DNA from: Octopus sinensis
Lineage: Eukaryota
NCBI RefSeq assembly: GCF_006345805.1
Contig: NC_043015.1
Location: 5,766,001-5,830,000, forward strand
DNA: 64,000 nucleotides
Direction: 5' to 3'
Part shown: piece by piece, positions 1 through 64,000 of the stretch
How the letters are laid out: each line of letters opens with the position of its first letter
Numbering within the stretch: the stretch's first letter is position 1
Made by a program: the position numbers and the translations under genes
The notes under the pieces: model-generated
Database searches by the model: none
What the model saw: the letters and a program-made list of their open reading frames with translations, nothing else
Told to the model about the DNA's origin: nothing

Positions 1-141
1 TTTAAACATATCACAATTATGTATATAAACACAGAAACACATATATATATATTTACATACATATATACACATGTATATATATATATATATATATATATAT
101 GACGCCCACACACACATATATGTTTGTATGCTTATGTTTAT

Positions 142-201
<60 letters not shown>

Positions 202-317
202 ATATACATACATACACACAAGTACAGAAATATGAACCTGTGCCTATAATATATGTGTATATATATAATTATGTTATGTAATGTATGTATACATATATTT
301 ATGCATATATATGTACA

Positions 318-991
318 CTAGCTGAATAGCCCGTTATTGCCGGGCAATTATTACAAGAGAACGTGTTATATAAATTTTTGTTTATTTCATGTCCGACCAT
401 GCCTTCCCCAATAGATAAGCCACATGATCAGGACAGATTTGTACACTTTTTCCTAAAACCCTTTCTGAATTCCTTTCTGAATCATCTACATGTCTGCTCG
501 AACGTTTCACATGACTTTATTCAATCTTATGACTTCTTAAACTTCAGAAGTTTGTTTAATAAATAGTCCTCAACGTTATGATTTTGCTTCCATTTTGTGA
601 TAGACAGCTATCATGCAGAAAATGCCAGCTTCCAAATTCTGTTTTTTCATTAGGTAAAATTGATTAAACTTTAAACCCATGTAAGATTTTACTAAAACTT
701 TAAACCCATGTAAGATTTTTTTTTCAACAAGAAATTAACAAAATTGGATTTAAAGTGTAAAATTATCTCAGTGCACCAAAGTTGAAATTTTTGACGGAAT
801 TTTAAAATTTCACTATATGTGATATCAACCGAGAAAGCCCTACAAACGTAGAGACAAACAGTTATAGGACGTTCCACACACACGCACGAGCACACAAACG
901 CACACGCGCGCACACACACAAACGCACACAAGCACACTCGTTTGCAAGTGCCCGCACAGGCAATCACCAGTTTAAAACGATGACTAGTAGA
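318..991 (-). mobile_element. Probable non-autonomous Helitron, second family
   Basis: Minus-strand 3' end GCCCG-GCAATAA-CGGGC hairpin followed by CTAG|T at 318. The putative 5' end TCTACTAG at 991 is preceded by G rather than A, so that boundary is uncertain. Confidence 0.55.
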
Positions 992-999
992 CATATGTA

Positions 1000-1020
1000 T
1001 ATACGTATGTATGTATGTGA

Positions 1021-1058
<38 letters not shown>

Positions 1059-1560
1059 CAAAATAATAAATAAAACATATACATACATATATGTACGTAC
1101 CTACATCTATATGTATATATACATGCATATATGGGTACAAGACACCAAAAGAACGTCGAACACAATGAGAAACGAAAACATAAACACAAAGCCAAGGAAA
1201 TGGACATTTTTCTTAAACAACGAAATATAGAGTACAAGACATACAACACAAGCAACATTCCCCTTCTTCATCCGCCTCTGTTTCATCTACTCCGCGTTTC
1301 GAAGATAAAGGGGAGACACGACTTCGTTGAAACAGTGCTTCCCGCAAAAGCAAATTAAATAAAATTTGAGATTTTTTGCGGAGGGGTAAAAATGGTAACA
1401 AAAACAGGACAGTAAAAACAATACAAAATATATACAGTAAAAGACAGGACAAGGAGAATAACAGTAACACGAACATTGAGGGCTGTTAAGCCAGACCGAA
1501 TGAAAAAATATTTTAAACGCTTTGAAAACGGCGAGAGAGACAGGGAAAAATATGGACAGA
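1000..1560. repeat. Unclassified dispersed repeat, second copy at ~15130..15620
   Basis: GACACCAAAA..CGTCGAACACAATGAGAAACGAAAACATA..GGAGGGGTAAAAATGGTAACAAAAACAGGACAGTAA occurs in both. Confidence 0.85.
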
Positions 1561-2127
1561 TAGTAAAAGGTCTTGAAGTCATACCCTGTTCTGGTAACGC
1601 TTAACCATTTGTGCCTTAAATCGACTGGAAGACCAAAATGGTGTAAGAAGTCAGCATCGAAGATAGGATATGGTATTTCTGCGATGCAGTGGTGTAGAAG
1701 TTTACGCTAGTCAGGAAGAAGGTGGACAGGCCTAATACTACATGCAACCCCTGTATCGACTAAAATTTGCTGCTTCGAAATAGACTCGAATGTGAAGAAT
1801 AGTAATTGATGATTAATCATGCACGCATGATAAATTCGCGATTTACATGTAATCGAAACAAACTGCCATATACGTATACAGAAGTATCATATATGTATAC
1901 AAGCATGCCTGGCATGTCAATAATGCTGAAAGTTTTATTAATGATGGAAATGTCTCATCAAGATAATTAGAGAAGATCATTGATGATTGTCAGCAATCGA
2001 GTAAAAATATGGGCATCCGCTTATTTTGCTTACATGGACCAGAGTGATTTTCTATAAACAAATGCCCTTCCTGTTACAAACCCCCATCTATTTACAAGTT
2101 AATATTTCACCATACGATATATATAGT

Positions 2128-2307
2128 AGGCGTAGGAGTGGCTGTGTGGTAAGTAGCTTGCTTACGAACCAAATGGTTCCAGGTTCAGTCCCACTGCGTG
2201 GCACATTGGGCAAGTGTCTTCTTCTATAGCCTCGGGCCGACCAAAGCCTTGTGAGTGGATTGGATAGACGGAAACTGAAAGAAGCTCGTCGTAATATTAT
2301 ATATATA

Positions 2308-2346
<39 letters not shown>

Positions 2347-2590
2347 ATATATATATATATATTATATATAAATGCATGTATGTGTGTGGGTGTGTGTGTG
2401 TTTGTGGTGTCTTTGTTTGTCTGTGTTTGTCGCCCCAACATCGCTTGACAACCGATGCTGGTGTATTTACGTCCCCGTAACTTAGCGGTTCGGCAAAAGA
2501 GACCGATATAATAAGTTCTGGGGTCGATTTGCTCGACTAAAGGCGGTGCTCCTGCATGGTCGCAGTCAAATGACCAAAACAGGTAAAAAA
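2128..2590 (+). mobile_element. SINE family B (tRNA-like head, CORE-like TTGGGCAAGT block, internal TA/TG microsatellite)
   Basis: GGCTGTGTGGTAAG..GGTTCAGTCCCAC head. Tail GCGGTGCTCC..GCAGTCAAATGAC. Many copies in the window. Confidence 0.85.
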
Positions 2591-2699
2591 AAAACAAAAA
2601 GATAGTAAAAGATTAGATATAAATATAATAACAATGATGATGATGATGGTGATGATGATGATGATGGTTGTGGTGGTGATGAATATGATGACGATGACA

Positions 2700-3052
2700 A
2701 CAATGTATGAGCATGATGACGCCAGCTTTTGCCGAACGTCCAGCACAAAACGATTTGTTTATAGTGATCAAATGTTCGTGTCGCACACTAGCACACTCAC
2801 TTGTAACATCAAATCGACGTTGTCTGAAAAGTCGCACTGTGTACAACACGACGGGTGTTGGAGTGATCACAGAGGAACTGGAGATGAAGCATTTTGCTAA
2901 ATAACACACAACCTTCCGGTCCATGTACTGAACGTACGATTGCTAGATCGTGAGCACCAACGCCTTAACCACTAGGCCATGCGCTCTCACATATATACAA
3001 GTCAATGACAGACAAATAGGACATGCATTCCGTTTTAATATATGTAAGACAC

Positions 3053-3100
<48 letters not shown>

Positions 3101-3430
3101 TACACACATACTCGCACGCACTCACGCGCACACACACACACACACACACACACCACACACACACACATATATATATATTGTTATATTGACAATTAACAAA
3201 TCGTTTAAATCTATTTTGGGTCGATGGTGCGTTGCAACCATGCAGCGTTTGTAGGGCGAGGAAGCCTGGCAAAGCAGTTCCTCTCCAGGCTAATCTCATT
3301 TCTACAACTGAGAGGGCTGGAGCAACGTGAAATGAAGTGCGTTGCTCAAGAGCACAACGCATCGCCCGTTGCAGGAACCGAAACCACAATCTTACGATCG
3401 TGAGCCCAACATCTTAACCACTAAGCCACG
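2700..3430 (-). mobile_element. Two older tRNA-headed SINE fragments (family D)
   Basis: Heads GCATGGCCTAGTGGTTAAG (~2990) and GCGTGGCTTAGTGGTTAAG (~3435) on the minus strand. Confidence 0.6.
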
Positions 3431-4694
3431 CGCCTCGCACATATTGCCATGTATAAATACATACATGCATGCACACACACACACACACACACACACATAA
3501 GGGATGTTGGTGTATGCAAAATTATATAGTCATGAATAAATATATAAATTTGTATATATTTGTATATATTATGTGTTTGCATGTATGCATGCATGCATGA
3601 ATACATACATACATACATACATGCATACATGCATACATACATACATACATACATACATACATACATACATACATACATACATACATACATACATACATAC
3701 ATACATTCCTGGATTATTAGAACAATTCTGCTATATGTAAGTTAGTCAAACATGCAAAGTCTTTTCTGGGCAGTTTTTCCAGGAAATGTATTTATCTGTT
3801 TATATTATGAGTTAAAAAGATGGTGAAACTCTTGTTATGGAACAATAAGCAAGCTTTTTTGTAGAATGTTTAATAACAAATCTGATGTAAGAAAAATATG
3901 TATGTTTGATTTTGTGGTTTTAAACGTTTATTATTAGCCAATAGCTTTCGGTAATAACTTCACACTCAATTACACCTCACTGATCCAGATATCAAGTTTA
4001 TTTTACACATAAGGTAATCACTTTTCCTTCTTTTCTAACTGGGTACGTAAAATGATCTAAATATTTTCGTTGCAGCTATGGATGTTTTTTGATATATAGA
4101 TAGGTAGATAAATGTATAAAGAAATGTTGGTTTATATGTCTTGCATCCGATGCATGTGTCTGTGTGTTCGTGATGCTGCAAGGCCTGATTTTTCGTGATG
4201 ACAGATAATTTCTTTTACGAAATATGATTTGGCATGAAGTAGACAGATAGGTACGGAGGGTTTTATACAAACGTTTAGTGAATTGGAATTAAAGTTAGTG
4301 CCGTGAGCAACGTTGCGTAAATTCGTTTTATAGACAAATATTAGATTTCGACGCTAATACATATTTCCTTTACCATGAACCAACGTAATATTATTTTATA
4401 TAAACACGTGTTGTATTCATATATCATATAACTTCCATAGTTTAGTCTCCAGCGTTACAAGGCGTTTTTCATGTCTTTCCTAATATGCGGATGCTTTTGC
4501 AAGACTCATATATCTATAATGTATCTTGTAATAGTTGTACATTTTCGAATAAGTTGGAATATATACGAAGGTATGTAGCTCATCAACGCAAAACTAGAAA
4601 TATAAATTCCTGTAATATAGTGGAATTTTAACATGAATGTTCGCACAAGCATAGCCAAGAAGTTTTTATATATTCATCCAATGAAAAAAACGTC

Positions 4695-4988
4695 GCCATT
4701 TTCAAGCCTAGCCAGGCTCATGGACCCGGTTTCTGTGGAGTATGTGTTCCCCCCAGGTGGAGGGGACGCAAGTCCATCGCAGCGTTACTCAATAAACAGG
4801 AAGAGAGAGAGTGAGATAAAGTAGTTGTGAAAGAGTACAACAGGGGTTGCCACCACCCGCTGCAGGAGCCTTGTGGAGCTTTTAGGTGTTTTCGCTCAAT
4901 AAAAACACACAACGCCCGGTCTCGGAATCGAAACCGCGATCCTCCGACTGCGAGTCCGCTGCCCAAACCACTGGGTCATTGCGCCTCC
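4695..4988 (-). mobile_element. SINE family A (tRNA head), tail type 1
   Basis: A box TGGCCCAGTGG-like and B box GGTTTCGATTCC. Same tail as 42950..43248. Confidence 0.85.
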
Positions 4989-5092
4989 ACATATTCCTCC
5001 AATATCCTATAGATATTACAAGATCTTTATTCTGAAACTGTTATTAACGTTTATTGGTTTTGTTTCAAAATTCCTGACATTGCTATACCCTT

Positions 5093-5303
5093 TTATTTGT
5101 TTCAGTAATTTGACTGCGGCCATGCTGGAGCACCGTCTTTAGTCGAGCAAATCGATACCAGGACTTCTTCTTTGTAAGTCTTGTACTTATACTATCGGTC
5201 TTTTTTGCCGAAACGCTAAGGTACGGGGTCGTAAACCCACCAGCATCGGTTGTCAAGCGGTGCTGGGGGCCAAAACAGACAACAAAACACACACACACCC
5301 ATA

Positions 5304-5339
<36 letters not shown>

Positions 5340-5385
5340 TATATATATATATGTATATATATATGTATATATATATATATATATA

Positions 5386-5455
<70 letters not shown>

Positions 5456-5620
5456 CATAAATATATATACGACGAGGTTCTTTCAGTTTCCGCCTACCAA
5501 ATCCACTCACAAGGCTTTGGTTGGCCCGAGTAGAAGACACTTGCTGAAGGTGCCACGCAGTAGGACTGAACCCGGAACCATGTGGCTGGTAAGCAAGCTA
5601 CTTACCACACAGCCACTCAG
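5093..5620 (-). mobile_element. SINE family B
   Basis: Reverse complement of the 2128 element. Confidence 0.85.
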
Positions 5621-5660
5621 TCTATATATAAAATTACTGCAAAGCTTATCAAATATTGAA

Positions 5661-6621
5661 TCTCTCTATATATAAACGGCAGTTTGTCTGTCTGTGTGTC
5701 TGCGTGTCTGTCAGGTTTTACCCTCACCCTGACCACGGCCTTCAGCCGATTCTGATGAAACTTGACACACACATAGCCCAATGTCATAATTCAAAACTAA
5801 TGCAGCGAAAATTTTGAAAAGTTCCCCCTGTTCTGATGAAAAATCGGTAAATTCGACATGGGGTCGAGAATCAGAAACACAAACCACAGACTGTCTAGGG
5901 GACGCAACTTGACCTTTTTAACTCTCAATTCCATCAATATCCAGCTACTTGAAGCTATTCCTGGTGATGTCCACGTCTACAAATCTATTGATAGGACAGC
6001 AGACCCCGCCGAGCTTGCCGATTATCCTGTTGAATTCCTGAATTTACTTGAACCGCCAGGCCTGCCGCCACACATCCTGAAGTTAAAAGTCGGTGCGCCC
6101 ATTATGCACATCAGGAATTTGGTTCCACCTAAACAGTGCAACGGCATACGTCTGGTTGTGAAACATTTGCCACCACATTTAATAACGGCCACGATACTTA
6201 CCGGTTGTGGTAAGGGAGAGGACGTCTTCATTCCACGCATGCACCTTCAACCGTCGGGCGCTGACCTACCAATCCACTTCAGGCGTTCTCAGTTTCCTGT
6301 TAAACTCTGCTTTGCAATGTCCATCAATAAATCCCAAGGCCAAACGCTACAAGTCGCTGGGTTACAGTTGGGCGAACAGTGTTTCGCCCACGGTCAACTC
6401 TACGTGGGCTGTTTACGCGTTGGGAGGCGCAATGATGTTTTCATGTTTTCGCCCAAAGGGACAGCTAGCAACATCGTATACACAGAAGTATTCGAGTGAA
6501 GAGAAGACATTGCAACCTACACATGCGCCTTCGTTCCCTTGAGGGAAAGGACTAGATTGGGATTAGTCGTTGCCTACTAGGGGCTCTTACATATCCGGGC
6601 AACGCCGGGCTATGCTGCTAG
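5661..6621 (+). mobile_element. Internally deleted Helitron with PIF1-helicase remnant
   Basis: 5' TC after A, 3' CTAG before T, GC hairpin CCGG-GCAACG-CCGG at 6595..6608, helicase fragment inside. Termini shared with 51764..52133. Confidence 0.9.
5858..6499 (+). pseudogene. C-terminal fragment of Helitron RepHel PIF1-like helicase
   Basis: YPVEFLN..PPGLPPH.L.LKVGAPIM.IRNL..CNG.RL, FIPR, QFPVKLCFAMSINKSQGQTL, F.HGQLYV. The first ~25 aa derive from the non-coding 5' end, and no Rep domain is present. Confidence 0.88.
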
Positions 6622-7861
6622 TATTCAATAACCAGGAGCAGATTTGAATACCAGATTTTAAATATTTTGACAGTTACTTGGAGTATTGAACCTTACAGCC
6701 GAAACCCTAGCTCATTAGTGAAATCGTAAATTTGAATGACAGAAAATGATTTTAATGTAAAATGTTACACGCGCAAGCATTCACTCGTTAAACGAAACGG
6801 TAAATTAGTTACGGAACATTACAGATACAGTTCGAAATTGAAGCAAAAGTAATGAAAATACATGTAATACCAAAAGTTTTGTTCATGCTTTCGCGCTTGT
6901 TCACTAACATGATAACCACCGAAAGAAGCTTAACCAAAACAGTTTTGATATTACTGCAAAATATAGACTGCATCACAAGGAAAGTCATTCTGCGTAATAG
7001 TTTACATATATATCGGTAAGTTGCGATGCAAATTTTATGCTGCAGAACTGTCTTAGATAAATGCTCAAGTGAAAGTTCCTGCGTGATATCTATTTCCTCT
7101 TGGTTCAGTATAAATAGTTCTTCAACGTCGTGTTGAAAGCTACTTCGCTGTTTTTCCTTCTCATTTGTTTTTTCGCATCATCTATAACTTCATGTGTGAA
7201 TCGTCAGTCTCCATTCCCATACGAATATATTTAATTTATACACACACTATTCTGATTTATACTTGCTATTTTTGCATCATTTATATTTATCTTTTTTTTT
7301 TACTTCTTACACGTGACATATACGTCTGTGTCAGTAACGATATATATTATGAAGAAAATCATCGAAACATTTCGGCTTCTTAGTAAGACTGCCAAATAAG
7401 ATAACTACCTAGCATTGACAAACCACAAATGACCTTCTAGATGGCTTAAATGATGGATGGCTCATATCAATGAAAACAAATAGTTTAAAATGGGGAAACG
7501 AGCATATTATTTAAGAAAAGGTAAGCTCGCAGAAGTGTGAAGGAGGCCCAAAGCAACTGAGAAGCAAAAGCGATTTGTAACTATAATTCGTCCATTCATA
7601 GCTCATCCCAAAGACCTTTCAAAGAGTTAGTTACAGTTTCATGGAAATTTGCCGGGCATTTTTAACATCGGAAAAAAAATTATAATCGTATTTTAGTATT
7701 CTCTTACTTATTCCATTACACTGGGTTACCAAAGTGTAATTGGTCAAAAATCTCTTGTGGTAGAATGATAGCAACTTTTTTAAACGAATTGTAAAATTTT
7801 CAGCTCTCAAAAGATACACATACACACATGTACATAAATATGCATAAGTTTATAAACACAT

Positions 7862-9688
<1,827 letters not shown>

Positions 9689-9690
9689 GA

Positions 9691-10688
9691 TATGTTTCTT
9701 TATTAGCCACACAGGGCTGCACACAGATAGAACAAATTACAAGGTAGAGCTTTTCTTTTGAAGGTTTAAAAAAAAAAAAAAATAAAAAAAAAAAAAAAAT
9801 AAAAAAAAAAATAAAATAAAAATAAAATAAAAAAGGGGGGGGTTAAAAAAAAAGGGGGAGAGGAAAAAAATTGATCAATAGGGATCGTTATCACAGAAAT
9901 GTCAATATGAAGTGTAAAGGGGGGGACAGGTGAGGTTTACCCGTGGAAAGAAAAGCCTACGGAAAAGACCACGGTAACCTCAGTCAATGAAGTCACATGT
10001 TATATTTCTTTTTTTTTTTTTTTTTTTGCAAATAAGCAACTCTCTGTATTAATTTTTACGGTTCATAGAATCATAGTCAAGGTGGCTTCGTCATTCATAC
10101 GTGCATCCTTGCTACATTCACCCATCTTTTTTTAAAACATTCACTAGACAAAACTTGCCTCTCTACTCTCACTTTTTTCTTCAAGTGATACTTGAAGAAG
10201 TTGATGAGAGATTGACCAGAGAGGAAAGTGTTTGTCTCTAATCCTTTCAGACGCGCGTCCACCAGGTACATTCTTTCGCCATAGCCACAATATGATAAAA
10301 ATAGCTCTTCCTTCCCGTTTGAAGGAAGGAGCGTGACGATATTAACGATAGACTCGGCTGATAAACCGAACACGTCCCACACGTGACAGCAGTCGTTCGA
10401 CATAAGCCCACAGTGGGAAATTGCTGGACACTGCACGATTGCGTGCAGAGCGGTTTCGTCGCTCTGCCCGCATCTCGGGCAGGTCGGCCCCGTGTTCTCG
10501 AGCCATGCCTATAGAGCTTATCCCGAACGGGTAGCGCTTCTCGGTAGCACCGGCCAAGGCCAGATCTCTGGAAGTTGTCCATAGGTCCCGGGCCGAAAGT
10601 CGTTTGAAACAGGCGGGTCAGGTATTCCTCGTCGACCCCCAGGTTTGCCCCGAGCTCGTCGTCGTACCTCCCCTCCACTAATCCCCTA
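9691..10688 (-). mobile_element. 5'-truncated Tx1/L1-clade LINE, copy 2 (head-to-tail with copy 1)
   Basis: Near-duplicate of 8583..~9600 with the same 3' end. The 5' end joins (GATA)n at ~10688. Confidence 0.85.
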
Positions 10689-10701
10689 GATAGATAGACA
10701 T

Positions 10702-10786
<85 letters not shown>

Positions 10787-10831
10787 CATATAGATAGATA
10801 GATAGATATATAGATAGACAGACAGACAGAC

Positions 10832-10906
<75 letters not shown>

Positions 10907-10940
10907 GATAGACAGATATATATAAGTATAGATAGATACA
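10687..10940. repeat. (GATA)n array
   Basis: Direct reading of the sequence. Confidence 0.97.
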
Positions 10941-11010
10941 TACAAGCATACCTAATATATACGTACATGCCTGCATACATATATGCACATATAGCTGTAG
11001 AGATATACAT

Positions 11011-11058
<48 letters not shown>

Positions 11059-11599
11059 TGTGTGTGTGCATCTGTGTGTGTGTATGTATGTATGTATCTG
11101 TATACATGAACGAGGGCATAGTCTATATATACTCGTTTTCCATATATATTTTCCTCTCATATCGCTCTATTTTTCACTTTATCATGAAATAATGAATTTT
11201 TGTTATTTATTTCCATACAATTTCTCAACACAAATCGAACATTATTATATTATTAATGGCTTTTACCTATCATCAAATATTGCAAAACACATCAATCAGA
11301 CGAAATTGTATGATGATTAATTAGCTAAGTGTTTGATGAGAGTAATTATTTTAGATTTTACGTTTAGAAATATTAATTATGTTCAAACATACCGCTTGAA
11401 AAAGAAGTGAAAACAAGAATGATAAAATACGAACGGTCAGTTATTATTATCAAAAGTGAAGTACAAAACAATATACACAGAAAAGTTTATACATTATAAT
11501 GAATGCAATCATAATTTACGAACACAAGCACAAAGAAATGCCCATAGTTGTATGCGTGTATATACGAATGATATATATACACACACCACACACACATAT

Positions 11600-11708
<109 letters not shown>

Positions 11709-11941
11709 TATATTAAATATATATATATATGAATACATACTCATATTTATATACTTACATAACATTATATGTATGTATATGTATATGTATGTGTGTAAGT
11801 ATTTGTATATAACAAGCACACATTCACATAGATACACATTATATTATATGATATGTGATATGAATATATATATTTTCTCATATGCTTACATACATACTTC
11901 TTGAGGTATATACTTTTATACACACACACACACGCACACAC

Positions 11942-11997
<56 letters not shown>

Positions 11998-13549
11998 TAT
12001 ACAGACACCCACACACACACACATACATATATTTATATACAGACGTACGTATATAATCTCACGTACAGAGATACGGATACCTATGTATATGTACATATAA
12101 AAATAAATATGTGATTGTGAAATGTTTTAAAAGTATAATATCTCTATTTTTCTAGTATTCAAAATCTGCAAAGCGAACGCCCACAAACACAAGGACAATA
12201 TTAATCGCTTTCACGCATGGAAAACTTGTCGACATGTAGAAGTTGCAGCGAAATCTCCCTTAACAAACACCAGTCTTTCTATTAATATAAGGAATTTAGA
12301 CGGAGACATAAAGTTCAAATGGAGTAGTCACATTAATATTTTTATCTGCCCACTTTCTCTTGTTGTCAACCTTTGAAATTCTAGAAATTACAAATGCATG
12401 CCATGCATAAAAATGGAGAGAACATATTAAAATACATAAGGAAATGAGCTTTGTTTAAGTGGTGGCTGCAAATTTTTGTGATGTCAAACTTTTTCCACGT
12501 TTAGTTTGCATTCTTCACATTTTCTCTCATTTTTGGAACTAGATACATAAACTAGATACCATTAAGGACTAGATACATAGTGAAGGAAAGACTCTTATAA
12601 TCGAATGCACAAATATAGAAGATCAAAATGAATATGATGGTGTCTATTAGAAGGCTGGATCAAGATAAATGTCGTATCTATTTATCAAGTGAACGCAGAT
12701 TTAACTTTATTACACTAAACCACGCTGTCACAAAATCTTTAATACCTCTATTAACAGCAATATTGAAAAACACCTACTTACACAAATAAAATATTTGATT
12801 CTAACAGAGGGTTTCCAAGAACCAGCTGTCAATCCGTCTAAAGACATCTACTTATAGAGGTACATTTATAGTTCAAGGACGCAGAAGAAGAAACTACTAG
12901 AAAATGAGACGTCAAAGCAAACATCAAGAAAGCTCATGGTCAGATTTTTAAATTCTGTTTCAAGTGACGTGAGGGCTTCAACCTCAATAACACGTTTCTA
13001 TTATAGTTCATGGAAAAGCAATTTTTTATAAGTTAATTTGTTAAGTTTCAAAAAAGAGCAAAAAACAAATTCATTAATGTCTGCTCAAAGGTACAGACGT
13101 TAATAATAGGAGATGATTGAGAATATTTCTTGGAAATTAACTATTGCTATGAAAATCTGTAATGAAGCGTGTGATTTCTTACGCAAATGTATACAGGAGT
13201 GTGTGTGAAAGAGAGAGACAGAGTGTGTGTATGTGTGTATGTGTGTTTGTGTGTACATGTGTGTGAGTGTGTGCGTATGTGCGTGTGAGTGCATGTGTGT
13301 GTGTATGAGAGAGAGAGACACACACACACATACACGTGAATTGTATTATGCGATTCGAAAGACATGTGAACGTCGGTTACGCTGCTAGCGAATGAATAAT
13401 TATATACATAACAAAAATATATGTAAACATACAATCTCCCTCTACTCGGTCTCTCTCTCTCACACATACACTCACACACTCACACAAGCACACACAAATC
13501 ATGCACACACAAACTCGCCAGCACACATGTGTGGGAATATGTATGTGTA

Positions 13550-13581
<32 letters not shown>

Positions 13582-13635
13582 CGTTAAAATATTTGTTGTG
13601 CAAGATTTTTTATGTGAAGTCGTGTGTTGAAACAG

Positions 13636-13859
13636 ATATTGTTATATTTCGGAATGGTCATTTTGCCAGTTTAGCCAATAAAAAAACACGCACTATATAT
13701 TTGGTGTTATTTTGCTTCAGTGTTATTTATTTTTTTACATTAAGATTAAGATTAATGTAAAAAAAAAAATGTCACTGAAGCAAAATAACACCAAATATAT
13801 AGTGCGTGTGTTTTTATTGGCTAAACTGGCAAAATGACCATTCCGAAATATAACAATAT
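13636..13859. repeat. Near-perfect foldback palindrome (~108 bp arms, 8 bp spacer)
   Basis: 13636..13743 is the reverse complement of 13752..13859, with a few mismatches near the centre. Spacer GATTAAGA. Confidence 0.9.
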
Positions 13860-13920
13860 ATATATATATATATATAACAATATATATATATATATTATAT
13901 ATATATTATATATATATATA

Positions 13921-14458
13921 AACAAAGATAATGCGATACAATAAATTATTATAATCGCCGGTGTACCAGTACACGCCATATATTATACATATATCATTAC
14001 ATTCAAGGCGAAGAGTGCACTAGATACACAATAGCTGGATAATTTAGTGAGATGAAGATTAAAAACTTTTACAAACTTAACTTTTCTTATACTGCAGTTT
14101 CGCCAAATTCAGTAATAAAAATAGTATTTATTTACTCAGGCTGGCTCTTCAGTAAGATTCCTGTTAATGATGGAAGACCATATCAATAGACCCATGTGCG
14201 TCTATCGAAATGCTCTTTCTAAACTATTCAAAACACTGCGCAGACTCAGAACAAACCCGACAAAATAGGGGATTGTGGTATATCGTCTAACGGTCAGAAA
14301 TTATCGAGAGAATATGTAAACAAAGATAAATGCGATACAATAAAATTAATTATAATCGCCGGTGTACCAGTACACGCCATATATTATACATATATCATTA
14401 CATTCAAGGCGAAGAGTGCACTAGATACACAATAGCTGGATAAATTTAGTGAGATGAA
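13921..14458 (-). mobile_element. Retrozyme-like / pseudo-LTR-only non-autonomous element (about 1.35 units of ~400 bp)
   Basis: Terminal direct repeats 13921..14056 and 14319..14458 differ only by single-base indels. Central hammerhead, no ORF, (TA)n on both flanks. Confidence 0.72.
14085..14157 (-). ncRNA. Type I hammerhead ribozyme in a retrozyme-like element
   Basis: Minus strand TCTTA-CTGAAGA-GCCA..TGGC-GAAAC-TGCA-GTA/TAAGA. 5 bp stem I, 4 bp stem II plus an AT-rich extension, palindromic stem III ACTGCAGT, all core nucleotides present. Confidence 0.88.
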
Positions 14459-14468
14459 AATAATATAT

Positions 14469-14540
<72 letters not shown>

Positions 14541-14946
14541 GTAATATACAGTAATCCTACGACTATAGCTTATTGTACTACCCCACCGCCACGATAAGTG
14601 AAAATCAGCGAAGTAGAAAGAGTTATTTAAAATTATTTTTATAATTTCTATATATTTATTTTACTTGTTTCAGTTATTTGCCTGTGGTCATGCTGGGGTT
14701 CCACCTTAAAGGGCTTAGTCGAAGAAATTGACCTCAGGGTACATTATTTAAAGCTTAGTATTTTTTCTGTTGATATCTTTCGCCGAACCGCTAATTTACG
14801 GGGACGTAAAAATACCAACAACACCGCTTGTCAAGCATTGGTGGGGGATAGATACAGACACAAAGATACACGCTCATAGATATATACATACATATAAATA
14901 TATATATATATATGTTTGTGTATATATATATATGTATGTATGTATG

Positions 14947-14990
<44 letters not shown>

Positions 14991-15086
14991 ATATACATAT
15001 ATATGTATGCAGGTATATATATACACACAAACACACATGTGTGTGTTTGTAAGTATGTATGTATATATATATATATATATATATAC

Positions 15087-15124
<38 letters not shown>

Positions 15125-16338
15125 ATAAATAAAATAAAACATATGCATATATATAAACATATATGTACGTACCTACCTCTACATGTACATATACACGCAT
15201 ATATGAGTACAGGACACCAAAATGACGTCGAACACAATGAGAAACGAAAACATAGACACAAACCAAAGGAACTGGACATTTTTTTAAAACAGCAAAAAAC
15301 AAATAGAGTACAGGACAATTAACACAAAGAAAAAACCCTTCTTCAGTCGCTATGGTTTCATCTACTCTACGTTTCGAAGGATAAAAGCGAGACGTATCTT
15401 CGACAAGAAACTTTCCTTCCTGCGAAAAGCAAATCAATTAAAATTCTGAGATCTTTTCGCAGAGGGGTAAAAAATGGTAACAAAAACAGGACAGTAACGA
15501 CAGTACAAATTATAAACAGTAAAAGACAGGACAAGGAAAAACATGATAAGAAGGGCTGTTAACGCCGAACGAAAAAAAGTATTGCGAACGCGGAATTTTT
15601 TATGAACGACGAGCGGAGCAAAAAGAATGTCGTCCATTACCTTGAGAGGGCCAGGCCAGAGAGACAGCAGCGGAAGTCACATCGCGGGTGAACGACGGGA
15701 AGGGAGGAGGAGGAGCAAGAGAAAGGGAGAGAAGAAGGGGAATGGCTGCGAGGAAACCATGAAGAATGGAGAGGGGGAGAGAGAGAGTGCAGAGTGAGAG
15801 AGAGGAAGATATACAGAAAGGGCTTCTTTCAGTTTCCGTCAACAAAATCCACTCATGAGGCTCTGGTTAGCCCGATGCTATTGTAGGAGACATTTGCCCA
15901 AAGTGCCATGCAGTGAGACTGACCCCTGAACGATATGGTTGGGAAGTAAGTACCAGTGAGGTTTAAAATTTACTACAGCTGTTTCAGTACCATTTTACTG
16001 ATGCGCAACATCGTAGCATATTTTCTCCATCTTCAGCTAAAATTTCAAAGACATATACAGGCAAGCTAAAACTAGAAGATTCATAAACATGATAAACTAG
16101 TTATTTTTTTAATTGAATTTATAGATAGCTCACTTTTATGAATCTTCATACTTGTGTATGTATACGTATGTATGTGGGTGTGGATGTACATCCAATTATG
16201 CATCTGTGTGCGTGTGTATGACGATGTGACTGGGTTTGTGTAAGTATATATAGTGTGTCTACATAAGTAAAATTATAAACTGATACGAGTTTCTATGTAT
16301 AGTTGAGCAAAATTACAAACTGGTACATGTATATATGT

Positions 16339-16650
16339 GGAGGCGCAATGGCCCAGTGGTTAGGGCAGCTGACTCGCGGTCGGAGGATCGCGGTTTCGAT
16401 TCCCAGACCGAGCGTTGTGTGTGTTTATTGAGCGAAAACACCTAAAAGCTCCACGAAGCTCCTGCAGGGGGTGGTGATCCCTGCTGTACTCTTTCACCAC
16501 TCTTCCTCCCACTCTTTCTTCTGTTGGCCTGCTCACTTAGCCAGCGGGGTGGCGTCATTCAAAGGCTAACACAATGCGAACGCATTGTGACCAGCGATGT
16601 GTAACAACATATGATGGTCTGGTCGGTCACGTGATCACGTGATCACGTGT
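16339..16650 (+). mobile_element. SINE family A, tail type 2
   Basis: GGAGGCGCAATGGCCCAGTGGTTAGG..GGTTTCGATTCC head, ending in (CACGTGAT)n. Confidence 0.88.
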
Positions 16651-17344
16651 ATATATATGTATGCTCTAGCTTCGAACTCATGGCGACAGTTTATGTCATT
16701 CGATACCAGAATCTGAGATGTAATCTTCTTTTATCTCCTACTGTAAACTCGGGACGATCAAAGACTTGTAAGTAGATTTGGCAGACGGAAACTGAAAGAA
16801 GCCCGTCATATATGCGTGTGTGTGTGTGTGTGTGTTTGTGTGATTGTATGTGTCTGTTTCTGTGTCTGTTTGTGTATGTGTGTGTCTTTCTGTCTGTGTT
16901 TGTCCCCACCACCTCTTCACAACCAGTGTTTACGGCTGTTCGGCCAAAGGACATGATAGAATGAGCAGCTGCCTTAAAATAAATAAGTACTGCTGTCAAT
17001 TATTGACATAATAATGACTAAAATGATTAGGACAAAATCTAAAAGAAAGAAATCTCGATTGAACCAATGTAAGTCCTTTGGCTACTTAAAACTCAGCATC
17101 CAGCTGGACGTCATCACACTAGATAAGAAGATTCGAAATACAGTTCTTGCCGATGAGATAATTGTTTGGGGCTAATTCTGCTGCAAGTATCAAAAGCTCT
17201 GGAACAAAATATTTATATGAATACTCTCTGTGTTACACTGTAACTTCTCACTGCAAGTTCTAGGATCGAATCAGATTAGAGCAGAAGTTCAAAAGGCAGT
17301 GAAGCTTCGGTTAATGAATTAAGTGACATTACTACCTGAATGGT

Positions 17345-17640
17345 GGAGGCACTTGGCCTAGTGGTTAGAGCAGCGGACTCGCGGTCGATGGATCACGGGT
17401 TCGAATCTCAGACCGGGTGATGCGTATGTTTATGAGCGAAACACCTAAGCTCTACGCGATTCGGTAGAAAGTAATGGCGAACTTCTGCTGACTCTTTCGC
17501 CACAACTTTCTCTCACTCTTTCCTCTTGCAGCTCACCTGCGACGGACCGGCGTTCCGTCCAGGTGGGGAACCTATACACCAAGAAAGCCGGGCAACCGGC
17601 CCTAATGAGCCACGGGTGGCTCTAGAAGGATTACACAAAA
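17345..17640 (+). mobile_element. SINE family A-related, tail type 3
   Basis: tRNA head GGTTCGAATC. Tail shared with 56239. Confidence 0.85.
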
Positions 17641-19719
17641 AAAAAGAAATCAACTACTTGAATGATATATAATTTATAGTGATACGATATACAATATATT
17701 TTTTTCTAGTTTAAGCTCAGAGCTGTGGCCATGTTGATGCACCGCCGTTTTGTGCTACACCGTTATTACTAAGAGCCTCCTCTAATATGTGGCACTTGGT
17801 GAAGAATGGAGTTTGATACAGCTACCCTGATTTGTACCTCTTGCCGTAAGGTAGGTTCATCTGGTACTCTCAACAGGAAGGGGTCAAGCTTTGATTTAAA
17901 AACCCCCTACATCTACTTTGTGCAAGTTCCTCAGACTCTATAGGAGAATATTGAAAAGATGTGGGCCCTTGAAACCCAGACTGTTGCAGTAGCTGGTCCT
18001 GAAGCGTGATGACATTGCTGGGATCTTTGGCACTATGCAGTGTCGTCCCGTTCTGGCATTGGTGTAGCTTTCAATGCCAAAGTATATATATATACAGAAA
18101 GGAAGGAAATGTGGGCTTTATTTTTTCATTAAATGAATAGTCTATTTAAATTGCTCTTGATGGTAGAGATATTTCTCATCTAAAAAGAACGCACGAAGGG
18201 TACAGTTTAGGGTAAATCGGATATCTTCTTGAAATAAGGGTTTTTTTTTTAAATCAAAAGAAGAAGAAAGATAAACGTAAGCTTATAGCAGCCGATACGA
18301 TTTCCTTTTTCGTCTCATCCACGATCGCAGATACTATGATAAATTGCTTAGCATTACGATAAATTTGCATTTAAACTTAACATATGATAGATCTTATTAC
18401 ACATTGCTCCGCTTGATGTAACGGAATTAAAATTAGACATTATAGTTACTGTGCAACACAAGAGTTGACAATGTGCTAACAGATTGTAGTCAGCATAATT
18501 GTTCAATAAATTATCAATGTTGCAATGAAGAGAAGAGATCATATGCTCAATGACTAAGGTTAATTTAATATTAAATTAACATTTGTTCTAGAAATAATGT
18601 ATTCATCGCCTCCTTGCATGATTAATTGTACTTTTAATTTATTAAAACTTCGTAGATGATGTCCATTTATCTGCAACAGATTCGATTAAAATAAGTCATT
18701 AAGCCCTTAGTTTCACCTTCCCATCACAACAGAGGCATTCAGTGATTGAAATATCTTGGTTTACGACTTAAAATCACTCTGGCAACTATTTGTTATAATC
18801 GTGTTGGTATTCCCAGTTAATTATGTTGTCATTATGCTACGCACTCTCAAAGAAGATGTGGCAAACTTTGAAAAACACAACGACTAATAAAGATATATAT
18901 ACCATACAAGATACGTTTCTCACTTATCAAAACGATTTCTCTTTGATAGAAGGTAAGTCTAATAGCGAGTGCAGCCGACATCGAATCAGAAATGAATATG
19001 ATCTCGAGACCCGAGAACTGACTTTGTATTAAGGACGTTATGAGAGGCATTAGAGTGGACAACAGTTACAAATAGATAAAAACTACAAATGAATCGACTA
19101 CACATCTTGTACAATAGTTATACGATATATACCGAAAGTATTGTAATGTGGACGGTTTAAATTACACGCGGTAATACAGTCTTCTTTTATATTATACTTA
19201 CTTCCTATTCTTTTCATTACAAGCAGATGATGGGCTCAAGAAGAAGCAGAAAGCCACTGTAGGGTCCGTAATCATACAGGTCTACTAAAGGCTACAGGTT
19301 ATTTAGGGAGTTCACACCGCTAGCAAACTCAATGCGCACAGACGAAGTTTACGTACGGGGGAAAGAGCTTAGAAGTCAAATGACACTGCGGTCTTTGGCA
19401 TGAATGGATAGCGAATAGACAAATTGATTCGCGAGGGAGGCGAATCGCCATCCTTCAGGTTACCACATAGATGGTCTATGGATATAATGTGTTATAGTGG
19501 AAGATTTTAGTTAAGGGAGGGTGTGTGCAAAAAGGTTCGTTCGGCAATTGGCCCTTAATTTTAAGAGAGTAAATAATAATATTCCACTCTGAGATGCTGA
19601 AAGTGTTTGAAGCTAAAGAAGAAATACTTTGGGGGATCTGGAGAAAATGGATGAAATACGAGCGCGTATTTCTTATCCAGAAACCCTGCCCATAGATGGT
19701 GTTTCTCCTCTTCTCTTTA

Positions 19720-19920
19720 ATATAAGATGTTTAGGAGACAGCGATAGGCAGTACACAATTTCATGTGAGAAATTAGGTGAACATGGCTAATATGAAATTG
19801 TTAAAGTACAGACAACCCAACAATTTTCAACGAGAGTTTGAGAAGTGTATTCATAGATGGCTACAAAGCATCACTTAGAATATGTATCAAGCTGAACGGT
19901 GTAGTTCTATAGAAAAATTG
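19720..19920 (+). mobile_element. Possible Tc1/mariner C-terminal remnant
   Basis: FQREFEKCIHRW-like word only. Confidence 0.3.
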
Positions 19921-20059
19921 CTATTCCACTTAAATTTTCGTTGTTAGGTAATTGTCTCTGTGTGAATTTATTCGTTTATGAGTGTGTGTGTGTGTGTGTG
20001 CACGCGTGCGTGTGTGTGTATGTATGTGTGTGTGAACAGTTGGACAGTTATATCGATGA

Positions 20060-20870
20060 TACATCATAAATGACAGGTGAACAAATCTTTGCAGGGTTTG
20101 ATAGGTTCTTCCCTAAAGCACATACATAGCATTGTATCTTCAAGAAGCACATAGGGAAAGTATCGTACAATATATGCGACAATATGGAGTACTACATGCA
20201 CAAATACAACAATAAAAATACATACATACAAACAACGACCAGATACAAGGAACAAACAGATCAAATCAACACAGGGAATAGGAACAATAACAAAAAATTA
20301 ACACAATGAAATAAAAAAAACATAGATCGCGAAAGCGACAGTTATAATAGGATTCAAGCAAAAACTCAACAAAGGAATGAATACAACAGGCTATTACATC
20401 AAGAGCACTTCAGAAATTGCTAATCAACCGAAAAATCACAAAAACAAAAAGTTGCCTGATAATAACAAAAATTATAATAGTGTAAATAATTGCAGCTGTC
20501 ACAGGAAATCTGCATGTCCGCACAGGAACCAATGTATGCAAAAAAACATGTTATGCAAATGCACAATCACCACACCATAACACAAAAACGTATACATAGG
20601 AGCCTCCGAAAGCCAAGTTAAGGTCCGTTATCGCAACCATATCATCTCATGCCGAAAGATAACCTGGTGACTCGTAACATCACTGCGGACCCTAAATAGA
20701 GATTAAAGGAAGGAAAATAAAATACCAAATCGAATGGTCAAAAAGAAAAAGAAAAACTAAAATACACTATCCGATGTATGTGACCTGTGCCTTGAAGAAG
20801 TCTTGTGCTTCCTGTTAAGTAACGAAAATTTGGTAAACACACATGCTGAGAAAATATTCATTTTCAAGAT
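20060..20870 (+). mobile_element. Decayed Penelope-like element fragment (linker + GIY-YIG)
   Basis: Broken frames read GLDRFFPKAH..KVSYNICDNM, NCSCHRKSACPHRNQCMQKN, IGASESQVKVRYRNH and CDLCLEE..LVN, paralleling the intact ORF. Confidence 0.75.
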
Positions 20871-21869
20871 TCAGCTCTGTGAAATATTAATAATAATTCA
20901 GTGAAATCTCTTCCTCTCCTATTCATCCCTATCCATGTTTGCGTTTGTCGGATTGTATTTCTCTCTGTATATACACGTATGTGCGCTTGTCCGCGTATTT
21001 ACAATGTATGAATGTATGAATCTACATAAGAAAATGTATGTGTATATATATATATGCTTACTAGTGTAACTATGTCTATATATGTGTATGTATGTGAATG
21101 CGCGCACATATCCTTATATGTGGGTGTGTGTGTATGTAAGTATGTCTATGTATATGTGGATGTATGTATATATATATGTATATGTGTGTGTGTGTGTTTG
21201 TGTATATATATGTATGTGTATGCGCATATGTGTGTATATATAGATACATATATCTTTATGTATGTATGTATTATGTATGTATATATGCATGTGTGTGCGT
21301 ATGTATGTATGTGTCTGAACGTTGAATCTAAAAAGCGAGCTGAGAACAATAGGATATGTAAGCAACCATGAAGAACAAATCAGCATTACAAAGAAATAAA
21401 ATACCAATTCCTTTACAACGGCAACCACTTGTGCCAACAGCACCATAATCACCTGCGCATTCAAAGCAGTTTGCCGACGGCCCTTCGGCAAAAGCACACC
21501 CTGTTAAGCTCAGAAACTACTCATAAATTCATGCAACGATGTCCTTGAAGCAGGGGATTTTAAACTTACGGAGACAATATATACATATCGCCTGAAGAAA
21601 CACAACTTGATCTCATAATGCAGGGAAACAGTTGCATAATCAAGTACCTGCACACCTGGAGAAATACGTTGACTGGAAACAATTGTAGTAATTAAAAAAG
21701 AAATGTACAACCGTACCTCTTCTTGTTTGACTCCAAATTTTTCAATTATCTATTCGCGCACGACAGATGCCCAAACGCATAATTAGAACAGGGTAGATCT
21801 GGAGGGCGAGTTGTATACTGTACTTGACTACGTTCTTAACAGAATATACCATAACTCCATATGTATACG

Positions 21870-21903
<34 letters not shown>

Positions 21904-22101
21904 ATATTGTGAAATAGAAAGATGAATAATCTTGTTGCAGATTAATCAAAAGTTTAACCGATACCTTGGTAGCAGAAGACAGCACGGTTGGAGGTACAAC
22001 CCTATGGTGTTGCAACCGTGCGTTGGTGCGGATAATTGAATTTTAATATTATTAGTGAATTGAAGAAATGGAGTTGAACGAAGATTGAACAGAAATCGTT
22101 T

Positions 22102-22194
22102 TATTGCATTCTACACGTGTTTCGAAAGGCACAATTTACCAAATTCCGATTGAATAAGGAGACCATATTGTGTCTTTCTCTTCAGGAAGAAATA
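22102..22194 (-). ncRNA. Type I hammerhead ribozyme in the 3' pseudo-LTR (sense to the PLE ORF)
   Basis: Minus strand: ..TTC-CTGAAGA-GAAAGACACAAT..ATTGTGCCTTTC-GAAAC-ACGT-GTA/GAA. Complete core, G-C closing stem II, palindromic short stem III ACACGTGT. Predicted cut between 22112 and 22111. Confidence 0.85.
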
Positions 22195-22759
22195 GGAAAT
22201 CCGTTGGAAAAAACAAAAACAGAACAGAGGCGGAGCAAAACAAATCGAACGAGGCTCCTAAGAGCCCATGGCCAAACTGTTTATCAATGTATGTTGAAAA
22301 CGGGTGGTGGGTGCGTTGAAGATTTTAACGGGTCAGGCAGCGGTCATTCCAGTGGGTGAGAGCACGGGGTGCTTAGATGTTCTTTGTGACCGAGACTAAA
22401 GTTCTGACTATTTAAAGAATATTAGGTGTATTATATGGGGCGAGCCAAAATCTACTTAGAAACATGTGTGTGTGTACGTAAACAGCCCTACACAATGGTC
22501 ACTGCTGTAAAATCAGTAATGGTCACTGCTGTAAAATCAGTCGGGCGGCAGAAAAATATTTTATGTGTGCGTGTGTTCGTCTAATCATGCCTTGTCAAAG
22601 AAACCCCCCGTCGTCAAAAACAAACCACCATTCGTCTCCCAGGAGTAATTCCCCTTGCAATGGTTAATCATATTTCTCTTAAAAGCTATTTCAGAATTTA
22701 TTTCCAAGGGCTATTTTCATATAAGTAGTGCAACCGGGTGCAGGTATTATTTATAAGCG

Positions 22760-25474
22760 TTATTTATAAGCAAGATAAGTAAAAAGCCGCCAATGGGGGC
22801 ATCGAAAAGCCGACTGTAAAAGTCCGTTTACCATCCGGTCTCTGGTGAAAAATATATGGAAGAGTTCGGAGACACAAAGGTTGCACTTCCTTCTGCCCCT
22901 GTCAAATGGGAGGGCCACCGACAAAATTGACCATTCCAGTCTGTAGCTTGAGTTCGTATTCTTCAATCGCCATATTAGCTTGCTAAGTCCCGTGGTCTGG
23001 CATTTATTCACGTCTCGAAAAGTTGCGTAATGGTTGGAGATTCGTGAGGCCAATCTTGACGATGAGGCCCCGACATAAGCGTAGACATCTGAGTCCGTGT
23101 AAACCTTACATTCGTAGACGGCGTTTCTGATCTTGGAGTTCACCGACGTGAACCTTATTCTATTAGGATTAGTTTCTGAAATTAGAACTGCGTTACTGTT
23201 ACTATATTTGTTGCGAGAACTGCAGCCGCTTACTACTTTATTTTCCACTACGTCACTATTAACTAACGGAATAACCCCTGAATCTACACCATCACTCAGA
23301 GTGCTGTCATTGCTAGTGCCCGTGGTGCTGCTATTGCCGGAAACGATGCTGGAGTTGCTATTGGGACTCTCTACCCTAACGAGCCGAGCTGCCCTCACCT
23401 CACTACTGCCATCGTTACCGTCAATGACATCACCCTTATTTATAACTATACCCCTAGTATCTAATCCCTGGTTGGAGCTGAGATTATGAGTCACTGTACT
23501 GGCTCTCATATCATTATTACTACTATTATTATTCCTACTGAGCGTTAAACCGGGAGCGGAAGAAGCTGTGCCTCCGGAAAGAGGTGATAGGGTCTTAGTA
23601 AGCAGCCTATTATTATGGGAGGCGATTATCTGGGCGAGGTTTTTAGTTTTGGAGAAAGCTATCCTAACTTTATGCGAGTTAACCGTGGAGTAATATTTGG
23701 AATTTCTGGGGAAGTTATTGGCGATGGCTTGTCGAAACATGAGGGGGAGGTTAGTTCTAATCTGCTTACCAAAGGGAATTACAAACCATATATGATTATT
23801 CCTATTTATGTGATGGGTCGGGACGCCAGCTCTCGCATTCGGGTGGGTGATTCTCGGATGAATAACGGGTTTTGGGTTAGTGTGAGATCCCCCGGACCGA
23901 TAATTATCCTTGTTCGCTAAATTAAATGCGGGAGCGACTGCCCCAGCACCCGCCGCTCTCCCGTCACTACTTAAATTATTAATGTTATTATAGACGGCCC
24001 TATCCTGATGACCGAATGATGGCATCGGAAGGGCCGGATCCATATAAATTACCTTCTGCCTATAACCGGCCTTGGATAGTGCGGCGTTATAAAATTCCGC
24101 TTTCTGCATAAAAATATCGGCACTAGCGGACAAGCCAGACAATCTTAGAGAGATGTTTTTAACCAAATTGTCTGTTACGGTTTTGGCATGATTGGAGAAG
24201 ACACTGACATAATTCAAATTAGTGGAAGGCTTATGGTAAGGGCAATATGAGTCGCTATTAAGGTTAAGTGTAACGTCTAGGAAATTAGCCTTGGTGAGTT
24301 CATTATCAAAAACTATATTCATGCCCATTCTATTAAAAAACCTAGCTAACCTGCTCTTAGTTTTCTGCACTATTCTGTTCGTGGTGTTTTGCAGGTAAAA
24401 CAGATAATCGTCACGATACAGGCCGCCCGCGATCTCCGGGAACTGGTCGGACAATTCGTAGAGAATATATATTCCGACCAAATCGGCTATCTGCGCACTA
24501 TCCGAACTACCCATAGGCACATCAAATTCATTGGAAGTATCTTTACGGATCCACAACTTATTATCAAACTTAATAAACGATTTCCTGGCAACTAAAATGA
24601 TATCTATTTCTTCTCTGGTGAGGCCAGCCTTGTTGTGAGCATGACAAAGGGCCTTATTTAGTACACTAGGGTTAATCGAGGGGTAGAAGCTGGCGATATC
24701 AAACTGAATGAACCTAGTACGGTTCTTATTGGGGATGGAAGAGAACCACTTCACTACCTGCGAGGAGTTGGCCCAGAGGCTGAGCTTCAGCTTGTTTACT
24801 AAACTAGGGATATATTTATCTAAAATGTACTTACTGATTATCCCGATATCAGAGCTAGCAGGGCATATGAGTCTTAGCGCTGGGTTTGTGTGGAAGTTCG
24901 GTTTATGGTCCTTCACTATAAATCTAGGTTGCTTAGGGCTAAGCGGCTGCGTTCTCATTTGAATTCCGTGTTTAAACATTATCTCCTTAATTTCCAAGTT
25001 TACCTTCCTCAGAGTACTCCAATTGGTTGTTCTATAATTTTTCTTGATCTCTTTACCGAGTAAATCTAGGTACTGCTTAATGGGTAGCTTGTATGTGTTC
25101 CTGGTCTTGTCGGACTGGACCAGGACTCCGTCCGTTCTATTGATGTCCTTGGTAATTTTATCTAGGTATCTGAGGTGGGCATTTCTCCTGGGTGACTTCC
25201 TAAACTTAATCTTTCTAACTATGTCCCACAAGTCGTCCTCAAACTTCTTCAGTCTTGGGTTAGGTGGCGGCGTATCCAATGTTTTAAAAAGCCGGCCATA
25301 TTCGGACGATGCTGTTGTCCGGTTCGATTTTAGATCTTCGTTCTCGTGGAAGAAAACTAGCCATCTTATCCGGTTTATGAATGCGTTGGTCTTACAAACC
25401 AACTCCTTAAGGAAGGCGTCCTTCGGTGGTATAGGAATATCCTTAAGGGACGCATCAATCTCGAACAACTCCAT
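22760..25474 (-). CDS. Penelope-like element (PLE) polyprotein: reverse transcriptase + GIY-YIG endonuclease, intact 904 aa ORF
   Basis: Uninterrupted ORF. RT motifs FDIASFYPSI, VPMGSSDSAQIADL, LYRDD, NFLDVTL. C-terminal GIY-YIG-like block AVYECKV..YAYVGASSSRLASRISNH..LSKLIW..WSIL..CNLCVSE..VN. This domain order is typical of Penelope-clade PLEs. Confidence 0.95.
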   Translation of the reverse strand: MELFEIDASLKDIPIPPKDAFLKELVCKTNAFINRIRWLVFFHENEDLKSNRTTASSEYGRLFKTLDTPPPNPRLKKFEDDLWDIVRKIKFRKSPRRNAHLRYLDKITKDINRTDGVLVQSDKTRNTYKLPIKQYLDLLGKEIKKNYRTTNWSTLRKVNLEIKEIMFKHGIQMRTQPLSPKQPRFIVKDHKPNFHTNPALRLICPASSDIGIISKYILDKYIPSLVNKLKLSLWANSSQVVKWFSSIPNKNRTRFIQFDIASFYPSINPSVLNKALCHAHNKAGLTREEIDIILVARKSFIKFDNKLWIRKDTSNEFDVPMGSSDSAQIADLVGIYILYELSDQFPEIAGGLYRDDYLFYLQNTTNRIVQKTKSRLARFFNRMGMNIVFDNELTKANFLDVTLNLNSDSYCPYHKPSTNLNYVSVFSNHAKTVTDNLVKNISLRLSGLSASADIFMQKAEFYNAALSKAGYRQKVIYMDPALPMPSFGHQDRAVYNNINNLSSDGRAAGAGAVAPAFNLANKDNYRSGGSHTNPKPVIHPRITHPNARAGVPTHHINRNNHIWFVIPFGKQIRTNLPLMFRQAIANNFPRNSKYYSTVNSHKVRIAFSKTKNLAQIIASHNNRLLTKTLSPLSGGTASSAPGLTLSRNNNSSNNDMRASTVTHNLSSNQGLDTRGIVINKGDVIDGNDGSSEVRAARLVRVESPNSNSSIVSGNSSTTGTSNDSTLSDGVDSGVIPLVNSDVVENKVVSGCSSRNKYSNSNAVLISETNPNRIRFTSVNSKIRNAVYECKVYTDSDVYAYVGASSSRLASRISNHYATFRDVNKCQTTGLSKLIWRLKNTNSSYRLEWSILSVALPFDRGRRKCNLCVSELFHIFFTRDRMVNGLLQSAFRCPHWRLFTYLAYK

Positions 25475-25762
25475 TATTGGTATCGGTTAAAATAGCAGTT
25501 TCTTGACGAAACGGTATGTATTTTGTGAAATAGAAAGATGAATAATCTTGTTGCAGATTAATCAAAAGTTTAACCGATACCTAAGCACCCCGTGCTCTCA
25601 CCCACTGGAATTACCGCTGCCTGACCCGTTAAAATCTTCAACGCACCCACCACCCGTTTTCAACATACATTGATAAACAGTTTGGCCATGGGCTCTTAGG
25701 AGCCTCGTTCGATTTGTTTTGCTCCGCCTCTGTTCTGTTTTTGTTTTTTCCAACGGATTTCC

Positions 25763-25855
25763 TATTTCTTCCTGAAGAGAAAGACACAGTATGGTCTCCT
25801 TATTCAATCGGAATTTGGTAAATTGTGCCTTTCGAAACACGTGTAGAATGCAATA
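25763..25855 (+). ncRNA. Type I hammerhead ribozyme in the inverted 5' pseudo-LTR (antisense to the ORF)
   Basis: CTGAAGA at 25772..25778, stem II GAAAGACACAGT/ATTGTGCCTTTC, GAAAC at 25834, ACGT-GTA. Predicted cut after 25845. Confidence 0.85.
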
Positions 25856-25910
25856 AAACGATTTCTCTTCAATCTTCGTTCAACTCCATTTCTTCAATTC
25901 ACTAATAATA

Positions 25911-25970
<60 letters not shown>

Positions 25971-26579
25971 AAGAATCTCTTCCTATTCAAAGAACTGACC
26001 AGCTGCAAAGATCTCAGCACATTTTTTTCTTCTTTCTCTCTTCCTTCTTCCTTTCCTTATCTTTTCCATTTACACTCATTTCAGATACAAAAGCACACAC
26101 ATGCACGCACTCTCTCGCACTTTCTCCCCATTCCTCACCCTCTTCTACTATCTTATATCTCTCTCCACCCCTGCACACTCAATAATACTATAAAAAGAGA
26201 CAAATTTCCTGAAAAAGTTCACTCTGAAGACTCCACTAGAGTGGACGCAAGCGCTAATATATATATATGATTTATAAAAACATGTGATATATTAATAAAT
26301 ATCTGTAAATATAAAACCATCCAGATTTCTGAGTACCTTATTTCTTCTAATATATATCTAAATATACGTATATAGTTAAACGGAACACACTTATTGACCT
26401 GCATCAATTACATCATGAATGAAACAATAAATCTTGCAATCATAAAAATATACATTTTTTTTAATGAAATACACGCTTGTGTGATTGTAAGTAGTGTTTC
26501 TTTTCTGCTGTTTATTTATAAACTAATGGGTTTGTGTTTTTTTGTGTGTGTGTGCTTGCGTGTTCGTATGTGTGTGTGT

Positions 26580-26823
26580 GTGTGCGTGTGTGTGCGTGTG
26601 TGTGCGTGTGTGTGCGTGTGTGTGTAGATGTCTACTTGTATACATATGAAAATTATGTAATTTACGCTCTTTTTTGCTATCGATTCTTCTCAATATACAC
26701 AAACATACGTGTGTATGTAAATGTGTATCACTATGCAGGTGTATGTATGCCTGAAGAAATGTATTCATATATATATATACTTGTTTATATATATGTATAT
26801 ATATATACATATATATATATATG

Positions 26824-26863
<40 letters not shown>

Positions 26864-26877
26864 TATATGTATATACA

Positions 26878-26953
<76 letters not shown>

Positions 26954-27409
26954 GACAGAGTGAGAGAAAGAGAGAGAGTGGGAGAGAGAGACACACAGAC
27001 AGATAGACAGAGAGAGATTGATAGGTGTGTGTGTATATTCATATATATATTTCTAGAAAACTTTACACACGAAGAATATTTTTTTTTTGCTCTACATTAT
27101 AACCTTGATCAATAATTTGATCTTTCACGACGTTTTGTTTGTTTGTTTGTCTTGTATGAATGTGTGCATGTGTGTGTGTGTGTGTTGTGTGTGTGCGTGT
27201 GTGTGCGTGTGTGTGCGTGTGTGTGTAGATGTCTACTTGTATACATATGAAAATTATGTAATTTACGCTCTTTTTTGCTATCGATTCTTCTCAATATACA
27301 CAAACATACGTGTGTATGTAAATGTGTATCACTATGCAGGTGTATGTATGCCTGAAGAAATGTATTCATATATATATATACTTGTTTATATATATGTATA
27401 TATATATAC

Positions 27410-27478
<69 letters not shown>

Positions 27479-27492
27479 TATATGTATATACA

Positions 27493-27571
<79 letters not shown>

Positions 27572-27800
27572 GACAGAGTGAGAGAAAGAGAGAGAGTGGG
27601 AGAGAGAGACACACAGACAGATAGACAGAGAGAGATTGATAGGTGTGTGTGTATATTCATATATATATTTCTAGAAAACTTTACACACGAAGAATATTTT
27701 TTTTTTGCTCTACATTATAACCTTGATCAATAATTTGATCTTTCACGACGTTTTGTTTGTTTGTTTGTCTTGTATGAATGTGTGCATGTGTGTGTGTGTG
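26580..27800. repeat. Tandem duplication of a ~600 bp microsatellite-rich unit
   Basis: GTAGATGTCTACTTGTATAC..TCTTGTATGAATGTGTGC occurs twice. Differences are mainly in microsatellite length. Confidence 0.92.
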
Positions 27801-28510
27801 TGTTTGTGTGTGTTAGATAGCATGTTTTGCTAGCTATGTGTGCGCGCGTGCAACTAGTTCTTCAATAGGTTCACCTGAATACACATCTACACGAAGAAAT
27901 CGATCAAAATATCTAGTTCCTATTCAGAACACTAAAAAATTACTAAACAATAGCGAACAATATATCTCCATAATAAATCCTTAAAATCGATACATTTATG
28001 CATTAATATTCAACATTATTAGTGGGTGACAGATTTATGAATCTAATCCACTGACAATTTATTAGGTCTTGTCATTAATATTACCATTTATCACTATGTT
28101 TCCTACAGTTTTATGCGTGTTTCTACTGCATTACTAAATGAGCTTTTCAGAGGTGTGTGTAAGCATTGCCATTTGAGGATCTACAAATTTGTTTTCATAA
28201 AACATCAGATTTACTTCGTTGTTTATATTCTTTGCTTGCACGTGGACTTATTTTAATGTTTTCTCGGGTTGTCTAGTTTATTTTTTATACGAGTTGTATT
28301 ATTTCGTCGATGAGTGCTGTTTTGCTCTTTCGTAAGTGTTCCGTGCTTGAAATTGTATTGTCGGGCAATAATTGAGTAGACTTTTTAGCTAATGGGTTGT
28401 CTTATAGTAAAATGTACAATACCAGCTGTTTGGGTGGTTATGTATTACCTTATATAATTTATGTAATTACATATATATAATTAGGTTGGGAAAACAAAAG
28501 CTCTATCGTT

Positions 28511-28851
28511 GTAAAGATTGTTTGCCAATATATCACGGCAGTCCTGGTTTAGGACTAATGTTGCTGTAATTTAGCCCAAGGAGACATCGTCTCCAGCTGG
28601 CTATACGACACGATCTGTGTCCTTATATTTTCGAACAAGGGAATCTAGCACCTCTTCTCAGCTCAAAACAATATCATTGTATCGCGATTTCTGGATTATT
28701 TCTCTTCATTAGCACAGAATAATTGTTTGGCGAGAGGTGGCGTTGACAAATTTCCGTATAGCCAGCTGGAGACGTTGTCTGCTGGGGCTAAATTACAGCA
28801 ACATTAGTCCTAAGCCAGGACTGCCATGTTATGTTGGAAAACAACCTTTAC
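28511..28851. mobile_element. MITE with ~95 bp imperfect terminal inverted repeats
   Basis: GGCAGTCCTGG-TTAGGACTAATGTTGCTGTAATTTAGCCC..CGTCTCCAGCTGGCTATACG recurs reverse-complemented at ~28756..28851. Confidence 0.85.
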
Positions 28852-28959
28852 TACAAAGTATTGGTGCTGAATATCTCACGTTGTAAGTTTTAAAAATAGT
28901 AATTTTCTAAAAGCTCTATCGTAGTTCAAGATACGACAGAAACAAATGCTTTTTTGGTC

Positions 28960-29700
28960 CTTATTCGCATATTTAGTTAAGGTAATATTTCCCCTCAATA
29001 TTGATAACATTATCCCATCTATTTAGTTAATTGTTGATCCGTAAAATTCTTCAGATCTTGAAGCAAAGAAACATTCCAATTCATTTTTAACCACATTAGA
29101 ATTAATAAATAAAGTTGCAATGATCTGAAACGACGATTTTGAGATGAATCGTAGTCTGAATTGTAAGGAGGATAACAATAAAATTTCTTATTAACAGCTG
29201 TAGTCTTTTCCCGAAGGATTTGGGTAACATGTTTTCTAGCATTATCGTATAAGACCAACACCCATTCACAGTTGACGAATTGTGAGCGCATTTTCTCCTA
29301 ATTTTTGCGTAATGCTTCAAATTTACGACAATACATCTCTGTTCAAAATAAATGCTTTGATTTTGTGTAACACTTCATGATAGAGGATACTCTCCGTATA
29401 CCACCAAACGCAGAACAGAAATTTTACGGATGTAGTTCTGCTTTGGAAATGGAGCATAGGGCAGTTCTTTTACTAATCTAAGAAGCAATGAAACGATGAG
29501 GGATCCACTGAAGAAATATAGACACATTTCTTAGTTCATACATGCTTTTTGATCGAAGTGTAACTCAAGTTGAACCATTGTGTCGATTTTTTGAACGCTC
29601 AATATTGACAAAACGCCATCAGATAACGGGTAGACAACAAAAGAAAAATTATTCGAATGAAACTAGCCAAATCGTCATTGGCATTTCCGGGCACTTAGAG
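28960..29700 (-). mobile_element. Decayed mariner transposon
   Basis: LYDNARKHV..YPPYNSDYDSSQ..FRSLQ resembles mariner HDNARPH..HPPYSPDLAPSD..FRSLQ. Confidence 0.75.
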
Positions 29701-30789
29701 CTTAATTTCCAAATATAAAAGGAATATTTCTCACTGCTTCCATTGCTGAAAAAGTCGTTTATTATTATTTTTTCTTTGTTCTCGCCCGCGTGTGTCTGTG
29801 ATTTCTTAATTCACAAAGCCTGCAGTGTCTGATATGAGTCTATTCTTTTCTCATTTTAAAAGAGTAAAATTCTTTGATATTTAAGCACAATGGTATGATG
29901 TAATCTGCAAAGAAAAGAAAAAAAATAGCATTTGGTGACAAAGACTTATGCATATTCAACTGTAATTATTGAAAAAGTATTTTCAAAATAAACATGCGAA
30001 AAATACGACAATACTTCCTTTCCCGCCTAATTGATTATTATTGTGCAGTCTGCGTATTGTATGCAGCGAGTCAACTATTTGAGTTCTTCTATAGAATTGA
30101 AAATGTCTTGTGGGTTACATCTAAATGCAGACTATTTCGAACTTTGTGTAACATTGCAAGCATTGTTACATTCTTTTTTCTGTCTTACTATTACTAGCAT
30201 TCAGGATCCACATTGTGGTTATTTTCAATTTCAAGATTTGTTATATTTTGTCATTTTCCTCAACATATTTATCTATAATAGGTTATTCGGAATGTGCCGA
30301 ATTTTCGAACTGAATCCAGATGATTTGTTTATAGTGCTGGATAATTACATCTAGAAGTTCTATTTCCTCATTCTTTCACCAATCTTGAAAGGGATATCTG
30401 AATTAACATGACCGTGGTTTTGACATGTACAGTGTTTAGTATAGGACCTGTTCATAACACTTTATTTCTTTGCCGATAGATATAGTAGAATAATCGTTGA
30501 AAATTTCTACAAGCGAGCGTGTGAGTGCGCAAGTTTGGCTCCTGTGGTGAAAGGTACTATCGCCAAAGGAGGCTCAAAGTTCAATCAGCCATACCAAATA
30601 CCCAGCGACCGTTGAAACAGAATTAATTCTGTTCAGCTGTATAACTTCATCACGTTTCAAACCTGTGTTATCAGTTGATTTTTCTAACAGTTTTTAACCC
30701 GGCAGGAAATGATGTTAGAATATCGTGTTTTTATATGCAATGCCTATTAAAATTTAGAGGGAAAAAAATTGTTCCCGATGTTTGCCACC

Positions 30790-31170
30790 TTCCTTATGCA
30801 TCACTGATCCCATAGCGTAGGAAATGAAAACTGATCTCATCGAGATTTGAACTAAGAAAATAAGGTGACAAATACCTATTTCTTTATTACCCACAAGGGG
30901 CTAAACACAGAGGGGACAAACAAAGACAGACATAGGTATTAAGTCGATTATATCGACCCAAGTGCTTAACTGGTACTTATTTAATCGACCCTGAAAGGAT
31001 GAAAGGCAAAGTCGACCTCGGCGGAATTTGAACTCAGAACGTAGCGGCAGACGAAATACCTATTTCTTTATTACCCACAAGGGGCTAAACACAGAGGGGA
31101 CAAACAAAGACAGACATAGGTATTAAGTCGATTATATCGACCCAAGTGCTTAACTGGTACTTATTTAATC
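30790..31170 (-). mobile_element. SINE family C tandem array (184 bp period)
   Basis: Junction AATACC|TATTTCTTTATTACC at 30876 and 31060. Confidence 0.85.
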
Positions 31171-31282
31171 TCCTTATTTACCGGAACTCATTTTCTCAGC
31201 TTTCTAGCACTCCACCAATCAACCACCTTCAACTGGCACCCTATTTCTCTACCAAGGGTTAGAGAAATCTATTATCTTTTAT

Positions 31283-31492
31283 CTTTTACTTGTTTCAGTC
31301 ATTTGACTGCGGCCATGCTGGAGCACCGCCTTTAGTCGAGCAAGTCGACCCCCAGAGCTTATTCTCTGTAAGGCTAGTACTTATTATATCTGTCTCTTTT
31401 GCCGAACCACTATGTTACGGGGACGGACGTAAACACACCAACATCGGTTGTCAAGTGATGTTGGGGGACAAACACGGACTCACAAACACACA

Positions 31493-31551
<59 letters not shown>

Positions 31552-31765
31552 CGACGGGCTTCTTCCGTCTACCAAATCCACTCACAAGGCTTTGAATGTT
31601 ATTGCATGTTATTATTTGTTACGGATTATTAAGTCCAATAATTGTAAAAACCGTCGTGAGAGGTTCAATACCTAGCTTTGATTATCATTGACCGAGGTGC
31701 CACACAGTGGGTTTTAACCCATGACCATAGTTGGTAAGCAAGCTACTTACCACACAGCCACTCCA
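31283..31765 (-). mobile_element. SINE family B
   Basis: Same head, body and tail. Confidence 0.8.
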
Positions 31766-32177
31766 GCTGTTATAAAAACCTTTAAAAATACAGTACAGTA
31801 TTGTTTCTACTTCGCGGAATTTCACTTATCGCGGGGTTTGGCGAACTTAACACCTGCGACAATCGAGGGATTACTGTATTCGTTTTACACAACGGCAATA
31901 TAATTTCTCAAAATTTCATCCACAACTTTCTTAAACTGAAACGTATTGTATCAAAACTGCATCACAAATTCTGTTCGTTACAGTTTTAAATTATGCCAAT
32001 CACTACTTTGCTACATTTCTAAGAGCATGAATAAGAAAGGAGCACACGAAGCATTATGTTCAACGAATATCCAAAAGATTTCATACATTTTTATGGAAAA
32101 TGTCTTTCACCAATGTATAAAGGCAATATGAAACTGCCTAGAACGTACGCGCCCAGCAACACATGGTTGCAAGTGAA

Positions 32178-32617
32178 ATTTCGGATCTTTTCGGTTTGAA
32201 CGGCAGTTTTTAACATAATTTCTAGGCAACTAAAAAATTTAAACTTCGTATACTGGTAAAATGTGTTTATAAAATATCTTTTTCTCTTGGCTTTATTGAG
32301 AAAATTCTATAGTTTGCAAGATATTTGTTGGTTTATTCTTCAATTTCTGCAATTTCAACCAATCAACGACGCCCATTGAGGTAAAAAAAAAAACATTATG
32401 TGCCGTATGAATATGTCCCTCGTTTAAGAAACGGATTGTGTTTATTTATATTTTTTAAGAAAAAAAGATACACCCTCCGCATCAAACCCCTACCCTAACT
32501 AACTCTAACCCTAAAACATTGAAATGCAATAGACCGATACTAGGGTCATAATTATGGGTGACAATTTCATATGACACCGCTAGAAAAACTGCCGTTCAAA
32601 CCGAAAAGATCCGAAAT
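32178..32617. mobile_element. MITE with perfect 34 bp terminal inverted repeats
   Basis: ATTTCGGATCTTTTCGGTTTGAACGGCAGTTTTT at 32178..32211 and its reverse complement at 32584..32617. Confidence 0.9.
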
Positions 32618-34239
32618 CTCTTAACCGAATAGCGATCGAAGTGCCCAGTTTAGATTTACAATTCTAGAATATTTTTGTATGTTTCAAGTACCTGTCACTT
32701 GAGTATACTATTTATTTGTTGCTAATACTATTCCTTTTTTTTTTTTACTTAATTTTGTTGTCTTCCATTCGTGTGAATTAATTCATCGTGTTTGTAAAAC
32801 ATTTACCGTGAACTCTCCTGAAAGCTATCTATAAACCAATTTCTGACAACATTTCACCAAAATCAATGTTCAGTCAGCTATGTGTTTTAATAAAATCTAT
32901 TTTGGAAACCTTGAATGACTCACAGTCTATTGTTTTTCTCATGATTTAACACATTCTATAGGGCAGTTCTAGATGCCCAGACAGATTATATTTTTCATAA
33001 GATGTTACTCGCATTTACCTTACTTATTTAAAAATTTCCTTAGAAGAATATAATAGATTACAAAAGAAACTTTATTTTATATTTTAGATTACGAAATCAC
33101 AAACACTGGTCTGCGATACGTTCAATATTTTCGCTTAGAATATCTCGTGTATCAGAATGATCAAGATATCTTCAAAGAATTCAATAGAACAAATATTTCA
33201 TTTACCATACTTAGTGCGATAACCTTCCTCCGGATACAACAGTTTCAGAACTTCAGCAATTAAAAATGCTACATCATATGAAGTTATTTATATAAGAATA
33301 TCGATTTATAACTTAGGTACTTAGCCACATATTTGCAAAGGAAGAATATAGAGGAAGAAATCGACACCAGTAATTGACCGATGCGTTTTTGTAGAGAGCG
33401 CATGTGGCTGTTTCTACGCGGTGATGTGTTTTAAGTTACATAAAGTTGTTTTTGAATATTGTCAAATTTTATTTGCCGAATCTCCCAATTCAGATATCTG
33501 AAAATAGGTCCAGACAAATAAAACATCACAGTTGTAAATGATTCTTTATTTTGTCGTGCTAAATTGTGTTCCTCTTTGTATCCTAGTTTCGATAAACGTA
33601 AGATCGATCCAACAAATATGCAAAAGATAGAGTTTCATCAAATATGTTTAAAGTAGTCTGAATTGAGATTTTAGTAAATGGTCGGTAACTGGAAAAATTG
33701 GTTGACTGTATGCGATCGCAATTAGTGTGAAGAAAATATAACAAAATATGTGTGCTCTTTATTCATTAAGTTAGGCAGCTATCTGGCTGAATCTTTAGCG
33801 AGCCGAACAAAATAATTTGCAGCTTTTTTTCAAGTTCTTTACGTTCTAAATGCAAATTCCACAGAGGTTGTCTATGCTTTCAGGGTCTGTAAAATAAGTA
33901 CCAGCCTATTACTGGAGCCGATGTACTTCGGATCTCCTCCCAATTAAAAATTACTAGCCATATGCCAAAGTTCGAAACAATTATTTACTCATGAAATATT
34001 TTTGCCTCTGTTGGTACAAAATCCTTTTACTTCTACTTATAAATTAGTGGCATTTAAATTCTTTGCTCGATAGGGCCACAGTATCAAATCGACAAGCACC
34101 ATTATTTTTACTATTTCTTTTTATGCAAACTGAGACGGATACATCATTAGATTAATGACTTGTTAAAGTAGTAATTACACTAAGGCCACATCACTTTTAC
34201 AGTATTGAATCTGTTCAGAGTAGCAATATTGAATGAGTC

Positions 34240-34313
34240 TGTAAAAGGAAAATACTTAACCACAAGCAAATAGCACTATTATTTGCTGGTGGCTAAGTAT
34301 TTCTCCTTTTACA
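34240..34313. other. 74 nt near-perfect hairpin (pre-miRNA-like or palindromic MITE relic)
   Basis: About 31 Watson-Crick pairs plus 1 G-U, one bulge, two mismatches, 5 nt loop. Confidence 0.8.
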
Positions 34314-35325
34314 AATCTTTTGATGTTTTCTTGAGCCTCTGTGTTCACATTAATTTCCCAATATTTGGAAAATAATAACCTTACACTTGAAGTGATAAAA
34401 TGAATTTAACGCTAATTAGCACCAATTAAGAATCACCTGTTCTAGTCATTAGCATTCGTGTATAAAGTATAAGGTGTATTTATAATCGTATGTTAACAAC
34501 AAGCGAAATTCAGAGACTGCTAGCCCTATGTTTCAGACAATTACCGTTTCGTTTCCGAATACCAGGTGACCAAATCGTTACTCAATGTTTCACACATCCG
34601 TGTTGCTAAAAGTAAAACTATCACACTTTTATATGTTGATTCAATTGGAAGTGATATGTAGGTTTTGAGTTTTTGCTTATTAGTCGGGAGCTGTGTGTGA
34701 TTCACATGTATGTGTTTAAAACTGATATTTAAGACGGGTACACAATCTCACATTTCCTCGGGAGGTATATCCGATTAAAACTACCCAATATAATTTAATT
34801 AACTCTTTTATCGAACCAAGAATGTTAAATGGTAAGATTAACCATGACATGATGTTAATGGAGAACGTAAATGGAAGTTTAGGTTTAATCTGTATTCACA
34901 GACACGTTCAAACAGCCGACTACAGCCGTTGAGTAACACTCTAGTACTTCCATGGCAAAATAAATAAGAAATGACATAAAAACGGCAATGAAATTTTTTG
35001 ATGAGAACATCGAATAAACTGCCATAAACTATTTGGTTACAGTCAAGATAATTAGGCTAATCGTTAGTACACCGGACACAACGCTTAGCAGCATTTCGTC
35101 AGTTGTTAGGTACTGAGTTCAAATTCTTCTGAGATCGACTTTGCCTTTCCTTCTGTCGGGGTCGATGCAATAAATACAAGTCGAGCACTGGCGTCGATGT
35201 AATCGACTAGCCACCATCAACCAATATTTCAGGCTTTTTCTCCAAACAGAAAGGATTGTTCTTGGGACTCTGACGCAAATTTTCTCTGGACGTTGTTGAT
35301 ATCAATAGTCGTTTCTCACATATGT

Positions 35326-35705
35326 GGAGGCGCAATGGCCCAGTGGTTAGGGCAGCGGACTCGCGGTCATAGGATCGCGGTTTCGATTCCCAGACCGGGC
35401 GTTGTGAGTGTTTATTGAGCGAAAACACCTAAAAGTTCCACGAGGCTCCGGCAGGGGATGGTGGTGATCCCTGCTGTACTCTTTCACCACAATTTTCTCT
35501 CACTCTTACTTCCTGTTTCTGTTGTACCTGTATTTCAAAGGGCCGGCCTTGTCACTCTCTGTGTCACGCTGAATATCCCCGAGAACTACGCTAAGGGTAC
35601 ACGTGTCTGTGGAGTGCTCAGCCACTTACACGTTAATTTCATGAGCAGGCTGTTCCGTTGATTCGGATCAACCGGAACCCTCGTCGTCGTAACCGACGGA
35701 GTGCT
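35326..35705 (+). mobile_element. SINE family A, tail type 4
   Basis: Same head and body as 16339, with an unrelated tail. Confidence 0.88.
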
Positions 35706-36689
35706 TCTATTTCTCACATATACACTCAGTCACAATTTTGCAGACAAGGTATAGATTTTTTTTTATTGACGTTAGGTAATTGTATTACTTGTATTTATAA
35801 TAAGACTAGTGGATAACAAAAATTGCTTGCTAACATATGAAAGAGAACTAGGCGAATTATCACGTCACTTTTACTTACGAATTTATCCGTTCAGTGTGAA
35901 ATTTCTGTTGGGAATGAAGTCTTTCATACAGACTGGCACGATGAAGTAAAATTGTCACTTTATATTATATTGGTTCAGTGAAGTAACCGAATAAAAGTAA
36001 AAGAAAAATATACAAAACCAATAAATGGTTGTGAGTATATTTGACCTAGATTATAACTGAACATCCACAACTATTCTGGAAACATTTCCTTGTTTATGTA
36101 ATAGCGTTGTGTGAGTGAGGAATTTGATGGTATTTTTGTGGCCACATTTTTTTTAAAGGATAGTATTATATGCTCAGACTGTGTGAACGCTGAAGAAAAT
36201 ATTCTCAGGTAGGATTATAATTCTGGGTCTATTCTGTTTAACTGCCACTTTTCAATTTCTTCGATACTTTTGTTCCAACTGATTTCAAAGTTTGGGGTAT
36301 TGGTGTATTTTTGAATGGAAATCATTGACATAAATTTCATTTTCGCCATAAATCAATAAAGAGCTGATAGCATTTAAAGTTTGCAAATTTTGTGTAATTT
36401 TAGTCAAACGAAAGCCACGGACATATAAGTGCCTGTTTCCATAGTAACAAGCCAAACTGTTACCAAGGTGCTTACCCACGTGATCGGTGTTCGCCTGTTA
36501 AATGCTTAAAATGTGTGTGTTATGAGGTGGTTCTGAGATTTGCTAAACATAATAACTAAGTAGGTCTTAAATTACGCACTAAATTTGAATTTGTGTGTGT
36601 AAATAATATGAATTTGTATGTGTAGAATACAATTTCTCAAAATTTTCTGAAAATTCCAAAAAATAAAAAGCTCTTATGGGTTATATGGC

Positions 36690-36970
36690 GTGCGTAAAGC
36701 AGAAATCCACCATTATTTCATTTGTTTACAGTTAACAACACGTGCTGTCACGCACAAAATGACAGCTTCCAAATCCTGTTTTCTGACTTGATAAAAATTA
36801 TCAAAATTTAAATCACTCTAACTTTTTTTTAAATCTTTCTCACAAAAGTGAATTAACCCAGAGGATTAAGCGTTATATATTATATATATATTATATAAAA
36901 TTATATAAATACACCAAATTTTAAAATTTCAGTCAACTTTAAAATTTCCACCGATAACGCCAAACAAAAG
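36690..36970 (+). repeat. Dispersed repeat related to ~580..830 and ~63230..63480
   Basis: Shared AAAATG-CAGCTTCCAAAT-CTGTTTT..AAAATT-ATTAAA motif and downstream AAAATTTC blocks in three places. Confidence 0.55.
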
Positions 36971-38745
36971 ATCCTAGTTTTGTGAAGCGTAGAGGGTTTT
37001 ATCTTCCTTATTGTTGTTCTATTGGCCAACAAATCACACAGCCTTGCTTAACCTCATCAGTCTATTGTGAAAATTACACTGTCACAAGTATCAAGACTGG
37101 CTCGAGACAAAATTTGCTTCTTCCCGAAAATCCTCAGTACGTTGCTACAAGTCTAAACCTAACAGCGCTGAATAAAACCATTATTTTCGTTTTCGAAACA
37201 CAAATATATCAACCATTATCTATAGTTGCAATCTACTTTCCAGGTCACACACGGTACTCAAACTCCCCTTTAAAATATCCTATCTGTGCATGCAAACTTT
37301 TCGTATCTCTATCAACAACACAGGCATCCTGGTACTAAGGCCCAGAATCTCCCGCCTCACAAGTTTCATTTGTTTTGCCTCCAGACTCCTTAAACTTCTA
37401 ACGACTCTTTGATCATATCGTTTCTTACTTCGAGCATATGAATATCACTCTACTCCTCTCCGATATCCCACTATTGATATCACAATTACTCATAACTTTC
37501 TTAGATTGAAGGCTCGTCTCTGTAGGAGAATTCTAGTGCAGGCACCAAATATATCACTAGCTCCAACACCATAAACTATTTCCAACCTTTGTATGCATAC
37601 TTAATCGATAACTGGATTCTCCAAATAATCCTGCTATAACCAACAACGCCAAAGCCATCCCCTGTCAAATCATTGGGGTCACAAACACCAACTTATCAAA
37701 TCTACCCAATGAAATTCGATAGAATGTCATTTATATCACTGATAACTTCACTGCAACAGTTCAAGTGAAACAACGGATTTACAGCTCATGGAGAAAACCA
37801 TCCATCTTTACAAACATAGCAGGCCTTATGAAGTATCGTAAATCCTGCATGATATTATGTGAACAAAGACAGATGCCTCTATGCATATTCATTTCAACAA
37901 AGAGTCTCACTTTCCAATCTGCGACCGATTCTTCTGGAACGTTCCTAAATCAATCTTAACATTGTGGATTCTATTAATGCTGCATTTATCCAGCATTATG
38001 TCTCTAGGAACAGCAATCTACCGAGGAAAGAACGTTTCAACTCCGCACTGCACATACACACACACACGCTTACACGCACACACACACACGCTTGCACGCA
38101 TACACACACACGCGAACGCACGAACGCGCACACACACACACACACACGCACACACCACAGGCTAAACCGCCAAACCATACATTTAAACTCAGTTATGCTC
38201 ATAACCATGCACATACACACACACAGAGTGGAAAAAAAAACTTCCGGTCTCTTCAAACCAACATAACCACCGGCACTAGAGGAATTCCAACAACGTTTTG
38301 TGGATCTCTACCTCAACAGCTCCTTTATAGGAACCAGTAGGTAAAGAAATTATCGAGAGGAACCACGTCCGATTTCGGCACCTACAGCTCTATCATTTTT
38401 GACTTGGCGTGGCCTCTCATTTCAGAGGTTTCTTCATTCTTCTTTCTCCTTTTTTTTCTTCTTTGGTTTCTTCGATGCAACGTCATCGAGTGTCAGCCGG
38501 CGACTGACCGTCCTGCCAAATTTACCATTAAATACTCGCCGGTCGGCTCCAGCAGCCAGCACCAGCTAACTGTCACATGACAGTGTCTAAGCTTCAACTG
38601 ACCAATGGAGTGGGAGGACGCGTAGCTTTAACCCACGTCCTCTCTAAACTTGCCTTTTAACAATGTCGTGTTAGTTTCAGTTTGAAAGTGTGCCACAGAT
38701 TGTAACATCTGAAGAAAGATAACCATTCTTAGCAAGTCAACTACC

Positions 38746-38975
38746 TATTTCTTTATTACCCACAAGGGGCTAAACACAGAGGGGACAAACAAGGATAGAC
38801 ATAGGTATTAAGTCGATTACATCGACCCCAGTGCGTAACTGGTACTTAATTTATCGACCCCGAAAGGATGAAAGGCAAAGTCCACCTCGGCGGAATTTGA
38901 ACTCACAACGTAACGACAGACGGAATACGGCTACGCATTTCGCCCGGTGTGCTAACGATTCTGCCAGCTCGCCGC
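38746..38975 (-). mobile_element. SINE family C, full-length, with target-site duplication
   Basis: Head GCGGCGAGCTGGCAGAA..TGAGTTCAAATTCC. AAGTCAACTACC is duplicated at 38734..38745 and 38976..38987. Confidence 0.9.
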
Positions 38976-39769
38976 AAGTCAACTACCGCTCCACCCTACT
39001 CATTTCCAGTATTTCCAATTTATAAACAACCCTCAAGTGCTTGACTGCCCCTTACTCCATATTGTCCACCAGTGCAGTATTTATAAAGCTAGTTTTCTTC
39101 TCAAAACTCTTAAGCTCCCGTTATCAAAAAATTTAATAAGAAGACGTTGTCACTCATCTCGACGATATAACTGATTTTAATCTGTAACTCGCTTACTACA
39201 CTCCAGTTAAAAATACATTCTATCCCCTCTCATATCAAAGCCTCTGCCAAACAGATGTCCTGTCTTTTCTCTGGTTTTCATCCAGATACAATAGTCAATA
39301 CTCACATGGAGTTCTCGTGGCATATCAACATATTAATTTTCGTTCGCAAAAATTTGATCCCTTAGATTTCTCTCACTTTTTTCTTTTTCTTTTTTTTTTC
39401 ACAGCTGTTCACAAGTAACACGAATGCAGCAAACATTATTTGTCTCTGAAAATCTGCGAAAAGAAGCTATTTCATGACGTGGGACATGGCTAAAACCATT
39501 TCTTCTCGAATCAATTAAATAAAAATAAACAACGACAAATACTAGCTGAGAAAAGGCGGGATAATCATTATTTTAGTTCTCAAATTTTAAGTAGATTGCA
39601 AATTTCATGAGTTTTACCGGCCCTCGAAATCCAGTGAGTTTGGTTCAGATATATTCCTCTGAAATGTTGAAAAGGATATAGATACTGAGGATTTTCCAGT
39701 GGGCCTATGTAGGAAGAATAAAGCGTTATATAAGGTTTGGTAGTTGGGCAAAATAGGCACAAGACCCGA

Positions 39770-40118
39770 AGATTTTGGGGCCAGCCGATTAGATCGACCC
39801 CAGTACATGACCGCTACATGATTTATCGACCCCGAAAGAGTCAAAGTCAACCTCGGCAGAATTTGAACTCAGAACGTAAAGACAGACGAAATACCTATTT
39901 CTTTACTACCCACAAGTGGCTACACACAGAGGGGACAAACAAGGACAAACGGATTAAGTCGATTATATCGACTCTAGTGCGTAACTGGTACTTATTTAAT
40001 CGACCCCGAAAGAATGAAAGGCAAAGTCGACCTCGGCGGAATTTGAACTCAGAACGTTAAGACAGACGAAATATCGCTAAGCATTTCGCCCGGCGTGCTA
40101 ACGTTTCTGCTACCTCGC
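39770..40118 (-). mobile_element. SINE family C dimer
   Basis: Same GAAATACC|TATTTC junction at ~39895. Confidence 0.85.
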
Positions 40119-40214
40119 CGCTTTTGCGGGGCAAAATATGAGTAACGCATAAAGAAAAGCTGAGTAAGGAGGCCACGAATACTTGGATGGAATAGACACA
40201 AAAATACCAAGCGA

Positions 40215-40217
40215 CTA

Positions 40218-40280
<63 letters not shown>

Positions 40281-40412
40281 AATTTGTGGTAGTAGTAGTA
40301 GTAGTTGTAGTAGTAGTAGTTTGTAGTAGTAGTAGTAGTAGTAGTAGCATTTGTGGTAGTAGTAGTAGTAGTAGTTGTAGTAGTATTATTATTATTATTA
40401 TTATTATTATTG

Positions 40413-40456
<44 letters not shown>

Positions 40457-40480
40457 TGTTGTTGTTGTTGTTGTTGTTGT
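40215..40480. repeat. Compound (TAG)n/(TAT)n/(TTG)n microsatellite
   Basis: Direct reading of the sequence. Confidence 0.95.
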
Positions 40481-41559
40481 AAGGATTAAGAGAAAAAAAC
40501 ATCGTCGCGTCTGTAAGTAATAGATTCGTTCCGGTTGATATAATTGCGCAAGATTAGGCGTTGTTTGAAATGGACTTAATGTACTTGTCATTCGTTGATG
40601 GGTTACAATAGTGAGATGGGTACACATTCGAATCCGGACGGACACCGAAATTTTAATAAGGTGCCAAAGATAGCTTCATCGGCAAACACTGTAGTATTGA
40701 GAACTGAGAGGTCACTACTGGCCCAATGAAGGATGAAGCCGATAAGCTTGTAGTTTGAACAGGAGATTCTAACGTCAAACACCAACGAGAGAGAGCGGAA
40801 AAGTTCCTGTCTTGGGTAAAAGAAAACATAGGAAGATCAGTTAATTATGATTTTATTCAACATATTGTCCTCTCAGATTCACACACTTATGGCAGCGGTC
40901 CTTCAATTTTTTTAAAGTCTTATAAATGAACTCGAAAAGTTGGCCTGCAGCCAGGCCTTCGCGACGCCCTTAAAACCAATAACTGTTCAGCACCCCTCTG
41001 ATATAGTTTCAACCGCTTGCTTTAAACAGTTGCATCATGGCAATATATTTCCAGTGGGGACACACATATCTTGTGTATTCGGAATTTATAACGTAAACTA
41101 AATTAACTAAATACTTCAAAGAACATTTTTCTGTTGTTCCACATATATTAGTATTCTAAAGCAACACATATTTATTCACTTAGTGACTACTGAACTTTAT
41201 AACAAGGTGAGACTCATACCCAGATTTCCACTTGCAGACATTTCATTCTTTAACAAATATATTTATTCGTGTTATAAGCAATGCTTGAGCAAATTTCCAA
41301 TTCACTATTTATCCTATAAATCTCATGTCTTGTCGTCGTCTGAAAAATAAATCGATCTAATCGATTTTTTTTCTTTATATTTCAATTTCATAGAACAAAG
41401 ATATGAAAAATAGTTTTACTTATATATGAAAAATGCATGAATGACTCTTAATTTCATTATCTTTCTCTTTCACATTTGATGCCCTCTTGCATGAAAAAAT
41501 ATTGTAAAGTTATATTTATATTTGTCTCGGGTACATGTAACAACGGTATTTAAGAATGG

Positions 41560-42830
41560 TATAAAGCTGTACAAGGAGGAAAAAGTGCAGGAGTGATAAT
41601 ATACTTAGTCAAATCAACCTGAAAAAGTGCAGGACAAGGAGTTATAGAAGCTTTCAAATATTGCTACTGAAGTTGGAATTTGAACATAAACTAAGTTATC
41701 GTTACAGTGAACACGGAAAGAGGAAAAATAATAGAGGGAAATGTAAGGTGCTTTGGACAGTACGTTCGTAATGTCGTTGAATTTAAACGGCCACATTTCC
41801 CCTTTAATACTCAGGTGCACCTGTTTGATTGTCCTGATACCCAGTGGTAAGCTGAGCGAGAGGAAGATGAATTAAATTTTGTGCATATTAGGAAAGGAGG
41901 TTTCTTGGTCAAGTATTACAGAAGATATTTGCATTTCGAAAAGTGATGATGTAATTCTTCAATGTTGTAAAACAAAGAATTATCAGGATAGGGCATTATA
42001 GTTACGACTGTCAAACTTGGTGAATAAGAAAATCGGACGTTTCATTCTTAATGACCTGATAATTACAAGTATATAAGAATCTGTAAAGTTTTATCAATCG
42101 AGAAAAATAATGAGTATTTATTTTTACATATTCACATTAAATCACTGATTTGGACCGTGGATCTAGCCATTTCTGCATCTAAGTCCTTATCCTGAGGTCC
42201 AGACCTTTCCCGAACAACACCGTAGTTTTTATGTGTTGTATGATTTTTTTTTTCGCTGTTACAATGGATTTTATGTGTGTTGGTGTGGTGAAATCGGAGT
42301 GTGTGACGTCTGTGTGGGTGTATGTGTGTTCCATTAATTCTTTATCGTTCCTGTTTATTGCTGTGTAGTTAATTATGTTTATATTCTACTGATGCTGGGA
42401 TGTCCGATGCAAGCGTTTTGTATGTGAATTGGGTTGTGCTTGTAATGATGGTATGTGTCATAACGATGGTGGTACTAGTAGTGATGGGACTGATGTTGTT
42501 GACGGTACTGTTGTAGCTGCTGTTGGAGATGGTGTTTGTGTATTGTTTCTCAAAGTATTCTCTCCCCTTTTGATTATACCGGTCAGGTTTTCATTTTCTT
42601 TTGTTTGGACCAGCTGATATTTTGCCATTTAGGCACTTCAACGCCCCCTCCACTACAAGGTATGCCTGAATGGGCCGGAAACGGACGGATCGTGTCTTGG
42701 GGAGATATTTGCTGTTGTCTTGATGTTAAAGTTGTTGTTGTTTCGAGGGATTCTATCCTGTTACTTTTGCTGCTGCCTATGATGCGGAAGCCATTAGTGT
42801 TTTTGAAAGAGATTTGGCCAATTTGACCTC
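41560..42830 (-). mobile_element. Heavily decayed LINE (ORF1 tail + APE-like remnant)
   Basis: VILDQET and WVSGQSNR words, preceded by a low-complexity Thr/Pro-rich stretch. Confidence 0.3.
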
Positions 42831-42949
42831 CGTGGAATTTGAACCCAGAACATAAAGACGGGTGACATGCTGCTAGCCATCTTAGTTGGCGTGCTAACGA
42901 TTCTTTCAGTTCTACGCCCTTTTAACTCAGGCGCCCTTTTAACTCAGGC

Positions 42950-43248
42950 GCCCTTTTCAAGACTAGCCAGGCTCATGGGCCCGGTTTACCGATTTCTATG
43001 GCGTATGTGTTCCCCCTATCTGGACGGGATGTCAGTCCACCGCAGCGTTACTCAAGAAACAGTAAGAAAGAGTGAGAGAAAGTTGGGGTGAAAGAGTACA
43101 ATAGGCTCGCCACCACCCTCTGCCGGAGCCTCGTGGAGCTTCAGGTGTTTTCACTCAATAAACGCACGCAACGCCCAGTCTGGGAATCGAAACCGCTATC
43201 CTCCGAGCACGAGTTCGCTGCCCTAACCACTGGGCCATTGCGCCTCCA
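42950..43248 (-). mobile_element. SINE family A, tail type 1
   Basis: Matches 4695..4988. Confidence 0.85.
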
Positions 43249-43879
43249 CTCTACGCTTTTTATAATGATAATAATCTTCAATATATTAAATAATTATAAT
43301 ATTCAATAATACCTGCATAGCAGGCTTTTAAAGCTCGATTTATATAATTTAATTACTAATGCATATAACAGGCATTAAATAATATTCTTTTACACTCTAG
43401 GTACAAGGCGCAAAATTTTGGGAGAGGGGGTGGCCAGTTGATTAAATCGACTCCAGTACGCAACTGGTACTTAATTTATCGACCCCGAAATGATGAAAGG
43501 TAAAGTCGACATCGGTGGAATTAGGCATTAAATAATCTTGAAAGATATATTTTTCAGTGGACTTCATTATGTATTACTGTCGTTTATATTTTCATCATCG
43601 ATGTTAGAATTCTCATAAATTCCGAATAATTTTCTGTCTTTTTTCTTCTTTTCTTTTTTAAAATTCGACTTTTTTTAAATTTTTGTTTTATCCCAATAAT
43701 CCTGTGTTGTGAGTAGCATCATAATTATTATTGTATTACATATTGAATTACGAAGCTGGGTTTGAAAATGAGATTTCATTACGTCTGATCCTCATGAATT
43801 TATGGCTAAACTATTTCGTTTCACTTTGGAAACGTTTCGGATTTTGCGTAATTTACATCACGATGTATGTGAGGATGAA

Positions 43880-44003
43880 GATAATGAGCATGGCGACGAT
43901 GACGATGACGATGACGACGACGACGACGACAGCGATGAAAATGATGACAACGACGATGACAACAATAAAGACAACGAGCATGACGATGTTATTGATGTTG
44001 ATA

Positions 44004-44057
<54 letters not shown>

Positions 44058-44545
44058 GTGATGATGATCACGACGATGATGATGGCGATGATAGCGATGA
44101 CGATATCGATGATAATGATGACAATGACGATGACAACAACAACGGCAACGACCACGACGATGTTGTTGTTGTTGATGATGATGATGATGACGACGATGGT
44201 GATGATGATCACGACGATGATGATGGCGATGATAGCGATGACGATATCGATAATGAAGTCGGTGATGATAATGATCGTGAAAATGACGACAGCGATTACG
44301 TGCATGAGTATTTCATATCGATTTTTATTCATCTGCTTATATAAGCATGTATATATGTATGTATGCATATATGTATGTATGTAGTATATATGTATGCATG
44401 TATGTATGTATCTATGTATGTATGTGTGTATGTATGTATGTATGTATGTATGTATCGACAACAACGATGATACTGATGATGACAATGATGATAACGAGTT
44501 GTGGTGGTGGTGGTGGTGGTGGTGGTGGTGGTGGTGATGATGATT
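43880..44545. repeat. (GAT/GAC)n low-complexity tract with internal ~58 bp duplication, then (GTAT)n and (GGT)n
   Basis: Direct reading. GGTGATGATGATCACGACGATGATGATGGCGATGATAGCGATGACGATATCGAT occurs at ~44057 and ~44198. Confidence 0.92.
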
Positions 44546-44814
44546 TCTTACATTGACATGACGTCACTCAAAAGTGTGTTGTGACGCGTTGTAGTATTGA
44601 TTGTATCCATGTCTGTGAGACTAAAAGTACTTATGACCATTTCCTAGGCCTCATGACCTGCTAGAAATAGCAGCGAAATACTTTTCATGCATATACTACT
44701 GCATTAAATTGTTGAGGCCCTTTTTTTCGTTTTGTTTTCTTCCTTTGAAGTCTTTCACAATATTCTGGAGGTTAATACAGAACAAAATGTTACCCAAATT
44801 CAACAAAATATAGG

Positions 44815-44971
44815 TATAATGTGGCTCTGTATCAAGAAACATACTTTCCAACCACATGGTTCCGGGTTCAGTCCCACTGCATGACACCTTAGCTGAGTGT
44901 CTTCTAGTATGGCCTCAGGTCAACCGAAGTCTTGTGAGTAGATTTCGTAGCCGAAGCTGAAAGAAGCCCAT

Positions 44972-45010
<39 letters not shown>

Positions 45011-45240
45011 ATATATTTATGTGTGTATATCTTTCTGTCTGTGTTTGTCCGCCAGCATCGCTTGACAACATATGTTGGTGTGTTTAAGTCCCCGTAACCT
45101 AGCGTTTCGGCATAAGACATCGATAGAATAAGTACTAGGCTTACAAAGAATAAGTCCTGGGTTCGATGCCTTCCACTATAAAAAACTCTTTATGGCTACA
45201 CTCCAGTATGGCCGTAGTGAAATGATTGAAACAAGTAAAA
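44815..45240 (+). mobile_element. SINE family B (diverged)
   Basis: Same head, body and tail. Confidence 0.75.
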
Positions 45241-45689
45241 CAATATCACTGTAAAATTATCGTTTAATACACTCACTAGTTTAGTCACTGGAATGCGGCC
45301 ATTCTAGGGAACCGTTTTGAAGGTATGAGTCATACAAATCGACAAAAGTATTTATTTTTAAGTCTGGTACATTGGTACATATTCTATTGATCTCTGTGCA
45401 GAACCGCTATCTTAAGTGGACGTAAACAAACCAACACAGGTTGACAAGCGGTGGAGAAACAACATCACACACATATATGATGGCTGCTCCATCTTCACAG
45501 ATGATTGCCGCTTGTTGGTTGTCAATGACATTTCTCACATTCCTTCTGGCATCAACTCAAAAGGCTCTATTCTTCGCTCCACTTCAGAACTGCATGGTTT
45601 GTAACATAGGTGATAGAAGAAAGATGTAACTGCCCTGGATTAATCGAATCACTTTGTGAGATACGATAACTGTGAACCGCCGTATAGTC

Positions 45690-46050
45690 TCTTCACACCC
45701 GAAATCTATCTACAAGCCTTTTCGTGCACGACACGCAGCGAATCACTCTGTTTAGGAGAGACAGATGTTGCCAACAGCTGATCTTTTATGTGACTTCAGA
45801 TGCTTGACATATGTTTTACACTTCCAACACTTTATTTTCCCATTTAAGATTTTGATCACAGCCCCCACCCCCACCCCAAAGACAGCGCTTTATGTTTTCG
45901 CGCTCAAGGCTATCCTGTTCAACAGTTTTACAACATTCCCTTATAATCTTCCTCCACTCAGCTCTTTCCGAAACTAGCTCTTCTCAGTTGTTTACGTTGA
46001 TTTGCAGTTCTCACAGATTACATTTTATGCAGACTTTACACCATGTTCTC
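45690..46050 (-). mobile_element. RTE-clade LINE 3' fragment next to the pogo remnant
   Basis: LASERAEWRKIIR..CKTVEQ resembles the C-terminal W..LA.DR..WR motif of RTE ORFs. Confidence 0.5.
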
Positions 46051-46074
46051 AATACATGATAATACATACCCTTT

Positions 46075-46487
46075 CTGATTACAAACCAATGGCACTCTAC
46101 AATCTGATCATCTAGATCAGCAGGCAGCTTTTGTGCGACCTTAATCCTCTGCCAAAGTACTTAATCATAACGTTTCATGAACCTAGTGTACCATCCAGCA
46201 CTTGCTTTGAAATCTGAAATTCCATCCTTCTTTCATTCATTTCGTGTACAAATTCGGATGACTGCACGAGTAACACGCTTTCAATTTTGACGATTTCAAG
46301 TACCCACACTGCAAATTTTTTCTTTAGTTTTGGCCATATTTCCTTTTTGGCATTGTCTGAAGTTCGTTAGATATGTTTCTTCAGTCTCTCACAGGTTTCT
46401 CTGAAACACAAAATTCCCTAGTTGCTACACAGCTATTTGTCTTCTCAGCAGCTTCAATAACTTTAAGTTTAAATGCTGCTGTATGTA
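46075..46487 (-). mobile_element. Decayed pogo/Tigger-type transposase N-terminus (Brinker-like DBD + CENP-B HTH)
   Basis: Frameshifted reading TAAFKLKVIEAAEKTNSCVATREFCVSEK..WPKL..WVLE..FKASAGWYTRFMKRY..AQKLPADLDDQI. Confidence 0.75.
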
Positions 46488-46499
46488 TATATCTATTTA

Positions 46500-47092
<593 letters not shown>

Positions 47093-47221
47093 CAACAATT
47101 GAGGGTAAAATTAATTAATTATTAATCAATTTCACCAAGTATTCAGTATGTAAAGGGACCATTTAAGGCGAATTCAAAATATTACATTTTATAAAGGGCT
47201 TAGTAAAATAACTTACTTTGC

Positions 47222-47270
<49 letters not shown>

Positions 47271-49879
47271 TATATTTTACCTGGAAGTCATTTTTATACT
47301 ATACGACCATATTCCACTGATGTTATACGGAAATTGAGGTCAGCTGAGCTGTAAAAACTCTGACCTAATTTCTTAAAATCCCGACAGACTTGATATTTAC
47401 ATTTTTCACGCCAAATTCCTTCACTGTCTTCTATTTTGTCACCTATTTTTTAACGTTTAAATTGCCATGAGATGAATCGTCAAAAGCTGCACGTCAAATC
47501 GAATCCTGCATTAAAGTAAAAAGGAATACCTGTGCAAATTATGTTATGCCATAAAAAGAGCCGCAAAAAAAAAAAAAAGGTCAGTATGAAACTTACTGTA
47601 ATAATATAACGTTAATGTATTTTGGCCTAGGTGCTATCGTATTGACGACGCTTACGATTAGTTGCGATTTTGTGGAATGCGTTCGCCACACGATTCTTAT
47701 AAGGTAAACAGTGTGTCTTTTTCTGTGTATATGTTGTCCCCCAGGGAAATGAAAAAAAAAAAAGGTTACAGGATGTCATGTACAGTTACCAGTAAAGGTT
47801 TACGATATGGTGTAGAGTTGTTAATAAGGAGCTGGGATTACCCTATTGTGTTCTGCAAAACCCCAGGGTTCCCTGAAAGTTATCAGGGGTTGTACGTTTT
47901 TAAAAAGAAAGGCGAAGCATTCCGCGGCAAAACAAGTTTGGGAATTACTGATCTAGCGATTAACTAAATGTTTTTTGGGCTTACCAAATCCATGCCTCTG
48001 TACGAATGCATACAGTGGTGTTTGCTGTTGTTCGCTGATAGTGCTGTCTGTGAATCACGTTTCTCACTATATAAGCAGATGAGCGTATGACGAATGCGTT
48101 TATCGCATTTGGAGATGAGGAAAATGTAAAGGTCGCATGGGAGCCACTGATCTAGCGATTAATTGAATGTTTTTAGGCTTACCAAAGCCATGCTTTTGTA
48201 CGAATTCAGTGTTCGCCAATATTACTATCTGTGAAACACGTTTTTCATCATGTAAACAACGAGTGTATGAAGCATGTGCTTATAGTGCTTGAAGATATAT
48301 GCAAACTTGCAGCATATCCTGTGCATACATTTTAGTAATAGTGATGTAGCACCCATCAACAGATGTGTAGTGCTCACTATTAAATGGTGTTTTACTATAA
48401 GCACTGAGCATTCTATTACAAGCACCAAGTATTTCACCTATAGCACAGGCTACAGTAAGGTAGCCGCACAATTTTGTAACAGTGTTATTTCTACGTACAT
48501 AAATGCTGTCCTCTCTCGGGTCGACTTTTATCCGGGGTCTACCGAAAATTCCTAACATTTTGCCCCAAAATAGGGTTAGAATTTTACATGAGGTTTGTGT
48601 GTTTTCTTTTGTGTGTGTATTCTCATGCACGTTGCATACCTTTAACATGCTCATATATACTTAAATGATAAACTTCTGGAGTATGTATGTATGTATTTAT
48701 GAGTGTCTGTATGTGTGTGTGAGTGTGTGTTTGTGTGTGTGTGTGTGTGAGTGTGTGTTTGTGTGTGTGTGTACCTGTATGTGTGTGTATATCTCACCAC
48801 CGCTTGACAATCGGTCTTAGTGTGCTTACGTCCTAGTAAATGACGGTTCAGCAAAACAGACCTATAAATAAATAGCAGGCTTTATACACACGCAAACACA
48901 CACACACACGCACGCACACACAAACACACAGAAAAACTATTACTGTGGTCGATTCGTAGGACCAAAATTTCTTGAAGACGGTGCTCCACCATGGCCACAG
49001 TTTAATGACAGAAACAAGTAAAAGCTAAATGATAAAAAGATACCAATATAGGTATTAACGTTGCACATCTCACGCAGCTCCTTATGATGGGCTGGTTAGC
49101 CACCTCATGCCGTAAAAGCCACTGTTTTAATTACATCGTATTTGTATATACCACAAAACTAATTTCTATCTCTTATCTAGGTCACCGAAAGACGACGCAT
49201 TCACTGTTTTTGACACGAAGAGACACAAGACCATTTCACAATACACAATACACAGGAGAAAACTCTCTTTCTTTCTTTCTTTCTTCCTCTCTTTCTTTCT
49301 TTCTTTATTTCTCTTCACATATATACACACACATACTTCCATCTATTCTCACTCATCTAACCGCACGCATACAAACACACAGACATACACTTCTATTCAT
49401 CCGCACCCAGCTATACGCGCGCAGACAAACACACACACACGCGCGCACATATATACTTATAGACGCCTCATTTTATGAGTCGGCTTTTCTTTTCTTTCTT
49501 TTCTTTTTTTTTCGTATTGTAGGTTGATGACAATTTTAATTGTACGGAACTCTGTATGTCTCGTCAACTGAAGGCTTCGCGGCTAGGGTCAAGAGTTCAC
49601 TCTGATTCCACTTGGTGATTTCGGCTTTAATCTTATGTGTAGCCACCGACCTATATTTTCTAACGGAAACCCAGTAGACACTAGTTGAATATATACTTAC
49701 ACGTGTATGTGTCTTTGTATTCACGCACACACATATCACTATACAGCTAGTGGCTCGTAAAATATGGGACTGATTTGACCGATACTTCACGGTCTTGTCA
49801 CAAGTGTCAGAAAATGTTACGGTAGAAATCGTTTTCACCTCAATAGACGCCATTGATTGGTTGAAATAGCCGAAATACA

Positions 49880-50040
49880 AGAAATTAAACAACAAATATG
49901 TTACAAACTACAGAATTTTCTCAAGAAAGCCAAGAGAAAACGTTGATTTATAAACACATTCTACTAGTATGCGAAGTTTTAAATTTTTTAGTTACATAGA
50001 AATTATTTAAAAAATTTGCCGGTCAAAGTGAAAAGATACC
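49880..50040 (-). mobile_element. Degenerate partial copy of the 32178..32617 MITE
   Basis: Reverse complement matches ~32190..32340. Confidence 0.7.
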
Positions 50041-51254
50041 CTGTTATTATTCTATCGGCTTATTATTCTATTTTGCCGAACAGCTAAGGTAAGGGGTAAT
50101 AAACAAACCAGCACCGGTTTTGAAGCAGTGGTGGCAGATAAAGACAGGCACATAAGCTATCGTAGGAGACACTTAACCAGGGAGTCATGCAGTGGAACTG
50201 AACTCGGAACCATGTGGTTGGGAAGCAAAATTCCTAACGGACAACCACACTGTTTTCATGATGGCAGAAGCGTTAGCACGCCGGGCGAAATGCTTAGCGG
50301 TATTTCACCCGTCGCTACCTTCTAAGTTCAAATTCCGCCGAGGTCGACTTTGCCTTTCATCCTTTCGAGGTCGATAAATTAAGCACCAGATAAGTACTGG
50401 AGTCGATGTAATTCGACTATCCCGCTCCCTACAAATTACAGGCCTTGTGCCAATAGTAGAAGGAAGTAGAGCTCTTAACCCTTTAGTGTTTAAACCGGCC
50501 ATATCAGGCCAAAATTGTCTGACTGTTTTATGCTCAAACCAGCCAGCTCTGACCTCTCACACCTACCCTACAACGTCATTCTAAAAATAAACAGGGACAT
50601 CATCAAAATCTCAGAGTTACAAGATGCTGTACAATTAATTTAAAACAATGTGATTAAACATGCTTTACATTTGACAGAGTAATCTGGACGCTAAAGGGTT
50701 AAGCTCTACGTCCCTACTTTGTCACCTTAGTTGACTATTTCTCTCTTCTTCCTTCTTTTAGCCGTTACCCCGACCGGCAAGTTTCACATCTGCGCAAATA
50801 CAAACGTTACGTTGTTGCTTATTCTTCCGTCCTTCTCTTTTCTTTTTTTTGTTCTCTTCCAATCTTCTTCACCCCCATCCTCCCACACTAAATACTTCAT
50901 ATTTATTTCATCTTCTTTCTCTTTCTCTCATAATCATTTTCTTTTTAACCAAACCTCTGCCCTTTTTTCTAGATAAGAAGTAATCATTGATAAATACTAT
51001 ACAATTTATGTCCTCGAACTTCAACCGAAATTCATACAAGGCGGCGTACGCTTTGTAATCATAAACAAGATTTTTATGAAACTCTAAAAGATGTAACATG
51101 TTGGTTTAGTTTGTAAGGATGTTTTATAAGTTGACACAATCTTTCTTCTTTAACACTGGTTTCTAAATTATGAGATTCTTTGATCGTTTGAGTTTCCTCT
51201 TCTCTTCTCTTTCTTATTTCTTTTTTTATTCCCTTTATTATTTCTTTCCTTCAT

Positions 51255-51315
<61 letters not shown>

Positions 51316-51344
51316 TCATTTTGTCTGCATGCATGTATGTATAC

Positions 51345-51554
51345 TCTTTTACTCTTTTCAGTCATTTGACTGTAGCCCTGCTGGAGCACCGCACCGCCTT
51401 TAGTTGAGCAAATCGACCCCAGGACTTATTCTTTGTAAGCCTAGTACTTATTCGATCGGCCTGTCTTGACGAACCACTAAGTTACGGCGACGTAAACACA
51501 CCAGCATTGGTTGTCAAGCGATGGGTGGGGGACAAACACAGACACACAAACATA

Positions 51555-51590
<36 letters not shown>

Positions 51591-51750
51591 ACGGGCTTCT
51601 TTCAGTTTCCGTCTACCAAATCCACTCACTAGGCTTTAGTAGGCCCGAGGCTATAGTAGAAGACAATTGCCCAAGGTGTCACGCAGTGGGACTGAACCCA
51701 GAACCATGTGGTTGGTAAGCAAGCTACTTACCATACAGCCACTCCTACGC
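51345..51750 (-). mobile_element. SINE family B
   Basis: Full-length copy. Confidence 0.88.
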
Positions 51751-51763
51751 ATTTTATTAAATA

Positions 51764-52133
51764 CTAGCAGTATCGCCCGGCGTTGCTCTGGTTTGTAAGG
51801 GAAATAACTATAAAGCATTTTTAGAGAGTTATAGCCAAAAAATGGAAAAAAAATGATGGTAAATTTTTTTTAGTTAAAAAGGTCGAGTTGCGTCCCCTAG
51901 ACAATCTGTGGTTTGTGCTTCTTATTCTCGACCCCATGTCGAATTTATCGATTTTTTTCAGAACTGGGGGAACTTTTCAAAATTTTCGCTGCGTTAGTTT
52001 TGAATTATGACATTGGGCTATGTGTGTGTCAAGTTTCATCAGAATCGGTTGAAAGCCGTGGTCAGGGTGAGGGTACAACCTAACAGACACACAGAAACAC
52101 ACACAGACAAACTGCCGTTTATATAGAGAGAGA
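51764..52133 (-). mobile_element. Non-autonomous Helitron (370 bp), same family as 5661..6621
   Basis: Minus strand A|TCTCTCTCTATATAAACGGCAGTTTGTCTG ... GCAACGCCGGGCGATACTGCTAG|T. The first ~250 bp match 5661..5920. Confidence 0.88.
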
Positions 52134-52289
52134 TTTCTTCAGATCTACTACTACCTACCTGCCGAGCCTTCACAGTACAAGGCTTTAAACAATTAAATAC
52201 ACTGGTCAATGCATTAGGCTATAATTCTTTAAGGCCGCTGCCTAAATACTGAAACGAGTAAACAGTAAACAAAGAAGATATACAGTGAT

Positions 52290-52760
<471 letters not shown>

Positions 52761-54059
52761 CGCGTAGTTTCGAACATACGTGAACGAGTACAGTTATATA
52801 AATAATATAGTTATAAAAATGGATCATCATTGGTTTTGCATTTCAGTTTATTTCTTTGTTTGCTGAAAACGCCCGATGTGCACACTACATTAGGGTCGAA
52901 TGGAGTGAGTAATTCCGCTGACACGTGTACGCTTAACGTAATCCTCATGCTGAATCAGACCGATACAGTGTTAGCTAAGGCTGCACCTTGAATTGAATAT
53001 ATAATCCATCCATTAAGAAATTACACTCATAGAAATGGGAAGCTAATTACCTTATGTAAAAGTCCTGGGTGAGATTAGCTTGTGATTTATTTGCTAAAAT
53101 TATTCTTCAAGCCAATAACTTCATTCTCGTTCTCTTCCGGGGTCTGAAGTTGAGGCAGTTGAAACAATTTAATAAGTAGCTGAATTGTTAAGTAGTTCGT
53201 ATGGAAGTAACGAAATCCAGTGTTCGATTCCACCGGGTGGTATCTTGGCTGACTTTTTTCACTGTCTCGATTTAAACCTATTTCTTTACTGCCCACAAAG
53301 GGCTACACACAGAAGGGACAAACAAGGACATGCATTATATCGACCCCAGTGCGTAACTGGTACTTATTTAATCGATTAAACAACTGATTAAATCGATTAA
53401 ACAACTGATTGCTTATCACCGAAACTGACGGAAATCCAGTTTTATTTTAGTTTTTTATTCAATTTCTAGAGCCTTAGATAGATGTGAAATTAACTTCACT
53501 ATAAGCAAATAGCTAATAATATTTTTTATGATAAGTACTTTTTTATAATCTGACAGAATGCTGTCATATACGATTAACATGGATTCAATCGATCGTACCC
53601 GTTCTCTGCAACGAACCTTTTACTCTGCAAATCATCAATATATTGTATTATAGCATAATACCTCTGGAAATCTCTGTTCATGTTTTACAAGCGCTTGTTT
53701 TCACAGCTGTCTTGTGCTTCGAGGAAAATTAGGCACTTTATCGAAATCGCATAAAGATGTTGGAACGCGTCCATCAAACAAATTTACGAACCATTTTGAG
53801 CCATCATTGGCAAGAACTTGATTGGACGAGAGTGACCAGCATAGACGCAGAGCTGTTACGTCACCAGCTGTGGTGTATTTTTTGCCGCGGTCGAAAAATG
53901 TAGATCAACTACCGCTGAAAATGTTCATATATGGAGAACTGCGAGAGTAAAGCTCCGTGGCGGCGAAAGAAATATCAGCTAGAATGGACATTCAAAATTT
54001 GTATGTATAATGTATGTATGTATATATGTATGTATGTTCGGTCACTTTCGAATGCTAAT

Positions 54060-54440
54060 AGTAACATGTAACCCACTACAACCGGTTGCATGGTCGGGTC
54101 GTCGGCGACTAAACCGGCAACCCCACCAAGCTTGGTGTGGAAGGTATTTATTGGACACCCCGCGGGATGAAAAATAAGACCCGTCAAAGGGCGGAGGAAC
54201 TCTTGAGAGTCAACGGTCATCCAATAAATGTCTTAAGGCTGTATCATGCGCGGGGACATAGAAATAATCGGACTGAATACCCGATCGCGCGGTTAAACCA
54301 TTGGGTGTGAAGGACTCCTAGCCTTTGTTAGGGCATCCTTCTAGGAGAAGGTAACTCAGGTTACTGGGATAACTCCGACATAAAACCTGCGGCTCAGTGG
54401 TTACCGATGATGTTGACTTGTTCTTCTTTTCGGATTATGG
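54060..54440 (+). mobile_element. Probable RTE LINE 5' UTR fragment
   Basis: GC-rich island containing CATCCTTCTAGGAGAAGGTAACTC..TAAAACCTGC, like RTE 5' UTRs. No ORF follows. Confidence 0.4.
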
Positions 54441-54850
54441 CTGCTGGTGTTTGTGAGTGGGATTGACTCAGTGCACAGCCTTTCCTCACTTTACAAAAAA
54501 ATTCTTGCACAGGCATTGCACGATAACAACATTGATTAAGCTTCGTGCAATGGCTATACTCGATAACAAGGGGACAGCCACCATGTATGTATGTATGTAT
54601 GTATGTATGTATGTATGTATGTATGTATGTATGTATGTATGTATGTATGTATGTATGTATGTGTGCATGTGTTTGTATGTAAGAGTAAAAATCAAAAAGA
54701 ATAAAATACTGTATATGCCCTTTCTGATGAACAATGAAATTTCAACTAACTGATATAAATAAGAAAGTACTTTTATTTGTGAATGTGTGAATGCATGTAT
54801 GCGTGACAGTGTCTCTGTGTTGCCATTGTTATGGAGGATCGTGTATTTTT

Positions 54851-55258
54851 AGGCGTACGAGTGGCTGTGTGGTAAGTAGCTTGCTTACGAAACACATGGT
54901 TCCGGGTTCAGTCCCACTGCGTGGCACCTTGTGTCTTCTACTATAGCATCGGGCCGACTAAAGCCTTGTGAGTAAATTTGGTTGACGGAAACTAAAAGAA
55001 TCCCGTCGTATATATGTATATATGTATATGTGTGTATGTGTTTGTGTTTCTGTGTTTGTCCCCCTAACATCATTTGACAACAGATGCTGGTGTGTTTACA
55101 TCCCCGTAACTTAGCGGTTAGGCGAAAGAGGCCGATACAATAAGTACTCGGCCTACAAAGAGTAAGTCCTGGAGTCGATTTGCTCGACTAAAGGCGATGC
55201 TCCAGCATGGCCAAAGTCAAATGACTGAAACAAGTAAAAGAGTAAAAGAGTAAAGAGA
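54851..55258 (+). mobile_element. SINE family B
   Basis: Full-length, with (GTAAAAGA)n tail. Confidence 0.88.
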
Positions 55259-56238
55259 GTAACTACGAACACCTTTAGCTAGAAAAGAAAAATCAAAACC
55301 GCTTTTGTTTTGTTAAAATGGTATCTTAACTTATCAACAAACCATAGCTCTAGGAAATAAATCCCAAACTGAAGTAAATATTGTGATCACTATGATCTAT
55401 AGAACACATAAAACACTACCGTAGCCTGTTTTATATTACACTAAAAGAGTAATGTAATAAATTAACCCTTGGTATTGCATACAAATGTTTTAACAGATTA
55501 ATATAAATAAGAACTTTAGTTCCATTTCAAAATTACTATTTCTAACAGCGAAAACACCGAACGGCATATAATGCTTTTCAAACTAATAAATTCTGTATAA
55601 ACGCTTTAAGCGTTAATCTGCCTTTGTGACAGCTTACAACGGTTAAACTCCTTAACTTGTCATTGTAGCGGCTATTTATGTGCAAAAACTTTTGTGCATT
55701 CTGAGGAATTAAACGGTGTTCCTGCTTTATTTTATCAGCTTTATGTTCACATTAATATCTTAATTGGCTAAAAACGACGAATTGCTAATTTTTTTTTTCT
55801 CCTGAAGATGATCAAAATTCGTCCGTTCTTTAATTGTTTTAAATTTTTTTTTTATCTTCTAGCTTCATGTTTTCACTGCCGTAAAGTTTTAACAGCAGAG
55901 ATTCATAAAAAAGACTGCTTTTCGTAATGTTTAAATATTCCACTCCCTCCATTTTCACTTCTTGTCACAGACGTTATATGATAGCGAGATATATACTTCC
56001 TTGTCATAAAAAATCAGATATATACTTCCTTGTCATATATAATTTGCATAAAAGAAAAAAAGAGAATAATGTAGAAGTTTCTCCGAGCTCTTATGATTTG
56101 CCAGAAGTGGTAGTCGAGTATACTTTAAATTGCAAAGAGCTCACCTTGAAAATAATGTTTGGCGTATATGTTTCGAAAAAGAACTTTCATGATTTGGGTT
56201 TCGTTTACATGTTTCACCTCCATTAACTTGCAACTAGT

Positions 56239-56540
56239 GGAGACATATGGCTTAGTGGCTAGAACAGCGGACTCGCGGTCGAGGAATCGTGGGTTCGAAT
56301 TTCAGACCGGATGATGTGTGTATTTATGAGCGAAACACCTAAGCTCCACGCGGCTCCAGCAGAAGTTAATGGCGAACTTCTGTTGACTCTTTCGCCACAA
56401 CTATCTCTCACTCTTTCCTCCTGCATCTTGCAGCTCACCTGCGACAGACCGGCGTTCCGTGCAGGTGGAGAACCTATACGCCAAGGAAACCGGAAAACCG
56501 GTCCTTATGACCCAGGCATGGCTCGAGAAGGAACAAAAAT
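56239..56540 (+). mobile_element. SINE family A-related, tail type 3
   Basis: Matches 17345..17640. Confidence 0.85.
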
Positions 56541-57084
56541 ACAAAACAACATGCAACCAACCACCACCTCTAACAATAACAACAACAAAAACAACGCTAT
56601 TTTCAGTATGGATACTATTATTCCTGTTATGGTTTCCGCTGCAATTGTCTACGTTCAACCCTGCCGAATTTAGGCCCTAAGGTATGTTTCGATGCAATAT
56701 AATGCCTAATATAATCCCTTGAATTGATGATGGTGATTTTGATAGTATCAATGACAGTAAGCTGTCAATTTCCGACACAATCCAGGTAAAAGCTCTGTTG
56801 CCGATCTCCAAAAATTTGTCACTAATGCAGACATAGTCGACACCTTTCTTAATGCCACTCTTAGTGATCGATCTTCTTCTCAGTGTATGCTTTCCATTGT
56901 TCGAATGAATATTTACTACTGTACATTGTTGGTTAAATGTAGATCATTTGTCACTTTCTCAACTTAATTCCAGAAATAAAAATTCTCTTACGCACACACT
57001 CTCTGTCCCTTACTCCTGCTATTCATAGATACATACATACGTACACGCGCTCTCACACACATACACACAAATACCTACATACAG

Positions 57085-57099
<15 letters not shown>

Positions 57100-57117
<18 letters not shown>

Positions 57118-58560
57118 TGAAAACAGAATACAAGAACTGCAATAGCAACATCGACAAATACTAGAGAAATATTCAGAAAAATTGAATGTCAAGAAATTAG
57201 CCTCAACCATCAAACAACCCTCAAGAAACTCCTCCCATTCCACCCAAACTGTGCACTTGTGCGATCGAAAATCGTAGTGTGCAAAGCGGAAGAAAGAAGA
57301 TCATCAACACAAAAGCTCGAAAGTCTCGAGAACAAGGCAAAATTTCAGGCAACCAGCCACAGAACCAGAGTACCAGAATACCACCACTACTGGCACTGCC
57401 GACACATCAACAAATAGAAAACAGAAGTAATACCCGTAACAATATCATCAACAGTAAGCCCTTAAAACATTACACATTTCGGAACCATAAGCAACACCGT
57501 TTGTCTGAAGTACCATTCCAGTTTCTTTCTAGTACTAAACAGCGGTATGCTCCCAACGAATCTACTGGACGACTGACAAAAAAAAAAAGAGAAAGAATTA
57601 ATTAGAGGCTCTACACATCTTCATGCTTAAACCGTCACCTCTCTGAAGGTATGGCCTTCACTGCTTGTCCCGACCAACATGTCCAATATAATTTTTGGAT
57701 GAGAGAAGATGGTATACATAGTGGAATATTCAAACTTAGAGCTACATACCGAAATTTAACCTAACAGACAGACAAACCATTCATGAAACAATGCAATAGT
57801 AATTTACCCCAGCTCTTATCTCGGAAGCTACTCATGAAATTGTAGCGAAAATTCTTTAATGACGAAAGTGCTTTCCAAGGTACAAGAAAATAGTATGGTA
57901 TAGCGTTGGTCTGAAAGCTAAATCATCCGCATTTATTTGGAGAGTGGCAATTATCCACTGTCATTTGCATCACTCCGGCCAACATGGTTTTATATATTGA
58001 CGAGTTAACCGTCAGCTCAACCAGAATTTCTAGGACGTGTCCATTATCAACATCTACAAGGTGTACGTATCAATAGGGCAGCCTGGATCAGAGGCCGCGT
58101 TGCAGAGCTGTTTCATCGAGATTAGGAACTCAAAACACAGACCACATTCATGGATCCAAAACATAAACTTGTAGTCATAAAGTTAATCAACACCTTCATA
58201 CTACAGTCCTCTACACTTCGACAGGGGAAAGACATCTAGAAGCTTGTAAATAGTTTGCTCTCTAGCTTTGCGAGAGAAAATTTACGAGGTCTAGATGGTC
58301 TACTGCACCAGTCTTATGCTCACACACCTTTTGGAAGTTTTGGAAGTTTTGAACAACTGACACCAGAACGGTAACATTCCACGTTCTCTGTGATGTCTAG
58401 AATGGATGCGAATGCGGGGTTGGTCTATTACAATTTTCATACCATAAATTTTATGAATGCGGAGATTAACGTTTCATCCAATGTATTAATGGAAGACATA
58501 CAATATTGCGAACAGATCTACAAGCAATACTTTATACCATATACAGCGAGGCTGAATAAC
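57100..58560 (+). mobile_element. Heavily decayed LINE (ORF1 end + APE endonuclease)
   Basis: Scattered APE-like words (AFQGTR, VAII, SIINIYK, SRMD) in broken frames. Confidence 0.4.
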
Positions 58561-59107
58561 AAACCTTCTTTGAGCTACTTTTAAATTTGGATGAATCCTA
58601 AACTTCTAATATAATTAATCGTTGGTCTTCATCGCAGCCAGATACGATGCTGATGTTTCGAGAATGGATCACTGCAATGGACATCCGCATTTACCTGCTG
58701 GTGAGAGTTCAATAGATACTTTGCAGAAAAAATTGAATGAGACATGTTTCCACACACAAAACACTGGATTGTTCAGACACTCAATACAAGTGTATTTTCT
58801 CAGTTCCCGACCTTCTCACTACAATCATATTGTTTATGTAAACCCATTTAACCAACTTTATTTCGTCACTCTTATTGGAGATGTTCCTCCATTTTTCTTC
58901 TATCTTTCCTTTGACTGGGTAGAACAAATTTTGCCTCCAAACCTTTCGACTGCTTTCAATACACAACTTCCTGAAACATAGTATAGACTCAAGAAATGCT
59001 TTCGTTCTCCTCTGCAAAAGGATGGTAATTAGCCCATCCTCACTATACATTCCGCTCATAACCATTCGTTTCGCGAGTAATATTTTCTATTGTACATAAA
59101 CAAACGT

Positions 59108-59403
59108 GGAAGTGCAATGGCCCAGTGATTAGGGCAACGGACACGCTGTTTCGATTCCCAAACCAGGCACTTTGAGTGTTTATTGAGCGAAAACCTCTAA
59201 AGCTCCACGAGGCTCCGGAAGGGGTGGTGGTGATCCCTGCTGTACTCTTTTGCCACAACTTTCTCTCACTCTTTCTTCTGCTGGCCCGCTCCTTAGCAAG
59301 TTGGGTGGCGTCATTTGAAGGCTAAAACAATGCGAAGCGCATTGTGACCAGCGATGTGTAGCAACATCGGATAGCCTGGTCGGTCACGGTGATCACGGTG
59401 ATA
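59108..59403 (+). mobile_element. SINE family A, tail type 2
   Basis: Matches 16339..16650. Confidence 0.85.
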
Positions 59404-60218
59404 TAAACACACACAACAAACATACAAGCACTTAATGTATGCATTCCAGATTATTTCGTTACACATGCACTCATCTAGAACAAGCTTGGCTGGTGACAGT
59501 ACTCGTTTAGCCTTGTCTATTAATAATTTTCAGAGTAAGTAAATTCAACTTGATAATCTAAGATCAAATCTAACAATTTTCAGCAATCATTGATTTGAAA
59601 TTCTTCCAGAAGACATAGAGAACCACTCACATACTACTGTTATTCACAGACCTCACTGAACCAGGATCCTCATTATAATAAGTACCTTGGGAGTTAATCT
59701 AAAAACATAATTAAGTACAAGGGTCTTTGGTATAAGCAGCATGCATAAAAAAAGAGCTTTACTACCTATTGAAACAACACACGAGGGAAATGAAATGAGA
59801 ACGTTATAATTAACAATCTGTAAAATTTGATATAATCTCAATATTATAGTGCTGTGAAAAGACTGCTTAAATTCACATCCCAAACTGAACCAATGTTTGA
59901 CATACTAAAATAAGCCGGTAGTGTCAATATAATTCTTTACAAGATTTGCTTTGAAAGGGGTGAATATGAATTTCTGATGTTCTATTTTTTTTTCTTTTTG
60001 TATGAAATTCAATCTCGTGATCTTAATTAGTAAATAATTTCAGGTAAATGGGTTGAGTCATTCTTTTTATTTACTTCTATAATAGCTGTTATTCTGAAAG
60101 TGATTACTGAAACAAACCATTTGAACGATTAATGAGAAAAAAAATATCCACTCTCAATCAACGTCAAAATGTAGGTAACGATAATCATTATGTATACAGA
60201 AATTGCAGTCATATATAT

Positions 60219-60260
<42 letters not shown>

Positions 60261-60634
60261 ATAAAACAGTAGATTATTTTTCTTTAAATATGAGTTATAA
60301 TTTAATTCGTACTACTTTGTACATATGATGAACACGTATATTATAACAAAATATAAGGCGCAAGACGAACGACGTTGTGGTCCTAATTGGTTTCAAGAGA
60401 TATGGAAATAAATCGAATTACTAACTCATTAGTCGAATTCTTTCTTTGATCTGAACTGGTTCTATGAGGAAATCAGATTTAGGATTAGTTTACGCAAATG
60501 TCATTAGAGATACTGTGAACAATAAATTCGATGTATTGTAATTGAACATAATTTTACTTGGATTGTTCCAAACATATGATGGTCAATCACACTTCATTGC
60601 GCTTGATTGTACCTTACACTGTTCAACTGTCGTT

Positions 60635-60714
<80 letters not shown>

Positions 60715-61269
60715 GCATATATACATACATATATGGACACACCTACATACATATGCATATATGGATACAGGACGTTACAGAACGTAAACAACCTGAAATA
60801 CGAAATACGAAAACATGGAATATGATATGTTTTTGGCGAACAATGAAAGAAACAAGTGGAAAACAAGACGAGCAACACAAAGAACGACCCTTCATCTGTT
60901 GTCGGTTGTTTTTATACTCCGTATTTCGAGCTATTCACACGCACACACACATATAAGAGACTGTCTCACACTTTTGCATTCACCATTCATAAACCATGTT
61001 ACATGTCGTACATGAGATAAAATGTATACATAAATACGTAGTTTTTCTTGCTATCGAAGAATAATTTCCACTCAAACGATTATAATTAAGAAATACGTCA
61101 TACACTGTCTTATATGTTTGCGTTTGTGCTTTTCCCGTATCACCGCTTGATAACCGATGTTCATTTGTGTACTGCCTCGAAACTTGGCCGTTTAGTAAGA
61201 GCGACCAATAGAATAGGCACCAGCTGTAATAAATTGAAGTCTAGGTTCGATTTGCTAGAGGAAAACCCA

Positions 61270-61505
61270 TTTAGATTTCTTCACCACCCACAGGGGGCTA
61301 AAAACATAGGGGACAAACAAGGATAGACAAACGGATTAAGTCGATTATATCGACCCCAGTGCGTAACTGTTACTTAATTTATCGACCCCGAAAGGATGAA
61401 AGGCAAAGTCAATCTCGGCGGAATTTGAACCCAGAACATAACGGCAGACGAAATACGGCTAAGCATTTCGTCCGGCGTGCTAACGTTTCTGCCAGTTCGC
61501 CGCCT
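61270..61505 (-). mobile_element. SINE family C. Other copies at ~33795, ~35050, ~42820, ~43415, ~50262, ~53280
   Basis: GTCGACTTTGCCTTTCATCCTTTC..GTCGAT body block. Confidence 0.85.
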
Positions 61506-62494
61506 TATACAAAATAGATAGCTATGGAAAAATGAAATACATGTTCGGTTTGGTTTCTCTTATGTTTTATATGACGTAAAACTGAATATTTAACAAGGAA
61601 GAAAAGCAACATTTTTATGACTAAGATTTATCCCAATCTTCTTGAGAAATTCATTTCTTTTTGCAATGCATGCGTTTTTGATGGTGATTAAAGCACGTAT
61701 TACATAATTATAATTCATTTCCAAGGAAAAGGTTGAATTTGTTAATTGAGTATGATTAATGGAACTGATAATTTACTTGAAAGTTATTTAAATTTAAACA
61801 GTTAACTGAAAAGATGCCGACTTGGCACGAGTGAATTAAATATTGAAAGCACAGACACATCGTCTACATTACAGAGTTCCGTTACTACAACCGCCTGTAC
61901 TGCCTTATATCAAATTTGAAATGTGAGAATATCTAAATTGATCATCTTATCAAAGTATGTGAGAGTTTCCGTCACATTTGTTCTATAGTAGCTCACATAT
62001 TCCAAAACAGCTTTCTCATATCTGATCCTTCAAGCACACGTCGATATATATATCTGTTCACGAACATAATTACCAAGCAGTCATTACAAGACGACATGTG
62101 AGCTATCAGTTCTAGAATACTTATAAACTAAATCCAGTCAAAATAAATTACAACGAGCGGCAAGATACAAGGAAGATAAGGATTCTGAAAATACTTTACA
62201 TTCACTGCTTATAGTTCGCTAATTCTGATTCTATTTCGATTGATTTAGTTTCATCAAATTTAGATGAGGACAGCGGACCAGTCGCATTTCGTTACGTCAA
62301 AATATACAAGATAACTATTTTTTATAACTAAATTTGAACATCCCACCACACATACATATACAAACACACACATGTATACACATAAGGAAGCTTATATATA
62401 TAAATGTATATATATATATATACATATTACATACACACACACAAACACATATATATTATATATATATACACATGTATGTATGTATATGTGTGTG

Positions 62495-62832
62495 CGTAGT
62501 AAGTAGCTTGCTTCCCAACCTCATGCTTCTGGTTTCAGTCCTTGTGCGTGACACCTTGGCCAAGTGTCTTCTAATATAGCCTTGGACCGACTAAAGCCAT
62601 TGTACATATATGTATATATGCATTTGTGTGCCTCTGTTTGTACCACAGCATCGCTTTACACCCGATGTCGATGTGTTTACGGCCTCCGTAACTTAGCGGT
62701 TCAGCAAAACAGACCGATAGAATAGGTACTAGGCTTACAAAGAATAATTCCTCGGGTCGATTTGTTCGACTAAAGGCGGTGCCCCAGCATGGCCTTAGTC
62801 GAAATAACTGAAACAAGTTAAAGAATAAAAGA
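62495..62832 (+). mobile_element. SINE family B. Further partial copies at ~14660, ~15825, ~16730, ~45300, ~48780, ~50040
   Basis: Same body and tail blocks. Confidence 0.8.
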
Positions 62833-63229
62833 ATATATACACATATTATATATATTATATATTATATATATATTCATAGATAGATAAAAACTATACACTA
62901 TATAAATGAGAATATATGCGTGTATATATGTGTGTATATCGCACAAAGGATTTGAAACGGTGCTTTCGCTAGAAAAACGGATTTGGTTTCCGAAATATGT
63001 GTCTCAACGAGAATGTTTACGATTATTAATAATAAGAAATTACTTGCTACGAGAAATATCTCAACTTTCAGATCACCAAATCTACCTCTGTCTGATTCTC
63101 TTTCTCTCTCTTACGATTTCACTCCCTCTCTCTGTGTATATACCGCACTCACTCTCACTCTTTGACTATTTAGGCATATGTCTCGCGCACGCTCCTCTCC
63201 ACCCCTTTTGATAATGACATGTAATGATT

Positions 63230-63480
63230 TACTTACATTTTATTGAAAACTTCGTCGTTTTAATTTTCTTGCTTTCATTTTGTGATAGACATCTATCACG
63301 CAGAAAATGCTACCTTCTAAATCCTGTTTTAGCATTGGGTAAAAATTATTAAACTTTCAACTTCTGTTACATTTTTTGAAAATTTTCTGGAATCACAAAA
63401 TCGAGTTCAGCTTGAAAACTTATATCAAGATATGAAGTTTGAAAATTCTCACTGAATTTCAAAATTTCAACATCCATGAC
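63230..63480 (+). repeat. Third copy of the dispersed repeat seen at ~580..830
   Basis: GCAGAAAATGCTACCTTCTAAATCCTGTTTT..GGTAAAAATTATTAAACTTT matches ~616..672. Confidence 0.55.
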
Positions 63481-64000
63481 ACCAAAAGAGAAGATCCCCT
63501 CTCTCTATCTGTCAATCTGTCTTTGTTTTTTTACACTTTACTCATTGTAAACTTCTCCCTCTTCATATATTTACACACACTCCCTCTTTCTTAGTAAATG
63601 CACACTGATCATACTGAATGTTTGTGTGTCAGTTTATGTGAATGCATGTGTGTAAAGTATTTCATATGTGGTGACATTGTTGAAAGACATTCACAAAGCA
63701 TGAGCGGTGAGCTCATGAGACACCCGGTACATAAGATGAATCAGTTAGATGCTGTGCACAAGAGCCTCGTTCGTACAGACTTGGGAGTCACGTTGAATTC
63801 AATTCAATATATATATACAAGCAAAAGACGGTGATGAGTTGTCAAACTTAGCGGTTCTCAAAACAACTTGTTCAACCGTCCCATAGGCCTCCCCTTTGAG
63901 AAACAGTGATTTAACCTAAATTTGAGACACCAGCAACAGAAGAAATAAAGATAGACATTATCTATTCCAAGAAAAACAATTTTACAAATGCACGTTCCCA

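What the first reader, a model, noticed from the sequence alone, without database searches (positions are those of the whole stretch)
13921..14458. Retrozyme-like hammerhead element: 1.35 copies of a ~400 nt non-coding unit
Seen: terminal direct repeats ~398 bp apart, no ORF, and one complete type I hammerhead on the minus strand (TCTTA CTGAAGA GCCA..TGGC GAAAC TGCA GTA/TAAGA, cut between 14090 and 14089), flanked by (TA)n. Established: animal non-LTR retrozymes are tandem non-coding units with type I hammerheads and palindromic stem III. They yield monomeric or circular RNAs and are thought to be copied by Penelope-like RTs. Inference: a greater-than-unit-length, circularly permuted insert is what reverse transcription around a ~400 nt circular RNA would leave. 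This would be a ribozyme-RNA/PLE parasite pair, and I do not know whether it has been described in this lineage.
Basis: partly seen in the sequence, partly recalled or inferred. Interest (0 to 1): 0.85.

Follow-up and report, generated by a model that had tools for sequence, protein, structure and literature searches.

The report
Hammerhead-bearing Penelope-type retroelement tail in microsatellite
The repeat and the hammerhead ribozyme motif are real, but this looks like an ordinary non-coding Penelope-type retrotransposon insertion of a kind already described in many invertebrates, and its "1.35 copies" shape is that family's usual insertion signature, not evidence of a circular RNA template.

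Summary
A 146-150 nt segment occurs twice (13914-14059 and 14312-14461, 95% identical, period 398-402). There is no meaningful ORF, and (TA)n lies on both sides. One type I hammerhead sits on the minus strand (14157..14085, cut 14090|14089). It has a long helix II and an 8-nt palindromic helix III (ACUGCAGU), which is the dimer-type variant typical of Penelope-like elements (PLEs).

My strict descriptor finds 3 such motifs in the window and none in 1000 random windows. The other two belong to a full-length PLE 7.4 kb away on the same strand (unit 21907-25522, 904-aa telomerase-like RT with a C-terminal GIY-YIG-like domain, Hydra-clade motifs). That ORF-bearing 3.6-kb element is also inserted in (TA)n and also exceeds unit length (68-nt upstream partial copy plus an inverted 337-nt copy). 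Greater-than-unit length is therefore the published PLE pseudo-LTR signature and does not point to a circular template.

The unit shares only hammerhead architecture with this PLE, not sequence. I could not retrieve any other copy of the unit. Whether it is a truly ORF-less ~400-nt family (retrozyme in the broad sense) or two nested 5'-truncated tails of another PLE stays open.

Verdict: new member of a known kind, low interest.

The parts
13856..13919 (.). TA-rich microsatellite flanking the 3' end of the element (element sense is the minus strand); presumed target
   Evidence: read directly
13920..14317 (-). Downstream complete copy, about 398 nt and non-coding. On the minus strand it reads: 5' part 14317..14158, hammerhead 14157..14085, 3' part 14084..13920. 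The boundary is uncertain by about 6 nt because it merges with TA repeats.
13914..14059 (-). 3'-terminal segment A of the complete copy, the part that is repeated
   Evidence: 95.3% identical to 14312-14461
14085..14157 (-). Type I hammerhead motif, PLE/dimer type. Helix I 5 bp; core CUGAAGA; helix II closed by GCCAG/UUGGC, 44 nt in all; GAA; 8-nt palindrome ACUGCAGU; A17 at 14090; predicted cut between 14090 and 14089.
   Evidence: a homodimer with an 8-bp intermolecular helix III is predicted at -35.7 against 2 x -15.4 kcal/mol
14312..14461 (-). Upstream 5'-truncated partial copy (A'), equal to the last ~150 nt of the unit. It stops 26-30 nt short of the position equivalent to the hammerhead cut site and carries no hammerhead.
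14462..14541 (.). TA-rich microsatellite flanking the 5' end of the element
21907..25522 (-). Context: full-length Penelope-like element (PLE-1), 3616-nt unit. ORF 22760-25474 (904 aa) with RT motifs FDIASFYPSI and YRDD, and C-terminal GIY-YIG-like motifs. Its own hammerhead lies at 22109-22188, with the cut at 22112|22111, 205 nt before the 3' end.
25515..25582 (-). PLE-1 upstream partial tandem copy (pseudo-LTR), equal to the 3'-terminal 68 nt 21899-21966; 97% identical
   Evidence: (D6)
25581..25917 (+). PLE-1 inverted 5'-truncated copy: the reverse complement of 22040-22376, 98.8% identical. It includes a second copy of the hammerhead (25769-25848, plus strand) and is followed by (TA)n at about 25918-25965.
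20061..21868 (+). Context: decayed PLE of a different family (PLE-2). Endonuclease remnant with stop codons at 20061-20853. Degenerate hammerhead-like motif at 21592-21687 (CTGAAGA ... GAA ACAATTGT A). It ends about 180 nt later in the same (TA)n as PLE-1, tail to tail.
15974..16036 (-). Possible relic: hammerhead core plus 8-nt palindrome (CTGAAGA ... GAA ACAGCTGT A) with a degenerate helix II; no ORF remnant nearby

Best explanation
The locus is a non-coding insertion made by the Penelope-like-element (PLE) retrotransposition machinery into a (TA)n microsatellite. Read on the minus strand, it consists of a 5'-truncated partial copy (the last ~150 nt) followed head-to-tail by a ~398-nt copy. 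This is the pseudo-LTR partial tandem that PLE insertions normally show.

The ~398-nt copy carries a PLE-type minimal type I hammerhead about 170 nt from its 3' end. This matches the geometry in the two ORF-related PLEs of the same window.

With its 8-nt palindromic helix III, the ribozyme should be poorly active alone and should cleave only when paired with a second copy, either in a multimeric transcript or in trans. This locus has only one hammerhead, so it is most likely a dead-end copy and not a source of monomeric or circular RNA.

Shown here: the repeat, the motif, the (TA)n target, and the parallel with an ORF-bearing PLE in the window.

Inferred: mobilisation by a PLE RT/GIY-YIG protein, and the template being a longer-than-unit RNA (multimeric transcript or template jump).

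Undecided: whether the 398 nt are a complete ORF-less non-autonomous unit (a retrozyme in the broad sense of a PLE-tail derivative) or simply a 5'-truncated tail of an autonomous PLE of another family. I lean slightly to the truncated tail.
For: (1) The motif is far beyond chance. The palindromic-helix-III descriptor gives 3 hits in the window against 0 in 1000 random windows. Core plus palindrome alone gives 5 against 0.08 expected.

(2) The other strict hits lie in the 3' UTR of PLE-1 and in its inverted copy. They share the architecture: CUGAAGA, a long helix II of 44-55 nt, GAA, an ACNNNNGU palindrome, and a GUA cut site.

(3) PLE-1 is itself greater than unit length and sits in (TA)n: a 68-nt direct terminal copy and a 337-nt inverted copy. 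This matches the published PLE structure (PMC8557442 section 6 and Fig. 2 legend; PMC11167929).

(4) The PLE-1 ORF is a reverse transcriptase. The AlphaFold model has pLDDT 76, and the best Foldseek matches are telomerase RTs at E 3e-9. The family alignment carries the RWK, DKT, CxCX5C and CxxC..E..N..CxH motifs that define the Hydra clade, which is reported to insert into (TA)n and always to carry hammerheads (PMC8557442 section 11).

(5) Related ORFs on other contigs have hammerheads with palindromic helix III downstream of the ORF. One (L007) also has an inverted copy upstream. The octopod Argonauta hians copy (L001) has direct copies on both sides, 3217 nt apart.

(6) The distance from the hammerhead's 3' edge to the 3' end of the element is similar in all three: 165 nt (unit), 202 nt (PLE-1) and about 180 nt (PLE-2).

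(7) Hammerhead dimers with an 8-bp helix III are predicted to be more stable than two monomers. This fits the published behaviour of PLE hammerheads (PMC4209133).
Against: - No second copy of the unit could be found. The family status, the true 5' end and any attachment to an ORF are therefore untested.
- The unit's termini show no significant similarity to the PLE-1 termini (p 0.81 and 0.41). PLE-1 is therefore not shown to be its parent or its mobiliser.
- Rfam does not recognise the hammerhead, and self-cleavage is untested.
- How PLE partial tandems arise is itself unsettled, so a circular or rolling template is not excluded.
Confidence: 0.62

Rival explanations
1. This is the reader's model: a genuine animal non-LTR retrozyme. 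An ORF-less ~400-nt family is transcribed from tandem arrays, cut by the hammerhead, ligated into circular RNA, and copied by a PLE reverse transcriptase running more than once around the circle. That process would leave this 1.37-unit insert.
For: - The size (398 nt), low GC (34%), lack of ORF and type I hammerhead fit the published description (PMC7229834).
- A candidate RT partner class is present in the window.
- The insert starts 26-30 nt short of the hammerhead cut-site equivalent. It is therefore nearly as long as a transcript that begins at a cleaved upstream copy.
- Nothing in the window contradicts an ORF-less family.
Against: - There is only one hammerhead and 1.37 units here, not an array.
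- The unit RNA is not more self-paired than shuffles (z -1.8 / -1.25).
- The hammerhead is the minimal PLE type, without an evident loop 1-loop 2 arrangement.
- The same greater-than-unit-length structure occurs in a 3.6-kb coding PLE nearby, so the structure is not diagnostic of a circle.
- No further copies were retrievable.
Confidence: 0.25
2. A single-copy insertion (or PLE tail) was later partly duplicated in place by replication slippage or unequal exchange in the surrounding microsatellite. The repeat would then have nothing to do with the integration mechanism.
For: The locus is embedded in slippage-prone (TA)n. The window has other local duplications, for example 26586-27804 with a period of 601-618 bp.
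Against: - The duplicated segment is exactly the 3'-terminal part of the element, placed directly upstream of it. PLE integration produces this arrangement, and it is repeated in PLE-1.
- Slippage between (TA)n tracts would be expected to duplicate whole units including the flank.
Confidence: 0.08
3. The hammerhead is a chance match in AT-rich DNA, and the repeat is an unrelated low-copy duplication.
For: Rfam gives no hammerhead hit. The fold of the isolated motif is only marginally better than shuffles (z -1.8).
Against: - 0 of 1000 random windows match the descriptor.
- Independent motifs with the same peculiar architecture occur in PLE tails in the same window and in relatives elsewhere.
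- Rfam (at E<=1) also misses the hammerheads I found next to related PLE ORFs, which limits the weight of its negative.
Confidence: 0.03

Closest known systems
Minimal / dimeric hammerhead ribozymes of Penelope-like elements (Cervera & de la Pena 2014, PMC4209133)
   Same: Type I topology; conserved CUGANGA and GAAA core; G10.1-C11.1 pair; larger-than-usual helix II; short helix I (5 bp) without a defined loop 1; small palindromic helix III that allows an active dimer; location in the terminal repeat or 3' region of a PLE-type insertion; often found as single scattered motifs.
   Different: Helix II is much longer here: 44 nt in the unit and 55-62 nt in PLE-1 and the Argonauta copy, against the 7-8 bp stems described. 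No unpaired nucleotide is needed between positions 9 and 10.1. Activity is untested.
Hydra-clade Penelope-like elements (Craig et al. 2021, PMC8557442)
   Same: For the neighbouring ORF element: a single ORF; C-terminal GIY-YIG-like domain without the CCHH motif; DKT motif; CxxC and CxH motifs around the conserved E and N; insertion in (TA)n; a hammerhead present; partial tandem plus inverted 5' copy; occurrence in molluscs. The finding's unit shares the target, the tandem structure and the hammerhead type.
   Different: The finding's unit has no ORF and no sequence similarity to the neighbouring PLE outside the ribozyme core. The neighbouring element is 3.6 kb, not under 3 kb, because of two low-complexity insertions in the ORF (residues 488-557 and 632-770). 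The window ORF reads RWL where the family consensus is RWK.
Animal non-LTR retrozymes (Cervera & de la Pena 2020, PMC7229834; Li et al. 2026 preprint 10.64898/2026.07.22.740005)
   Same: 150-450 bp non-coding units, GC below 50%, type I hammerhead, co-occurrence with autonomous PLEs, proposed derivation from PLE terminal repeats. Isolated monomer copies are reported as common.
   Different: There is no array with one ribozyme per unit at this locus. The RNA is not notably self-paired. The ribozyme is the PLE minimal type, not the canonical invertebrate type. Circular RNA and multi-copy family status could not be tested.
Newt/salamander satellite 2 hammerhead repeats (as summarised in PMC7229834)
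   Same: ~330-nt unit; type I hammerhead with a very weak helix III capped by a palindromic loop; efficient cleavage only as dimers.
   Different: Those are long tandem satellites with conserved loop-loop contacts. This is a 1.37-unit insertion in a microsatellite in what is probably a cephalopod.

Membership tests
Hammerhead ribozyme, type I | Catalytic core C3-U4-G5-A6-N7-G8-A9 and G12-A13-A14, with A15.1-U16.1 and a non-G at position 17 | tested here: met
   CUGAAGA 14152-14146; GAA 14101-14099; A15.1 at 14098 pairs with U16.1 at 14091; A17 at 14090
Hammerhead ribozyme, type I | Three helices around the core, with helix I open (5' and 3' ends in helix I) and a G10.1-C11.1 pair closing helix II | tested here: met
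   Helix I TCTTA/TAAGA, 5 bp. Helix II GCCAG/UUGGC plus a distal stem. Helix III is 2 bp plus a tetraloop as a monomer, or 8 bp as a dimer.
Hammerhead ribozyme, type I | Match to the curated covariance model (Rfam Hammerhead families) | tested here: not met
   No hit at gathering score or at E<=10. As a control, the hammerheads I found beside related PLE ORFs (L004, L005) are also missed at E<=1, so the model does not cover this variant.
Hammerhead ribozyme, type I | Site-specific self-cleavage | not testable with these tools
   Needs in vitro transcription of monomer and dimer constructs with core mutants.
PLE-type minimal (dimeric) hammerhead | Palindromic positions 15.2-16.2 and loop 3, long helix II, short helix I, residence in a PLE terminal region | tested here: met
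   ACUGCAGU is an 8-nt palindrome. The dimer is predicted 4.9 kcal/mol more stable than two monomers. The same features occur in the PLE-1 tail and in relatives L001, L004, L005 and L007. Criteria from PMC4209133.
Animal non-LTR retrozyme | Short (150-450 bp) non-coding unit with GC below 50% | tested here: met
   398 nt, 34% GC, longest ORF 45-52 aa
Animal non-LTR retrozyme | Head-to-tail tandem copies, each with its own hammerhead, so that a monomer can be excised | tested here: not met
   1.37 units and a single hammerhead; the partial copy stops before the ribozyme. This holds for this locus only; other loci could not be examined.
Animal non-LTR retrozyme | Multi-copy family in the genome | not testable with these tools
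   No other copy in the window. The source genome is not in the searchable collections: a peptide search with six-frame fragments found nothing, and DNA pattern scans found nothing.
Animal non-LTR retrozyme | Stable, highly self-paired RNA | tested here: inconclusive
   MFE -91.1 (linear) and -84.6 (circular) kcal/mol; z -1.8 and -1.25 against 200 dinucleotide shuffles; 61-63% of bases paired
Animal non-LTR retrozyme | Expression as linear and circular ~unit-length RNA | not testable with these tools
   No transcriptome data are available here.
Penelope-like element insertion (structure only) | Partial tandem: a 5'-truncated copy directly upstream of a longer copy (pseudo-LTR) | tested here: met
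   On the minus strand, 14461..14312 (the 3'-terminal 150 nt) is directly followed by 14317..13920. Criterion from PMC8557442.
Penelope-like element insertion (structure only) | Insertion bias for (TA)n microsatellites (Hydra, Naiad and Neptune clades) | tested here: met
   TA-rich tracts on both sides, and the same for PLE-1 and PLE-2
Penelope-like element insertion (structure only) | RT plus GIY-YIG ORF | tested here: not met
   A profile HMM of 110 family proteins run against the six-frame window gives no hit in 13900-14470, even with filters off and E<=10. It does find PLE-1 and PLE-2. The weak tblastn matches are at noise level. The unit is therefore non-autonomous or a truncated tail.
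Hydra-clade PLE (for the neighbouring ORF 22760-25474) | RWK and DKT motifs, CxCX5C linker, GIY-YIG without CCHH, CxxC and CxH around the conserved E and N, (TA)n target, hammerhead | tested here: met
   The family consensus shows RWKAFF, ADKT, CNCRxxxxC, YIG..R..NH, CxLC..E..N..CRH. The window ORF has DKT, CNLC, CPH and RWL. The fold matches telomerase RTs best. The (TA)n target and the hammerhead are shown. No reference Hydra sequences were available for a phylogeny, and Pfam and PDB sequence searches are nearly blank.

The most novel reading that the evidence does not exclude
The unit is the first glimpse of a cephalopod retrozyme family: an ORF-less ~400-nt RNA with a long-helix-II, dimer-only hammerhead. 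It would circularise and be copied by Hydra-clade PLE reverse transcriptases through rolling reverse transcription into (TA)n microsatellites. The coding PLEs' own partial tandems might then arise the same way.
Probability: 0.2. Interest if true: 0.45.

Novelty: new member of a known kind. Interest (0 to 1): 0.22.

Why it matters
If the reading is right, little changes. It adds one more lineage (probably an octopod cephalopod) and a long-helix-II variant to the known association of dimer-type hammerheads with Penelope-like elements.

Its modest value is as an example. One 12-kb stretch holds a full-length PLE, a decayed PLE and an ORF-less hammerhead insertion. All three sit in (TA)n, and the two intact ones have the same greater-than-unit-length structure. 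This argues that such structure reflects the PLE integration mechanism and not a circular template. The point matters for current models of how animal retrozymes move.

Tried and rejected
- **Rfam at gathering and at E<=10 around the locus:** only spurious microRNA-like hits on hairpins and microsatellites. The negative was shown to be uninformative.
- **More copies of the unit:**
  - blastn against the window found none.
  - An exact look-up of the 45-aa ORF found nothing on record.
  - A search of 5.8 billion proteins with concatenated six-frame fragments of the unit, hoping for spurious ORFs called on other copies, found none.
  - A hammerhead-specific DNA pattern in metagenome and prokaryote genome collections found none, as expected for an animal sequence.
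- **Hidden coding remnant in the unit:** tblastn with 110 PLE proteins gave suggestive short matches (e.g. R*TIYHNPLFC vs RKTIYYNPPFC). These sit at noise level, occur on both strands, and are not recovered by a family profile HMM. Rejected.
- **Similarity between the unit's ends and the PLE-1 ends:** not significant. One 13/15 match after the cut site has p about 0.04 before correction for five tests.
- **Unusually stable rod-like RNA:** not found.
- **Leave-one-out covariance model from PLE hammerheads:** abandoned because MAFFT misaligned the 3' core across helix II regions of very different length.
- **Pfam, NCBI-style and PDB sequence searches for the 904-aa ORF:** nearly blank. Its nature was settled by motifs, family alignment and fold search instead.

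Full report
**1. The observation**

The sequence at 13921-14458 is as described. blastn of the region against the window shows 13914-14059 repeated at 14312-14461, 95.3% identical over 150 columns, E 1.6e-62. Small indels make the period 398-402. The insert is about 548 bp, or 1.37 units. It lies between TA-rich microsatellite tracts at about 13856-13919 and 14462-14541. Its longest ORFs are 45-52 aa.

The minus strand reads TCTTA CTGAAGA G-CCAG...(helix II, 44 nt)...TTGG-C GAA ACTGCAGT A|TAAGA. That gives a complete hammerhead core:
- a G10.1-C11.1 pair
- a 5-bp open helix I, so type I topology
- an 8-nt palindromic helix III

**2. Is the motif more than chance?**

A permissive type I descriptor of my own finds only this site in the window. 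Nine of 300 first-order Markov random windows give any hit.

A second descriptor requires a fully palindromic helix III, with helix I and helix II each at least 3 bp. It finds three sites in the window and none in 1000 random windows.

Dropping the helix requirements and asking only for the core plus GAA plus an 8-10-nt palindrome gives five sites, against 0.08 expected per window.

Rfam reports no hammerhead at gathering score or at E<=10. Rfam, searched at E<=1, also fails on the hammerheads I later found next to related retrotransposon ORFs on other contigs. The curated models therefore do not cover this short-helix-III variant, and the negative carries little weight.

**3. What the surroundings show**

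The two other strict hits belong to one element 7.4 kb away on the same strand. ORF 22760-25474 (904 aa) has the reverse transcriptase motifs FDIASFYPSI and YRDD. It also has C-terminal VYECKV...YVGASSSRLASRISNH, which reads as GIY-YIG.

- Pfam and PDB sequence searches are almost blank.
- The ORF has 109 homologs of about 700 aa. The best named one is from the octopod Argonauta hians.
- An AlphaFold model built on 36 of them has mean pLDDT 76. Its best Foldseek matches are telomerase reverse transcriptases at E 3e-9, followed by DRT, retron and group II intron RTs. PLE RTs are the known sister group of telomerase RTs (PMC8557442).
- The family consensus carries RWK, DKT, a CxCX5C linker, and CxxC/CxH around the conserved E and N, without the CCHH motif. 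These are the features given for the Hydra clade of PLEs. That clade is reported from cnidarians, molluscs, echinoderms and arthropods, inserts almost always into (TA)n, and always carries hammerheads (PMC8557442, section 11).

The element's anatomy is the textbook PLE structure. The unit is 3616 nt (21907-25522, minus strand). It is preceded by a 68-nt copy of its own 3' end (25515-25582 = 21899-21966, 97%). Before that lies an inverted 337-nt copy of part of its 3' UTR (25581-25917 = reverse complement of 22040-22376, 98.8%). The whole sits between (TA)n tracts.

Its hammerhead (22109-22188, cut at 22112|22111) reads TTC CTGAAGA GAAAG...(55 nt)...CTTTC GAA ACACGTGT A|GAA. This is the same architecture as in the finding, including N7 = A, the GUA cut site and an ACNNNNGT palindrome.

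A profile HMM of the family, run against the six-frame window, also finds a decayed endonuclease remnant of a different PLE family at 20061-20853 on the plus strand (E 6e-17). Its own degenerate hammerhead-like motif lies at 21592-21687. The element ends about 180 nt later in the same (TA)n as PLE-1, tail to tail.

Relatives on other contigs carry hammerheads with palindromic helix III downstream of the ORF (L004, L005, L007). L007 also has an inverted copy upstream. The Argonauta copy (L001) has direct copies on both sides, 3217 nt apart, with a helix II of about 62 nt.

**4. What the finding most likely is**

On the minus strand, the finding consists of the last ~150 nt of a unit followed directly by a 398-nt copy. 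This is a 5'-truncated copy upstream of a longer copy, in (TA)n, with a PLE-type hammerhead whose 3' edge lies 165 nt from the element's 3' end. The corresponding distances are 202 nt in PLE-1 and about 180 nt in PLE-2.

This is the pattern described for PLE insertions: high 5' truncation, partial tandems that form pseudo-LTRs, and microsatellite targets (PMC8557442). The in vitro work on a Poseidon element proposes multimeric transcripts as templates, with internal initiation of reverse transcription (PMC11167929).

A 3.6-kb coding PLE in the same window shows the same greater-than-unit-length structure. That structure therefore cannot be taken as evidence for a ~400-nt circular template.

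The profile HMM finds no coding remnant in the unit. Some suggestive short tblastn matches are at noise level. The unit shares no significant sequence with PLE-1 beyond the ribozyme core, so it derives from another family.

With one locus, I cannot tell a complete ORF-less ~400-nt element from a 5'-truncated 3' UTR tail of a longer PLE. The PLE-1 3' UTR is 853 nt, so a 398-nt tail would be entirely non-coding. The minimal PLE-type ribozyme and the single copy make me lean slightly to the truncated tail.

**5. How it would work**

Both hammerheads have helix III sequences that are 8-nt palindromes. RNAcofold predicts homodimers joined by an 8-bp intermolecular helix III with helix II intact. 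The predicted energies are -35.7 against 2 x -15.4 kcal/mol for the unit, and -40.9 against 2 x -15.4 for PLE-1.

This matches published PLE hammerheads, which are nearly inactive as monomers and weakly active as dimers (PMC4209133).

The locus has only one ribozyme. It therefore cannot release a monomer from its own transcript and is best seen as a dead-end copy. The unit RNA is not unusually structured (z -1.8 linear, -1.25 circular).

**6. Comparison with known systems, and novelty**

The closest known things are:
- PLE minimal hammerheads (PMC4209133)
- Hydra-clade PLEs (PMC8557442)
- animal non-LTR retrozymes (PMC7229834).

The lineage is probably a cephalopod. A Helitron-type Pif1 fragment in the window has its best named relatives in Octopus bimaculoides, and the PLE ORF's best named relative is in Argonauta hians.

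I found no paper describing hammerhead elements specifically in cephalopods. Molluscs in general are covered. The only mildly unusual trait is the very long helix II, which the cephalopod relatives share.

I rate it a new member of a known kind, with low interest.

**7. What remains open**

Still untested are family status, the true 5' end, attachment to an ORF, RNA forms and catalytic activity. All of these need the source genome, RNA data or bench work (see next steps).

The retrozyme/circular-RNA reading keeps about a one-in-four chance.

Noticed in passing
window 21907-25917 (minus strand): Apparently intact full-length Penelope-like element with Hydra-clade motifs. It has a 904-aa uninterrupted ORF with two long low-complexity insertions (residues 488-557 and 632-770, modelled at pLDDT below 50), its own dimer-type hammerhead, a 68-nt pseudo-LTR and an inverted 337-nt copy at 98.8% identity. 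The high identity suggests a recent insertion.
   Followed up: yes
window 20061-21868 (plus strand): Decayed PLE of a different family (endonuclease remnant with stop codons, degenerate hammerhead-like motif at 21592-21687). It ends tail to tail with the full-length PLE in one (TA)n tract, so two independent insertions share the same microsatellite.
   Followed up: partly
window 15974-16036 (minus strand): Lone hammerhead core plus 8-nt palindrome (CTGAAGA ... GAA ACAGCTGT A) with a degenerate helix II, no ORF remnant and no other copy in the window. Possibly an old PLE tail relic.
   Followed up: partly
window 13636-13859: 224-nt near-perfect hairpin (108-nt arms, 96% complementary, 8-nt loop), directly next to the (TA)n that flanks the finding. 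It is single-copy in the window. It attracts spurious plant microRNA hits in Rfam far below their gathering scores. Its nature is unknown (foldback or MITE-like?).
   Followed up: partly
window 16333-16525, 35320-35517, 4804-4994, 43058-43249, 59092-59402, 17343-17526, 56247-56420: Short interspersed repeat family with a tRNA-like head (GGCCCAGTGGTTAGGGC...GGTTCGATTCC-like); seven copies at 75-91% identity. ARAGORN calls none of them a tRNA gene.
   Followed up: partly
window 15809-15950 and eight further sites (e.g. 51582-51723, 46741-46880, 2157-2285): A second short repeat family of about 140 nt, nine copies in the window counting 15809-15950, at 75-82% identity. One copy abuts the lone hammerhead-like motif.
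   Followed up: no
window 5858-6499 (plus strand): ORF with a Pif1 helicase 2B domain (Pfam E 8e-13), presumably a Helitron fragment. Closest unnamed relatives are 72-86% identical; the closest named ones are from Octopus bimaculoides at 59%.
   Followed up: partly
window 26586-27804: Local tandem duplication with a 601-618 bp period (300 nt at 98% and 270 nt at 100% identity), within microsatellite-rich DNA.
   Followed up: no
whole window: Very high density of (TA)n, (TG)n, (GA)n and tetranucleotide microsatellites. Most long ORFs in the six-frame list are translations of these repeats.
   Followed up: no
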